Below, piece by piece: positions 1 through 47,723 of a stretch of 47,723 nucleotides of DNA. The stretch comes from Candidatus Heimdallarchaeota archaeon (GTDB lineage Archaea; Asgardarchaeota; Wukongarchaeia; Wukongarchaeales; JBHIFL01): positions 1 through 47,723 of the forward strand of contig JBHIFL010000027.1 in NCBI GenBank assembly GCA_046761065.1, written 5' to 3'. The first letter of the stretch is position 1, and every line of letters starts with the position of its first letter. The notes beneath the pieces are model-generated. The model saw only the letters and a program-made list of their open reading frames with translations. It had not been told where the DNA came from and searched no databases. Made by a program: the position numbers and the translations under genes.

Positions 1-117
1 GGAAAATATCGCTATAGATGCATTCCCGTAGTTCAACTTTTAGGGCAACAAGCTAATAGGATGCCCTATCTTAGTTAATAAACCAAGGGAACCTGTTTTC
101 ATAAAGGAGTGAAAAGG

Positions 118-261
118 GTGAACCGTCTAGAATGTGGCGCTTCCCTCAGATGGGACCCGTTACAAGGAATTTTTAAGTGTGAAGCTTGTAGGAGTTCTTT
201 TTATTTTCATGCAGGACAATTACAAGTACTCTATCATCAAACATCCACTTCTCACAGCTAA
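118..261 (+). CDS. possible 47-aa zinc-ribbon-like microprotein (first Cys position is Arg)
   Basis: SD-like AAGGAGTG before GTG at 118; translation MNRLECGASLRWDPLQGIFKCEACRSSFYFHAGQLQVLYHQTSTSHS with RxxC...CxxC spacing; shorter than any ORF in the track. Confidence 0.3.
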   Translation: MNRLECGASLRWDPLQGIFKCEACRSSFYFHAGQLQVLYHQTSTSHS

Positions 262-429
262 TGCTGTGTGTATGCGGGAAAGCGACAATAACTAAGAACT
301 ATTTGGAGCGCAGGAGGATGCTACGACATACTGGCATTCTTGCTGGTATGCGTTTGTCTAATCCTTTGTATATGCGTGTAGTAGTTCACATAGACAAATA
401 TTCAACAGGTGAATGGACCACATCTCCAC

Positions 430-2106
430 CTAACCAAACAATTTCTTTCGAACAAATCTAAGAAAGGATTTGAAATTCAAGATACTGTAATTACCAAAAT
501 AGAGATCCGTGTCGGTAGCCAAGAGGGAGGTGTCTAGTTCTGGAACATTTTCAATCATTAAAGTGTCCTGTTTTGCGTCTGCCTCCTCCAGAAGCTGATA
601 AAGTTCCCTAGAGCGGTGCAAAAGTTGGTTCTTCTCAATATACTCTTCTTGTGTAAGGTAAGCATGCTTCACTTTAACATCAAGAAGCTTGTCTACGACT
701 TCATAAGTATACCAAACAAGCTCTTCGCGAGATAGTGTACCCTCATAATTTAGGTAGTTCTTCCAACAATTGCTGGTTAGCGCATCGTAATGAGATCTTA
801 GATCTTTGAACAATCGTTTAAAACCGTATTTCTGGGGATAGTCAAAAGCAAGGGACCCTGGATCCAAAAAAGGAGATAGTGGGGCAATAAAAAAGTGTAC
901 TCTTTCTCCAAAGGCTGAGATTTTTTGATCCAGATATGTTAAAATTCGATCCAGTTCTTCTTGAGTCTGTTTAGCAAGCCCTATCATATAATATAAATCA
1001 AATTTTTTGACTCCAGCACCTAAAGCATAAGTAATATTCTTTTCCAGTTCAGCATTTGAATATGTTTTTCCCTGATACTTTCGTATTTTTTCCGACCAAG
1101 TCTCTGGAGAGATCTGGAGGCTAAATTCAGTCAAACATGAAAGTTTCTCGAAAAACTCTTTTGGAGCCGGGTAATAAAGTTCGAAAATAAGAGGGAGATC
1201 TATCTGCTCTTTTTTTATCTGGGAAAAGATTTCTCTCCAATACTTCGTTCCAGCCTGTTGGAGCTCACTCAAAATAAACACGGGAATTTTCACATAGGAC
1301 TCTATTGCAAGTAAATCATTAATAATTCTCTCAGGACTCCGGAAGGCCGGTTCGCGTCTATTACAATATGTTTTGTAAAAATACTGGGACCCACCACATG
1401 TTAGACAATTCAGGGTACATCCTTTCACAGAAAAAATGGCAAGTAACGGATTTTTTAGGTATTCTCTGTAAGGAAATCTAAGTCTGATCCCCCTCACAGA
1501 AGATAACATATTCACAATGAACTTAAAATCCAATGTAAAGTCATCAAGGGATTCAGGAACGTAAGTTATCTCATTGTCAACCACTGTCTTGTCACGATAG
1601 ACTAGATTTGGAACTACAGAGTAATCAGGGTTGGTGGATTCCAGCTCTTGGAGTAATTTCAAAAGGGGTAACTCTGTGGAGTCACCCTTTATTACAAAAT
1701 CAACGACCTTTTCTTGGATTAGTTCATTCGCATAGTATGTAGAAGACAGCCCTCCAAACACAATTTTCGTGTCGGGCTGGATTTTTTTACAAACATTGGC
1801 TAGTTCAAGACTCCCATTGGCATGTACCAGCCAGTGGAGGTCAATCCCAAAGAGTGTCGTGTCGAACGAGGAGATAAGTTTTTCTACATTCAATTTCGGG
1901 TTTTCTAGCATGCGAAGAGCAATATTTGCTATCTCGACTTTGTAACCATACCGGTGGAGATATTCCGCAATGGAAATGAAACCCATTGGATACATTTCGA
2001 AGATGGGTGTGGAGGGAATTACATCACTAATCGGTCCCCACAAACTTGGCTTGTCCCGAAAAGTCCAAGAACTTGGAGCATGAAGCAGCAGCAGATCCGC
2101 TTTCAT
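430..2106 (-). CDS. B12-binding domain / radical SAM protein (Ta0216/TIGR04190-like)
   Basis: N-terminus DLLLLHAPS...GPISDVIPSTPIFEMYPMGF and GIDLHWLVH of the cobalamin-binding region; radical SAM motif CTLNCLTC (CxxxCxxC). Confidence 0.9.
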   Translation of the reverse strand: MKADLLLLHAPSSWTFRDKPSLWGPISDVIPSTPIFEMYPMGFISIAEYLHRYGYKVEIANIALRMLENPKLNVEKLISSFDTTLFGIDLHWLVHANGSLELANVCKKIQPDTKIVFGGLSSTYYANELIQEKVVDFVIKGDSTELPLLKLLQELESTNPDYSVVPNLVYRDKTVVDNEITYVPESLDDFTLDFKFIVNMLSSVRGIRLRFPYREYLKNPLLAIFSVKGCTLNCLTCGGSQYFYKTYCNRREPAFRSPERIINDLLAIESYVKIPVFILSELQQAGTKYWREIFSQIKKEQIDLPLIFELYYPAPKEFFEKLSCLTEFSLQISPETWSEKIRKYQGKTYSNAELEKNITYALGAGVKKFDLYYMIGLAKQTQEELDRILTYLDQKISAFGERVHFFIAPLSPFLDPGSLAFDYPQKYGFKRLFKDLRSHYDALTSNCWKNYLNYEGTLSREELVWYTYEVVDKLLDVKVKHAYLTQEEYIEKNQLLHRSRELYQLLEEADAKQDTLMIENVPELDTSLLATDTDLYFGNYSILNFKSFLRFVRKKLFG

Positions 2107-2788
2107 AGTTCTCTAACTGATTTTGTAAACCTTATGAACACTTCTTCTACGGAAATTTTTGAAAAGATTATACTTGAAATTAAAGTGCGATTGATATATG
2201 ATAAACAAATAAAAGGGTATCAAATCTTCAATTCCAAATCGTCTGTATGATAAGAAATAATAGACCATCCCTTGACCGTCCTAAAGACATAAAGGCCCCT
2301 GAAACCTCTTCTATTTAAAAGACTATTAAGAATAGAGACCTATAATCTACAACGATGGCGATTTCTTTTCTTTCTTCAGAACTTTCCTGTTTTTTATGTA
2401 TAAAAAAAATCAAGCATATTTTCAATAAGTATCAAAGGTTTAAGATTTTAAGTTACGATTCTACGAGTTTGTTATTCAAGAGAGATGCAAATGTCAGTTC
2501 AACACCGGAACGTTTCGTTAAGAGAGTTTCAACTTCGGAAAAGATATATCTCTTCTTTGTTTTTTTAGTCCCCTTTTCGGTCTTTTAAGCGAATTTATCA
2601 GAAAATTTTCACTTCAAACTATGAAAAAATCATTTATGGATGGTTTTTACATGAAAATATAAATGGAAAAATTTGAAAAAATCACTGATCGATACAAAAA
2701 AAAGAGAAATCTTTTTAATCTCAATAGTTCAAAATTATTTGGGCAAAATTGCTTCTGATACTGTTTCATTTGTAGGAGGAAAAATAAA

Positions 2789-4723
2789 ATTCCAGATTTT
2801 CAACGATCTCTTGATGATGCCTTAGTAGACTACTCTGCTAGTTCAATTCAAGTACTTGATGGCCTCGAAGCTGTGCGCCGCCGTCCTAGCATGTATATTG
2901 GAAGCACAGGCTCTCGAGGTCTTCACCATCTCGTCCATGAAATTGTTGACAACAGTATTGATGAAGCCATGGCAGGTTATTGTGACAACATTTCAGTAGT
3001 CATCTTCGAGGACAACAGCGTTTGTGTCACTGATGACGGACGAGGAATCCCTGTTGATCCTCATCCAGAATTTGAAACTTCAGCCCTTGAAGTCATCATG
3101 ACCAAATTGCACTCTGGGGGCAAGTTTGACCATAATTCGTATCGTGTGTCTGGAGGGTTACACGGAGTAGGGATTTCGGTGGTTAATGCGCTCAGCGAGT
3201 GGTTAGTGGTTGAAGTCTATCGAAACGAGACAAAGTACAAACAAACATATCTTCGGGGCATTCCAACAGGGGATGTCCTAGAACTCGGGCCTAGCGATCG
3301 CCGTGGGACCCAAGTTACCTTCAAACCCGATCTTGAAATCTTTGAAAGTATTGAATTTGATTTCGAAAAACTTGCAAGCAGGTTACATGAGCTAGCTTTT
3401 CTCAATAAAGGACTCACGCTCACGATCGAGGATAAACGCTCTGGAGAATTCCAGCGGTTCTACGAACCAGATGGTCTCGAATCATTCGTCAAATTCCTCG
3501 ATCGAAAAGCAGAGGTGCTCCATGAGCCGTTCTACTTTGAAATGACTGATGAAACCGCTCATCTTGTTGTTCAAGGAGCCATCCAATACACCACGGGGTT
3601 CTCTGAAAACATCCTCTCATATGTGAACAACATCCACACAATCGATGGGGGGACTCATCTATCAGGATTTCGAGCTGCTCTAACCCGTGCGATTAACGCA
3701 TATAATGACCGAATACAATCTTCTAAAAAGACAAAAACCCAAATTCGTCTGGCTGGAGAAGATGTCCGAAACGGCCTCACTGCGATCATCAGTGCCTATG
3801 TTCGTGACCCTCAATTTGAAGGACAAACAAAAACACGCCTTGGAAACACTGAAGTGGAAGGAGCTGTCGCCTCAATTGTTTACCAGGCGTTAATGGAATA
3901 TCTTGAACACAAACCTGTGATTGCAAAATCAATTCTTGCCAAGAGTCAACAAGCAGCTGAAGCCCGGATGGCTGCAAAAAAAGCTCGAGAACTGGTTCAA
4001 AGCAGGGTTACGTTGACTAAGGGCAAACTAGCGGATTGTACCTCTAAAAACACCGCCAAACGGGAGTTATTCATTGTGGAGGGGAAATCAGCTGGGGGGT
4101 CTGCCAAACGAGGACGGAATCGCGCAATTCAAGCCATTCTTCCGCTGCGAGGCAAGGTTTTGAATGTCTGGAAAGCGTCTGAATTGAAAATTTTCAAGAA
4201 CAAAGAAATTGAGTCGATCATTGCAGCGATTGGGGCGGGAATTGATGGGGGCGGAGAGATGGCGTTCGATATTTCTAAGAGTCGCTATGGTAAAGTTATA
4301 ATTATGGCCGATGCAGACATCGATGGAGCTCACATTAAAACGCTTCTTTTAACCTTTTTCTACCGCTATATGCGACCTCTGATTCAACAAGGCAAGTTAT
4401 ATGTCGCTTGGCCCCCACTATACCAAGTAAAATTGGGTAAGAATATAGAATACCTTTATGAAGAACGTGAGTTAGAGCAGCTCTTAGCCCGACATAAGGA
4501 TAAAAAAGTTATAATTCAGCGGTATAAAGGGCTAGGGGAGATGAATTACCAGCAGCTCTGGGATACTACAATGAATCCTGTCACTCGGCGTCTAGTCCAG
4601 ATTACAATAGAGGATGCAATATTAGCTGGCGAGATATTTGAACGATTGATGGGTAAAGATGTTCAAGAACGCCGAGAATTTATCATCCGTAATGCAAAAA
4701 CTGTCAAAAACTTGGATATCTAA
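2789..4723 (+). CDS. gyrB: DNA gyrase subunit B (track starts at GTG 2873, but the conserved N-terminus extends upstream; probable ATT start at 2789)
   Basis: YSASSIQVLDGLEAVRRRPSMYIG, EIVDNSIDEA, SGGLHGVG, Toprim EGKSAGGSAK/PLRGK/DADIDG, QRYKGLGEMN, C-terminal NLDI; followed by gyrA. Confidence 0.97.
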   Translation: MPDFQRSLDDALVDYSASSIQVLDGLEAVRRRPSMYIGSTGSRGLHHLVHEIVDNSIDEAMAGYCDNISVVIFEDNSVCVTDDGRGIPVDPHPEFETSALEVIMTKLHSGGKFDHNSYRVSGGLHGVGISVVNALSEWLVVEVYRNETKYKQTYLRGIPTGDVLELGPSDRRGTQVTFKPDLEIFESIEFDFEKLASRLHELAFLNKGLTLTIEDKRSGEFQRFYEPDGLESFVKFLDRKAEVLHEPFYFEMTDETAHLVVQGAIQYTTGFSENILSYVNNIHTIDGGTHLSGFRAALTRAINAYNDRIQSSKKTKTQIRLAGEDVRNGLTAIISAYVRDPQFEGQTKTRLGNTEVEGAVASIVYQALMEYLEHKPVIAKSILAKSQQAAEARMAAKKARELVQSRVTLTKGKLADCTSKNTAKRELFIVEGKSAGGSAKRGRNRAIQAILPLRGKVLNVWKASELKIFKNKEIESIIAAIGAGIDGGGEMAFDISKSRYGKVIIMADADIDGAHIKTLLLTFFYRYMRPLIQQGKLYVAWPPLYQVKLGKNIEYLYEERELEQLLARHKDKKVIIQRYKGLGEMNYQQLWDTTMNPVTRRLVQITIEDAILAGEIFERLMGKDVQERREFIIRNAKTVKNLDI

Positions 4724-4745
4724 TTAATTAAATCAAATTGAGAAG

Positions 4746-7208
4746 GTGTACAGCGTGAGCACCGAACTTGAACAGATTTCTATTGAAGACGAAATGAAGC
4801 ATAGTTACATTGACTATGCGATGAGTGTGATCGTAGGGCGTGCGTTACCGGATGCTCGAGACGGACTCAAGCCAGTTCATCGTCGAATCTTATATAGCAT
4901 GTGGGAAGAAGGCAACCGAGCACGAAGCAGGTTTTTGAAATGTGGGAAGACAGTTGGAAATGTGCTTGGCAATTACCATCCCCATGGGGATACTGCTATC
5001 TACGAAGCTATGGCTCGGATGGCTCAGGAGTTCTCTCTCCGGTATCCACTTATTGAGGGACAGGGTAATTTCGGTTCGATTGATGGAGATCCAGCTGGCG
5101 CGTACCGCTACACAGAGGCTCGAATGAATCGAATTAGCGAACTTTTAATGAAGGATATTGATAAAGAAACCGTCCCATTTCGCCCCACTTACGACGGGAG
5201 GTTACAAGAACCTGTGGTGTTACCTGCCGTCCTTCCAAATTTATTATTAAACGGGGCCTCAGGAATTGCTGTTGGGATGGCTACGAATATCCCCTCTCAT
5301 AATTTGAATGAGTTGGTTGACGCACTTACTGCATTTATCGATGATCCTGAGATCACACTTGATGAATTAATGCAATATATCCCGGGACCAGATTTTCCAA
5401 CAGGTGGGATCATCTATGGAGTTCGGGGAATACGACAGGCTTATGAAACTGGAAGCGGACGACTCATCCTTCGCGGAAAAGCAACAATCAAACGCAACAA
5501 GAGTGAAAAAGCACAGATCATCATAACAGAGATCCCGTATCAGGTTAAAACGGAAGATCTCATCAAACAGATCGGGACAGTCAAGGGAGCGAGTAATGTA
5601 ATTAATGAAGCAGATCAGGATAATTTAGTACGAATTCGAGTCGATATCGATCTGAACACCCCTCCTGAGATTGTCTTGAATCGCTTATTGCGTAGAACCT
5701 CACTTCAAATTACATTTGGTTGGAAAATGTTAGCGTTGGTGGATGATCAACCACGGATCTTAAATTTAAAAAATGTTTTCGAGGTATTCTTATCGCATAG
5801 GGTGGGTGTGACGAAGGCTGCTCTCACATCCGACCTAAATCAAATGAAGCGACGTGTTCATGTTCTCGAAGGTCTTTTATTGGCACTAGACCATATTGAT
5901 GAAGTCATCAAAATTATTCGCACCTCTGAAACCAATAAAGCTATCAGAACCACCTTACTCAAAACATTCCATCTAAGTGATGAACAAACCACAGCTATTT
6001 TGAATATTCGACTTGCTCAACTTGCCCGTCTAGAAAAAGCTAAAGTGGCTGACGAGTTTAAGGAACTTAATGAAAAGATATCGTGGTCCCAATCGGTACT
6101 TGCGGATGACCGCAAGGTGTATACGCTAATTAAAGAGGAGCTTTATGCCTTAAAAAAAGATTTTGGGGATGTTCGTCGTACTGAACTCATTCCCGAATTC
6201 CATGAGGCCTATGAAGCCTTGGAAGAAAAATCCCCCCGTGATTTCATCACAGAAACCCAAATTGTGATTGCACGAACCCTGAAAGGATATATCATCAGCA
6301 TGCCACTAGATGTATATAGGCGGCAACATCGTGGTGGCAAAGGGATCTATGCAATGGACATCCGGACCGATGATATGGCGGTCGATTTGATGGTGACCTC
6401 GAACTTTGATACTATTCTCTTTTTCACCGAATCCGGGAAAGTTCATGCCCTCCCAGGTTATGAACTTCCACAACGTAAGCGAGCTTCTCGAGGAATTGCT
6501 TTAGAGCAAGTTCTCGCAGGAATCGAAAAGGATGGAAAAGTGACCTCGGTGATTCCTATTTCGGAGTTTCGAGAAGATTGTTTCTTATTTCAAGTTACTG
6601 AAGCAGGATGGGTCAAAAAAACGCCCCTTATGGAATATGCACGAATAATGAAGGGGGGAAAACGTTCAATATTGCTTACAGCCGAAGATAAGCTTCGATG
6701 CGCCTTAATAACGCACGGTAATAATCAACTACTCTTGGCGTCAGAAAATGGAAAATCCATTCGCTTTCGCGAAACTGATGTCCGTCCTACAGGTCGTGCG
6801 TCTCGTGGGGTGCGGGGAATCAAACTCGAGCCAGGGGATCGTGTGGTCGATGCTGTTCTAGTACAAGACGACATGACACTTTTGACTGTGACAGAACAAG
6901 GTTATGGAAAACGGACCCCCTTCCCCAAGTATCGTGTGCAGCGACGCGGGGGAAAGGGGTTGATTAATATTAAAAGAACTGAGAAAAACGGAAATGTAGT
7001 CGCCTGCTTACGCGTCGATCAGGATGATGAAATCATGGCAATCAGCGCAAAAGGTAAGATTATTCGCATCCCGATAAAGTCAATCCGTTCTTATGTCGGG
7101 CGTGTAACACAAGGAGTACGAGTTATGAGCCTTGGTGAAGATGATTGTGTGGTTGGGGTAGCCAAAATTAAGGTTCCAAACGAGAAGAAGCCCCCTGAAA
7201 GCTCTTAG
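4746..7208 (+). CDS. gyrA: DNA gyrase subunit A (start may be GTG 4755)
   Basis: [34 protein letters not shown], catalytic RYTE, C-terminal beta-pinwheel repeats with GyrA-box-like QHRGGKG/QRRGGKG. Confidence 0.97.
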
Positions 7209-7390
7209 ATAGAATACATAACCTGTAATAGACAGTCTCTGGAAGAATCACGCAATTATGCTTGAGAACCCTTAAGATTGGTGTTCAATCTTAAATCATG
7301 GGTGCCGCTTTCTTCCTGTAAAGTTATTTCTCATTAATTCCAAGGTAGAATACTCATTTAGAGTTCCTTATCTTTATTAGGAGCTGCAGC

Positions 7391-7960
7391 TTAGAATGCG
7401 CCAATAAATCCTAATATGAGAGCTGTAACAAGGCCTACTATGAGCATTTTGGTACCATTAAGCAATTTATTTTGTTCAGAAACTCGTCCAAGATAAATTC
7501 CCAACAAGAACAGTGTTCCCATATTGAAAGCGATACCTAACACATAAGCCATTTCGATATTGAACCCGAAAAAGAATGGTAATAATGTGATGCTCCCCGC
7601 TAGCGCGGGGGAGAGCCCATCGACAATGGCTGTGAGAATCGGGATTGTGCGTGCCGCATCCCCATGGATGGATCCCCTTAGATCCTTTAACATTGCCTTC
7701 TCTAAGTTTTTCAGTTCTCTTTCTCTTTCTGCACTTTCAGTCAAGTATGCACCGGTCATCCCAGAGATTCCCATCGCAAGGCACGCGCCCAGCCCTGATC
7801 CGATCACATATGCCGGATTAGTAATCCCCGCCATGAAAGATCCTGTAATAATTCCTAGAAGTGTCAGGGCTCCATCAAATCCATTCATCACAAAAAGTCT
7901 ACGGGCAATACTGCCAAAATCCGCAGCAGCAACTTGCCGCTCTAATTCTTTACCAAGCAT
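7391..7960 (-). CDS. VIT1/CCC1 family (Fe/Mn) transporter
   Basis: RRLFVMNGFDGALTLLGI, GISGMTGAYLTESAER; about 5 hydrophobic helices. Confidence 0.85.
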   Translation of the reverse strand: MLGKELERQVAAADFGSIARRLFVMNGFDGALTLLGIITGSFMAGITNPAYVIGSGLGACLAMGISGMTGAYLTESAERERELKNLEKAMLKDLRGSIHGDAARTIPILTAIVDGLSPALAGSITLLPFFFGFNIEMAYVLGIAFNMGTLFLLGIYLGRVSEQNKLLNGTKMLIVGLVTALILGFIGAF

Positions 7961-8349
7961 CTAGTTATTTAACACCTTCAAGTTCTGAAAAAGCGTTTTG
8001 AAATCGATTTACAAATTGAATTACATCGAACTCTGCAATTTCTTTATGAATTGAAAGAACTTCTTTAATTTTTTTTTGAACTTCAAGAATTAAGCTTTTT
8101 CGGCATTCCATAAAATGTTTTTTTAAGTCGTTTTTGTTTTATCGACTAAAGTATGGATTGAAAAACCAGAGTAGGTTTTACTCAAGGGAATCTTCTCCGA
8201 TTTTTCAAAGAAAAATCCTCCAGTTACGGTAGTTTTCATAACCCCTATCAGGAAGATAATAAATAAATGCGTTTACAGAACTGCGATTAGGAAAGAGTAT
8301 TAATTTACAGCTATGAAAAAATCCGTTACGAGATCAGGAGCGAAAGAAA

Positions 8350-9153
8350 ATGCTCGAAGGTCCAAGAATAATTGTTTGTTTCAAATATTCCCTAGATGTT
8401 GATGAGATTCAAGTGGATCCCAATACAAATACCCCCATACTTGAACAGGTGCCCCGAAAAATCAGTGATTTTGATAAAAACGCATTAGAAGCGGCTATTA
8501 AATTGAAAGAAGAACATGGCGGCGAAGTCATAGCTGTAACAGCTTGTTCAGTAGACCCTTCTAAAGGGGTCAAAGAAGCCTTGGCAATGGGCGCAGATAT
8601 GGTTTATATTGTGAGCGACCCATCCATCGAAGATTCTGATGCATTTATTACCTCTTTATTGCTGGCAAAGGCGATTAAGAAAATAGGAACCTTCGATTTG
8701 ATCTTTTGTGGCGAAGCAGCCATTGATGGGTTTGCTGGTCAAGTATCAGCAGGACTAGCGGAGTGGTTAGGTATTCCTCAACTCTCTTACGTTCGCAAGA
8801 TCTCCTTGGCAAATGGGAAAGTTGTTGTAGAACGCACCCTCGAAGAAGGATACCCCGTTCTTGAGACTCCGCTACCCACTCTAATATCGGTTACTGGAGA
8901 AATCAATGAGCCAAGAATTCCAAGTTTGATGATGATTATGAAAGCTGGGAAAAAGCCCACGACTTCATGGACCATCGAAGATCTAGGGCTATCCCCGGAA
9001 CGAGTAGGAGGTGCAGGTTCTCCAATTGAAGTGACAAAACTGGTTGTTCCTCCCTCTCAAAGGAAACAGATCCTGCTTGAAGGAGAGACACCCCAAGAAG
9101 TAGCAGAAAAATTGGTGGAGGAGTTAGATAAATTAGGAATTCTAGGAGCATAA
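8350..9153 (+). CDS. etfB: electron transfer flavoprotein subunit beta (FixA family)
   Basis: IIVCFKY, DFDKNALEAA, ALAMGAD, DLIFCGEAAIDG, INEPRIPS. Confidence 0.95.
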   Translation: MLEGPRIIVCFKYSLDVDEIQVDPNTNTPILEQVPRKISDFDKNALEAAIKLKEEHGGEVIAVTACSVDPSKGVKEALAMGADMVYIVSDPSIEDSDAFITSLLLAKAIKKIGTFDLIFCGEAAIDGFAGQVSAGLAEWLGIPQLSYVRKISLANGKVVVERTLEEGYPVLETPLPTLISVTGEINEPRIPSLMMIMKAGKKPTTSWTIEDLGLSPERVGGAGSPIEVTKLVVPPSQRKQILLEGETPQEVAEKLVEELDKLGILGA

Positions 9154-9157
9154 TAAC

Positions 9158-10135
9158 ATGGGAAATAACACGGAGAAAGGGATATGGGTATTTTCGGAAA
9201 ATAAAACGCTTGCACTAGAATTATTAGGGAAAGGACGAGAATTAACTGAAAAACTTCAGCATGACCTCATTGGGGTTTTAATTGGGGCTGATCAGAAAGC
9301 CCATGCGCAGACCCTGATAGATTATGGAGCGGACATCGTGCATGTAGTCGATACTCCGAGCCTGACGCAATTTTCTGCTGAACCTTATATCCAAGTGTTG
9401 ACTTATCTAGTGGAAACGTACAAACCTCTAGTTCTCTTAATTGGGGCAACAAAATTAGGACATGAGCTAGCTGCACGCATTGCAATTAGGGCGGGGACAG
9501 GTTGTGTGGCCTATTGTCTAGGATTGGATCTTAATTCGGAAAATCAGTTGATTATGGAGCGTGAAGTCTATGGTGGCCGTGCGATTGCCTCGGAGGTTTG
9601 TCGGATGTCCCCAAAAATTGCTTCAGTTCGTCCCAAAACATTTTCTCCTCGCGAAAGGGAAAGTCGAACAGGAAAAATTATTAAAGACACCGTTGAATTA
9701 GAAGAATCAAAGAGTAAACTCATAGAACTCAAGAAAAAAGAGGGAGGTGTTGAAAGCTTGACCGATGCAACCGTAGTGGTGATAGGGGGACGTGGTATTC
9801 AAAAGAAAGAGGATTATCACCTCCTTGAAGAGTTAGCTACGGTCTTGAGGGGTCGTGTGGGCTGGACACGGCCTGTAGTAGAGGATTTGAAATGGTTTCC
9901 TGGAACCGAGTGGGTTGGCCTCTCCGGCCAAAAAATAGCTCCCAAACTTTACATTTCTGCTGGTGTTTCGGGAGCAATCCAACATTTAGCAGGTATAAGA
10001 GGATCGAAAATTATCGTAGCAATTAATAGCGATCCGAATGCTCCAATATTTGAAGCTGCAGACTATGGAATTGTTAGGAATTTATATGAGATTATACCTG
10101 CTTTTATAGAGGCTTTAAAGAAACGATTAAATTGA
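9158..10135 (+). CDS. etfA: electron transfer flavoprotein subunit alpha (FixB family)
   Basis: VVVIGGRG, VGLSGQKIAPKLYISAGVSGAIQHLAG, AINSDPNAPIF; 4 nt after etfB. Confidence 0.95.
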   Translation: MGNNTEKGIWVFSENKTLALELLGKGRELTEKLQHDLIGVLIGADQKAHAQTLIDYGADIVHVVDTPSLTQFSAEPYIQVLTYLVETYKPLVLLIGATKLGHELAARIAIRAGTGCVAYCLGLDLNSENQLIMEREVYGGRAIASEVCRMSPKIASVRPKTFSPRERESRTGKIIKDTVELEESKSKLIELKKKEGGVESLTDATVVVIGGRGIQKKEDYHLLEELATVLRGRVGWTRPVVEDLKWFPGTEWVGLSGQKIAPKLYISAGVSGAIQHLAGIRGSKIIVAINSDPNAPIFEAADYGIVRNLYEIIPAFIEALKKRLN

Positions 10136-10258
10136 TAAATGCTGTAAATCACCCAAAAATTAGTTTATATCCTATCTGATCTGATTGGAGTTTCTCCCGT
10201 CTCAGTGAGAAAAAAACGAGAAGAGATTGGGTTAAAATCCTTCAGAGTTTTTCCTTCT

Positions 10259-11473
10259 CTAGACTCTTTTTACCATGTCCCAGAATTGTTTGCCTAGCAT
10301 TTCTCTAGCTATAATGATCCTCATTACATTTGTAGCTCCCTCGGCCCCAATCGAATAGGATCGCACGCCTCGAAGCCCTCTTTCTAATTCGGCCTCTTTT
10401 GTGTAGCCATACGCCCCGAACCAATCCATTACACTATTAATAACGTTGAAAGCTGTCATAGGACAGCGGAGTTTCGAGAGTGCAACTGCTTTGTTTGCAT
10501 CAGACATTCTAGCTTTCCCTTCATAAAACCGATCCAACATCCAAGAAGCTTTGTAAGCGATGAGTCTTGCAGCCTCAAGATCTGCATAAGCCTCGGCTGC
10601 TTGGAATTGAAGTCCTTGGAAAGCTGCTAGGGGTTGTCCAAAAGCTTTCCGTTCTTTGATGTAATCTAAACCCATTTCAAGACATGTCTGAGCTGACCCA
10701 ATACATGTAGCACCGATTATTGCACGTGCGTTATTGTACCCTTCCATTGCTTGATAAAAGCCCATCCCCTCTTCTAAGCCGTAATAACTGGGAGCTCGCG
10801 CTTCTTTCATAGCGAATGCGCCAGTTGAGATCCCCATACGTCCCATGTCCTCAAAGATCGAAGTAGTGGCGCGGCCATTTTCCACCTCATTCTTTAGGGG
10901 AAAAAAGATAAATGTCTGGCCTTTATGACCCATTACTGGATCCGTATAGGCATTAGTAAGGAAACCGCCACCCATAATAAGCGATTCTGCAACGCCACTA
11001 ATGTATGCTTTCTCGCCATTTAATACATAATCATCTCCTTCGCGTCGCGCGGTTACTTTAGTACCTGCAACGTCTGAACCACCTCCTGGTTCGGTCGTTG
11101 CTATGCCACAGACCCATTCACCTCGACACACTTTCGGCAAGATTTCTTCCTTGGCTTCGGCAGTTCCGTACTTTTCAATAAGGATAGCCCAACTTGCTTC
11201 AACCAAAAAGAAAACCGCAGTAGCTACACTAATATCTGCTCGTGCGATCTCTTCTCCAGCGATAGAAGCAAATATAAAATTCGCACCTTGCCCACCATAC
11301 TGTTCAGAGATCGTAATGCCTAACAAGCCCTGATCGGCCATGGCTTTAATGAGACCTGGAGGGATCTTTGCCGTTTCATCTATTTCCTTAGCTTGTGGAG
11401 TGATATTCTTCTGACAGAATTCACGCATAGCTTCTCTAAACAGCTCTTCTTCTTCACTGAATTGGAAGTCCAT
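10259..11473 (-). CDS. acyl-CoA dehydrogenase
   Basis: MDFQFSEEE, TTEPGGGSD, LNGEKAYIS, RKAFGQPL..FQGLQF, FGAYGY, IGAEGATNVMR. Confidence 0.95.
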   Translation of the reverse strand: MDFQFSEEEELFREAMREFCQKNITPQAKEIDETAKIPPGLIKAMADQGLLGITISEQYGGQGANFIFASIAGEEIARADISVATAVFFLVEASWAILIEKYGTAEAKEEILPKVCRGEWVCGIATTEPGGGSDVAGTKVTARREGDDYVLNGEKAYISGVAESLIMGGGFLTNAYTDPVMGHKGQTFIFFPLKNEVENGRATTSIFEDMGRMGISTGAFAMKEARAPSYYGLEEGMGFYQAMEGYNNARAIIGATCIGSAQTCLEMGLDYIKERKAFGQPLAAFQGLQFQAAEAYADLEAARLIAYKASWMLDRFYEGKARMSDANKAVALSKLRCPMTAFNVINSVMDWFGAYGYTKEAELERGLRGVRSYSIGAEGATNVMRIIIAREMLGKQFWDMVKRV

Positions 11474-11722
11474 CTATTTCACCTGAATTTGAGAAAATAA
11501 TCCCATCATATAATTTAATTGGAGTTTCTCAAGCCCCATTAGAAAATATTTCTGATGATAGAGGAAGTGAACTCTTTTCATAAGCATCTAGAAAATATTA
11601 ATAAAACTATTACCTCCATAGGAGACAAAAACCTTGGTAAGATTCGATCCGCTTGCTTAAACAATTAAATAACGGATCAATTAAAAGAAAATTATGGAAA
11701 AAACTTATAGGTAGGTGTTTGG

Positions 11723-13738
11723 TTGTCTCCGATACGTGAGACTTTCATTTTTATGCCAACAATCGCTCAGTTTTTGCATTACATCATTAGCATCATTGCC
11801 ATTGTTGTTTTTGTTTACGGTATTTATCGTAAGTATAAACTATGGAAAATTTATAATTTCTGGAAGGAATTACGCTCTGATTATTCTAGAAGGATTCGCT
11901 TCTTTTTAAAAAATGTCATGTTTCAGCAGAAGGTTCTCAATCGTGTCTACGGGGGAATAATGCATTCAGGGATCTTTTTTGGCCTCCTAGTTCTAATAAT
12001 AGGTACTATCATTGTGGCTATAGATTTTGATGTCCTCAGACCGTTAAATAGGATTTTCCTAGCTGGTAATACTTATTTGGTGTTTGAATTTGTCTTAGAC
12101 ATCTTTGGAGTATTTTTTCTCATTGGTCTAATTCTTGCATTTTTTCGGAGGCTTTACATAAAGCCGGAAAGCCTTGAAAACACGAGAAGTGATTTCTTTG
12201 TTCTTTCCCTTCTGATAATAATTGCATTAAGTGGCTATATGCTTGAAGGATTACGGCTTTCAATAACTCAAGTTCCTTGGGGAAAATGGTCATTTTTTGG
12301 GTTTGCAATTTCTCAGTTTTTCGCTGGGTCGTGGCTCCCAACAGAGTTAGCTGTAACTTTTTATCAAATCATATGGTGGTTTCACATTTCACTCAGCCTT
12401 AGTCTAATAGCATTAATCCCTTATACAAGACTTCACCATATCCTCACATCTTCATTTAACATATTTTTCTCAAGCCTCCTCCCAAGGGGTGAATTGACCA
12501 CTCCTTTTAATTTAAAGCAGCTTTTGGAGTCTGAAAACTTCGATTTAAAAATCGGAACTGATCGAATCAATGATTTTGGCTGGAAACAGCGGCTTAGCCT
12601 AGATGCCTGTGTGAACTGTGGCCGATGCCAAGATGTTTGTCCAGCTACTATAGCTGGTAGATCATTATCACCTATGAAGGTAATTCAAAAGCTTAATCAT
12701 CAAATGGTGGCTGAATTTAGAGCTAAAGCACAGGAAAACGATTCAAAAAATCTCTTTGATGGAATAATAGGTGAAGACGAGGTTTGGTCTTGTACTACCT
12801 GTTGGGCATGCGTTGCAGCTTGCCCTGTAATGATTGATCAACTTGAATTCCTAGTAGATTTCCGGCGCTTTCTGGTCGCTGAAAGTAAGATAGACCGTAA
12901 GAAGACAGATGTCATTGTAAACTTCGCTGAAAAATCCAATCCCTACGGAATACCTACGATAGAACGAGTAAACTGGGCAAAGGGTTTAGAAATTAAAACC
13001 TTACAACAAGATCCAAATGTAGAATATCTTTACTGGGTTGGCTGTGCTTCTTCCTATGACCCCCGAAACCAAAACATCGCTAAATCTTTGGTAAAGATAT
13101 TCAAGAAGGTTGAGGTGAGTTTTGGCATCTTGGGAATTGAAGAAAAATGTTGTGGTGAAACCTTACGGAGAATGGGCGATGAAGGAAGATTTCAAGAACT
13201 TGTTTTAGAAAATATTAAAATTCTGAATAAATATCACGTAAAGAAAATAATCATTCACTGCCCCCACGGTTATAATACGTTGAAAAATGAATATCCAAAG
13301 TTCGGTGGTAACTTTGAAGTGATCCATCATTCTGAGTTTCTTTTATCCCTACTCAATCAAGGAAAAATTAAACCCCACAAAAAACTTACTGAAGCAATAG
13401 CTTACCATGACCCCTGCTACCTTGCAAGATATAACAAAATCTATGAAGTTCCCAGACAATTATTACAATCAACCGCAACTAACGTACGAGAATTATCCAA
13501 AAATCGAACAAGGACTTTCTGCTGTGGAGGTGGAGGTGGAAATGCTTGGTATGAGGTCCCCGAAAAGGAACGAATAAGCACAATCAGAGTAGAAGAAACG
13601 AAGCAAGCTGGAGCTGAACTTTTAACTGTAGCTTGTCCATTCTGCATTACAATGTTTGAAGATGCAATAAAAAGTAAGGGCTTAGAAGAAAGCTTACAAG
13701 TAAAAGAAATAGCTGAACTAATCGCAGAAATCATTTAA
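11723..13738 (+). CDS. membrane-bound Fe-S oxidoreductase (FadF/HdrD-related; ETF:quinone oxidoreductase EMO-type)
   Basis: N-terminal NarI-like helices with His residues; two CxxCxxCxxxCP motifs (CVNCGRCQDVCP, CTTCWACVAACP); two CCG domains. Confidence 0.9.
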   Translation: MSPIRETFIFMPTIAQFLHYIISIIAIVVFVYGIYRKYKLWKIYNFWKELRSDYSRRIRFFLKNVMFQQKVLNRVYGGIMHSGIFFGLLVLIIGTIIVAIDFDVLRPLNRIFLAGNTYLVFEFVLDIFGVFFLIGLILAFFRRLYIKPESLENTRSDFFVLSLLIIIALSGYMLEGLRLSITQVPWGKWSFFGFAISQFFAGSWLPTELAVTFYQIIWWFHISLSLSLIALIPYTRLHHILTSSFNIFFSSLLPRGELTTPFNLKQLLESENFDLKIGTDRINDFGWKQRLSLDACVNCGRCQDVCPATIAGRSLSPMKVIQKLNHQMVAEFRAKAQENDSKNLFDGIIGEDEVWSCTTCWACVAACPVMIDQLEFLVDFRRFLVAESKIDRKKTDVIVNFAEKSNPYGIPTIERVNWAKGLEIKTLQQDPNVEYLYWVGCASSYDPRNQNIAKSLVKIFKKVEVSFGILGIEEKCCGETLRRMGDEGRFQELVLENIKILNKYHVKKIIIHCPHGYNTLKNEYPKFGGNFEVIHHSEFLLSLLNQGKIKPHKKLTEAIAYHDPCYLARYNKIYEVPRQLLQSTATNVRELSKNRTRTFCCGGGGGNAWYEVPEKERISTIRVEETKQAGAELLTVACPFCITMFEDAIKSKGLEESLQVKEIAELIAEII

Positions 13739-13933
13739 AATGAATTATTATTCCTTTCAAAGCTATCAACCCATCTGGAAAGTTGAAAGATAAATTTGAA
13801 AAAAGGTAATTGTTAACCAGCTAAAAAAGAAGCGGGCATTATCGAGTAACCAGTCGGAAATGGAAAGATCCCTCTGTGTTTAATAATGAATGCATAAGAT
13901 AGATCTTGAAAACGCGAGCAGAGGAGCTAAGGG

Positions 13934-14830
13934 TTAGTATAATGAGACATCCAAGGACGTACCACAATTGCAATGTCGCTCGGTAGGAACTTTAGGGATA
14001 ACTGCATAAAGTAACCGCTTGATATTGGCAATATTGCGTTTCATCGATTCGACGACCATCTGAGCATTGACGGGTTCTAAACCGTAAACATCGGCATCAG
14101 TTGGCATACTAATATTGGCGAGACAAATTTCAGCTTCGCGACATAATACTGTTTCCGGATAGGCGGTCATCCCAACAACGGTAAAGCCCTGGCCCTTGTA
14201 GAAGAGGGATTCCGCACGGGTGGAGAAACGAGGGCCGTTGATGACAACCATGACACCGCTATCATGAATTCGGAGTGGGTCGCCACGATGAGTCTTTAGG
14301 TCTAAGGTCCGACCAACATCAACAATGATTTTGCGTAATTCAGGACAGTAGGGATCACTAAAGGGAACATGACCAACAATGCCACCCTCAAAGAATGTAT
14401 CCGAACGCTGCCCGAAGGTTCGATCAAAGATCTGATCACAGACTACGAACTCGCCGGGGAGAACAGTTTTGGGTTGCAGGGTCCCACATGCAGCGGGGGA
14501 GATGATTCGTTGCACTCCAAGGCTCTTCATAGCCCAAACGTTAGCGCGAACATTGATTTTGTGGGGAGGGATACTATGGTACCGGTTATGGCGTGCCAAA
14601 AAGACGACTTTCTTGCCTTTGACTTGACCCATGGTGAATGTATCAGAGGGCTCTCCATATGGAGTATAGATTTTAACTTCTAAGGTATCCTCGAATAGTT
14701 CGGGGTCGTAGAGACCGGTTCCTCCAAAGATACCAATTTCAGCAGGGAGAAAATCTCGAACTATGGGTTCTTCGGCGGGTCCCACCGATTTGATGAGAGT
14801 TTTTCTGACATCTAAGTTCCGGGGCATCAA
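13934..14830 (-). CDS. mtnP: S-methyl-5'-thioadenosine phosphorylase (MTAP/PNP family 2)
   Basis: IGIFGGTG, TPYGEPS, FLARH...PPHKIN.RAN, GPRFSTRAES, VVGMT..PE. Confidence 0.9.
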   Translation of the reverse strand: MMPRNLDVRKTLIKSVGPAEEPIVRDFLPAEIGIFGGTGLYDPELFEDTLEVKIYTPYGEPSDTFTMGQVKGKKVVFLARHNRYHSIPPHKINVRANVWAMKSLGVQRIISPAACGTLQPKTVLPGEFVVCDQIFDRTFGQRSDTFFEGGIVGHVPFSDPYCPELRKIIVDVGRTLDLKTHRGDPLRIHDSGVMVVINGPRFSTRAESLFYKGQGFTVVGMTAYPETVLCREAEICLANISMPTDADVYGLEPVNAQMVVESMKRNIANIKRLLYAVIPKVPTERHCNCGTSLDVSLY

Positions 14831-15079
14831 ATAACCTCACAAACAGGTATGGGAATGAAAAATCCGTTGTATGCAAATAAACCTAATTATCTATAGCCTT
14901 CATGAGCCATAATTTTTTTCACATGAGCGGTGTCCTAAGCATAAAATATAGAAAAACTTCTCCAACTAGATAAAATATCGAGCGGCATAAGATTTTTTCC
15001 ATGACTAAGTGATATAGTATGCTGGGTTTGTATAGTTAACTGCTTTTAACTTGCCTCTAATCAGAGGCTTTAAACTGCC

Positions 15080-15238
15080 CTATTGACCATGACTCAGTTG
15101 AACCCAAAGTTCCCCTTTAAGTAGATCACGAATGGCGTTACGGATCGCTTCGCTGCGATTAGGATATCTTCTTTGCCATACTAATTCATCTAACCCGTTA
15201 ATGAATTCTTGAGGCAGATGAACGGTTACCAACTTCAA
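15080..15238 (-). CDS. ribbon-helix-helix (CopG/Arc) regulator, CdrS-like
   Basis: (M)KLVTVHLPQEFINGLDELVWQRRYPNRSEAIRNAIRDLL; TTG at 15238 after a G-rich SD. Confidence 0.85.
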   Translation of the reverse strand: MKLVTVHLPQEFINGLDELVWQRRYPNRSEAIRNAIRDLLKGELWVQLSHGQ

Positions 15239-15801
15239 CGTATCAACCCCCACACAATTCATATTGTACAGATATCGACCCTAATCTATGATAAAAGAAT
15301 ATAGTCGGCTTATTATAAGAGTTCGTAATCAAAACATGCCATGATCGTATTAGCTTATTGGAATTTCTCCATATGATTAGTAAAATTCTTCGAGAGATTA
15401 AAAAATTTCTCTGGATAATCTCCGGGTATTCCAGACGAAATAGAGGGGTGTTACCAAAATGATATCTGAAGGGGTTACACTCATATAGCCGAATACCTAC
15501 TTTTCATTAAGATATTGAAAAACAGCTGCAATAAGTGGTATCATTAGATAGTTTTTTTTTTCTTGGTTTTATCCTTAAACAAGTTTTCTTTCAAGGGGAA
15601 AAGTATAACAGAACTAACATCTTTTTGCTACATCCTTATCATGAGTGACAAAGATAGACGTATCAGTGATGGATTTGGATTGACCGTGGATTCTGATCGC
15701 GATAACATTGATTACACACCAGTACCCACGCCCCATCAGCCCTTTTAAGTGGGCTTGGGACAATTGCTGCGGCTCTACAGACCTGGCATTCTCCCGTTGA
15801 A

Positions 15802-18144
15802 TCACTCCAATGTAACCATTCCCTTATTTGGAAGCGGAGACTCCCCAAGTCTCAAGAAATGTTCTAGACTTCGGATTCCTTCTAATTCTCTGCGGAGTTG
15901 GGCGGGTGAGATGAAGGGTTGTAAAAGTTTGGGTAACCAAGTCATCGTCCGGTTCTCCCAGATATGCTTATAACCATCTCGCGTGATGGGTTTCTTAGGA
16001 ACTCCATGCTCAACCGGCCACACTTGGTTAGACGAAAGGTAGACGAATTTAATTTTCTTGTGTGGGAGGTAGCGCCCCATCCTCCGCAGAATTCGCGCAG
16101 CTCGGGCTGGCGCAAAGGCTTTCTTATACTGCGAGAGGGGTTTGGCCAACCGGACTGTAATCACGAGATCCTCATCGTACTTTCCAGCAAATAAGTTCGT
16201 TTTGACTTGATAAAGGTATTTGGTGATCTCTTCGAGGGGTATCCGCCCATGGATCATGTGAAAGACGGTTTTCTGCAAATTACGCACGAATGGACAACGA
16301 TCTGTCCGATTGAGCTCGTGGCCCACGCTATGCAGTTCCGGTGGGGTGAAGCCTTTCCCATCTTTCCAAATGCGCGCGCCGGAGTAGCGCTTTTTGACAT
16401 CCACTAAGAGATAGGTGGCGTAGAGCGCTTCGAGCTTAAGTTTGAGAAGGCTGGCTCGCTCTTCTGACAAGCCTTCCGCATGAAGTTTCCGCTGAATCAT
16501 GTGGGTAATCTCTTTTGCAAGCTTTTTTGCTTCCCTTACACATTGTTGTGGCGACCACATGGCTGGAAGACTAACCATCACACTATCTACGTCACCATAA
16601 ATCACGTCAATGTGGGTCGAGTTCTGGAGGTAGTCTACGGCCAGCTGGAGCAGTTCATGCGCCCGCGCGACGATTAGCTCGGCCACTTCGCGGCGAAAGA
16701 AGCGGTTTCGGCGGGAAGCAATCACGCCCCAGAGCATTAAGATAGGAGGTTTGAGCGCCTTTCGAAAGTGTTCGTACTGCTCCCATTCGTCGGTCGTTTG
16801 CGCGGCATTCCGCAACTGTTTGAACTCTTCCAGCTTCCGAGTATATTCTTCGAGAATTTCCACGAAGATCCCTGGCTCATACGGGAATCGGTCGAACATT
16901 TGCGTGTTCGGATTCCATTGTTCGGGAGAAATCCCCCAGATCTGCATAATACAATTGAACAGGCTAAAATAATCCAGGATTGCCACATTACGATAGAAGC
17001 CCTGCTTTGGGTCGAGGGTGATAGGTCCTTCGATGGGAGGCTCCCGTTGTTTGATCCGACTACGCCAAAGACAGCGGCGGGGCCGGGTCAATGCTTTGTC
17101 GATGGCGCGTTTGGTCACCATGCGTGACGGATGGTCTAAGACTTCCACTGGGACCCCGAGTAGCTCCGCCAGCAGGAGCTCCATTTCAATGATTTTCAAT
17201 TTGCAATTGGCGGTGTACATGAGGTGGACCTCCTCGGCACAATAGGAGCTGAGTTGCTCCGGTGCTTGCCGATAGGTCTCATAATATTCTTGGACAAAGT
17301 TCGACTTCGTCTGGCCTACCTCACGTGCAAATTCTTCTAGCTCCAATAAATTTCCGCGCGCCATCGAGGGCTTGTGTTTCATCACAATATTTTGCATGGA
17401 GAGCCATGTCCACTCTTTCAAATCAAATGGGATGCCGAGGTGTTTACAGCGTCGTGCTAAGAACATTGGTTCAAAGTTTGTCCATGAAATCGGAAAGTCA
17501 TAGGTTTTCAAGAAGCATATCAGCTGCTTGAGGAGTTGCCGCTCGTTCGGGAACTCACTGTTGTCCCGGAATTCGAGGGCTTCACCGGTTTGGCCATCAA
17601 TCGCCCGTACCATTAAAATACGGGTTTGTTTATAATCCAACATGTTGAAGCCATCATCAATGACCATCGACACAAACAGCCACCGGTATGGAGGGAGGTC
17701 GGCAAGCGTCACCGGATCAGTGACCGGGAGGACCGCATTTTTAGACTCTGGGATCTCAATTATCAATCCATAACCCTTGTCATTCATGTGGCGTAGTTCG
17801 AAGGGCCAATCCATTTCGTAACAATCAGTGTAACCCTCTGCCACAAGAGTTTGATAGAGTTGGAGAAGTTCTTTCGGGTAATTGGTTTCTACTCGAAGAA
17901 TCGCCTTGTCATTATCCACGAAATATGCGGTATCCCTCGGAACGGGTATCATGTGCACGGGGAAACCCAGCTCGAGGGCTTCGATGAGAGGGCGATATTC
18001 TACAGGTACAAACCCATAGGGGCGGAGCTGGGCCGGGATATTGGTAAGATGCTGTTTCCCAGCTTTCGTCCGGAGGACATAGTTCATGTACAAGTGATTG
18101 TTGTAGGAAGAAGGATAGAGATTCACGATTCGGCCGATGACCAT
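15802..18144 (-). CDS. divergent family B DNA polymerase with degenerate exonuclease motifs
   Basis: LRPYGFV and YEMDWPFELR N-terminal domain; motif A DYFSLF, motif B ALKPPILMLWG, motif C YGDVDS, KKRYSG, GHELNRTD; C-terminal PIP-like RSLEHF. Confidence 0.9.
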   Translation of the reverse strand: MVIGRIVNLYPSSYNNHLYMNYVLRTKAGKQHLTNIPAQLRPYGFVPVEYRPLIEALELGFPVHMIPVPRDTAYFVDNDKAILRVETNYPKELLQLYQTLVAEGYTDCYEMDWPFELRHMNDKGYGLIIEIPESKNAVLPVTDPVTLADLPPYRWLFVSMVIDDGFNMLDYKQTRILMVRAIDGQTGEALEFRDNSEFPNERQLLKQLICFLKTYDFPISWTNFEPMFLARRCKHLGIPFDLKEWTWLSMQNIVMKHKPSMARGNLLELEEFAREVGQTKSNFVQEYYETYRQAPEQLSSYCAEEVHLMYTANCKLKIIEMELLLAELLGVPVEVLDHPSRMVTKRAIDKALTRPRRCLWRSRIKQREPPIEGPITLDPKQGFYRNVAILDYFSLFNCIMQIWGISPEQWNPNTQMFDRFPYEPGIFVEILEEYTRKLEEFKQLRNAAQTTDEWEQYEHFRKALKPPILMLWGVIASRRNRFFRREVAELIVARAHELLQLAVDYLQNSTHIDVIYGDVDSVMVSLPAMWSPQQCVREAKKLAKEITHMIQRKLHAEGLSEERASLLKLKLEALYATYLLVDVKKRYSGARIWKDGKGFTPPELHSVGHELNRTDRCPFVRNLQKTVFHMIHGRIPLEEITKYLYQVKTNLFAGKYDEDLVITVRLAKPLSQYKKAFAPARAARILRRMGRYLPHKKIKFVYLSSNQVWPVEHGVPKKPITRDGYKHIWENRTMTWLPKLLQPFISPAQLRRELEGIRSLEHFLRLGESPLPNKGMVTLE

Positions 18145-18319
18145 TGAGGGGTAGTCTCTCCTTGATGCTGTAAGCTATTTCCTAAGAGAAGATTAACTAG
18201 ATGGAATCAACTTTTCAAGACACACGCCCCCTCCCCTGATGTGAACCCCTCCAATCTTCCAGATCCAAGGCGAACGGCGCATGATTCGGCCGCTTCTTGG
18301 TTTTATTCTGAAATGAGGT

Positions 18320-18370
18320 GAGAATTAATTATTTTAATCGACATTAGACGAGGGTTAATTATTTTAGTCG
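18320..18370. repeat. imperfect direct repeat TTAATTATTTTA(A/G)TCG x2, 30-bp period, upstream of the PolB gene
   Basis: copies at 18325-18340 and 18355-18370, 15/16 identical, each preceded by GAG plus 2 nt. Confidence 0.7.
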
Positions 18371-18539
18371 GGTGTTCTCTTGCATAATCTGCAGAGCTCT
18401 TCTTTGTTGGATCGTGTTAATTAAAACAGCCCCGAGAAGACTCCAATGCTGGGTTCTACCCCAATGTTATAGCCCACTCAAGCTTAGGAACCAAAAAACT
18501 GGTTCAACTTAAGAACTGAATACTTAAGGTAAGACAACA

Positions 18540-19376
18540 TCAGATTTTTCTTCCTATGTATAGGAAGTGTTCCCCAAGACCTAAAATATAAGGATCATTA
18601 CACGTTTTGAGAAGAATCTTTAACCAATGCTTCCATTTCTTCTTATCTTCATAGATGCTATTGGTTGCTTCTTGTAGATGAGACGATAAGCCCTCGCATG
18701 TAGCCATCTCTAGAGTTTCAACTCCATAACTTTCAAATAAATCTCTTAATTCGCTTGGGCGAAAGAAGTAGGCATCAGGAAAGCCTTGAGTAGCTTCGTT
18801 TTTATGCCATTCTGCCCTGTGTATTCCTTGTGAAAACATTTCCTCATGAGAGGGGCTAGTGAGCTCTTGGCGTAGTTGGGGTCGTTGAAGAACGGTCCTG
18901 AAAACACCATATAATCCAATGACCGAAATAAATATAGGCGCCCTTTTCATTGTCACTCGAGTTAACTCGGAAGCTGCAACTTCTCTGTCTTTTTTGTCAA
19001 TAAGATGAGATAAGGTTCCGAGACAAAGAACGGCATTAAAGCTTTCCTCCGCAAAATCTGACATATCTGTTATAGATCCCTCAATAATCTTCTTGACCCT
19101 CGCTTTAACTTTTGCCTTAATTATCTCTCTATGGGCTATTTCAAGGCTTCTAGGTGAAAGGTCAAAAAGAACGACTTGGTAGCCTTTTTTGGCGAGTTCT
19201 ATTGAGTATCGCCCGGGGCCTCCCCCAGCGTCAAGAACCAACCCTTTCTTTGGGAGATATTTATCCAAGAAATACATTGTTACGATAAACTCAAGCTTAT
19301 GGTATGCATCGCTAACTAATCTTTCCCACTCTTTCACAGCGTTTGCATTATAATACCTCTTAACAACTTCACTCAA
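18540..19376 (-). CDS. class I SAM-dependent methyltransferase (track start 19469; TTG 19376 more likely)
   Basis: VLDAGGGPGRYSIELAKKG motif I, DLSP, FNAVLCLG. Confidence 0.9.
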   Translation of the reverse strand: MSEVVKRYYNANAVKEWERLVSDAYHKLEFIVTMYFLDKYLPKKGLVLDAGGGPGRYSIELAKKGYQVVLFDLSPRSLEIAHREIIKAKVKARVKKIIEGSITDMSDFAEESFNAVLCLGTLSHLIDKKDREVAASELTRVTMKRAPIFISVIGLYGVFRTVLQRPQLRQELTSPSHEEMFSQGIHRAEWHKNEATQGFPDAYFFRPSELRDLFESYGVETLEMATCEGLSSHLQEATNSIYEDKKKWKHWLKILLKTCNDPYILGLGEHFLYIGRKI

Positions 19377-19724
19377 AATTAAGTTCTCTTTCAATCTTAC
19401 TTTAGATTTCCTTCTAAAATACGGAATTTTTGACGCTTCAAAATATTTATGAGAATGATCTTGCTGCAAACATGAGGATAATGGTTTGTAAGGAAAAATA
19501 CTTTCTAAATCAATTCAATTCAAGATGCATTGTGGCCTATGGTAAGTGTAAGGGCTTGGGAGAATCTATTACAACTCGTTAGATTCCACGAGTGCTTTCT
19601 GAAATTAGTCATTTATACATTCACATTCGGAACAGAAGTGCCTACACATTTTCATCACTCTTCAAGGAAAACTGATGCAGATATAGTTGTAGAGGTAAAC
19701 ATAATCATTTGATTGGTTCAGTAC

Positions 19725-20558
19725 CTATTCAGGCCCATTTGTATACCCAAATTTCTGGAGTAAACCATATAATTTAGAATGAAGCTGTAATGTGTTAGCT
19801 GCCAGGATTTGGGATTTTAAAGTCAAATTTTCATGGACTAAGATTGGCTGACCTCGGAGATCACTCATTACACCACCAGCAAACTCCAAGAGGGGTTGTG
19901 CGGCTGCATAATCAACGCTTTTTAGTCCCCGATCGAGATCAAGAAAAGCATCAACTGCTCCACTCGCGATGTATGCCATATCTAAGGCTGCAGCCCCTAG
20001 TATTCTTATAAATTGGACTTTTTTTTGGAGGAAATGCAAAAAAGAAAACCCTTTCTCACTTCGCGGGCGAATAGTAATAATTCCAATATTTTTTAGAGGA
20101 CGAGTAGTTGTTTTCAGGTGTTTTCCATTTAGCGTTGCAACCTTTGCATGGGCAAGGAATTCATCTCCATTTGCCAAATTCCGAATGTAACCACTTTTAA
20201 AAGTCATTTTATGATAGAGAGCTATGCTAAGGGCATAGTAGGGAAAATTTCGATATGCATTTTTTGTGCCATCAATTGGATCCAGCCAAATGGTATATCC
20301 ACTCTTACCGAGCTGAATTTTTCCCTGTTCTTCAGCAATTATAGATCCACCGAATTCTGCTTGTTTAATTCGTTCTATTGCTTTTTCCTCGGCCAACATA
20401 TCTATTAAATGAGCTGGTTCTCCATCAGCACCGAGACCCACCTCCTGGTCAAGGGCTTCCCCTTTCTTTCTGCTTGTAATCAGTAATTCAATGATATCAT
20501 TGGAGATTGCTTGACAGAGTCGGATAAATTCTGTTTTTCCAAACAAAAACGTTTCCAC
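19725..20558 (-). CDS. inositol monophosphatase / archaeal FBPase-IMPase family protein
   Basis: GADG...IDMLAE, AEE, LDPIDGTKN, RILGAAALD, DYAAA. Confidence 0.9.
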   Translation of the reverse strand: METFLFGKTEFIRLCQAISNDIIELLITSRKKGEALDQEVGLGADGEPAHLIDMLAEEKAIERIKQAEFGGSIIAEEQGKIQLGKSGYTIWLDPIDGTKNAYRNFPYYALSIALYHKMTFKSGYIRNLANGDEFLAHAKVATLNGKHLKTTTRPLKNIGIITIRPRSEKGFSFLHFLQKKVQFIRILGAAALDMAYIASGAVDAFLDLDRGLKSVDYAAAQPLLEFAGGVMSDLRGQPILVHENLTLKSQILAANTLQLHSKLYGLLQKFGYTNGPE

Positions 20559-20734
20559 TCCTTAAACCCTTGTCTTGTTGATGATTGTATTTTTAGTTGT
20601 GTAACTTATCCGATTAGGTGCCGGAACCCTTGACTCTTAATAAGGTCTCACTCCTCACTCTCAGAAGACTTTAGTGCTTGTGAAAAGCACGGACAGCAAG
20701 TAAATATGAGTAACATAGGGAGATATTTCGCTGA

Positions 20735-22393
20735 GTGGAACATGCTATGGAAGGGATAAACTCTACTGATAAGAAATATACAATGGCCGCTGCAGTAAGA
20801 GCTGCCTATCGAGCTGGTGAAGAAGATGAAGCCATGGAGCCGCTCGTTCTTGTGGATACACTTGGAAAACCAGTGGGACGGATGGAAAATGGCGACTATG
20901 TAATATTCTATAATATCCGTGGTGAACGTGAGATCGAGTTAACACAAAGTCTCACAGATCCTTCATTTCATCACTTCCCCCAAAAAAGGAACCTCCGGCT
21001 TCATTTCGTGACAATGATTCAATATGATGAAAATCTCAAAGTCAAAGTAGCTTTCCCCCCCACAGAAGAGCTGCGTAACATGCTAAGCGAGGTCATAAGT
21101 AAGAATAGATTGAAACAAGTCAAAATTGTAGAATCTGAAAAAGCAATTCATGTCAACTACTTCTTTAATGGGAAAAAAAGGGATCCTTGGCCACTAGAAG
21201 AAAGGGTCATCATTGAATCTCCCAAGGATGTTATTAGCTACGATCAGAAACCGGAACTAAACATCTCTGCAGTCACGAACATGATTATTGAGAAAATACA
21301 GGATCCTAGCTATGATTTGATTATAGCAAACTATGCGAATGTTGATGTGATTGGTCATATTGAAAATGCAAAAGCCATAAAAAAAGCAGTCGAAGCAGTG
21401 GACACGAATATTAGAATTGTAGTCAAAGTAGCAAAAAAGGCAAAAATCACAACAATTTTAACAGCAGACCATGGAACAGCTGAAAAATGGCTTTATCCGG
21501 ATGGAGCAATTGATACGGGTCATACGGATAGCCCGGTTCCTTTTATTCTCCTAGATCCGAATAGTGAAGTAGCTGAAAAGGAACCAATTATTCTACGAGA
21601 TGGGGGAGCGTTAAGTGATGTTGCACCTACAATCTTAAAACTTTTTGAATTGCCTAAACCCACCGAAATGACAGGGCAAAGTCTTCTTGAAAGGTATCCC
21701 CGTAGATTGTTACCGAAGAAGCGAGTATTATTACTCATCTTGGATGGTTGGGGCTACCGTGATCAACTCGAAGGAAATCTCATCGCTCAAGCCCATACTC
21801 CATTTATAGATAACCTTCTGGCAAAATATCCCTTTATTCTATTGCAAGCTGCTGGAGAAGCTGTGGGGATGCCCCCTGGTGCTGTTGGGAACTCTGAAGC
21901 AGGCCACCTGCACCTTGGGGCTGGAAGAACTGTCTACTCCGATCGTGTTAAGATTGACAAAGCCATTCAGAACGGAACCTTCTTCGAAAATGAGGCCTTT
22001 TTATGGGCAATGCGGAATTGTATTCAGGACGGGTCTCGTCTTCATTTATTAGGAATCATTTCATTCTACAGTTCTCACGGTCCAGTGGATTATCCTCTTA
22101 ATCTATTGAAGCTTGCGAAAAAAGAGGGAGTTCCAGAAGTTTTTCTGCATGGAATGCTGGGTAGACGTGGCGAACATCCAGAAAGTGGCGCCAATTACGT
22201 AGAATTAATTGAACAAGAAATGGAACGCTTAAGTCTTGGCAAAATTGTGTCTCTTATTGGTCGATTCTGGGCATTGGATCGAGAGGAGAATTGGGACCGT
22301 ATAGAGAAAACTTATCGCTTATTGGTCTTCGGTAAGGGCAAACCTGTCATGGAGTCAGGCAATGAGACCTTCTCAGAGAAAATTACCCCTTAA
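20735..22393 (+). CDS. gpmI: circularly permuted 2,3-bisphosphoglycerate-independent phosphoglycerate mutase-like protein
   Basis: GpmI motif blocks present, but the canonical C-terminal half (NYANVDVIGH, TADHG, GHT, DVAPT, EMTGQSLL) precedes the canonical N-terminus (LILDGWG, GNSEAGH, DREENWDR). Confidence 0.9.
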   Translation: MEHAMEGINSTDKKYTMAAAVRAAYRAGEEDEAMEPLVLVDTLGKPVGRMENGDYVIFYNIRGEREIELTQSLTDPSFHHFPQKRNLRLHFVTMIQYDENLKVKVAFPPTEELRNMLSEVISKNRLKQVKIVESEKAIHVNYFFNGKKRDPWPLEERVIIESPKDVISYDQKPELNISAVTNMIIEKIQDPSYDLIIANYANVDVIGHIENAKAIKKAVEAVDTNIRIVVKVAKKAKITTILTADHGTAEKWLYPDGAIDTGHTDSPVPFILLDPNSEVAEKEPIILRDGGALSDVAPTILKLFELPKPTEMTGQSLLERYPRRLLPKKRVLLLILDGWGYRDQLEGNLIAQAHTPFIDNLLAKYPFILLQAAGEAVGMPPGAVGNSEAGHLHLGAGRTVYSDRVKIDKAIQNGTFFENEAFLWAMRNCIQDGSRLHLLGIISFYSSHGPVDYPLNLLKLAKKEGVPEVFLHGMLGRRGEHPESGANYVELIEQEMERLSLGKIVSLIGRFWALDREENWDRIEKTYRLLVFGKGKPVMESGNETFSEKITP

Positions 22394-22691
22394 TGAACCC
22401 TTGGATGCCCTTGGGTACTCCTTTTTATAGTATCCCGTCTCTACAGCGGGTCATAACCTCTTGTTTGTGGCGAAATTGACAAAATAGCACGTTAGGAACA
22501 AAGCAAGATCAACGACGCATCTTCTCCCAAAAGCTCCCACTCTATCTTTTTACTTTCTTTCTTTTTTGAGAAGTCTCACCTTTTTAAGTGGACTCGCGCT
22601 TCTGGATTTTTGCTGTGCTTTCGTTTCTAGCATACCTCTTTCTTCTTCCTCTAACGTTTTCCTATCTATTAGGTTTGTTAAATTTTGCGAA

Positions 22692-22766
22692 GAAAATTTA
22701 AAGATATATCTCATTTATACTTTAGGTCGCAGAAGACCCCGGGAGCCCTGGTCTTCGCAGAAGACC
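22692..22766 (+). promoter_or_regulatory. BRE/TATA-like element followed by a GC-rich palindromic element
   Basis: GAAAATTTAAA at ~22692-22702; GAAGACC 22732-22738, GGTCTTC 22750-22756, GAAGACC 22760-22766. Confidence 0.4.
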
Positions 22767-23083
22767 TCTTTGTGTCACCTTCTATTGGGTTGGACACCTA
22801 GGAGCTCTCTTCATCTCTTTGAAAGTGCAGACTTCTTCACTTGATGCAGTCTGAAGTTGTTTGCAATAATCCACTGGGGCATAAGATGAGCACTATTCTG
22901 GCGAAAAAAGAAGATGAAAAAGTGATCGAGATTACACAAACGTTTCATCTACATCAAAAAACCAGATCTAATGCTTTCAAGAATCCACCCCGTGGATATC
23001 TCCCCCCACCACGCAATCAATGCAGTTCGAAATGTTTTTGACTTGGGCTACCGATAATACCACATAAAATAAACCACTGTTAG

Positions 23084-24100
23084 ATGATGTCTATGGAGCA
23101 GCATGCCCTTGTCGAGGCATTAATGAAGCCAGAAACCTACGATGAAACCGTTCGAAAAATAGAACTTGTCCAGACCCATATTTCTTTTGTGTTCCTGGCC
23201 GGTGACTATGTTTACAAAGTGAAAAAACCCGTTAACTTTGGATTCTTGGATTTTACCACCTTAGAGAAGCGCAAGTTCTTTTGCGGCCGCGAACTTGAAC
23301 TCAATCGTCGCTTGGCTGGAGATATGTATCTCGAAGTCGTCCCAATCAACCGCTCTGACAATCAAATCAAAATCAAAGGGCAAGGCGAAACCATCGAATA
23401 TGCGGTCAAGATGCGGCGTATACCCGAAGATACGATGATGAGTGGTTTGCTCGAACAAAACCAAGTGGATAACGGTTTGATTGATGAATTGGCTAAAAAA
23501 ATTGCCGAGTTCCATGCGAAAGCAGAAACTGGAGAATTAATCAATAATTTTGGTTCTTTAGAGACCATCAAGTTTAATTGGGACGAGAACTTCGATCAAA
23601 CCTACGACTTTATTGGGCGAACGATCAACTCCAGCCAATTTGACTTGATCCATCAGAAAATCCAGACATTTCTAAAAGAGAATCAACCCCTTTTCAGAAC
23701 CCGAATCGAAGATGGCCGGATTCGCGACTGTCATGGAGATCTCCACTCCGGCAATATCTTTATAGCCGACCGCATCTACATTTTTGATTGTATTGAGTTT
23801 AACCAGAGATTCCGTTATTCGGATGTGACCGCGGATGTTGCCTTCTTGGCCATGGACTTGGATTTCCGGAACCGACGGGACCTGTCCACATACTTCGTTG
23901 ACCGATACGTCGAATACTCCCAAGATCGCACGCTTCTGATGCTGCTTCACTTCTACAAATGTTACCGGGCGTATGTACGGGGCAAGGTGATTGGGTTCAA
24001 GTTAGATGATCCTAACGTCGAGACTCTAGAAAAAGATCTAGCAAAGCAGGAGTCACGCGCGTACTTTGATCTTGCAACAGAATATGCAAATGAACTCTAA
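23084..24100 (+). CDS. aminoglycoside-phosphotransferase-like kinase (COG2187; N-terminal half of Rv2004c-type proteins)
   Basis: QTHISFVFL, YKVKKPVNFGFLDF, ELELNRRLA, RDCHGDLHSGNI, FDCIEFN, DVAFLAMDL, YRAYVRGKV. Confidence 0.9.
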   Translation: MMSMEQHALVEALMKPETYDETVRKIELVQTHISFVFLAGDYVYKVKKPVNFGFLDFTTLEKRKFFCGRELELNRRLAGDMYLEVVPINRSDNQIKIKGQGETIEYAVKMRRIPEDTMMSGLLEQNQVDNGLIDELAKKIAEFHAKAETGELINNFGSLETIKFNWDENFDQTYDFIGRTINSSQFDLIHQKIQTFLKENQPLFRTRIEDGRIRDCHGDLHSGNIFIADRIYIFDCIEFNQRFRYSDVTADVAFLAMDLDFRNRRDLSTYFVDRYVEYSQDRTLLMLLHFYKCYRAYVRGKVIGFKLDDPNVETLEKDLAKQESRAYFDLATEYANEL

Positions 24101-24762
24101 TGCCGCTTTTTGAGAATCTTTATCAATTGGTTTGCTTGAGAATCGTGATGGGCAATATTATAGGTCGTAATTTCTGAAGTGTAGGTGTTAGCAATGATTA
24201 ATGGGACATTATCATCTAAAGGTGACTCGAAGTGCTGTTTTACAATATTATAGATTTTCATTTTATCAACATATGAAGCAATGTCTGGTCGTTTTTTCCG
24301 TCTATCCATTCTTTTCGCAATAACCTCCTCAGGACATTCACAATTAATCACATAGATTAAACTTTGGGTTTCTTTTGCAATTGAATATACCTTTTCACGT
24401 AACTCACGCTTGAAGAAAGTCCCATCCAGTACAACAGTTTTCCCCTTCTGTACTATTTCTCTGAGTCGCTCCAAAAGCGCATCATAAACCATCTTTTTTT
24501 GTTTTTCAATTAATTGTTGAATTCTCTTAGAGACCTTATATTCTGGCTGCCGGTCAAAAATTTCTTGGAGATCGTAACGGAGCAGATTGTTTACCCTCAT
24601 AATTTCATCAATGGTTGTATGTTCAAATAGTGCTTTACGGATTAAGTCGGTTGTCAAGATGTCAGCTTGTAAGTGTCGCGCTACGTATTGGGCTATTGTC
24701 GTTTTTCCTGTGCCAGGAAGGCCCATTATTAAGAGGATCATATTAGCTAAGAGGAGTTCCAA
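24097..24762 (-). CDS. P-loop kinase, AAA_33/COG0645 family
   Basis: Walker A GLPGTGKTT, TDLIRK, VVLDGTF, CECPEEVIAKR. Confidence 0.88.
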   Translation of the reverse strand: MELLLANMILLIMGLPGTGKTTIAQYVARHLQADILTTDLIRKALFEHTTIDEIMRVNNLLRYDLQEIFDRQPEYKVSKRIQQLIEKQKKMVYDALLERLREIVQKGKTVVLDGTFFKRELREKVYSIAKETQSLIYVINCECPEEVIAKRMDRRKKRPDIASYVDKMKIYNIVKQHFESPLDDNVPLIIANTYTSEITTYNIAHHDSQANQLIKILKKRH

Positions 24763-25199
24763 TCCTAAAAAGTGTTTTTCTAAGAGGTATGATCTAAATT
24801 ATATATACCCAAAATTTACAAAATCAATTTCCCGTAGCATATCCTAAGTTAAGATAAGAATTATGCATAAAATACAAACAAGGCATTTTCTCTCTTACAT
24901 CATCTCGGAATAGTCTCGAAGGTATAAGTTTATGCCAAAAAAAGGAAATTTTAAAAATTGAAGAAATATCCAAGTTCTTTTAAAATGATTGAAATGCGAT
25001 TAAAAACCCTAAAAAATCACATGACGAAACCCACTGGAAAAAGAAACAAGATAATTTGCTTTATACGGATTGTAACCACTTTCTTGTCGTTATTAGTGAT
25101 ACAGATTCTTTTTAACCATGGAAAATCGAAACCCTCTTATAATAATCCAATAATTGGGGTATCTACCAAATGAAAAACTGAATATCTGAGCTGTGTACA

Positions 25200-28100
25200 A
25201 TGTATTCCCGCTTTGTGAAATCCTTTTTTCTTATTATTCTATTTATGACTCCTTTACTCTCCTCCTCCTCATTTGATATCCTGTATAGCATAAACGGTGT
25301 ATCTTCCAAAAATATTGATTCTTTGACAGATGATGAACTGTTACATGCATTTGAAAAAGCACGACAGGAGATTCCGAGTTATAATCCTGTGTTTCTGCAA
25401 TTTAATGACCAACAGGAATTGGAGCGAGGAGTAACGATTCTTAAAACAATGAACGTAATAATTCTTCATAAGTATATCCTTCTCCCACTTGTTCTTATAG
25501 ATGGTTTAACTCCAGAAAAGATGAAGATCATTGCTAAGCGTTGTTCTATAGTTAATGTTCATCCTAATAAAATCCGTACGCTCATTAAACCATCTGAAGA
25601 TTCAATTTCCCATTTCCAGGACGATAATTCTTTGAATTCTTCACGTCTTCCAGAGATAATAGGAACCACCAAATTACTTGAGGAGGGTCATGATGGAACA
25701 GGAATTATCATTGCTATTTTAGATACGGGTGTAGACGCCACCCATCCGGATCTTACTAATAAAGTTGTACATGAAACGAGCTTTGTTAAGCACAATTTAG
25801 GATATCTCGAAGATGAAGATCCCAAGGATACCTTTGGGCATGGAACTGCCGTCGCCGGTACTGCAGCGGGCACGGGAAAAGCTTCTAATGGACTCTATAC
25901 TGGAATTGCACCCGGTGCCAATTTCTGGAATGTAAAAGTGCTGAACTCTTTAGGGGTGGGTCGAGATGCTGGGATTATCGCAGGAATTGAATATGCAACG
26001 TTCGGTCCAGATAACCAAAGGGATCCCAGTGATCCTGATATCATTAACTTAAGTTTAGGTGGTCCAGGTGGGCCTGATGACTTGAGTAGTCTTGCTGTCG
26101 ATGCCGCCGTTACCCAAGGTGTTGTTGTAACGGCAAGTGCTGGAAATGAAGGACCCTTCTACTCGTCTGTGGGATCCCCCGGGGCAGCTCGTCTGGCGAT
26201 TACAGTTGGAGCAACCACATTGAATGGTGAACTGACTAAGTTTTCCAGTCGGGGCTTCAATTTAGGCAGATACCCGGATCCTGACATTGTGGCTCCTGGT
26301 CTGGATATCATCGCTCCTCTCAGTGCAACCTCCTTTCTTGGATTATCCAAACAAATCCTTTATCCTCCAAAGTATATTAGCGGAAAAGATGGTAACTATG
26401 TTCCTCTTTCAGGAACCAGCCTTTCATCTCCCATTGTTGCAGGTGCTTGTGCACTTTTACTTGAAGCATTTCCCCGTCTCAAAGAGTTAGGGCCTATTGC
26501 TTTACGAATCGTCCTCATGCGTACTGCTAACTCCACCCACCCCTCATTTCAGGCCAATCCAAACATCGCCGGTGCAGGGATGCTTGACATCGCAAAGGCT
26601 GAAACCTATCTTGAAAACCTCGATGATACTCCTACACAAGATCTGGTACTGGTTTTTCCTAAACTCCTACTCTCTGAACCGGCTTTAGTCGCATTTCCTG
26701 GAAATTCATTGGAAGAAAAAATCCTCCTACTAACTGTAGCCCCAGCAACGTTTACATTTGAAACAGAAGGCCCAATTAAACCATTTGTCGAGTTAGTGAA
26801 TACTTCTCTCTACATTGAACAGGGTGATGTTCTTCCCATCAATCTTACAGTCTCCTTGCCCCTAGACATAAATCCCTCAATTTTTGAACAGATTAATGGG
26901 TTCTTAAACGTTCTGATGGATGGAAAGTTAATCGCGCACCTTCCTTTTCAGCCAATTGATGTCCGTTTTCCTAAGTTACGCGTCTATTTCGACAATTTTC
27001 ATAATAAAGGCCCTGAAGATACCCCTCTAAGAAACTTCTTTGCAGTCACAAAGCTCCTGAGAAACAAATCTGTTGATATCGTCGTCCATGATTCCTTTAT
27101 CAGCTATGAAACTTTAGCATCTTTTGACATCCTTCTGCTACCTGATGTAGAACTCATGTTTTCTCAGAAGGAAATTCAAGCAATTTATCAATTTCTTGAG
27201 GCAGGAGGAAATCTAATTCTCTTAGGTGCCGAAAAAGACTCAATGGCGGTCAAGGCTATCAATGAGCTTTTAGATCCATTTGGCATCACATTAACTGATA
27301 CCATCGAAAATGTTACCGATCAAGGCGTATGGAAACACCATGAAGCAAACCTAAACGTAACAACTTTTTCTCTCCACCCGCTCACCCAAGGTATTGATTT
27401 ACTTACTTGGAAGGCTGGTATCAGTTTAACAATTGACACGGAAGTCTCAAACACCCGAGACCTTGCAACAATTACCCTCGAAGAGAATGAATACGCGGTT
27501 ATGGCTGTCCATGAAGCCAACCCTGTGCATAATGGGAGTGTGATAGTACTTGGGACCGAATATCTTTTTTATGATGATCTTCTCAACGAAACGGATAGTA
27601 CCAATCGTCAACTAGCCGAAAATTTGTTTGATTGGCTAACTCCAGATAGTGACCTTCTTCCTCGAATTATGATTAATAGGACACGCGCCGCTCCCATGGA
27701 TACTATTAGTGTAGTGACCTACATCATAACTTCAGAAACCTCTGACCTAGCGGCTGTAGAGGATTTGAATCTAATCGTGACATTCCCGAATGGAACTGAG
27801 ACCCTCCTCACAAATGAGCTTGCTCAACCTCCCTATGAAATCATCCCAGGGATCTATCACTATACATATACGCTACCAACAGATCTCAGCGGCTACCTAA
27901 CCTTCAAAATAAACTCCTCCCAATTTGAAGAGAATCCATCCACCACAGTCTTAGTTTCGGAGACAGAACCAAAAATAGTTTCAACGGAGATGGTTGTAGA
28001 GACTGGTGGACGGGAAATTGTCGAACCTAACTGGACAATCTTCTTCGATGAACCAAAATTGGATCGATACGATGACAAAATTACCATTGAAGCCACTATC

Positions 28101-28925
28101 CAACATGCAGATCAGGTCACACTCTATCTAACACTCCTCGGAGACCAGTTAAGTGACCTTTCCAAGGAAACAACAGCTAATTACGCGTTTCCTATGGTCG
28201 TTGGCTCGAATAGCCAACACTGGAGATATGAATGGCACCCAAACTCTTCAACTCCAGCGGGGATGTATAGCTACTTTGTCTTTCCCACAACTAAAGATGG
28301 TACTTTCTCCCTGACTCCATACAATTCTACTGGGACATTTATTCTACTTGATAGTGAACCAATTATTGATGAAACAAACACCTTTGTTGCTAAGCACTCC
28401 ATTCAGGAACTTGAAGACCTTCTAGATCGCGAACGAATTTCTGTATTGTCAAGTCCCACTGTTAACATTAAAATAACCGGCGAAGACCTCGAAGATACCC
28501 TTAATGAGATGGAAGCTTGGGTTCTTGTTTTAGAATTCAGCGTATTTATTATTGAAGAATATGTGTTAGCGGTATCTTCAATCCCCTATAATACCCAAAC
28601 AAAGATGTTTGAGATGAATTTCACCCTTCCGTCCAATTTACTCAGTACCCCATATGGGCAACTGCCAGAAGATACCATATTGGTGTTTTACCTCCTCCTT
28701 CGTGATTCGGATGGGAATTTTGACTATGCAATAGCTCCAACTGCCCTACAATTACCTACTGAACTGTTATTTAGACAAACAATTGATTCCATTATCGCGT
28801 TGGGATTGATTCTGATTGGTAGCATTTTCTTCCTCGAGCCGATAATTGGAACGATCGTCGTGTTAGTTGCTTCGATCTTGATCGCTTGGCAGCTCGCAAA
28901 ACGATCGCTCAGGCAGTTGCAATAG
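25200..28925 (+). CDS. membrane-anchored S8 subtilase with GATase-like accessory domain (site-1-protease-like architecture)
   Basis: signal peptide; LDTGVD, GHGTAVAG, AGNEG, SGTSLSSP catalytic motifs; RVYFDNFH...FDILLLPDVE...EIQAI.QFLEAGGNL domain; two C-terminal hydrophobic helices. Confidence 0.9.
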   Translation: MYSRFVKSFFLIILFMTPLLSSSSFDILYSINGVSSKNIDSLTDDELLHAFEKARQEIPSYNPVFLQFNDQQELERGVTILKTMNVIILHKYILLPLVLIDGLTPEKMKIIAKRCSIVNVHPNKIRTLIKPSEDSISHFQDDNSLNSSRLPEIIGTTKLLEEGHDGTGIIIAILDTGVDATHPDLTNKVVHETSFVKHNLGYLEDEDPKDTFGHGTAVAGTAAGTGKASNGLYTGIAPGANFWNVKVLNSLGVGRDAGIIAGIEYATFGPDNQRDPSDPDIINLSLGGPGGPDDLSSLAVDAAVTQGVVVTASAGNEGPFYSSVGSPGAARLAITVGATTLNGELTKFSSRGFNLGRYPDPDIVAPGLDIIAPLSATSFLGLSKQILYPPKYISGKDGNYVPLSGTSLSSPIVAGACALLLEAFPRLKELGPIALRIVLMRTANSTHPSFQANPNIAGAGMLDIAKAETYLENLDDTPTQDLVLVFPKLLLSEPALVAFPGNSLEEKILLLTVAPATFTFETEGPIKPFVELVNTSLYIEQGDVLPINLTVSLPLDINPSIFEQINGFLNVLMDGKLIAHLPFQPIDVRFPKLRVYFDNFHNKGPEDTPLRNFFAVTKLLRNKSVDIVVHDSFISYETLASFDILLLPDVELMFSQKEIQAIYQFLEAGGNLILLGAEKDSMAVKAINELLDPFGITLTDTIENVTDQGVWKHHEANLNVTTFSLHPLTQGIDLLTWKAGISLTIDTEVSNTRDLATITLEENEYAVMAVHEANPVHNGSVIVLGTEYLFYDDLLNETDSTNRQLAENLFDWLTPDSDLLPRIMINRTRAAPMDTISVVTYIITSETSDLAAVEDLNLIVTFPNGTETLLTNELAQPPYEIIPGIYHYTYTLPTDLSGYLTFKINSSQFEENPSTTVLVSETEPKIVSTEMVVETGGREIVEPNWTIFFDEPKLDRYDDKITIEATIQHADQVTLYLTLLGDQLSDLSKETTANYAFPMVVGSNSQHWRYEWHPNSSTPAGMYSYFVFPTTKDGTFSLTPYNSTGTFILLDSEPIIDETNTFVAKHSIQELEDLLDRERISVLSSPTVNIKITGEDLEDTLNEMEAWVLVLEFSVFIIEEYVLAVSSIPYNTQTKMFEMNFTLPSNLLSTPYGQLPEDTILVFYLLLRDSDGNFDYAIAPTALQLPTELLFRQTIDSIIALGLILIGSIFFLEPIIGTIVVLVASILIAWQLAKRSLRQLQ

Positions 28926-28933
28926 AGGTGGAT

Positions 28934-30238
28934 TTATTCCTCGACCATTTCATTAAACCAGTTCAAGTTAATACCCGATGCTCGAAGGCGTTCAATAACA
29001 AGTTCTGTAATCTTCGCATCAGTTAGGGATCTTATCTGGTAGGGCGCGTACGACCCAATATCTAAAAGAAGCAGATCAATCAATCCTGGTGGGGTAATAT
29101 CAAAAGCAGGATTAAACAGACCAATCTTGTTAGTCTCCGGAATCTCACTCGTGGCAATTAGATGAGTTGGGGGCCATTGATCGAGCGCATCCCTTGAAAG
29201 GATACCCCTTTCTTTCTTATCTTTAGCCTCTAGTCTATATGGATATAGGATTTCCTCTTTATCACGTTCTTCGATGGGTATCTCTTTCCCAACCGCATTA
29301 AGGTCAATTGTGCTGTAGCTTGTTGCATAAAAGAATGAGATCTCATCAAAATGAGCAGCAATTCGTGCCAAATCGGCGGAACCAATTTTGTTTGCAACTG
29401 ATCCATCCCGTGCTAACCGATCTACCCCTAATATAACCTTTTTGACCTTGAATCGTTTAAAAGCAGCTCCAATCATATTGTCCGTGACCAATACAACTGG
29501 TACTCCTGCTCTATTTAATTCCCACGTTGTAAGTTTGAATCCCTGACTTCTTGGGCGTGTTTCTTTCGCCACAACTAGAATTTCACGCCCCTGTGCGTGC
29601 GCTTCTTCGATCATCCCTAATGCATGACCTCCATAGGAACTGCTGAGCGATCCACCATTGCAATGGGTCATGATTACATCTTGCTCCTCAATATACTGAA
29701 GACCTTCTTTGATGAGATATTGGCAGAGAATGAGATCAGCTGCCAAAAAATAGTCCGCGGCCTTTTTAATTACCTCAATGATATCTTCTGCCGATTTGCC
29801 ATCCCGCAATGCCTTAGTTGCGGCTTCAACAGTCCTGTTGATAGTCCACATCAGCGGACTGGCTGTAGGACGGGTTGAACGGATTTCAGTACAGGCTCTG
29901 AGAAACTCATCGAAATCTTCTGTCGGTTTAGCGTGTAATATTGCCTTTGCAGCTAAAAGAACCGCATATCCTGCCGCTGCTCCAATGGCTTGACTCCCCC
30001 GCACCACCATCCCCTTTATTCCCTCCCAGGCGGCTTTCCGCCAATCTGTAGTCGTCCAAATGGATGTCTCAAAGGGGAGTTTTGTTTGATCTAAGAGAAC
30101 AAGTTGTTCCTTCTCTTCATTCCACCAGACTGTAACTGGGATTCTCGTTTCGGTGTGACTCCAGATTCCAAGAGTTTCATCAAATACCAATCCGATCTTT
30201 TTTAACACTCGTTCCACGATATTTTTTGTTATTGTCAA
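28934..30238 (-). CDS. mtnA: methylthioribose-1-phosphate isomerase / eIF2B family, divergent
   Basis: LLDQTKLP, MVVRG, RPTA, THCN, ETRP, GVDR...ANKIG, NPAFDITP. Confidence 0.85.
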   Translation of the reverse strand: MTITKNIVERVLKKIGLVFDETLGIWSHTETRIPVTVWWNEEKEQLVLLDQTKLPFETSIWTTTDWRKAAWEGIKGMVVRGSQAIGAAAGYAVLLAAKAILHAKPTEDFDEFLRACTEIRSTRPTASPLMWTINRTVEAATKALRDGKSAEDIIEVIKKAADYFLAADLILCQYLIKEGLQYIEEQDVIMTHCNGGSLSSSYGGHALGMIEEAHAQGREILVVAKETRPRSQGFKLTTWELNRAGVPVVLVTDNMIGAAFKRFKVKKVILGVDRLARDGSVANKIGSADLARIAAHFDEISFFYATSYSTIDLNAVGKEIPIEERDKEEILYPYRLEAKDKKERGILSRDALDQWPPTHLIATSEIPETNKIGLFNPAFDITPPGLIDLLLLDIGSYAPYQIRSLTDAKITELVIERLRASGINLNWFNEMVEE

Positions 30239-30446
30239 AAATAGGCCCCCAAAAGAGCTAGAAATCCAGTAAATGAAACTGTTCAGATGTGAAACTTAGT
30301 AACTGAATTATGTGAAAAAGCGCCGAATTATTAAATGTTAAATTTTTCGATTAAATGTATTTTTTGAAGGGCCCTCTGGGTCTTAACTGGTAGAGGATTA
30401 TAGAAAAATATGTCATTTGCTGAGATGATCCTTCCTTGTTCTAGTG

Positions 30447-31289
30447 TCAGTGGGGCCTTAAATGGTTTTTCATAATTGGAATGAGTTCTGATATGGTCTT
30501 GATGGTGTAGTTTGGTTCTTCACTCTTGGAACTGGGTTCTTTTTCGGCGAAAAGATCTTGTTTTATTCGTACACTCAATAAACCCGCTTTATTAGCAAAT
30601 TCGATGTCGGCAAACTCATCTCCAACGACTATGAGCCGTTCCGGATCGAGGTCGATTTTAAAGGTCCTATGAATATGTTCTTGCAATTGTTCAAAAAAGT
30701 CCTGTGCATCCTTACAGAACCCAATGCACTCTGCTGTCACAAGGAGATCAAAATGTGTACCAACTTCTAACCCAAAAATTTGAAGTTTTTTTAGGGCTTC
30801 ATCCCAACAATTATTTGTCAGGATAATTATTAAAAAATCCTTACGGAGATATTTTAAGCTTTGATGGGTGTCTTTGAATGGTTTGGCTTCTTTTTCAAAG
30901 GTTTCCCAGTAACAGGTCATGACTTGATCCAAAAAAGTCTCAGGAAATTCGACTTCATAAATTTCACTGAGGATTCTTAAAAGCCGTTGAAATCGTAACC
31001 GTTTATCATGTCGTTTGGGGAGAACCTCAAATTCATTATAAATTTGTTTCTTGGTCTGCCGATAATGATGAAGGAGCTGATCTCGATCTAGGTTATAAAT
31101 GTCATTTAAAGTCGCATCTTGCTGAAGTAACCATTCCTCTATAAATTGCAGTGCATTTTTTTCCGCAGAGCTCTGTGGAATGAGCGAGTAACCTACCGTC
31201 CCATCTAAGTCTAAAAGGATTGTCCAATTTAGCGCTCGCGCTCTAATATCATTGATATCAAGATTTTTATGCGGCCAAGTGGTAGGCAT
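30447..31289 (-). CDS. HAD family hydrolase
   Basis: LLDLDGT motif I, LTNN, VVGDEFADI motif IV. Confidence 0.85.
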   Translation of the reverse strand: MPTTWPHKNLDINDIRARALNWTILLDLDGTVGYSLIPQSSAEKNALQFIEEWLLQQDATLNDIYNLDRDQLLHHYRQTKKQIYNEFEVLPKRHDKRLRFQRLLRILSEIYEVEFPETFLDQVMTCYWETFEKEAKPFKDTHQSLKYLRKDFLIIILTNNCWDEALKKLQIFGLEVGTHFDLLVTAECIGFCKDAQDFFEQLQEHIHRTFKIDLDPERLIVVGDEFADIEFANKAGLLSVRIKQDLFAEKEPSSKSEEPNYTIKTISELIPIMKNHLRPH

Positions 31290-31343
31290 AACCCAGCCTT
31301 CATTCTTTCACTATGATTCTTGGCAGAACTTTAAGGATCTGTA

Positions 31344-31475
31344 TTACTTCTTGGAGCGCCAGACCTCGTCTTTCCAATTTCTATTAAAAGTATTACTCAA
31401 TAGGGTCTTTTTGAAACTGACATACCAATGATTATCTGCAACAACGATAATCACAGGGCCTTTTATTCGGATCAT
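31344..31475 (-). CDS. possible 43-aa microprotein
   Basis: GGGAGG directly before ATG; MIRIKGPVIIVVADNHWYVSFKKTLLSNTFNRNWKDEVWRSKK; co-oriented upstream of the HAD gene. Confidence 0.25.
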   Translation of the reverse strand: MIRIKGPVIIVVADNHWYVSFKKTLLSNTFNRNWKDEVWRSKK

Positions 31476-31651
31476 CCTCCCTAACCACACCGATTTTGAA
31501 TTAAAAAAAGTTAGATACAATTCTATAAGATATCTATTAATGTTAGAATATCTTTTAGAATTATAAGAAACACGAGGGAATGTTTTCGCTCTTAAGAAGA
31601 GATGAACATGGTTTTAGGAGCTTATAAGTTGTAATCTTTGAATCTAATTTT

Positions 31652-31945
31652 ATGGTAAAAATGGCGAAATTGGAAACAGTTTTTAGATTCATGCGCCATA
31701 TATATGTGCCCGAGATGACAAGAATGAGCAATAAATCAAATTCAGAGACCGATCAAGCGCTTAAACAAGAATCCTTTCTCGTAACAGTTAATATTGATAA
31801 ACAAGGGCGAATAGTCATTCCTAAAATTATTCGGGAGAGGCACAAAGGTTTATTAGATGGAGGGCAGCAATTATATATTATTGATCGTGGAGAGAAACTC
31901 GAAATATATCTAGATTTTCGAAAGCTACCCCTAGATGAGCTATAG
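31652..31945 (+). CDS. AbrB/MazE/SpoVT family DNA-binding protein
   Basis: VTVNIDKQGRIVIPKIIRE swapped-hairpin signature; true start may be a downstream ATG. Confidence 0.8.
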   Translation: MVKMAKLETVFRFMRHIYVPEMTRMSNKSNSETDQALKQESFLVTVNIDKQGRIVIPKIIRERHKGLLDGGQQLYIIDRGEKLEIYLDFRKLPLDEL

Positions 31946-31988
31946 TCCAACTCCCTTACTCCTCATCAGGCTTTGAATTCGTTAAAGT

Positions 31989-32639
31989 CTAGTGATTATA
32001 TGAGGGGGGAGTGTTTGAAAGTCCAACGGATCCCATATCCGTCACTTGTTGGATACGTTCATCCGTTCTTACCGAATCATTGCTCCCCCACATCCGAAAA
32101 GTGGGAGAAACTTTGCACGCTGCAACAATTTCATGAATCATTGCCTTGACATTTGTGCCGATTTTTGCAGAAGTATTAACAAACGAGACAAAATTAAAGT
32201 CATCACCAAATTCCAATAGCAACGCTTCAACTTGGCTTTCAGACACTTCCCAAAAGTTTTTTTGATCACATTTACTGGCTACAAGGACAATTGGCACGTT
32301 TGGTAGATACTTCTGGATGAAAGGTAACCAGACGTCTTCAATTGATAGAAACGTTAGTATTGAGCAGCAATCATAAACTAAAATAACTCCCACAGAACCT
32401 CGGATGAATACATCTAACATTTCACAAAATCTAGGTTGTCCGGCGACATCGTAGAGAAGGACATGCTGAGATTTCTCTGTAAAAGTCGCAACATAGCTGT
32501 GAATTTGCAAGCCCACAGTCAATTCATAGCCGGAACAAAAGTAATCCTTCGTAAGTCGAGTACATAGACTCGTCTTACCGACTCCCGCATCTCCCAATAC
32601 TGCAATCTTCAAATAAAACTCGGGTTTTTTGATATTCAC
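31989..32639 (-). CDS. Rab/Ras-like small GTPase
   Basis: G1 GDAGVGKT, G2 LTVG, G3 DVAGQ, G4 SKCD, G5 TSAK. Confidence 0.92.
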   Translation of the reverse strand: MNIKKPEFYLKIAVLGDAGVGKTSLCTRLTKDYFCSGYELTVGLQIHSYVATFTEKSQHVLLYDVAGQPRFCEMLDVFIRGSVGVILVYDCCSILTFLSIEDVWLPFIQKYLPNVPIVLVASKCDQKNFWEVSESQVEALLLEFGDDFNFVSFVNTSAKIGTNVKAMIHEIVAACKVSPTFRMWGSNDSVRTDERIQQVTDMGSVGLSNTPPSYNH

Positions 32640-33215
32640 ACCTAACGCAACCTTCTGAGAGATATTTAAACGTTAGGATATCGAAAGGAGAGCTTTTGTT
32701 TAAGGTATTATGTTACATTGATTATACTGACAAGATTGCTACAGAGGGGTTGAAGCTTCTAATGATTACTATGAAGTATCGTTTTTTGTGTTTTAGAAAC
32801 GTTTTCAGATATTTTAGACAATCAGAACTTCTGCAACTAATTATATATATATCCATTTTAAAATCTTTTTTTGATTGACAGCGACTAATACTAAGGAGGT
32901 TGAACTTTTTATAGCCTTCCCAACTTACAAAAGACTTTATATAGTCCAACTTGAAAAGTTGCTTGCACCTGGATAAATGGTGTCATAGAGATATTTCTTC
33001 AAATATCTCTGTTTCTCTATAGTTAAACCCGTTAGAATCTTTGGATCTTTACGGTTACACTTTGATTTCCCCATATGCCCCCGCTGTAACATCCTATAGA
33101 TTGAGAACATCCACTAAAAAAACAGCTGTAAAATTTTTCCATGATACTCTTCTCTATTAAGGAATCACGTCTCCACGGACATAAAGCTTAATGCTTACTG
33201 CTTGGTTGACAAAAA

Positions 33216-33911
33216 ATGGCCAAGGACAACGATATTCTGGCCGGATTAACTTCGATCATTTTTACTATCGATGGACAACCCATATATACACTAGGTAAGG
33301 ATCTTTTCGAATCCTCAGAGATCAATGAACCTGCTATATTCTTTACTGGACTTCTAAAAGGTGTGAGAGATTTCTCCACCGTCTTTGAAATGGAATTACG
33401 AACTATAACTGCGATTGGAAAGAAGTTCGTAATAAAAGTTCTCTTGTCTCCTATATATACGATTGAATCTGGATTACAGCGTGACATCGAATCAATAGTG
33501 TTGGAGGAGCGGTTGACGGGCAAAAAACCCTTTGAACAAATGGGCTGGAAAAAAGAAAATCAGACAGGCTTTGCAATCGGTTTCAAAGTTCAAGAGATCC
33601 CGTTCTATGACGATTTTCCGGATCTTTCCCGCAGCCTTGAATTACATTCTCTCCGCAAGATTGCCCAAACCTTCTACACCGAATTTGCAGACAAAATCAA
33701 GCAATTTGATTTCAACTTTAAATCCCATGAAGTTATAACTGCCCTACGACGACATAGTCACAGGATATTTGGCCCACAAATCATTGATGTAGGCCATCCA
33801 GTCTATTTACGGAAGATGGAAATGACTCTTTTTCAGAGTAATGGGTCTATTGAAGTGGAAGAAACCGTCAAAGACGTTCACTTAAGTCCGTACTTGGAAA
33901 GTAACTCCTGA
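33216..33911 (+). CDS. longin-like domain protein; frame continues through in-frame TGAs to 34229
   Basis: SIIFTIDGQPIY, FFTGLLKGVRDFS, ELRTI, LRKIAQTFYTEF resemble the Asgard longin-like pattern (by-eye recognition). Confidence 0.6.
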   Translation: MAKDNDILAGLTSIIFTIDGQPIYTLGKDLFESSEINEPAIFFTGLLKGVRDFSTVFEMELRTITAIGKKFVIKVLLSPIYTIESGLQRDIESIVLEERLTGKKPFEQMGWKKENQTGFAIGFKVQEIPFYDDFPDLSRSLELHSLRKIAQTFYTEFADKIKQFDFNFKSHEVITALRRHSHRIFGPQIIDVGHPVYLRKMEMTLFQSNGSIEVEETVKDVHLSPYLESNS

Positions 33912-34229
33912 GGGCCCATTGTGACAACAATCTATACGTCGATGGATGCCTTGTTTAACTTCACTGGCAAACCAAACCTTGAAGGGGGGCTTATCATCGA
34001 TTTCGGATGACCTGAACATATTGGATATAGTCTATTTTCCTATGGGAGACGGATCCGGGAAATTCGACTTGGGAAAGAGAAGAAATCGTTGGTCCTTTGT
34101 ATGTTGATTTCTGAAAAACAAAAATATGATTTAGGCGGAAAGGGGGAAATACCCGGAATAATGCGAGAACTCCGAGACAAAGTCCACACTAAAAGGTTGG
34201 AGTGATCCAATCCGTACCTCTCAACGTAA
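33912..34229 (+). pseudogene. possible interrupted 3' continuation of the longin-like gene
   Basis: same frame; about 105 codons with only TGA stops (34008, 34203) before TAA 34227; protein-like GPIVTTIYTSMD...HIGYSLFSY...SLVLCMLISE. Confidence 0.5.
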
Positions 34230-34320
34230 TGTGCGTCTTTAACTACTATTTAAACTACTACAGAATATGTATCTACTAGTAACTGGTATCGAAAATCGAA
34301 AGAAGGGACTGGATAGGGAT

Positions 34321-35388
34321 CTATAGGTCTCGGTTGCCTGCAATAAATTCTTCGAACCATCTAATGGCTTCTTCTGAACTTGTATACACTGGTACACGTT
34401 TAAAACCATAAGCTGAAACGGAGATGAGTGGACCGGCAACTACCCGATTCAACGCCACTTTGGTCGCTCGCACCACATCAACGAGGGTTCCTGCTCCATT
34501 GGCAGCATCCTCCGTTTTGAGTGTAATATCACAGAGAATTGGCCTCCCAAGGAACCCTGTGGCTTCGATCCAAAAATAACCAATTCTTCTGTTTTCTAAT
34601 ATGTCAAAATAATCACTTGTCCCGGTTTCGACCCCCGTTCCACTGTAAGGGAGGACACGACTGATAGTCTCACTTTTTACTTTTCTTTTAAATCGCATTC
34701 TGTCGATGTCCATAGTGTTTAAACCCTCCAATCCTCCTGCTAAATCCAGTTGATAAGTATTCTCAACCCGAATCCCACGTTTAGCGAGCATTTCAAGAAC
34801 ACCCTTGTGAAATATCGTGCCTCCCATCTGGGATTGCAAATCGTCTCCAACTACTGGCAACCCAGCTGTTTTAAATTTCTTACCCCAAAGGGGATCACTT
34901 GCAATAAACTGGGGAGTCCCGTTAATGAATGCTACCTCTGCTTTGAGAGCTTGCTCCGCATAGTACTCCGTGGCCTTTTTTGCACCCGTAGGTAGGAGAC
35001 AGACAAGCATATCAGCTTGTGTTTCAATTAGCTCTTTCACAATAGGAACGGGTTCAGCATCGCTCACGGCCACCTGTCCTGACTCGCGTATGATGCCATC
35101 AATGCCATCAAGGAGTTCTCCCTTTTGAACAATCACTCCCGACTTAGGCACATCAACAATCTTTGGTGCAGTATTAGGCTTGGTAAATATCGCTTCTGCT
35201 ATATCCTTACCCACTTTCTTGATATCAACGTCAAAGGCGGCTACTACATCAATATCTTCAATCCGGAACCCTCCTAGCTTCCGGTGAAGAAGTCCTATAG
35301 CGTTTCCATTCTTATAATATTCAAGTGCTTGAACAAAACCTGCCGAACAGTTTCCAATACCCGCTAGCGCCACTCTAACTTGTGCCAA
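34321..35388 (-). CDS. ino1: myo-inositol-1-phosphate synthase family protein, divergent paralog (TTG 35388 after GGAGG)
   Basis: VRVALAGIGNC, VVAAFDVD..KVGKD, LPTG, AFING.P, PVVGDD, SAYGFK. Confidence 0.85.
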   Translation of the reverse strand: MAQVRVALAGIGNCSAGFVQALEYYKNGNAIGLLHRKLGGFRIEDIDVVAAFDVDIKKVGKDIAEAIFTKPNTAPKIVDVPKSGVIVQKGELLDGIDGIIRESGQVAVSDAEPVPIVKELIETQADMLVCLLPTGAKKATEYYAEQALKAEVAFINGTPQFIASDPLWGKKFKTAGLPVVGDDLQSQMGGTIFHKGVLEMLAKRGIRVENTYQLDLAGGLEGLNTMDIDRMRFKRKVKSETISRVLPYSGTGVETGTSDYFDILENRRIGYFWIEATGFLGRPILCDITLKTEDAANGAGTLVDVVRATKVALNRVVAGPLISVSAYGFKRVPVYTSSEEAIRWFEEFIAGNRDL

Positions 35389-35579
35389 TCTTTTTGTGCC
35401 TCCATGTACTGTCTTGTATATGCAAAAAATCAACCTTCTTATCCAATACCACCAAACTTATCTCCTTCTTATTCTTTTTGATCGCGATTTGTCTGTCCTA
35501 ATTTATTCCACTCTCTTGGAACATAGATATCTTCAGCAATCTTTGCATCTTCACCTCAAGGTTGGAGCGATAAAATCAC

Positions 35580-35619
35580 CTCCCCTCAATGTAGTATCTC
35601 GCGTCATTTTTGAGGGGAG
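35580..35619. repeat. perfect 10-bp inverted repeat (CTCCCCTCAA-N20-TTGAGGGGAG)
   Basis: arms at 35580-35589 and 35610-35619. Confidence 0.75.
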
Positions 35620-35962
35620 TAGCCCATTCCATCCTTTTTCCACGCGTCTAAGTTTATAAAGCAAGCCTTGATACGCCTCTCAAAAACATAACTTACTGTT
35701 GCAGTGTTCAAACCCTTAAAAATGTGCACAAGAAAAGGGATAAAAATGAAAATTCTATTTATTTATATGGAAGAATATACATAGGAATAAGCACATAAAG
35801 TTTTATCACATCATAAAAGAACGAACGACTCGTTTTGTATTCAAACTACGAGACTAAGACAACTTGAGATGATAAACCCAAAGTATAATAAATTGATTTT
35901 ATGCGGGACTTGTTCCTTATTAAAATATAGAAATTTTTGAGAAATAAAATAGGTGATATGAC

Positions 35963-36868
35963 ATGGGATTTGGAAAAACAATGATGAGGACAACCATTCT
36001 TTTTGTGGCTCTTTTCCTCGTCTTTTATGCGATTACAATTGTGTTTGACCTTCTCTGGTATTGGGCTCTAATCTTCATGAGCATTATTGTGTTCATAAGT
36101 TATTGGACCTCTGATCGGATTGTACGTCGTATGGCAGGCGCACGACTTGTCACAGAAACCGAGGCTCCTGAATTACATGCTATTGTTGATCGTTTGGCCC
36201 AAAAAGCAGGCATTCCCAAGCCACGAGTAGCAATAGTAAACAATCCCGTTCCAAACGCCTTTGCAACAGGACGATCGCCTAAAAAGGCCGTCATTGCCGT
36301 TCATACTGGATTATTAAACGTTTTAAATCAAGAAGAACTTGAGGGTGTTATAAGCCATGAATTGACACATGTTCGGAACTGGGATACATTGATTATGGCA
36401 ATCGCCGCAGTCGTTGCGGGGACGATCGCATTCGTGGCTCGAATGGCCTTTTGGTTCTCCTTAGGCTCGCGTGATTCACGCAATCGCACATCTCCGTATG
36501 CTGTGCTAATTGCATGGCTTTTAGCACCAATTGCGGCTCTCTTGATTCAACTGGCGATTTCACGTGGGCGCGAATATGCGGCAGATCGGGGTGGAGCTGA
36601 ACTTACTGGTAGACCGTTAGCATTGGCGAATGCATTAGAAAAGATCCATTTGTATAACCAAAAACGTCCATTGACTGTGGAAAAAGCCAATCCAGCAATA
36701 TCTCACCTCTATATTATTAACCCTTTCCGTAGTCAGGGGATCGCTGGATTGTTTTCAACACACCCCTCTTTGGAAGATCGAATCAAGCGATTAGAAGCAA
36801 TGAAAGGCCTTAAATTTGTTAGAGGACCTAGGGAACTGCGACCAGAGGACTATACCATCTTTTCCTGA
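35963..36868 (+). CDS. htpX: zinc metalloprotease HtpX (M48)
   Basis: PNAFATGR, HELTH, AISRGREYAAD, LFSTHP. Confidence 0.95.
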   Translation: MGFGKTMMRTTILFVALFLVFYAITIVFDLLWYWALIFMSIIVFISYWTSDRIVRRMAGARLVTETEAPELHAIVDRLAQKAGIPKPRVAIVNNPVPNAFATGRSPKKAVIAVHTGLLNVLNQEELEGVISHELTHVRNWDTLIMAIAAVVAGTIAFVARMAFWFSLGSRDSRNRTSPYAVLIAWLLAPIAALLIQLAISRGREYAADRGGAELTGRPLALANALEKIHLYNQKRPLTVEKANPAISHLYIINPFRSQGIAGLFSTHPSLEDRIKRLEAMKGLKFVRGPRELRPEDYTIFS

Positions 36869-36977
36869 GTGGAAAGATTGCTATTTCCTACCCTCTTTTG
36901 ATTGATTATTTCATTGAAAAAGATATAAGTCCCCTATATTCAGAAAGGGTCTGCTTAAATAAGTGGAAGGTGTAATC

Positions 36978-37508
36978 CTAGCAATTTAATCTTCTTTGGC
37001 AGCCCAAAGGGATACCGGCAGCATTCAGGACTTTATTGAGGTTTGGAGGAGTTGTAATATAGCATCTTACTGCATGCACACGCCTCCCGGGTTTACTACC
37101 TAGCTGTTTCGGATTCCATTTGAATGGTATTTGGCGATGGGCCAAATAGTAAGTATTGGTACAGATCCCTAGAAGAACAATAATGTGTCGTCTCCCAAAA
37201 TGTTCTCTAGGCAGCATTGTTTTGACGTACCCTTTAAGATATCGGTGCAGCTGATTTACTAGGTCATTCTCATTTGATCGCGAGAATTGACTCCTATCTT
37301 TACACTCAACTAAGAAATGATGTTTCTCGTGCGTTCGTCGCCATAGCGCTATAACGTCAATTATTCCTTCGGATCCTACTTTGACCTGTTGTTGGACCCG
37401 AAACCCTCTATCCCTGAAAAATTCTGCCATTGCATCCTCTGCTTGTCTCCATCCTATCACTTCCATGTTTTCTGTTTCCATTTTACTCTCCACTTTCAAT
37501 TGATACAA
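36978..37508 (-). CDS. PD-(D/E)xK nuclease (Mrr-like/restriction endonuclease fold)
   Basis: AEDAMAEFFRDRGF, IDVIA, LVECK. Confidence 0.75.
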   Translation of the reverse strand: MYQLKVESKMETENMEVIGWRQAEDAMAEFFRDRGFRVQQQVKVGSEGIIDVIALWRRTHEKHHFLVECKDRSQFSRSNENDLVNQLHRYLKGYVKTMLPREHFGRRHIIVLLGICTNTYYLAHRQIPFKWNPKQLGSKPGRRVHAVRCYITTPPNLNKVLNAAGIPLGCQRRLNC

Positions 37509-37596
37509 TAAAATGAGATCAAAGTACGATCTGGAGTTATATCCAAGATACTAATCACTCCATTTTGGGGTCTGTTAGCATTATTCGGGTGGAAAA

Positions 37597-38451
37597 TCAA
37601 ACTCCCCCCCCGAACGGCATACCGGGGAACCCGGGGAATCCTGTGGGCTCCATTCGTGGAAATTGTTTAGATAATATCCTTGCAAGGCGTTCTAAAATCT
37701 TATCTTGAGCAAAGAGTTGTCGATATTCATCAAACATGGTCAAAAATGTTGCAGTATCTTGCTTTATGTAAGTATCTTTTGCCCGTTCAGCGAATGCATA
37801 GTATGGGTCTTTACCAAGCCGCCTTTTTCCTATGAATCCTTTTACTTTACCCAGTCCTTCAAGAATACCCTTCCCTTCGGTTGTATCACCATCAATGAGC
37901 GCAGCCATAATCGCATAGCAACTATGCTTTATTTCACCTCTCTCAGCTAACTTTCCAAAGATTTGCCGGCCCTTCTTAACATTTTTAGCTAGTATATAAT
38001 TAAGGGCCCCCTGCTCTTTGAACATGACCTCCTCTTGTTTACTATCTGTGGTTTCAGCAAGTTTCTCAAAAGAGATTGCAATCGCTTCTTGAATGTCTTC
38101 AACCCCACCTTCCGACCGTTGGGCAACTAATCTCAATGTTCCAATTGCTGGAAGATATGTTCCGTGTTCCATTAGTGTTCTTCCAGCCTCAAAAACCGTG
38201 GCAATCGCTTGGGGTTCCCTACCTATCTTTGTGGCAAGTTGAAGGAAATAACTTGCTATTTTTTCTATTTCCTTGAATAGTGAGTGTTTTTCAAACTCCG
38301 AGATGGCGCGTCTGAAAAGTTCTTGGGCTTCTTCAAAGTTCTTCTGTTTTATTGCTCTAAAAAGAGCACCTTGAAAACTTTCCAACGAATCATACCAATC
38401 TCCTCGTTCCAAGGAGATCAGTGCTTTTTCGAGCCATTTATCGACGCTCAT
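37597..38451 (-). CDS. alpha-solenoid protein resembling Get4/TRC35
   Basis: SLERGDWYD...LFRAIKQKNFEEAQEL; EEVMFKEQGALNYILAKN; DPYYAF...FLTMFDEYRQLFAQD; Gly-rich tail; collinear with Get4 blocks recalled from memory. Confidence 0.65.
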   Translation of the reverse strand: MSVDKWLEKALISLERGDWYDSLESFQGALFRAIKQKNFEEAQELFRRAISEFEKHSLFKEIEKIASYFLQLATKIGREPQAIATVFEAGRTLMEHGTYLPAIGTLRLVAQRSEGGVEDIQEAIAISFEKLAETTDSKQEEVMFKEQGALNYILAKNVKKGRQIFGKLAERGEIKHSCYAIMAALIDGDTTEGKGILEGLGKVKGFIGKRRLGKDPYYAFAERAKDTYIKQDTATFLTMFDEYRQLFAQDKILERLARILSKQFPRMEPTGFPGFPGMPFGGGV

Positions 38452-38516
38452 TTTGATTTCAAAACCTAACTATCGCCTTTGATTATTTCAATATCTACTT
38501 CTTTAAAGGTGCCCGT

Positions 38517-39704
38517 TTACTTGAACCAATAATCCTCCTGTCGTTTTCGAAACCATTTCAATCCTATAATCCCAATGACTACAATCAGCACAGATGCTCC
38601 ACCATAAATCATCCAAGGCGCTATTTTCCGTTCTTTCGGAGGCATTTCTTTGAGTTCAAGGGAGAATCGGGTCAGTTCTTTGGTCGTCTCATCATCTTGA
38701 TCAAGAATCTCCTCTTGGAAGCGAATCTGGAAAGAAAGAATGACTTTGCTTAACGAATCGATGTCTAATTTTGACACCGAATAGGCAAACTCATGGATCA
38801 CTGGGGCATTCAATGCTACGATTTCAGATGGTTCGGTTGATGTGGACATGGAATGCACACGAACTCCTCCTTCCCCAATAAAATTTAATGAGACTTGAAT
38901 ATCATGGATACGACGAACAGGTCCTCTTGCATCCCACCCCCATTTCAGCACTTCCAGCTCGATGTGAATCGTATAGGTTTGATCATAATACCAAAAGGGC
39001 GGATCCGCCTTTTCGACGGCGATATTTCCTGATACCCGAAGGAGGGTTCCATCGATCCCTTGAACTTGATTAAAAGTAAACGTAGGACTAGTTTCTACTA
39101 ATGAGGGGCCTTCAGTAAGATCTAAGGGGAATTGGATTAGTTCTACTTCCGTCTTGGCGTCTGTTCTGATCGGCGCTCTCCCTTCCTCACAAGCTAAAAT
39201 GAGGGCAGCCGTTACAATTTTCGCTGGATCAGGAACTTCCTCGTTTAATATAATGAAAAAAACGGTTAAATGAATCGTATAATTGAGATCGTGGATTTCT
39301 GCAAATGTTTCCCGTTCTACTGAGCTCAACACATTTGCTCCTTCCGCTAAGAGGTGCAAAATGAATCGGATTTTATATAACCGATCCACATTGGAACCCC
39401 AACTCAGGAGTGTGATGGTTGAATTAAATGGGTATCTCTCCCCAATATTCATACGTGGGACAGTTGCATTCTCTAATTGCAATAATCCCGTTACGTTTAT
39501 TACTGAACCTCCTTGCAGGGTGATGTTTTTGTTGAATTCGATGCTTTCTGATTTTAAGGACTGGGTTTGTTCTTGTAGGATGGTAAACGATCGAGTTCCT
39601 ACTGTTGGAGAACTGTTTGGGCATCCTTCTATCCCTTTTGGTGTAAAAGTGATAACTATTAACAGTAAAAATAGATACACATTTCCTATACGACCTAACC
39701 TCAT
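38517..39704 (-). CDS. type I membrane protein with two internally repeated beta-rich domains
   Basis: N-terminal signal peptide; C-terminal helix WMIYGGASVLIVVIGIIGL followed by KWFRKR; repeat ITLLSWG..VDRLYKI vs LEVLKWG..VRRIHDI. Confidence 0.75.
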   Translation of the reverse strand: MRLGRIGNVYLFLLLIVITFTPKGIEGCPNSSPTVGTRSFTILQEQTQSLKSESIEFNKNITLQGGSVINVTGLLQLENATVPRMNIGERYPFNSTITLLSWGSNVDRLYKIRFILHLLAEGANVLSSVERETFAEIHDLNYTIHLTVFFIILNEEVPDPAKIVTAALILACEEGRAPIRTDAKTEVELIQFPLDLTEGPSLVETSPTFTFNQVQGIDGTLLRVSGNIAVEKADPPFWYYDQTYTIHIELEVLKWGWDARGPVRRIHDIQVSLNFIGEGGVRVHSMSTSTEPSEIVALNAPVIHEFAYSVSKLDIDSLSKVILSFQIRFQEEILDQDDETTKELTRFSLELKEMPPKERKIAPWMIYGGASVLIVVIGIIGLKWFRKRQEDYWFK

Positions 39705-39859
39705 CTTCGATTTCTCCTATACACTTTGAGCTTTCAATGGTTAAGTCTTGCATAGCTTGGATCTAATTCTGCTACGATTTGTATGTATACAGAAGAATGT
39801 TATCATGGATTACTCAAAGATAGCTATAAATGATTGCCTATTCTTTCACCACTTGAGCG

Positions 39860-40663
39860 TTGGTGAACGAATTGATACGCACAGAAATCGCGACGAAGAA
39901 AGCATTATTCATAGATGTAGATGGTGTCATATGGCACGGGAATCGAATGATCGAAGGTGTGAATGAGACCATCACAGAGCTCCAAAGATCTAAGAAGGTT
40001 ATTTTTATTACAAATAATTCCACCTTGACGCGGCTCCAATATCAGGCGCGGTTGACCCAACTGGGGATTCACACCACAATGGAGGAGATTATGACAAGTG
40101 GATACGCCGCAGCTATGTACTTAGCCGGAAAGGCACGGGGCGCCCGGATCTTTTTGATCGGGGAAGAAGGGCTTAAATCGGAACTCGAACAGTGTGGTTA
40201 CAAAGTTGTGGAAGAATATACCCAGTCAGAGATCAATTTTGTCCTTGTAGGTCTTGATCGCTATTTTACCTATAACAAGTTAGCACATGCGATGACCGCT
40301 ATTCTGAACGGGGCTCGATTTCTTGCAACAAACGCTGATGCGCAACTACCTGCTGAACGGGGACTACTACCTGGGGCCGGGTCTATAGTCAGCGCGCTTA
40401 GCACATGCTCTGGGAAAACACCTGAAATTGTCTTTGGCAAACCAAATTCCTTCCTACTTGAGCTCTCTCTGAAACACCTCGGGCTTCAGGCGCAAGATGC
40501 AGCCATGGTAGGGGATCGCATAGAAACCGATGTGCTTGCAGCTAAAAAACTTAATATGTTTAGTATCCTTGTTTTATCGGGGGTCACCTCCCAAGAAAAA
40601 CTTAGAACTTCCGATGTGACACCAGATCTCGTGCTTAATACCATCAATGATCTTCTTGAATAA
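39860..40663 (+). CDS. HAD-IIA (NagD-like) phosphatase
   Basis: DVDGVIW, FITNNS, ATNAD, PGAG, GKP, MVGDRIETD, VLSGV. Confidence 0.93.
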   Translation: MVNELIRTEIATKKALFIDVDGVIWHGNRMIEGVNETITELQRSKKVIFITNNSTLTRLQYQARLTQLGIHTTMEEIMTSGYAAAMYLAGKARGARIFLIGEEGLKSELEQCGYKVVEEYTQSEINFVLVGLDRYFTYNKLAHAMTAILNGARFLATNADAQLPAERGLLPGAGSIVSALSTCSGKTPEIVFGKPNSFLLELSLKHLGLQAQDAAMVGDRIETDVLAAKKLNMFSILVLSGVTSQEKLRTSDVTPDLVLNTINDLLE

Positions 40664-40732
40664 AATGGACCCCCAATTGGAAATAATACTTCGTTACAAC
40701 GGCTCATTCTTTATAGGAGGCATCGATGCACT

Positions 40733-42145
40733 ATGAAAAATAGGACTCGACTTTTTGGGACCGCTGGTGTGCGTGGCTTTACGAATGTGGATATTACCCC
40801 CGCGATGGGACTTCGCTTAGGTCTTGCCGTAGCAACATATTTTAACCACCAGGGCCAAATCCTACTTGGACATGAAAGCCGGTATGGGGCCCAATCTATT
40901 AGTGATGCAATACGTTCCGGCTTAACAGCTGGAGGTATGGATGTTTTTGAATGTGGGGAACTTCCCCACCCGGGATTATGTTGGGCGATAAGACAGCACT
41001 CTCCCAAGGGAGGGATCTATGTAACTGGCTCCCATATGGAACCCGAGCGGGTTGGGATCATGGTTTTCATGGAAGATGCTGCTCCTGTTATTGGATCGAC
41101 ACTTTCAGAGATCGAGCGTATCTATTTCGAAGGTCCACGTGGTGTTGTTTGGAACAAAATGGGAAGTGTTAATATGGCTCCCTATGGAGTGGAGACGTAC
41201 CTTCAAACCGTCCTAAAGCTCGAAAAAGAACTTGTAGCTACAGTTGCACAAGAAAACTTTCAAGTGGTGGTGGATCCAGGCCATGGTACCATGCGGAAAG
41301 CCTTACCACACCTTCTTCATCTTACAGGAGTCGATACTATTGTTATGAACTCAAACCCTGATCCTCTCTTCCAAGGCCGCCACAGTGATCCTTCACCTGA
41401 AAATTTGACAGAAACTGCACGACACGTCCAACAACTTGGAGTAGATCTTGCAGTAGCAGCTGATTCAGACGGAGATCGAGTTTCTTTTGTTACAAATGAA
41501 GGAGCACCGCTATTCGGCGATGTTATTGGAGCCCTATTTGCCGAACAAGCATTCAAGGAATACGGTTCGGGACCGGTTGTCACATGTGTAAATGCCTCTA
41601 GTTTAATAGAATGGGTATCCGAACAATACGGTGGTGAAGTAATATACACCCGCATTGGTCCCCCAGATACTGTTCGTCACATCAAAAGCCATTCCCCAAT
41701 CTCCGCTTATGAAGACGTAGGTAAATTTTATTGGCCGCGTAAGATAGGTAATTTCTGGGGGGATGCAGGTCTTGCTGCCCTTGAATTATTGGGCCTTCTT
41801 GCCATCGAACAAAAGTCCCTTGCTGATGCCATCCAACATTTTCCTAAATTTACAATCGTCAAAACCGGAGTAGAAGTCTCTGAAACAGAAAAATATCCCG
41901 TTTTCGAAAAAAGTCTACAGTCGATAGACCAGATAGTAGAGCCGAATGCCCGTATTCTGACCATCGATGGCATCCGTACATTTTTTACAGATGGTTGGCT
42001 TCTGATCCGCCCCTCGGGAACTGAACCGGTCATTCGCGTTTATGCAGAAAGTCGTAATTCAAATCGCGCCTCAGAATTGGCTCAACTGGGTATAGATCAT
42101 GTTCTCGAAGCAAAACGATCTTTTTCTCAGAAGTTCTTAAAGTGA
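40733..42145 (+). CDS. alpha-D-phosphohexomutase (PGM/PMM/GlmM family)
   Basis: LFGTAGVRG, TGSH phosphoserine loop, DSDGDR metal loop, RPSGTEP. Confidence 0.92.
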   Translation: MKNRTRLFGTAGVRGFTNVDITPAMGLRLGLAVATYFNHQGQILLGHESRYGAQSISDAIRSGLTAGGMDVFECGELPHPGLCWAIRQHSPKGGIYVTGSHMEPERVGIMVFMEDAAPVIGSTLSEIERIYFEGPRGVVWNKMGSVNMAPYGVETYLQTVLKLEKELVATVAQENFQVVVDPGHGTMRKALPHLLHLTGVDTIVMNSNPDPLFQGRHSDPSPENLTETARHVQQLGVDLAVAADSDGDRVSFVTNEGAPLFGDVIGALFAEQAFKEYGSGPVVTCVNASSLIEWVSEQYGGEVIYTRIGPPDTVRHIKSHSPISAYEDVGKFYWPRKIGNFWGDAGLAALELLGLLAIEQKSLADAIQHFPKFTIVKTGVEVSETEKYPVFEKSLQSIDQIVEPNARILTIDGIRTFFTDGWLLIRPSGTEPVIRVYAESRNSNRASELAQLGIDHVLEAKRSFSQKFLK

Positions 42146-42367
42146 AATTATATAGACAAACAGAAAGCCAATTTCAATACCCATTTATAGCCTTCTAATT
42201 ATCTCCATAATAACTGTTACATGAAAAGCTTTCTCTGATACAACTAATACTATGTCCTATCAATTTCTCTGAAATTTCGGAAGAAGGGAAAAATAAAGGC
42301 AGTCTCGAACTAACCCTCCTCCAATGGTTATCTTTCCTTTGGATTCTCTGAATGTATTTTGCTTTTT

Positions 42368-43561
42368 TCAGGAGCTATAAGTCTGCATTATAACTGTTTC
42401 CTGATCAGGCATTAACCCAATCAAGTCTAACTCTTCACTTTCCACAAAATATCTTAGTTGTCCTTGGCAATGACCCTTTTGAAACCGTATGCGGGGTCTT
42501 GCATGTTTAAATAAACGGAAAATAAGCGAAAGGATGAAGAGGATGAAGAAAGGTATCCCTAGGAATGTGAATAAGAAAGGAGAAAGAATCATCGCTACCA
42601 ATAAGACAAATGCTGGAATGAAGAAGGATATTTTTTGCAAATGGACATTTTTAATGCAGCCATCCTTCGTCAAGATCAAGTATTCATATTCCATTTCGTC
42701 TCGAGACGCTTCTAATTGATGTTTCAAGTTACGATAGGTCTGGAGCGATTTCTTGATATAAAAGGGATTCCTCAACACCAAAAAGATATTAACTCCTAGA
42801 ATTGCTCGCGTTAAAAATCCTGTTCGTTCTTCATCACGAAAAATAAGCCGTTGATTTGTAGCAAAAAGATCAACCTTCGGGGGTCCTCTCACCAGATTAA
42901 CTAAGGACCAGAGCCATCCTATGACAAACATAAGAACTCCAATCCCGATAAACCAAAAAACACTCGGCCAGTCGAAGAGGTGTTGAGGCCTGTTGGGATC
43001 TGTCCACCACTCTGCGAACTCCCCGGTCCCATACTGGATGAAGTTCAATCCATCGTCTAATATTAAAAAGATAAGAACGGCCGATACTCCCCATAACACA
43101 AGGCCGATAATTGGATCGAGAAAATATTTCCGGATATAGCCCTTGTGGAATTTGATTTTGATAGTTTTCGGAGGGAAAAGTAGGTGTTCCTCTGGGAGAA
43201 GAGCAATTTCTTGATCTGGGTCTGCAAATGCAAACTCTGGCTTGACTACTTCAGGTTTCACCACCACCGGTCGAACATGTTCAATGGTCACCGTTCCCGA
43301 TTTCACCGCCCTTCGGATTAGAAGTACCTTTGCACCGCAGTACCCACAGAATCGTTCCTCGCCTTTGAGATTTGCACCACACATTCGACAAAACTTATCC
43401 CCAGTCTTCGCACCACAGTATTGACAAAATTTATCTCCTAGCTTCAACTGTTTCCCGCAGGAGTGACAAAACTGAGTCCCGGGCATTTCTATGTCTCCAT
43501 TCAGCATAATCTGGAAATGTTTACGCTGGGGTTCCAGTCTGACAAAGAAGGGTTCTCCCAT
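42368..43561 (-). CDS. double zinc ribbon membrane protein (start may be ATG 43486)
   Basis: four CxxCG motifs (FCHSCG, FCQYCG, FCRMCG, FCGYCG), several transmembrane helices, ATNQRLIF bPH-like motif. Confidence 0.8.
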   Translation of the reverse strand: MGEPFFVRLEPQRKHFQIMLNGDIEMPGTQFCHSCGKQLKLGDKFCQYCGAKTGDKFCRMCGANLKGEERFCGYCGAKVLLIRRAVKSGTVTIEHVRPVVVKPEVVKPEFAFADPDQEIALLPEEHLLFPPKTIKIKFHKGYIRKYFLDPIIGLVLWGVSAVLIFLILDDGLNFIQYGTGEFAEWWTDPNRPQHLFDWPSVFWFIGIGVLMFVIGWLWSLVNLVRGPPKVDLFATNQRLIFRDEERTGFLTRAILGVNIFLVLRNPFYIKKSLQTYRNLKHQLEASRDEMEYEYLILTKDGCIKNVHLQKISFFIPAFVLLVAMILSPFLFTFLGIPFFILFILSLIFRLFKHARPRIRFQKGHCQGQLRYFVESEELDLIGLMPDQETVIMQTYSS

Positions 43562-43735
43562 CTAAATATACGTTTTCTTTTACTTGGAATTGACTTTTCT
43601 GTATTGTTTCTGATAGGCATTTAGAAAATTCCTCCCATCCTATAGGATTCATATCTCTAAATTTTTTATTCCAAATTTTTTGTGGTCCAATAACCAGAAC
43701 GGACTTATTTGAAGAATAGATTACTTGATGATATT

Positions 43736-44143
43736 TTAGCTTTGATTAAAGGAAACTTTGCTTGAATAGTAACTCTCATTATCTATCAAATGGTTGTGTG
43801 AAATTATTTCTTCTTTTTTCGTTTCTGTTTTTTGATTTCTGATCTCAAATTCCTTCTTATATGTCATAACAAACCTCATCAGTCTGGTTCCAAGTCATTA
43901 AGCCGTTTAAGGTGTCATAGCTACTCTTGTATTTATTCGTACAATATTTCTCCCCTCTTCGGCTGGGTTGGGAAACTGTTGCCCCAACTCTAGGATAAAA
44001 TCATGGTCTGAGATGAACAGCCTAGAAAAGTTCACATAGATTGCATTCTGCGCATTTTCGATCATAATAATTCGGGGATATGCGGTCAAAGTATCTTACG
44101 ACTCTTATTTTTCTTGTGTTATTTCTTCCGACTTGATCCTCAT
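43736..44143 (-). pseudogene. DUF3467-like gene with five in-frame stop codons
   Basis: AAGGAGGAGG SD then ATG 44143; YVNFSRL...DFILELGQ...RVAMTP*TA**L; stops at 44107, 44098, 43909, 43900 (TAA) and 43897 (TGA). Confidence 0.7.
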
Positions 44144-44284
44144 TTTTCCTCCTCCTTTATATGGTTTCAGTGATATTTTAATTAAATGAAAAGAAGTCAA
44201 CTATTCCATCCTAAGGAACGGAACTTGTATCTGAGTGAAAAACCATTTAAATCTCCTTTTTCATGACGGTTGGTTAGTTCCTGC

Positions 44285-44998
44285 TCATTCAATACAACCC
44301 CGAGACATTTTGGGCTTATCTGGATCTACTTTCAAATATCCTTGTAAGGCTTGAGCTGACATGGTTATTACCTTAACAAGAAGTTGATTTACACTAGACG
44401 TTACCTCCTCAGTGATTAACTTGTGATTTCTTGCAAGGCTTCTTGGCATTCCTCGTTTTGTTAATTTCTGAGCATTTGGTATGAACCAACGCGCGTAGGC
44501 CTTTATCACCTGTCTATAAAACCCAAAACCAACTTCGCTTATGGCATCTCTCTTATGAAACACCTCTCTCAAGGCAAACTTCTCCAAGACACCCCAGTTT
44601 GATTCCCCTGAGCATTTAAATACATAAAAATCCAATGCGATCTCTCGCATCAAATGCTCTAGTAAGGTCATTCGCTTTTGACTAATAGGGTCATACATCC
44701 CAATAGGAACACAAATAGGATATTCCATTGAGGTGTAGCTTCCTTCATGCCACAAGAAATCTGCTAGAATGTGAAGCTGCCAGCCCCAAATGTAAGCTTT
44801 TGCCCTCCATGTGTGCCACAGTGGGTTCGCTTTGCTCGGAAAGATGTGGGTAGGCTCTCTATAAAACCGTGTAACCGGTAATTTCTGAATGTCGGGGAAA
44901 ATCGCACCAATTAGAATTGTGGGAAGTAATTCGCGGTCTAGCCCTTCTGTCTGGTTCACCGCTTGCCGAATAACGTACTCGTGTGCCAAAAAAAGCAT
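44285..44998 (-). CDS. zinc-dependent phospholipase C-like metal hydrolase
   Basis: N-terminal H, GAIFPD, TH, GWQLHILADFLWH, HLMREIALD. Confidence 0.75.
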   Translation of the reverse strand: MLFLAHEYVIRQAVNQTEGLDRELLPTILIGAIFPDIQKLPVTRFYREPTHIFPSKANPLWHTWRAKAYIWGWQLHILADFLWHEGSYTSMEYPICVPIGMYDPISQKRMTLLEHLMREIALDFYVFKCSGESNWGVLEKFALREVFHKRDAISEVGFGFYRQVIKAYARWFIPNAQKLTKRGMPRSLARNHKLITEEVTSSVNQLLVKVITMSAQALQGYLKVDPDKPKMSRGCIE

Positions 44999-45531
44999 AG
45001 TTCGAATCCCTCTTCATATAGCAATCCTCGTTGTTATTCAACCTAAAAGTTTGTGGGCTTCTGTATGTTGCAGTCATAGGAGAATGGAAAGTCAATGCAA
45101 GTTCTTTCACTTCTTCCTTCGAAAAGGAGAGGGTTTTTTACTTGAGATCCTTATTGTTTAAGAATTTTCATAATGGAAGTTCCATTCCACTTCTCATCGG
45201 AGCAAAAAGGCATAAATAGAAGTCCTTGTTATAAAAGATATGTGATGGAAGGTAAAAAACAAAGAAAGCATATATGTCAAGCATTAAGAGAAGAATTTGA
45301 GGTAAGTTTTAAGCGTAGAACTATCCCATGAGAACTGCTGGTGAGGTTAGTATGGAATGTATTCATAGATATATGGAAATCCAGATTGCTATCCTATAGT
45401 GAAATTTGGCACTACTAAAAGTAGCGGTGCTTTCTCCCACAAAAATCACAAAAATATTTTTGATAAATTTCATACTCACTCAACTCAAATGAACATCCCT
45501 CCTGGTACACCTCATTTAACTCTTCTAGGAG

Positions 45532-46614
45532 ATGCGAACTGTGCCAAATCTAAAAATTTTCCATCTTCAAGATCAGTCCGATACTTTGGTGGTCCATCGC
45601 CGCAAGTTTCCGGACATACGCAAAATTTACAACTTCTGTCAGAAAAAGGAGATCCCTACCGTTGAAATAAAATCAAAATCAGTGTTTGATGCTGCCAAGC
45701 ACGTTCACCGGGAAATAGATGCCTATGGGGCAACTTCCCTCATTATTCTCGGTGATAATGACCAATTTCCTAGTCTTGAATATCGTTGGGAAAAAGGGAA
45801 GGGTTATACTGATATCATCTATAGTGACCCTCATTATGGAAACCCTACAATCAAAGTTGGCCGTATCTATGGTGCCACAAAGACGATCTTAGCCCACCTC
45901 GAAGGAAAATACGGAGACTCCAATGAAGCAGTAGTGTTTGATACGGCTCCTCACCGTAATGAACTCCCCATCCAAGCGTTGGAGGCCCTTGGCTTCAGTA
46001 CTTTCCTTACCAGTGGTTTTTCGGACAATACACGTCGGATGATGGAACGCGCGGAGTTTGTGCTCCAATATAGTGATGGAACTATCTATGATCGTATCCA
46101 TGGGGATCCTACCCGTTGGTATGGCGGTCGTCGTCTCCGGACACTTCTCCATTATACAGATGTGCTCACAGTTGCGTTCAAATACTATCCGGTTGTCTAC
46201 GCCGAAGCTTGCAATACCGCCAACTTTGGTCCCTTGGTCTATAACTTTTTGGCCAAGAAAGCCATCTATGTGGGATCTACGACTCCCACCTATAATAATA
46301 ACATTGAATACGATAATTGGCAGACCTGTCACTTCTGTGATGGGTACAAATACGGTTTTCTAGACCTCCTTGATTCCCGTGATACCATAGGCGAAGTTAA
46401 GCGAGATGTTGACGCTGGTCTTGTCACCACATTAGATCGAGAAAATTGTAAACAATATGAATTCTTGCTCCGTGGGAAGAAACGCGAGCTAAAAACCATT
46501 GCACTCTTATCGACCATCCAAAATCTATTATTGGGGAACCCAAACCGACCTACTACAGTTGGATCAGGTGCAGTACGGTTTAATATCACGAAAATTCCTG
46601 TTACCGTGTCCTAA
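45532..46614 (+). CDS. C25 (gingipain-like, clan CD) cysteine peptidase domain protein
   Basis: LIILGD...P, TDIIYSD, IKVGRI, HG (IHGDP) and AC (AEACNT) dyad motifs; no signal peptide. Confidence 0.65.
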   Translation: MRTVPNLKIFHLQDQSDTLVVHRRKFPDIRKIYNFCQKKEIPTVEIKSKSVFDAAKHVHREIDAYGATSLIILGDNDQFPSLEYRWEKGKGYTDIIYSDPHYGNPTIKVGRIYGATKTILAHLEGKYGDSNEAVVFDTAPHRNELPIQALEALGFSTFLTSGFSDNTRRMMERAEFVLQYSDGTIYDRIHGDPTRWYGGRRLRTLLHYTDVLTVAFKYYPVVYAEACNTANFGPLVYNFLAKKAIYVGSTTPTYNNNIEYDNWQTCHFCDGYKYGFLDLLDSRDTIGEVKRDVDAGLVTTLDRENCKQYEFLLRGKKRELKTIALLSTIQNLLLGNPNRPTTVGSGAVRFNITKIPVTVS

Positions 46615-46755
46615 TGTGAAAACCCGCTTGTATCAGAACCGCATTGTAAGTATTATGTCATATTAGAGACAATATGTAGAAAGATCATTAATATTCTACA
46701 AAAGTAAAAAAGATATTTAAATTCCTAATAAGATGTTTGGAATATTTTATAGGCT

Positions 46756-47721
46756 TTAATTTACAACCTTTGGCTCTTGTCTGACGAGTAGGTACCCTTT
46801 TCTCTCAGTACCAAGGGATTTTCTGAAAGCCTCCCCTGCTTCGGGCTGGCAATGTACAATCAAGACCATAGTTGGATCCATTTGGGTTACCTGGGCTCTT
46901 AGTCCTTCTGGAGACGCATGTGAAGTGAAATTGAACGTTTCTACTTGAGCGTTTAACTGGAGATCCATCTCGTCCCCATTAGGGCTTGAAAGCGTGAGTT
47001 CTCGTTTACCTTTAAGAATTGAATATCCTATAGTGTTTTCGACTTGATATCCGACAAGCGTGAGCAATGTGTTGGGATCTTCCCCACAATATTTCAAGTA
47101 ACTATGAATGGGTCCTCCTTCAAGCATACCTGACGTGGTGATAATGATACTAGGAGAGGACTTCTGCATGAGCTCACGTCGGAGTGTTTCTTTAGATGTC
47201 CCATTTCTTTTACGAATAGGTGTGAGCATTTCATGATCAAATGGCGTTGAAAGTGTCCGTTCTGCGCTCCATTGTAAGATTTGAGGGCTCACCCACTCTG
47301 GGGTGAAGTATCGTTTGTAAATCTTGTTCATGTCGAGGATCATTCCATCCACATACGTTCGAACAAGGTCTTCGAACTTTTCCACCATCGCTACCTGCAG
47401 CTCTTGACTTCGGCCGAGGGCAAATGACGGGATCAGTACTTTGCGTTTTCGAGCAATCGCTCTTAAAACCATTCTTGTCAAGCTTTCGATCACTTCTTTT
47501 CTTTGAGGAACTGGACGAAGTGCATTGGTTGCTTCCGTTATGATAACATCAACTTTCTCGTTTGGTAACCGGGCTGGATCATGCCAAATGGTTGGTATAC
47601 TCATCTGATCTCCCGTATAAAAGAGGATTGTCCCATTCCACTCCAAGAGGATCCCTGCACTTCCGAGAATATGCCCAGCATCCAAAAACGTTGCAGTCAC
47701 ATCATCAGCCAACTTGAACTT
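46756..47721 (-). CDS. beta-CASP metallo-beta-lactamase ribonuclease (aCPSF/YSH1-like), 5' end outside the window
   Basis: AGHILGS, YTGD, PSFALGRSQEL, TSGMLEGG, VGYQ, SHA, VH; frame open to the window edge. Confidence 0.9.
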   Translation of the reverse strand, partial: KFKLADDVTATFLDAGHILGSAGILLEWNGTILFYTGDQMSIPTIWHDPARLPNEKVDVIITEATNALRPVPQRKEVIESLTRMVLRAIARKRKVLIPSFALGRSQELQVAMVEKFEDLVRTYVDGMILDMNKIYKRYFTPEWVSPQILQWSAERTLSTPFDHEMLTPIRKRNGTSKETLRRELMQKSSPSIIITTSGMLEGGPIHSYLKYCGEDPNTLLTLVGYQVENTIGYSILKGKRELTLSSPNGDEMDLQLNAQVETFNFTSHASPEGLRAQVTQMDPTMVLIVHCQPEAGEAFRKSLGTERKGYLLVRQEPKVVN

Positions 47722-47723
47722 AT

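Follow-up and report, generated by a model that had tools for sequence, protein, structure and literature searches.

Family B DNA polymerases (PolBs) without proofreading, such as Pol alpha, Pol zeta and archaeal PolB2, have central parts in the replication and damage tolerance of eukaryotes and archaea, and to our knowledge the origin of such special-job enzymes is known only from ancient events. Among the described groups, the PolII-like clade comprises E. coli Pol II/G1, the archaeal and haloviral B5 enzymes and the Magro and T4-like groups (Kazlauskas et al. 2020, PMC7544198), while Sulfolobus Dpo2, an archaeal PolB2, is a damage-inducible translesion polymerase of family B (PMC8764526; PMC7544198). 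Links between viral and host PolBs have also been described in Asgard archaea: the PolB of Nidhogg is related to those of haloarchaeal myoviruses and the PolB of Ratatoskr to Heimdallarchaeota sequences (Rambo et al., bioRxiv 10.1101/2021.07.29.454249).

Here we analyse P0001, the third PolB gene of a Candidatus Heimdallarchaeota genome, located on a 47,723-nt stretch of DNA, here called the window. The P0001 family, consisting of seven sequences, shares its side of the tree with Salmonella Pol II and the PolBs of haloarchaeal tailed viruses, keeps the conserved Trp of the GWN ExoII signature of the PolII-like clade (GWN itself occurs in the surrounding viral relatives) and resembles B5 in being a virus-type PolB that resides in archaeal chromosomes. 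In trees with Salmonella Pol II and three haloviruses as references, it belongs to a metagenomic assemblage that carries no group name, shows distinct motif forms (SLYN..Q and K..LLSxYG) and lies outside the halovirus/B5 branch. The subclade containing P0001 appears to be exonuclease-dead, in contrast to the proofreading B5, Pol II and T4-like enzymes. Going by the published description of the Asgard viruses Nidhogg, Ratatoskr and Fenrir, the virus–host PolB link is of the same kind. With eukaryotic Pol alpha and Pol zeta, P0001 shares the loss of proofreading residues together with a preserved exonuclease-domain fold and polymerase active site, but those enzymes belong to unrelated Delta-like clades, carry Zn modules at the C-terminus, work with accessory subunits and are not of virus-type Pol II-like origin.

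With somewhat better than even confidence, we propose that P0001 is a captured viral PolB which lost proofreading, kept its synthesis site and became an accessory, error-prone host polymerase with a PIP-like box. What is new here, as judged from sequence, is an apparently exonuclease-dead subclade within a virus-type PolB assemblage that carries no group name. Both states survive in this one small family, with two proofreading members in compact modules and five chromosomal members without proofreading, the latter in close relatives of eukaryotes, and the short list of residues involved offers a direct test of the changes that go with turning a replicase into an accessory polymerase. The case would also add an instance in which a core replication enzyme passed from a virus to an Asgard archaeon, and it is relevant to the debate on what viruses contributed to replication machinery, although its general importance is limited by a very small and rare clade, unless unusual chemistry or a role in defence is proven.

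P0001 encodes an intact family B polymerase

P0001 is an unbroken frame of 780 amino acids at positions 15802–18144 of the minus strand in the ORF listing. A Pfam profile search matched it to PF00136 with an E value of 1.2e-25 (90.7 bits, cut-off 23), and every motif quoted in the initial annotation, which had called the gene a full-length PolB, was found at verified coordinates. An AlphaFold2 model (pLDDT 92.1, pTM 0.87) has the five-domain family B fold, and Foldseek matched it over its full length to 9N, KOD and E. coli Pol II at TM 0.74–0.76. Within the five-sequence subclade described below, dN/dS is 0.09–0.13 and alike in the N-terminal, exonuclease and polymerase parts, while dS of the gene among chromosomal copies is 1.3–1.5. 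The P0001 lineage is under strong purifying selection, and a pseudogene or strain-level decay is ruled out by the intact frame and a dN/dS of ∼0.1.

The other polymerases of the host are PolB1, PolB3, PolD (DP2) and a Y-family enzyme, and the genome also encodes one PCNA. P0001 is probably an accessory polymerase beside these enzymes, and its cellular role may be that of a repair or damage-tolerance polymerase acting next to PolB1, PolB3, PolD and the Y-family enzyme. Since a Y-family polymerase is already available to the host, a further damage-tolerance enzyme would fill no obvious need.

Replacement of the proofreading residues

The P0001 family consists of P0005 and P0006, its deepest members, in which the exonuclease motifs are intact, and of a five-sequence subclade that includes P0001. 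Motif conservation was scored over 68 sequences, with 61 viral-type relatives as the comparison set. The ExoI segment LFVSMVIDD (17653–17679, minus strand) has Ser159 and Val161 in place of the catalytic Asp and Glu, which are 100% conserved in the 61 viral-type relatives and kept in P0005 and P0006; all five subclade members have S/A and V/I at these positions. In ExoII (ISWTNFEPMFL, 17458–17490, minus strand) the Trp is kept, two residues are deleted and the catalytic Asp is replaced by Glu225. Where relatives read GWNxxxFD, and P0005 and P0006 WT(L/N)YD, the subclade reads FE or YE. The two-residue deletion is common to the entire family of seven, in which W221 is invariant and the motif reads (S/H)W(T/S)x, compared with GWN in many viral neighbours. 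Ser249 (17398–17400, minus strand) replaces an exonuclease-domain Asp that is 98% conserved in relatives. Finally, ExoIII (YCAEE, 17230–17244, minus strand) keeps its Tyr and has Glu305 instead of the catalytic Asp; P0005 and P0006 read YCxxD, whereas the subclade has E or A instead of D.

Five acidic exonuclease residues are therefore replaced in the P0001 subclade (D159S, E161V, D225E, D249S and D305E), and the signature of a proofreading-proficient PolB (DxE, the ExoII Asp and YxxxD) is absent from P0001 and present in P0005, P0006 and the viral relatives. These replacements bear out the degenerate proofreading motifs of the initial annotation and point to a lineage-level loss of proofreading, specific to the five-sequence subclade. 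Homologs with intact motifs had been named there as a sign of simple decay in one strain. Such homologs do exist, in the form of P0005 and P0006, but strain decay does not fit a loss shared by five sequences at a dN/dS of ∼0.1. We suggest that the proofreading site was dismantled after capture and that the dNTP pocket was altered as well.

Placement among virus-encoded polymerases

Trees were built with FastTree and with IQ-TREE under LG+C20 PMSF. The seven sequences of the P0001 family form a clade (support 100) whose nearest neighbour is P0012, a PolB from a virus module, and which is nested in a large assemblage of virus-encoded PolBs (support 97–99) on the Pol II/halovirus side. That assemblage is split from all Asgard cellular PolBs at 95–98, a PolII-like position rather than one with B1-3, as seen with Pol II-side references that comprise Salmonella Pol II and three haloviruses. 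P0001 is not a B5 enzyme, as the haloviruses form their own clade with P0043 and P0075 (support 99–100) outside the assemblage that holds the P0001 family. In an AU test (LG+G4, 27 rows), grouping of the P0001 family with Asgard cellular PolBs was rejected (delta lnL 77.6, p 5.8e-6). The earlier proposal that the gene had been acquired, and the phylogenetic test suggested for it, are thus answered by a position among virus-module PolBs and not with Asgard PolB1, PolB2 or PolB3, together with the presence of a P0001-type gene in only one of 400 Asgard species genomes.

The genomic surroundings of related polymerases have a viral look. P0012, P0017 and P0020 lie among dense small ORFs in long co-directional blocks, with neighbours that include primase, PCNA, Rad51, Cas4, ERCC4, methyltransferases and RNA ligase. 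P0005 belongs to a PCNA-RNaseH-MTase-PolB module and P0006 to a Dam-PolB module, each of these exonuclease-intact genes coming after a DNA methyltransferase gene. All seven family members are from metagenomes, P0005 and P0006 belonging to samples SRR14699978 and SRR26074186. A family-alignment pattern scan detected no close relative or member of the family in IMG/VR and no relatives of P0001 in the genome contig collection; with a four-sequence alignment, IMG/VR yielded only distant viral PolBs (≤27% identity). Trees and gene neighbourhoods, the latter on metagenomic contigs without capsid genes in view, suggest that the P0001 lineage descends from archaeal virus replicases. The source would have been one such replicase, captured as a single gene by an ancestor of the host and a few relatives.

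The C-terminus and a predicted link to PCNA

A PIP-like box, IRSLEHFL (15853–15876, minus strand; predicted helix 760–766), marks the ancestral C-terminus of the P0001 family. The alignment pairs it with GQTGLEAFL, a canonical QxxLxxFL that ends P0006, and with KSLEEFF, which ends P0005; the P0005 contig encodes a PCNA. The box in P0001 is without the PIP-box Gln and is followed by a lineage-specific 16-residue tail and a stop codon (15802–15852, minus strand) that lie past the end of homology to other chromosomal copies. Homology to the copies at loci L012 and L013 ends at 15845–15853, the tails differ among copies, and tail residues 769–780 have a pLDDT below 50.

The host PCNA is encoded on contig 17, at 1492–2250 of locus L059. 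A predicted complex of P0001 with it scored 0.54 compared with 0.14 for the best control, which we graded as weak support: 51 of the 78 solved complexes used for calibration attained this mark, as did 2 of 108 mismatched pairs, and the range up to 0.60 holds just 5 of the 78 solved complexes and all four passing mismatches (of 180). The runs agreed in at least 66% of contacts, with a partner pLDDT of at least 46. PolB–PCNA complexes have already been solved (e.g. 3a2f), so the pass may reflect likeness to known structures. Considering both the sequence and the model, PCNA binding via the C-terminal PIP-like box is plausible, and the box would probably recruit the polymerase to the host sliding clamp.

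Base composition, leader and genomic contexts

No other patch of the window is as rich in GC as the P0001 gene (0.50, compared with 0.42 for the genome); sliding-window values are 0.50–0.505 over the gene and 0.34–0.47 elsewhere. Among 2009 long host ORFs, its GC of 0.498 ranks at the 92nd percentile and its GC3 of 0.576 at the 95th, in the tail of the host distribution but no extreme outlier. The GC-richer patch noted initially extends to all chromosomal copies, the gene/flank values in the three others being 0.52/0.41, 0.557/0.44 and 0.555/0.39.

Comparison of the four chromosomal copies (window, L012, L013 and L015) revealed a conserved non-coding leader or promoter region at 18145–18380 (minus strand) that aligns in all four. 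This leader of ∼230 nt travels with the gene and is alignable despite the gene dS of 1.3–1.5; it is absent before the viral-type P0006 gene, which is overlapped there by a small ORF. We suggest that the captured gene acquired this leader as its own. Within it are two tandem 30-nt repeats (18310–18369, minus strand) with A/T-rich TAAAATAAT cores kept in all four copies, a candidate promoter or operator. The four-copy alignment contains no conserved small ORF in the leader, the L012 version stopping after 5 codons. A structured RNA found little support, as the folding energy is ordinary (z −0.19) and Rfam gave no match; RNAalifold returned 7 compensated pairs, from four sequences only. Elsewhere at the locus, direct repeats of 20 nt stand on either side of the gene in the window and L015, not in L012 or L013, and lie off the homology borders.

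L012 and L013 are 90.5% identical across just 2.9 kb, with unrelated flanks, and the window shares only 18335–15850 with either of them. In L013, a second copy of the 3′ end of the gene (200 nt, with the same end point) is found 1.4 kb downstream. These borders raise the possibility that leader and polymerase (∼2.5–2.9 kb) are still a selfish unit, carried by or left over from a mobile element or provirus and passed from one Asgard genome to another, with the polymerase serving the replication or spread of that element and not the host. The persistent GC excess over flanks is expected of a repeatedly transferred gene, and the gene's rarity among Asgard species genomes and the L012 flanks, which over 10 kb per side have no homologues in the host genome, point the same way. 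We regard this reading as unlikely. Neither the window nor L013 or L015 has an integrase, a transposase, terminal inverted repeats, a tRNA target or any other element gene beside the polymerase gene, and a repeat search found no inverted repeats flanking it. Moreover, the window and L015 are colinear throughout the available 4.7 kb, indicating a locus that is stable between two relatives, and a solitary replicative polymerase without proofreading would make an unlikely replication module. In a search for an empty site, two order-level relatives had no recognisable orthologues of the flanking methyltransferase, and a distant PNP homologue was present in just one.

Three unrelated chromosomal contexts of the gene can be distinguished. 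Those of the window and L013 are metabolic or housekeeping, whereas the P0165 copy lies in a defence-type island with AAA_15/21, SLFN_AlbA_2, a Piwi-domain (Argonaute-like) protein, helicases and an HNH-repeat protein as neighbours. Since 90%-identical copies occur in unrelated contexts, one of them defence-type, a mobile or defence-linked gene fits these data equally well as a repair enzyme. A captured viral polymerase might act in antiviral defence, for example as a clamp-binding decoy or an error-prone competitor of a related viral replicase, in agreement with its derivation from viral replicases, the P0165 neighbourhood, the patchy distribution and shifting flanks, and the retained PIP-like box. 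We nevertheless consider a defence role distinctly improbable, as the defence-island look is confined to one of the three distinct contexts, no conserved partner gene accompanies the polymerase, CRISPR-spacer-type short exact matches between the host genome and four related viral contigs were not found, and our literature search returned no defence system based on a family B polymerase. To much the same degree we doubt that leader and proofreading-dead polymerase form a mobile Asgard cassette kept as a weapon against the source viruses. Its mechanism might be that a clamp-binding, error-prone or non-productive polymerase poisons the replication of viruses with related replicases; if true, this would be a new kind of defence gene, built from a viral replicase.

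The polymerase active site

Motif A (DYFSLFNC, 16951–16974, minus strand) keeps D391, invariant in the 68 sequences, and has Phe for the steric-gate Tyr (Y396F); the Tyr is 95% conserved in relatives, and all five subclade members have Phe. The SLYN..Q form of this motif is common to the viral clade and the P0001 family. L438 (16831–16833, minus strand) occupies the site of a conserved finger-helix Arg that is present in 95% of viral relatives and also in host PolB1, host PolB3 and Salmonella Pol II; the subclade has L or M. Motif B (KPPILMLWG, 16726–16752, minus strand) keeps Lys465 and Gly473, both invariant across the 68 sequences, and is without the canonical Asn. Viral relatives read K..LLSxYG here and the P0001 family KPPIL(V/M)(N/L)WG. 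The description of motif B as rewritten overstated the change, which is partly ancestral, loss of the Asn being standard across the viral clade. Motif C (YGDVDS, 16582–16599, minus strand) has both catalytic Asp residues, D520 being invariant and D518 nearly so over the 68 sequences, and carries T519V, a substitution found in all five subclade members at a position where 95% of relatives have Thr. In the KxY motif (KKRY, 16384–16395, minus strand), K584, K585 and Y587 are kept, each at least 90% conserved.

P0001 therefore has the family B catalytic set (D391, D518, D520, K465 and K584-K585-x-Y587), and none of the five subclade members departs from it at the motif A Asp, the two motif C Asp, the motif B Lys or KKRY. 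Four dNTP-pocket changes are found in the subclade: Y396F, R438L, G476A and T519V. For a captured, accessory polymerase, retention of the catalytic carboxylates, the motif B lysine, KxY and the five-domain fold would most likely mean DNA synthesis without proofreading and with altered nucleotide selection. Alternatively, without the finger Arg, the motif C Thr and the steric-gate hydroxyl, the enzyme could be not just inaccurate but strongly impaired as a polymerase.

The initial annotation had also offered a non-catalytic scaffold. Such a protein, a polymerase-shaped DNA or PCNA binder comparable to the inactive C-terminal half of Pol epsilon, would be compatible with the joint change of residues that touch the incoming nucleotide in other family B enzymes (the four listed above), with a motif B without Asn, and with equal constraint on all domains, the dead exonuclease domain included. 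We hold it to be very unlikely, as none of the catalytic polymerase residues varies among the five subclade members though dS reaches 1.5; the inactivated PolBs known to us so far lose exactly these residues.

Relation to PolB2 and to the host PolB1 and PolB3

PolB2 offers the best functional analogy, being likewise accessory, present beside replicative PolBs, degenerate in its exonuclease motifs and under selection. The comparison with PolB2 made initially holds for function but not for clade or for the defining features. PolB2 enzymes lie in another clade, are without ExoIII and have one Asp plus His in motif C and a D(K/R) motif; compared to the YCAEE and YGDVDS of P0001, the PolB2-type (B2/G2) anchors L047 and Leptospira phage LE1 read HGIVDC and HAITDS, with a gap at ExoIII, and the tree puts them on the B1-3 side. 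That P0001 is just an ordinary PolB2, or that it arose by decay of a paralogue of the host PolB3, is hardly credible even though the degenerate exonuclease motifs recall PolB2 and the best PDB sequence match is 5mdn (3e-24), since P0001 has both Asp residues and an ExoIII segment, the true PolB3 of the host matches 5mdn at 1e-208, and the AU test rejects a cellular union. P0001 matches 1s5j at 1e-6, compared with 2e-211 for the host PolB1, indicating that it is an ortholog of neither PolB1 nor PolB3 (5mdn is Pyrobaculum calidifontis PolB3, 1s5j is Sulfolobus Dpo1).

An additional family B polymerase gene

P0001, the third PolB gene in the 4.4-Mb assembly, is a single uninterrupted ORF of 780 codons (window positions 15802-18144, minus strand) that matches the Pfam DNA_pol_B model with an E-value of 1.2e-25, as well as several NCBIfam PolB models, every one of them far below its cut-off. 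The other two PolB genes are a PolB3 on contig 75, which matches the Pyrobaculum calidifontis structure 5mdn at 1e-208 (designated PolB3; PMC7544198), and a PolB1 on contig 33, which matches Sulfolobus Dpo1 (1s5j) at 2e-211. Since the genome further encodes PolD DP2, one Y-family polymerase and a single PCNA alongside these two enzymes, P0001 is an extra polymerase.

The motifs listed in the initial annotation were all recovered and their coordinates checked by translation (LFVSMVIDD, ISWTNFEPMFL, YCAEE, DYFSLFNC, KPPILMLWG, YGDVDS, KKRY and IRSLEHFL). The GC-richer patch that it described was also borne out: the polymerase gene has the highest GC of the window, 0.50 compared with 0.34-0.47 elsewhere. 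Compared with the genome's 2009 long ORFs, its GC (92nd percentile) and GC3 (95th percentile) are elevated without being extreme. All four chromosomal copies (P0001 and its homologues on contigs L015, L013 and L012) exceed their flanks by 10-16 GC points despite deep divergence, and GC is lower in the virus-type relatives P0006 (0.467) and P0012 (0.437).

Relatives and phylogenetic placement

When 5.8 billion protein clusters were searched, true similarity to P0001 was found in five clusters only (91, 78, 67, 48 and 41% identity), the next clusters falling to 25%; a cluster look-up added one more family member, P0165. Profile searching across 1.84 billion representatives turned up distant PolBs by the thousands. 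The gene is present in one of 400 Asgard species genomes (85 genera sampled), no orthologue was found among 40 related genomes, and a pattern scan did not find it in the species-representative genome collection.

Trees were computed with FastTree and with IQ-TREE (LG+C20 PMSF) from the family, 70 profile-search representatives, Asgard cellular PolBs from 30 genomes, Salmonella Pol II, three haloarchaeal tailed-virus PolBs and one Leptospira phage PolB, and both agree on four groupings. All seven sequences of the family fall into one clade with support of 100 in both trees; within it, the five that lack the exonuclease residues make up a subclade, likewise at 100. The family sits within a large metagenomic assemblage (97-99), where P0012 is its closest neighbor in both trees, and this assemblage lies on the Pol II and halovirus side, split from all Asgard cellular PolBs, the host's two included (95-98). 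An AU test on 27 rows, run under LG+G4 and on a group chosen after the tree was seen, rejects the family and the cellular Asgard PolBs as one group (delta lnL 77.6, p 5.8e-6). Sequence L047 and the enzyme of Leptospira phage LE1, which bear PolB2/G2 hallmarks, place on the B1-3 side; with the family on the Pol II/halovirus side, membership of P0001 in PolB2 is excluded.

The assemblage around the family is viral in gene context. P0012 stands in a co-directional row of a primase-like gene, the PolB, a DNA methyltransferase, a RecA-like ATPase, a PD-(D/E)XK nuclease, an ERCC4 nuclease and a phosphoesterase, and two further virus-type relatives, P0020 and P0017, are surrounded by dozens of tightly packed small ORFs, with ERCC4, methyltransferases, RNA ligase, helicase, PCNA, Rad51 and Cas4 as neighbors. 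Upstream of the exo-intact family members are PCNA, RNase H, an MT-A70 methyltransferase and a 56-codon ORF overlapping the start of P0005 (48% identity), and a Dam methyltransferase with a 58-codon overlapping ORF for P0006 (41% identity). Because no capsid genes are in view on the contigs of these five PolBs, 'virus' could also denote another replicating element.

Loss of proofreading residues and changes in the polymerase pocket

Alignment with 61 viral-type relatives showed that P0005 and P0006 keep the ExoI DxE, the ExoII Asp, one further conserved Asp and the ExoIII YxxxD. In the five-member subclade all of these exonuclease residues are replaced (D159S/A, E161V/I, D225E, D249S/A and D305E/A), and four polymerase-pocket residues are altered as well: the motif A tyrosine (Y396F), a finger-helix arginine conserved even in the host PolB1 and PolB3 and in Pol II (R438L/M), the final Gly of motif B (G476A) and the Thr that separates the two Asp of motif C (T519V). 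Going by the RB69, KOD and 9N literature, these four positions would contact the sugar and triphosphate as well as the minor groove of the nascent pair. D391, D518, D520, K465, G473 and KKRY are retained. Two features previously read as degenerate proved to be standard across the viral assemblage, namely SLYN..Q for SLYPS in motif A and a motif B without the canonical Asn (K..LLSxYG). The family form of motif B, KPPIL(V/M)(N/L)WG, in which Trp replaces Tyr, is common to the exo-intact members too.

For the four copies with DNA, dN/dS in pairwise comparison ranges over 0.09-0.13 (dS 0.28-0.34 for close pairs and 1.25-1.5 for distant pairs) and does not differ between the N-terminal, exonuclease and polymerase parts, indicating that the dead exonuclease domain is still constrained. 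Strain-level decay, an outcome raised in the initial annotation, is excluded by this ratio together with the intact ORF and the sharing of the loss by five sequences. A confident AlphaFold2 model of P0001 (pLDDT 92.1, pTM 0.87) shows disorder at residues 769-780 only and aligns over its full length with 9N, KOD and E. coli Pol II (TM 0.74-0.76).

The ancestral C-terminus of the family is a PIP box that ends at the stop codon (QTGLEAFL in P0006, KSLEEFF in P0005), and the PIP-like box of P0001, IRSLEHFL, is a predicted helix. A modeled complex of P0001 with the genome's PCNA scored 0.54 against 0.14 for the best control, with runs sharing at least 66% of contacts and a partner pLDDT of at least 46. 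The verdict is weak support: 51 of 78 solved complexes reached the mark, against 2 of 108 mismatched pairs, and at scores of 0.60 or less it was attained by only 5 of those 78 and by all 4 passing mismatches (of 180). Since PolB-PCNA complexes have been solved, the result may reflect mere likeness to known structures.

Borders and chromosomal contexts of the gene

The window and L015, which carries P0002, are colinear along all 4.7 kb available (86.6% identity). With L013 (P0003) and L012 (P0165) the window shares only 18335-15850, and these two contigs are alike (90.5% identity) across just 2.9 kb, their flanks being unrelated. In every copy, homology stops directly after the PIP codons, and each copy then runs into its own short tail. 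The ∼230 nt 5' of the start codon are conserved in all four copies (window 18145-18380, minus strand; L015 2320-2555; L012 and L013 9765-10000), even though the gene itself has reached saturation at synonymous sites (dS >1.3). Within this leader lie two 30-nt repeats in tandem, with an A/T-rich core (window 18310-18369). No ORF is conserved in it, and Rfam gave no match; RNAalifold gave seven compensated pairs, from four sequences only, but the leader's folding energy is ordinary.

On L013, the polymerase has as neighbors a radical SAM gene and a Ras/Arf GTPase, the latter consistent with a Heimdall/Hod-type Asgard archaeon as the source of the window's genome; some flanking genes have homologues in that genome (42-77% identity). 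On L012, a 75-kb metagenomic contig, P0165 lies in a defence-type island (1-22346) with GIY-YIG, AAA_15/21, SLFN_AlbA_2, an HNH-repeat protein, a Piwi-domain (Argonaute-like) protein followed by two helicases, and a UvrD-type helicase; its flanking genes have no homologues in the window's genome.

Taken together, the evidence supports a scenario in which a viral replicase would have been captured as a lone gene in one Asgard lineage and furnished with its own regulatory leader, after which proofreading would have been stripped, the nucleotide pocket retuned and the altered polymerase maintained by selection. P0001 is most likely an active, non-proofreading, clamp-tethered accessory polymerase, for which PolB2, Pol zeta and Pol alpha offer functional analogies, although it lies outside those groups. 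The changing chromosomal contexts leave room for two less probable readings, a still-mobile selfish cassette and a defence function. A non-catalytic scaffold is unlikely, since the catalytic residues are invariant.

On L013, the final 200 nt of the polymerase gene recur at 13735-13935 (83% identical), 1.4 kb beyond the intact gene on its downstream side and with the identical end point just past the PIP codons; this second stretch could be what is left of a previous copy or of a recombination event. A 20-nt direct repeat (18/20 identical) flanks the polymerase at window 15560-15579 and 18294-18313, spaced by 2734 nt; it is conserved in L015 (2392-2405 and 5157-5170), absent 3' of the gene in L012 and L013, and does not match the homology borders. 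Downstream of the polymerase by 540 nt is a 60-codon ribbon-helix-helix ORF of the CopG family (15080-15262, minus strand; RHH_1 E-value 1.6e-8), 91% conserved in L015 and outside the unit shared with L012 and L013. The window also encodes a 1241-aa subtilase (Peptidase_S8; 25200-28925, plus strand) with a DUF4350/IFT52 GIFT-like domain in its mid-part (E-values 1e-9 to 4e-11).

No description of the P0001 clade was found in the literature searched. Rambo et al. (bioRxiv 10.1101/2021.07.29.454249) reported an Asgard virus PolB grouping with Heimdallarchaeota sequences, which may touch the same virus-Heimdall PolB link. The exo-intact P0005 (SRR14699978) and the exo-dead P0004 (SRR14699982) come from runs with neighboring accession numbers, so similar samples may harbor both the captured form and the exo-intact relative closest to it.
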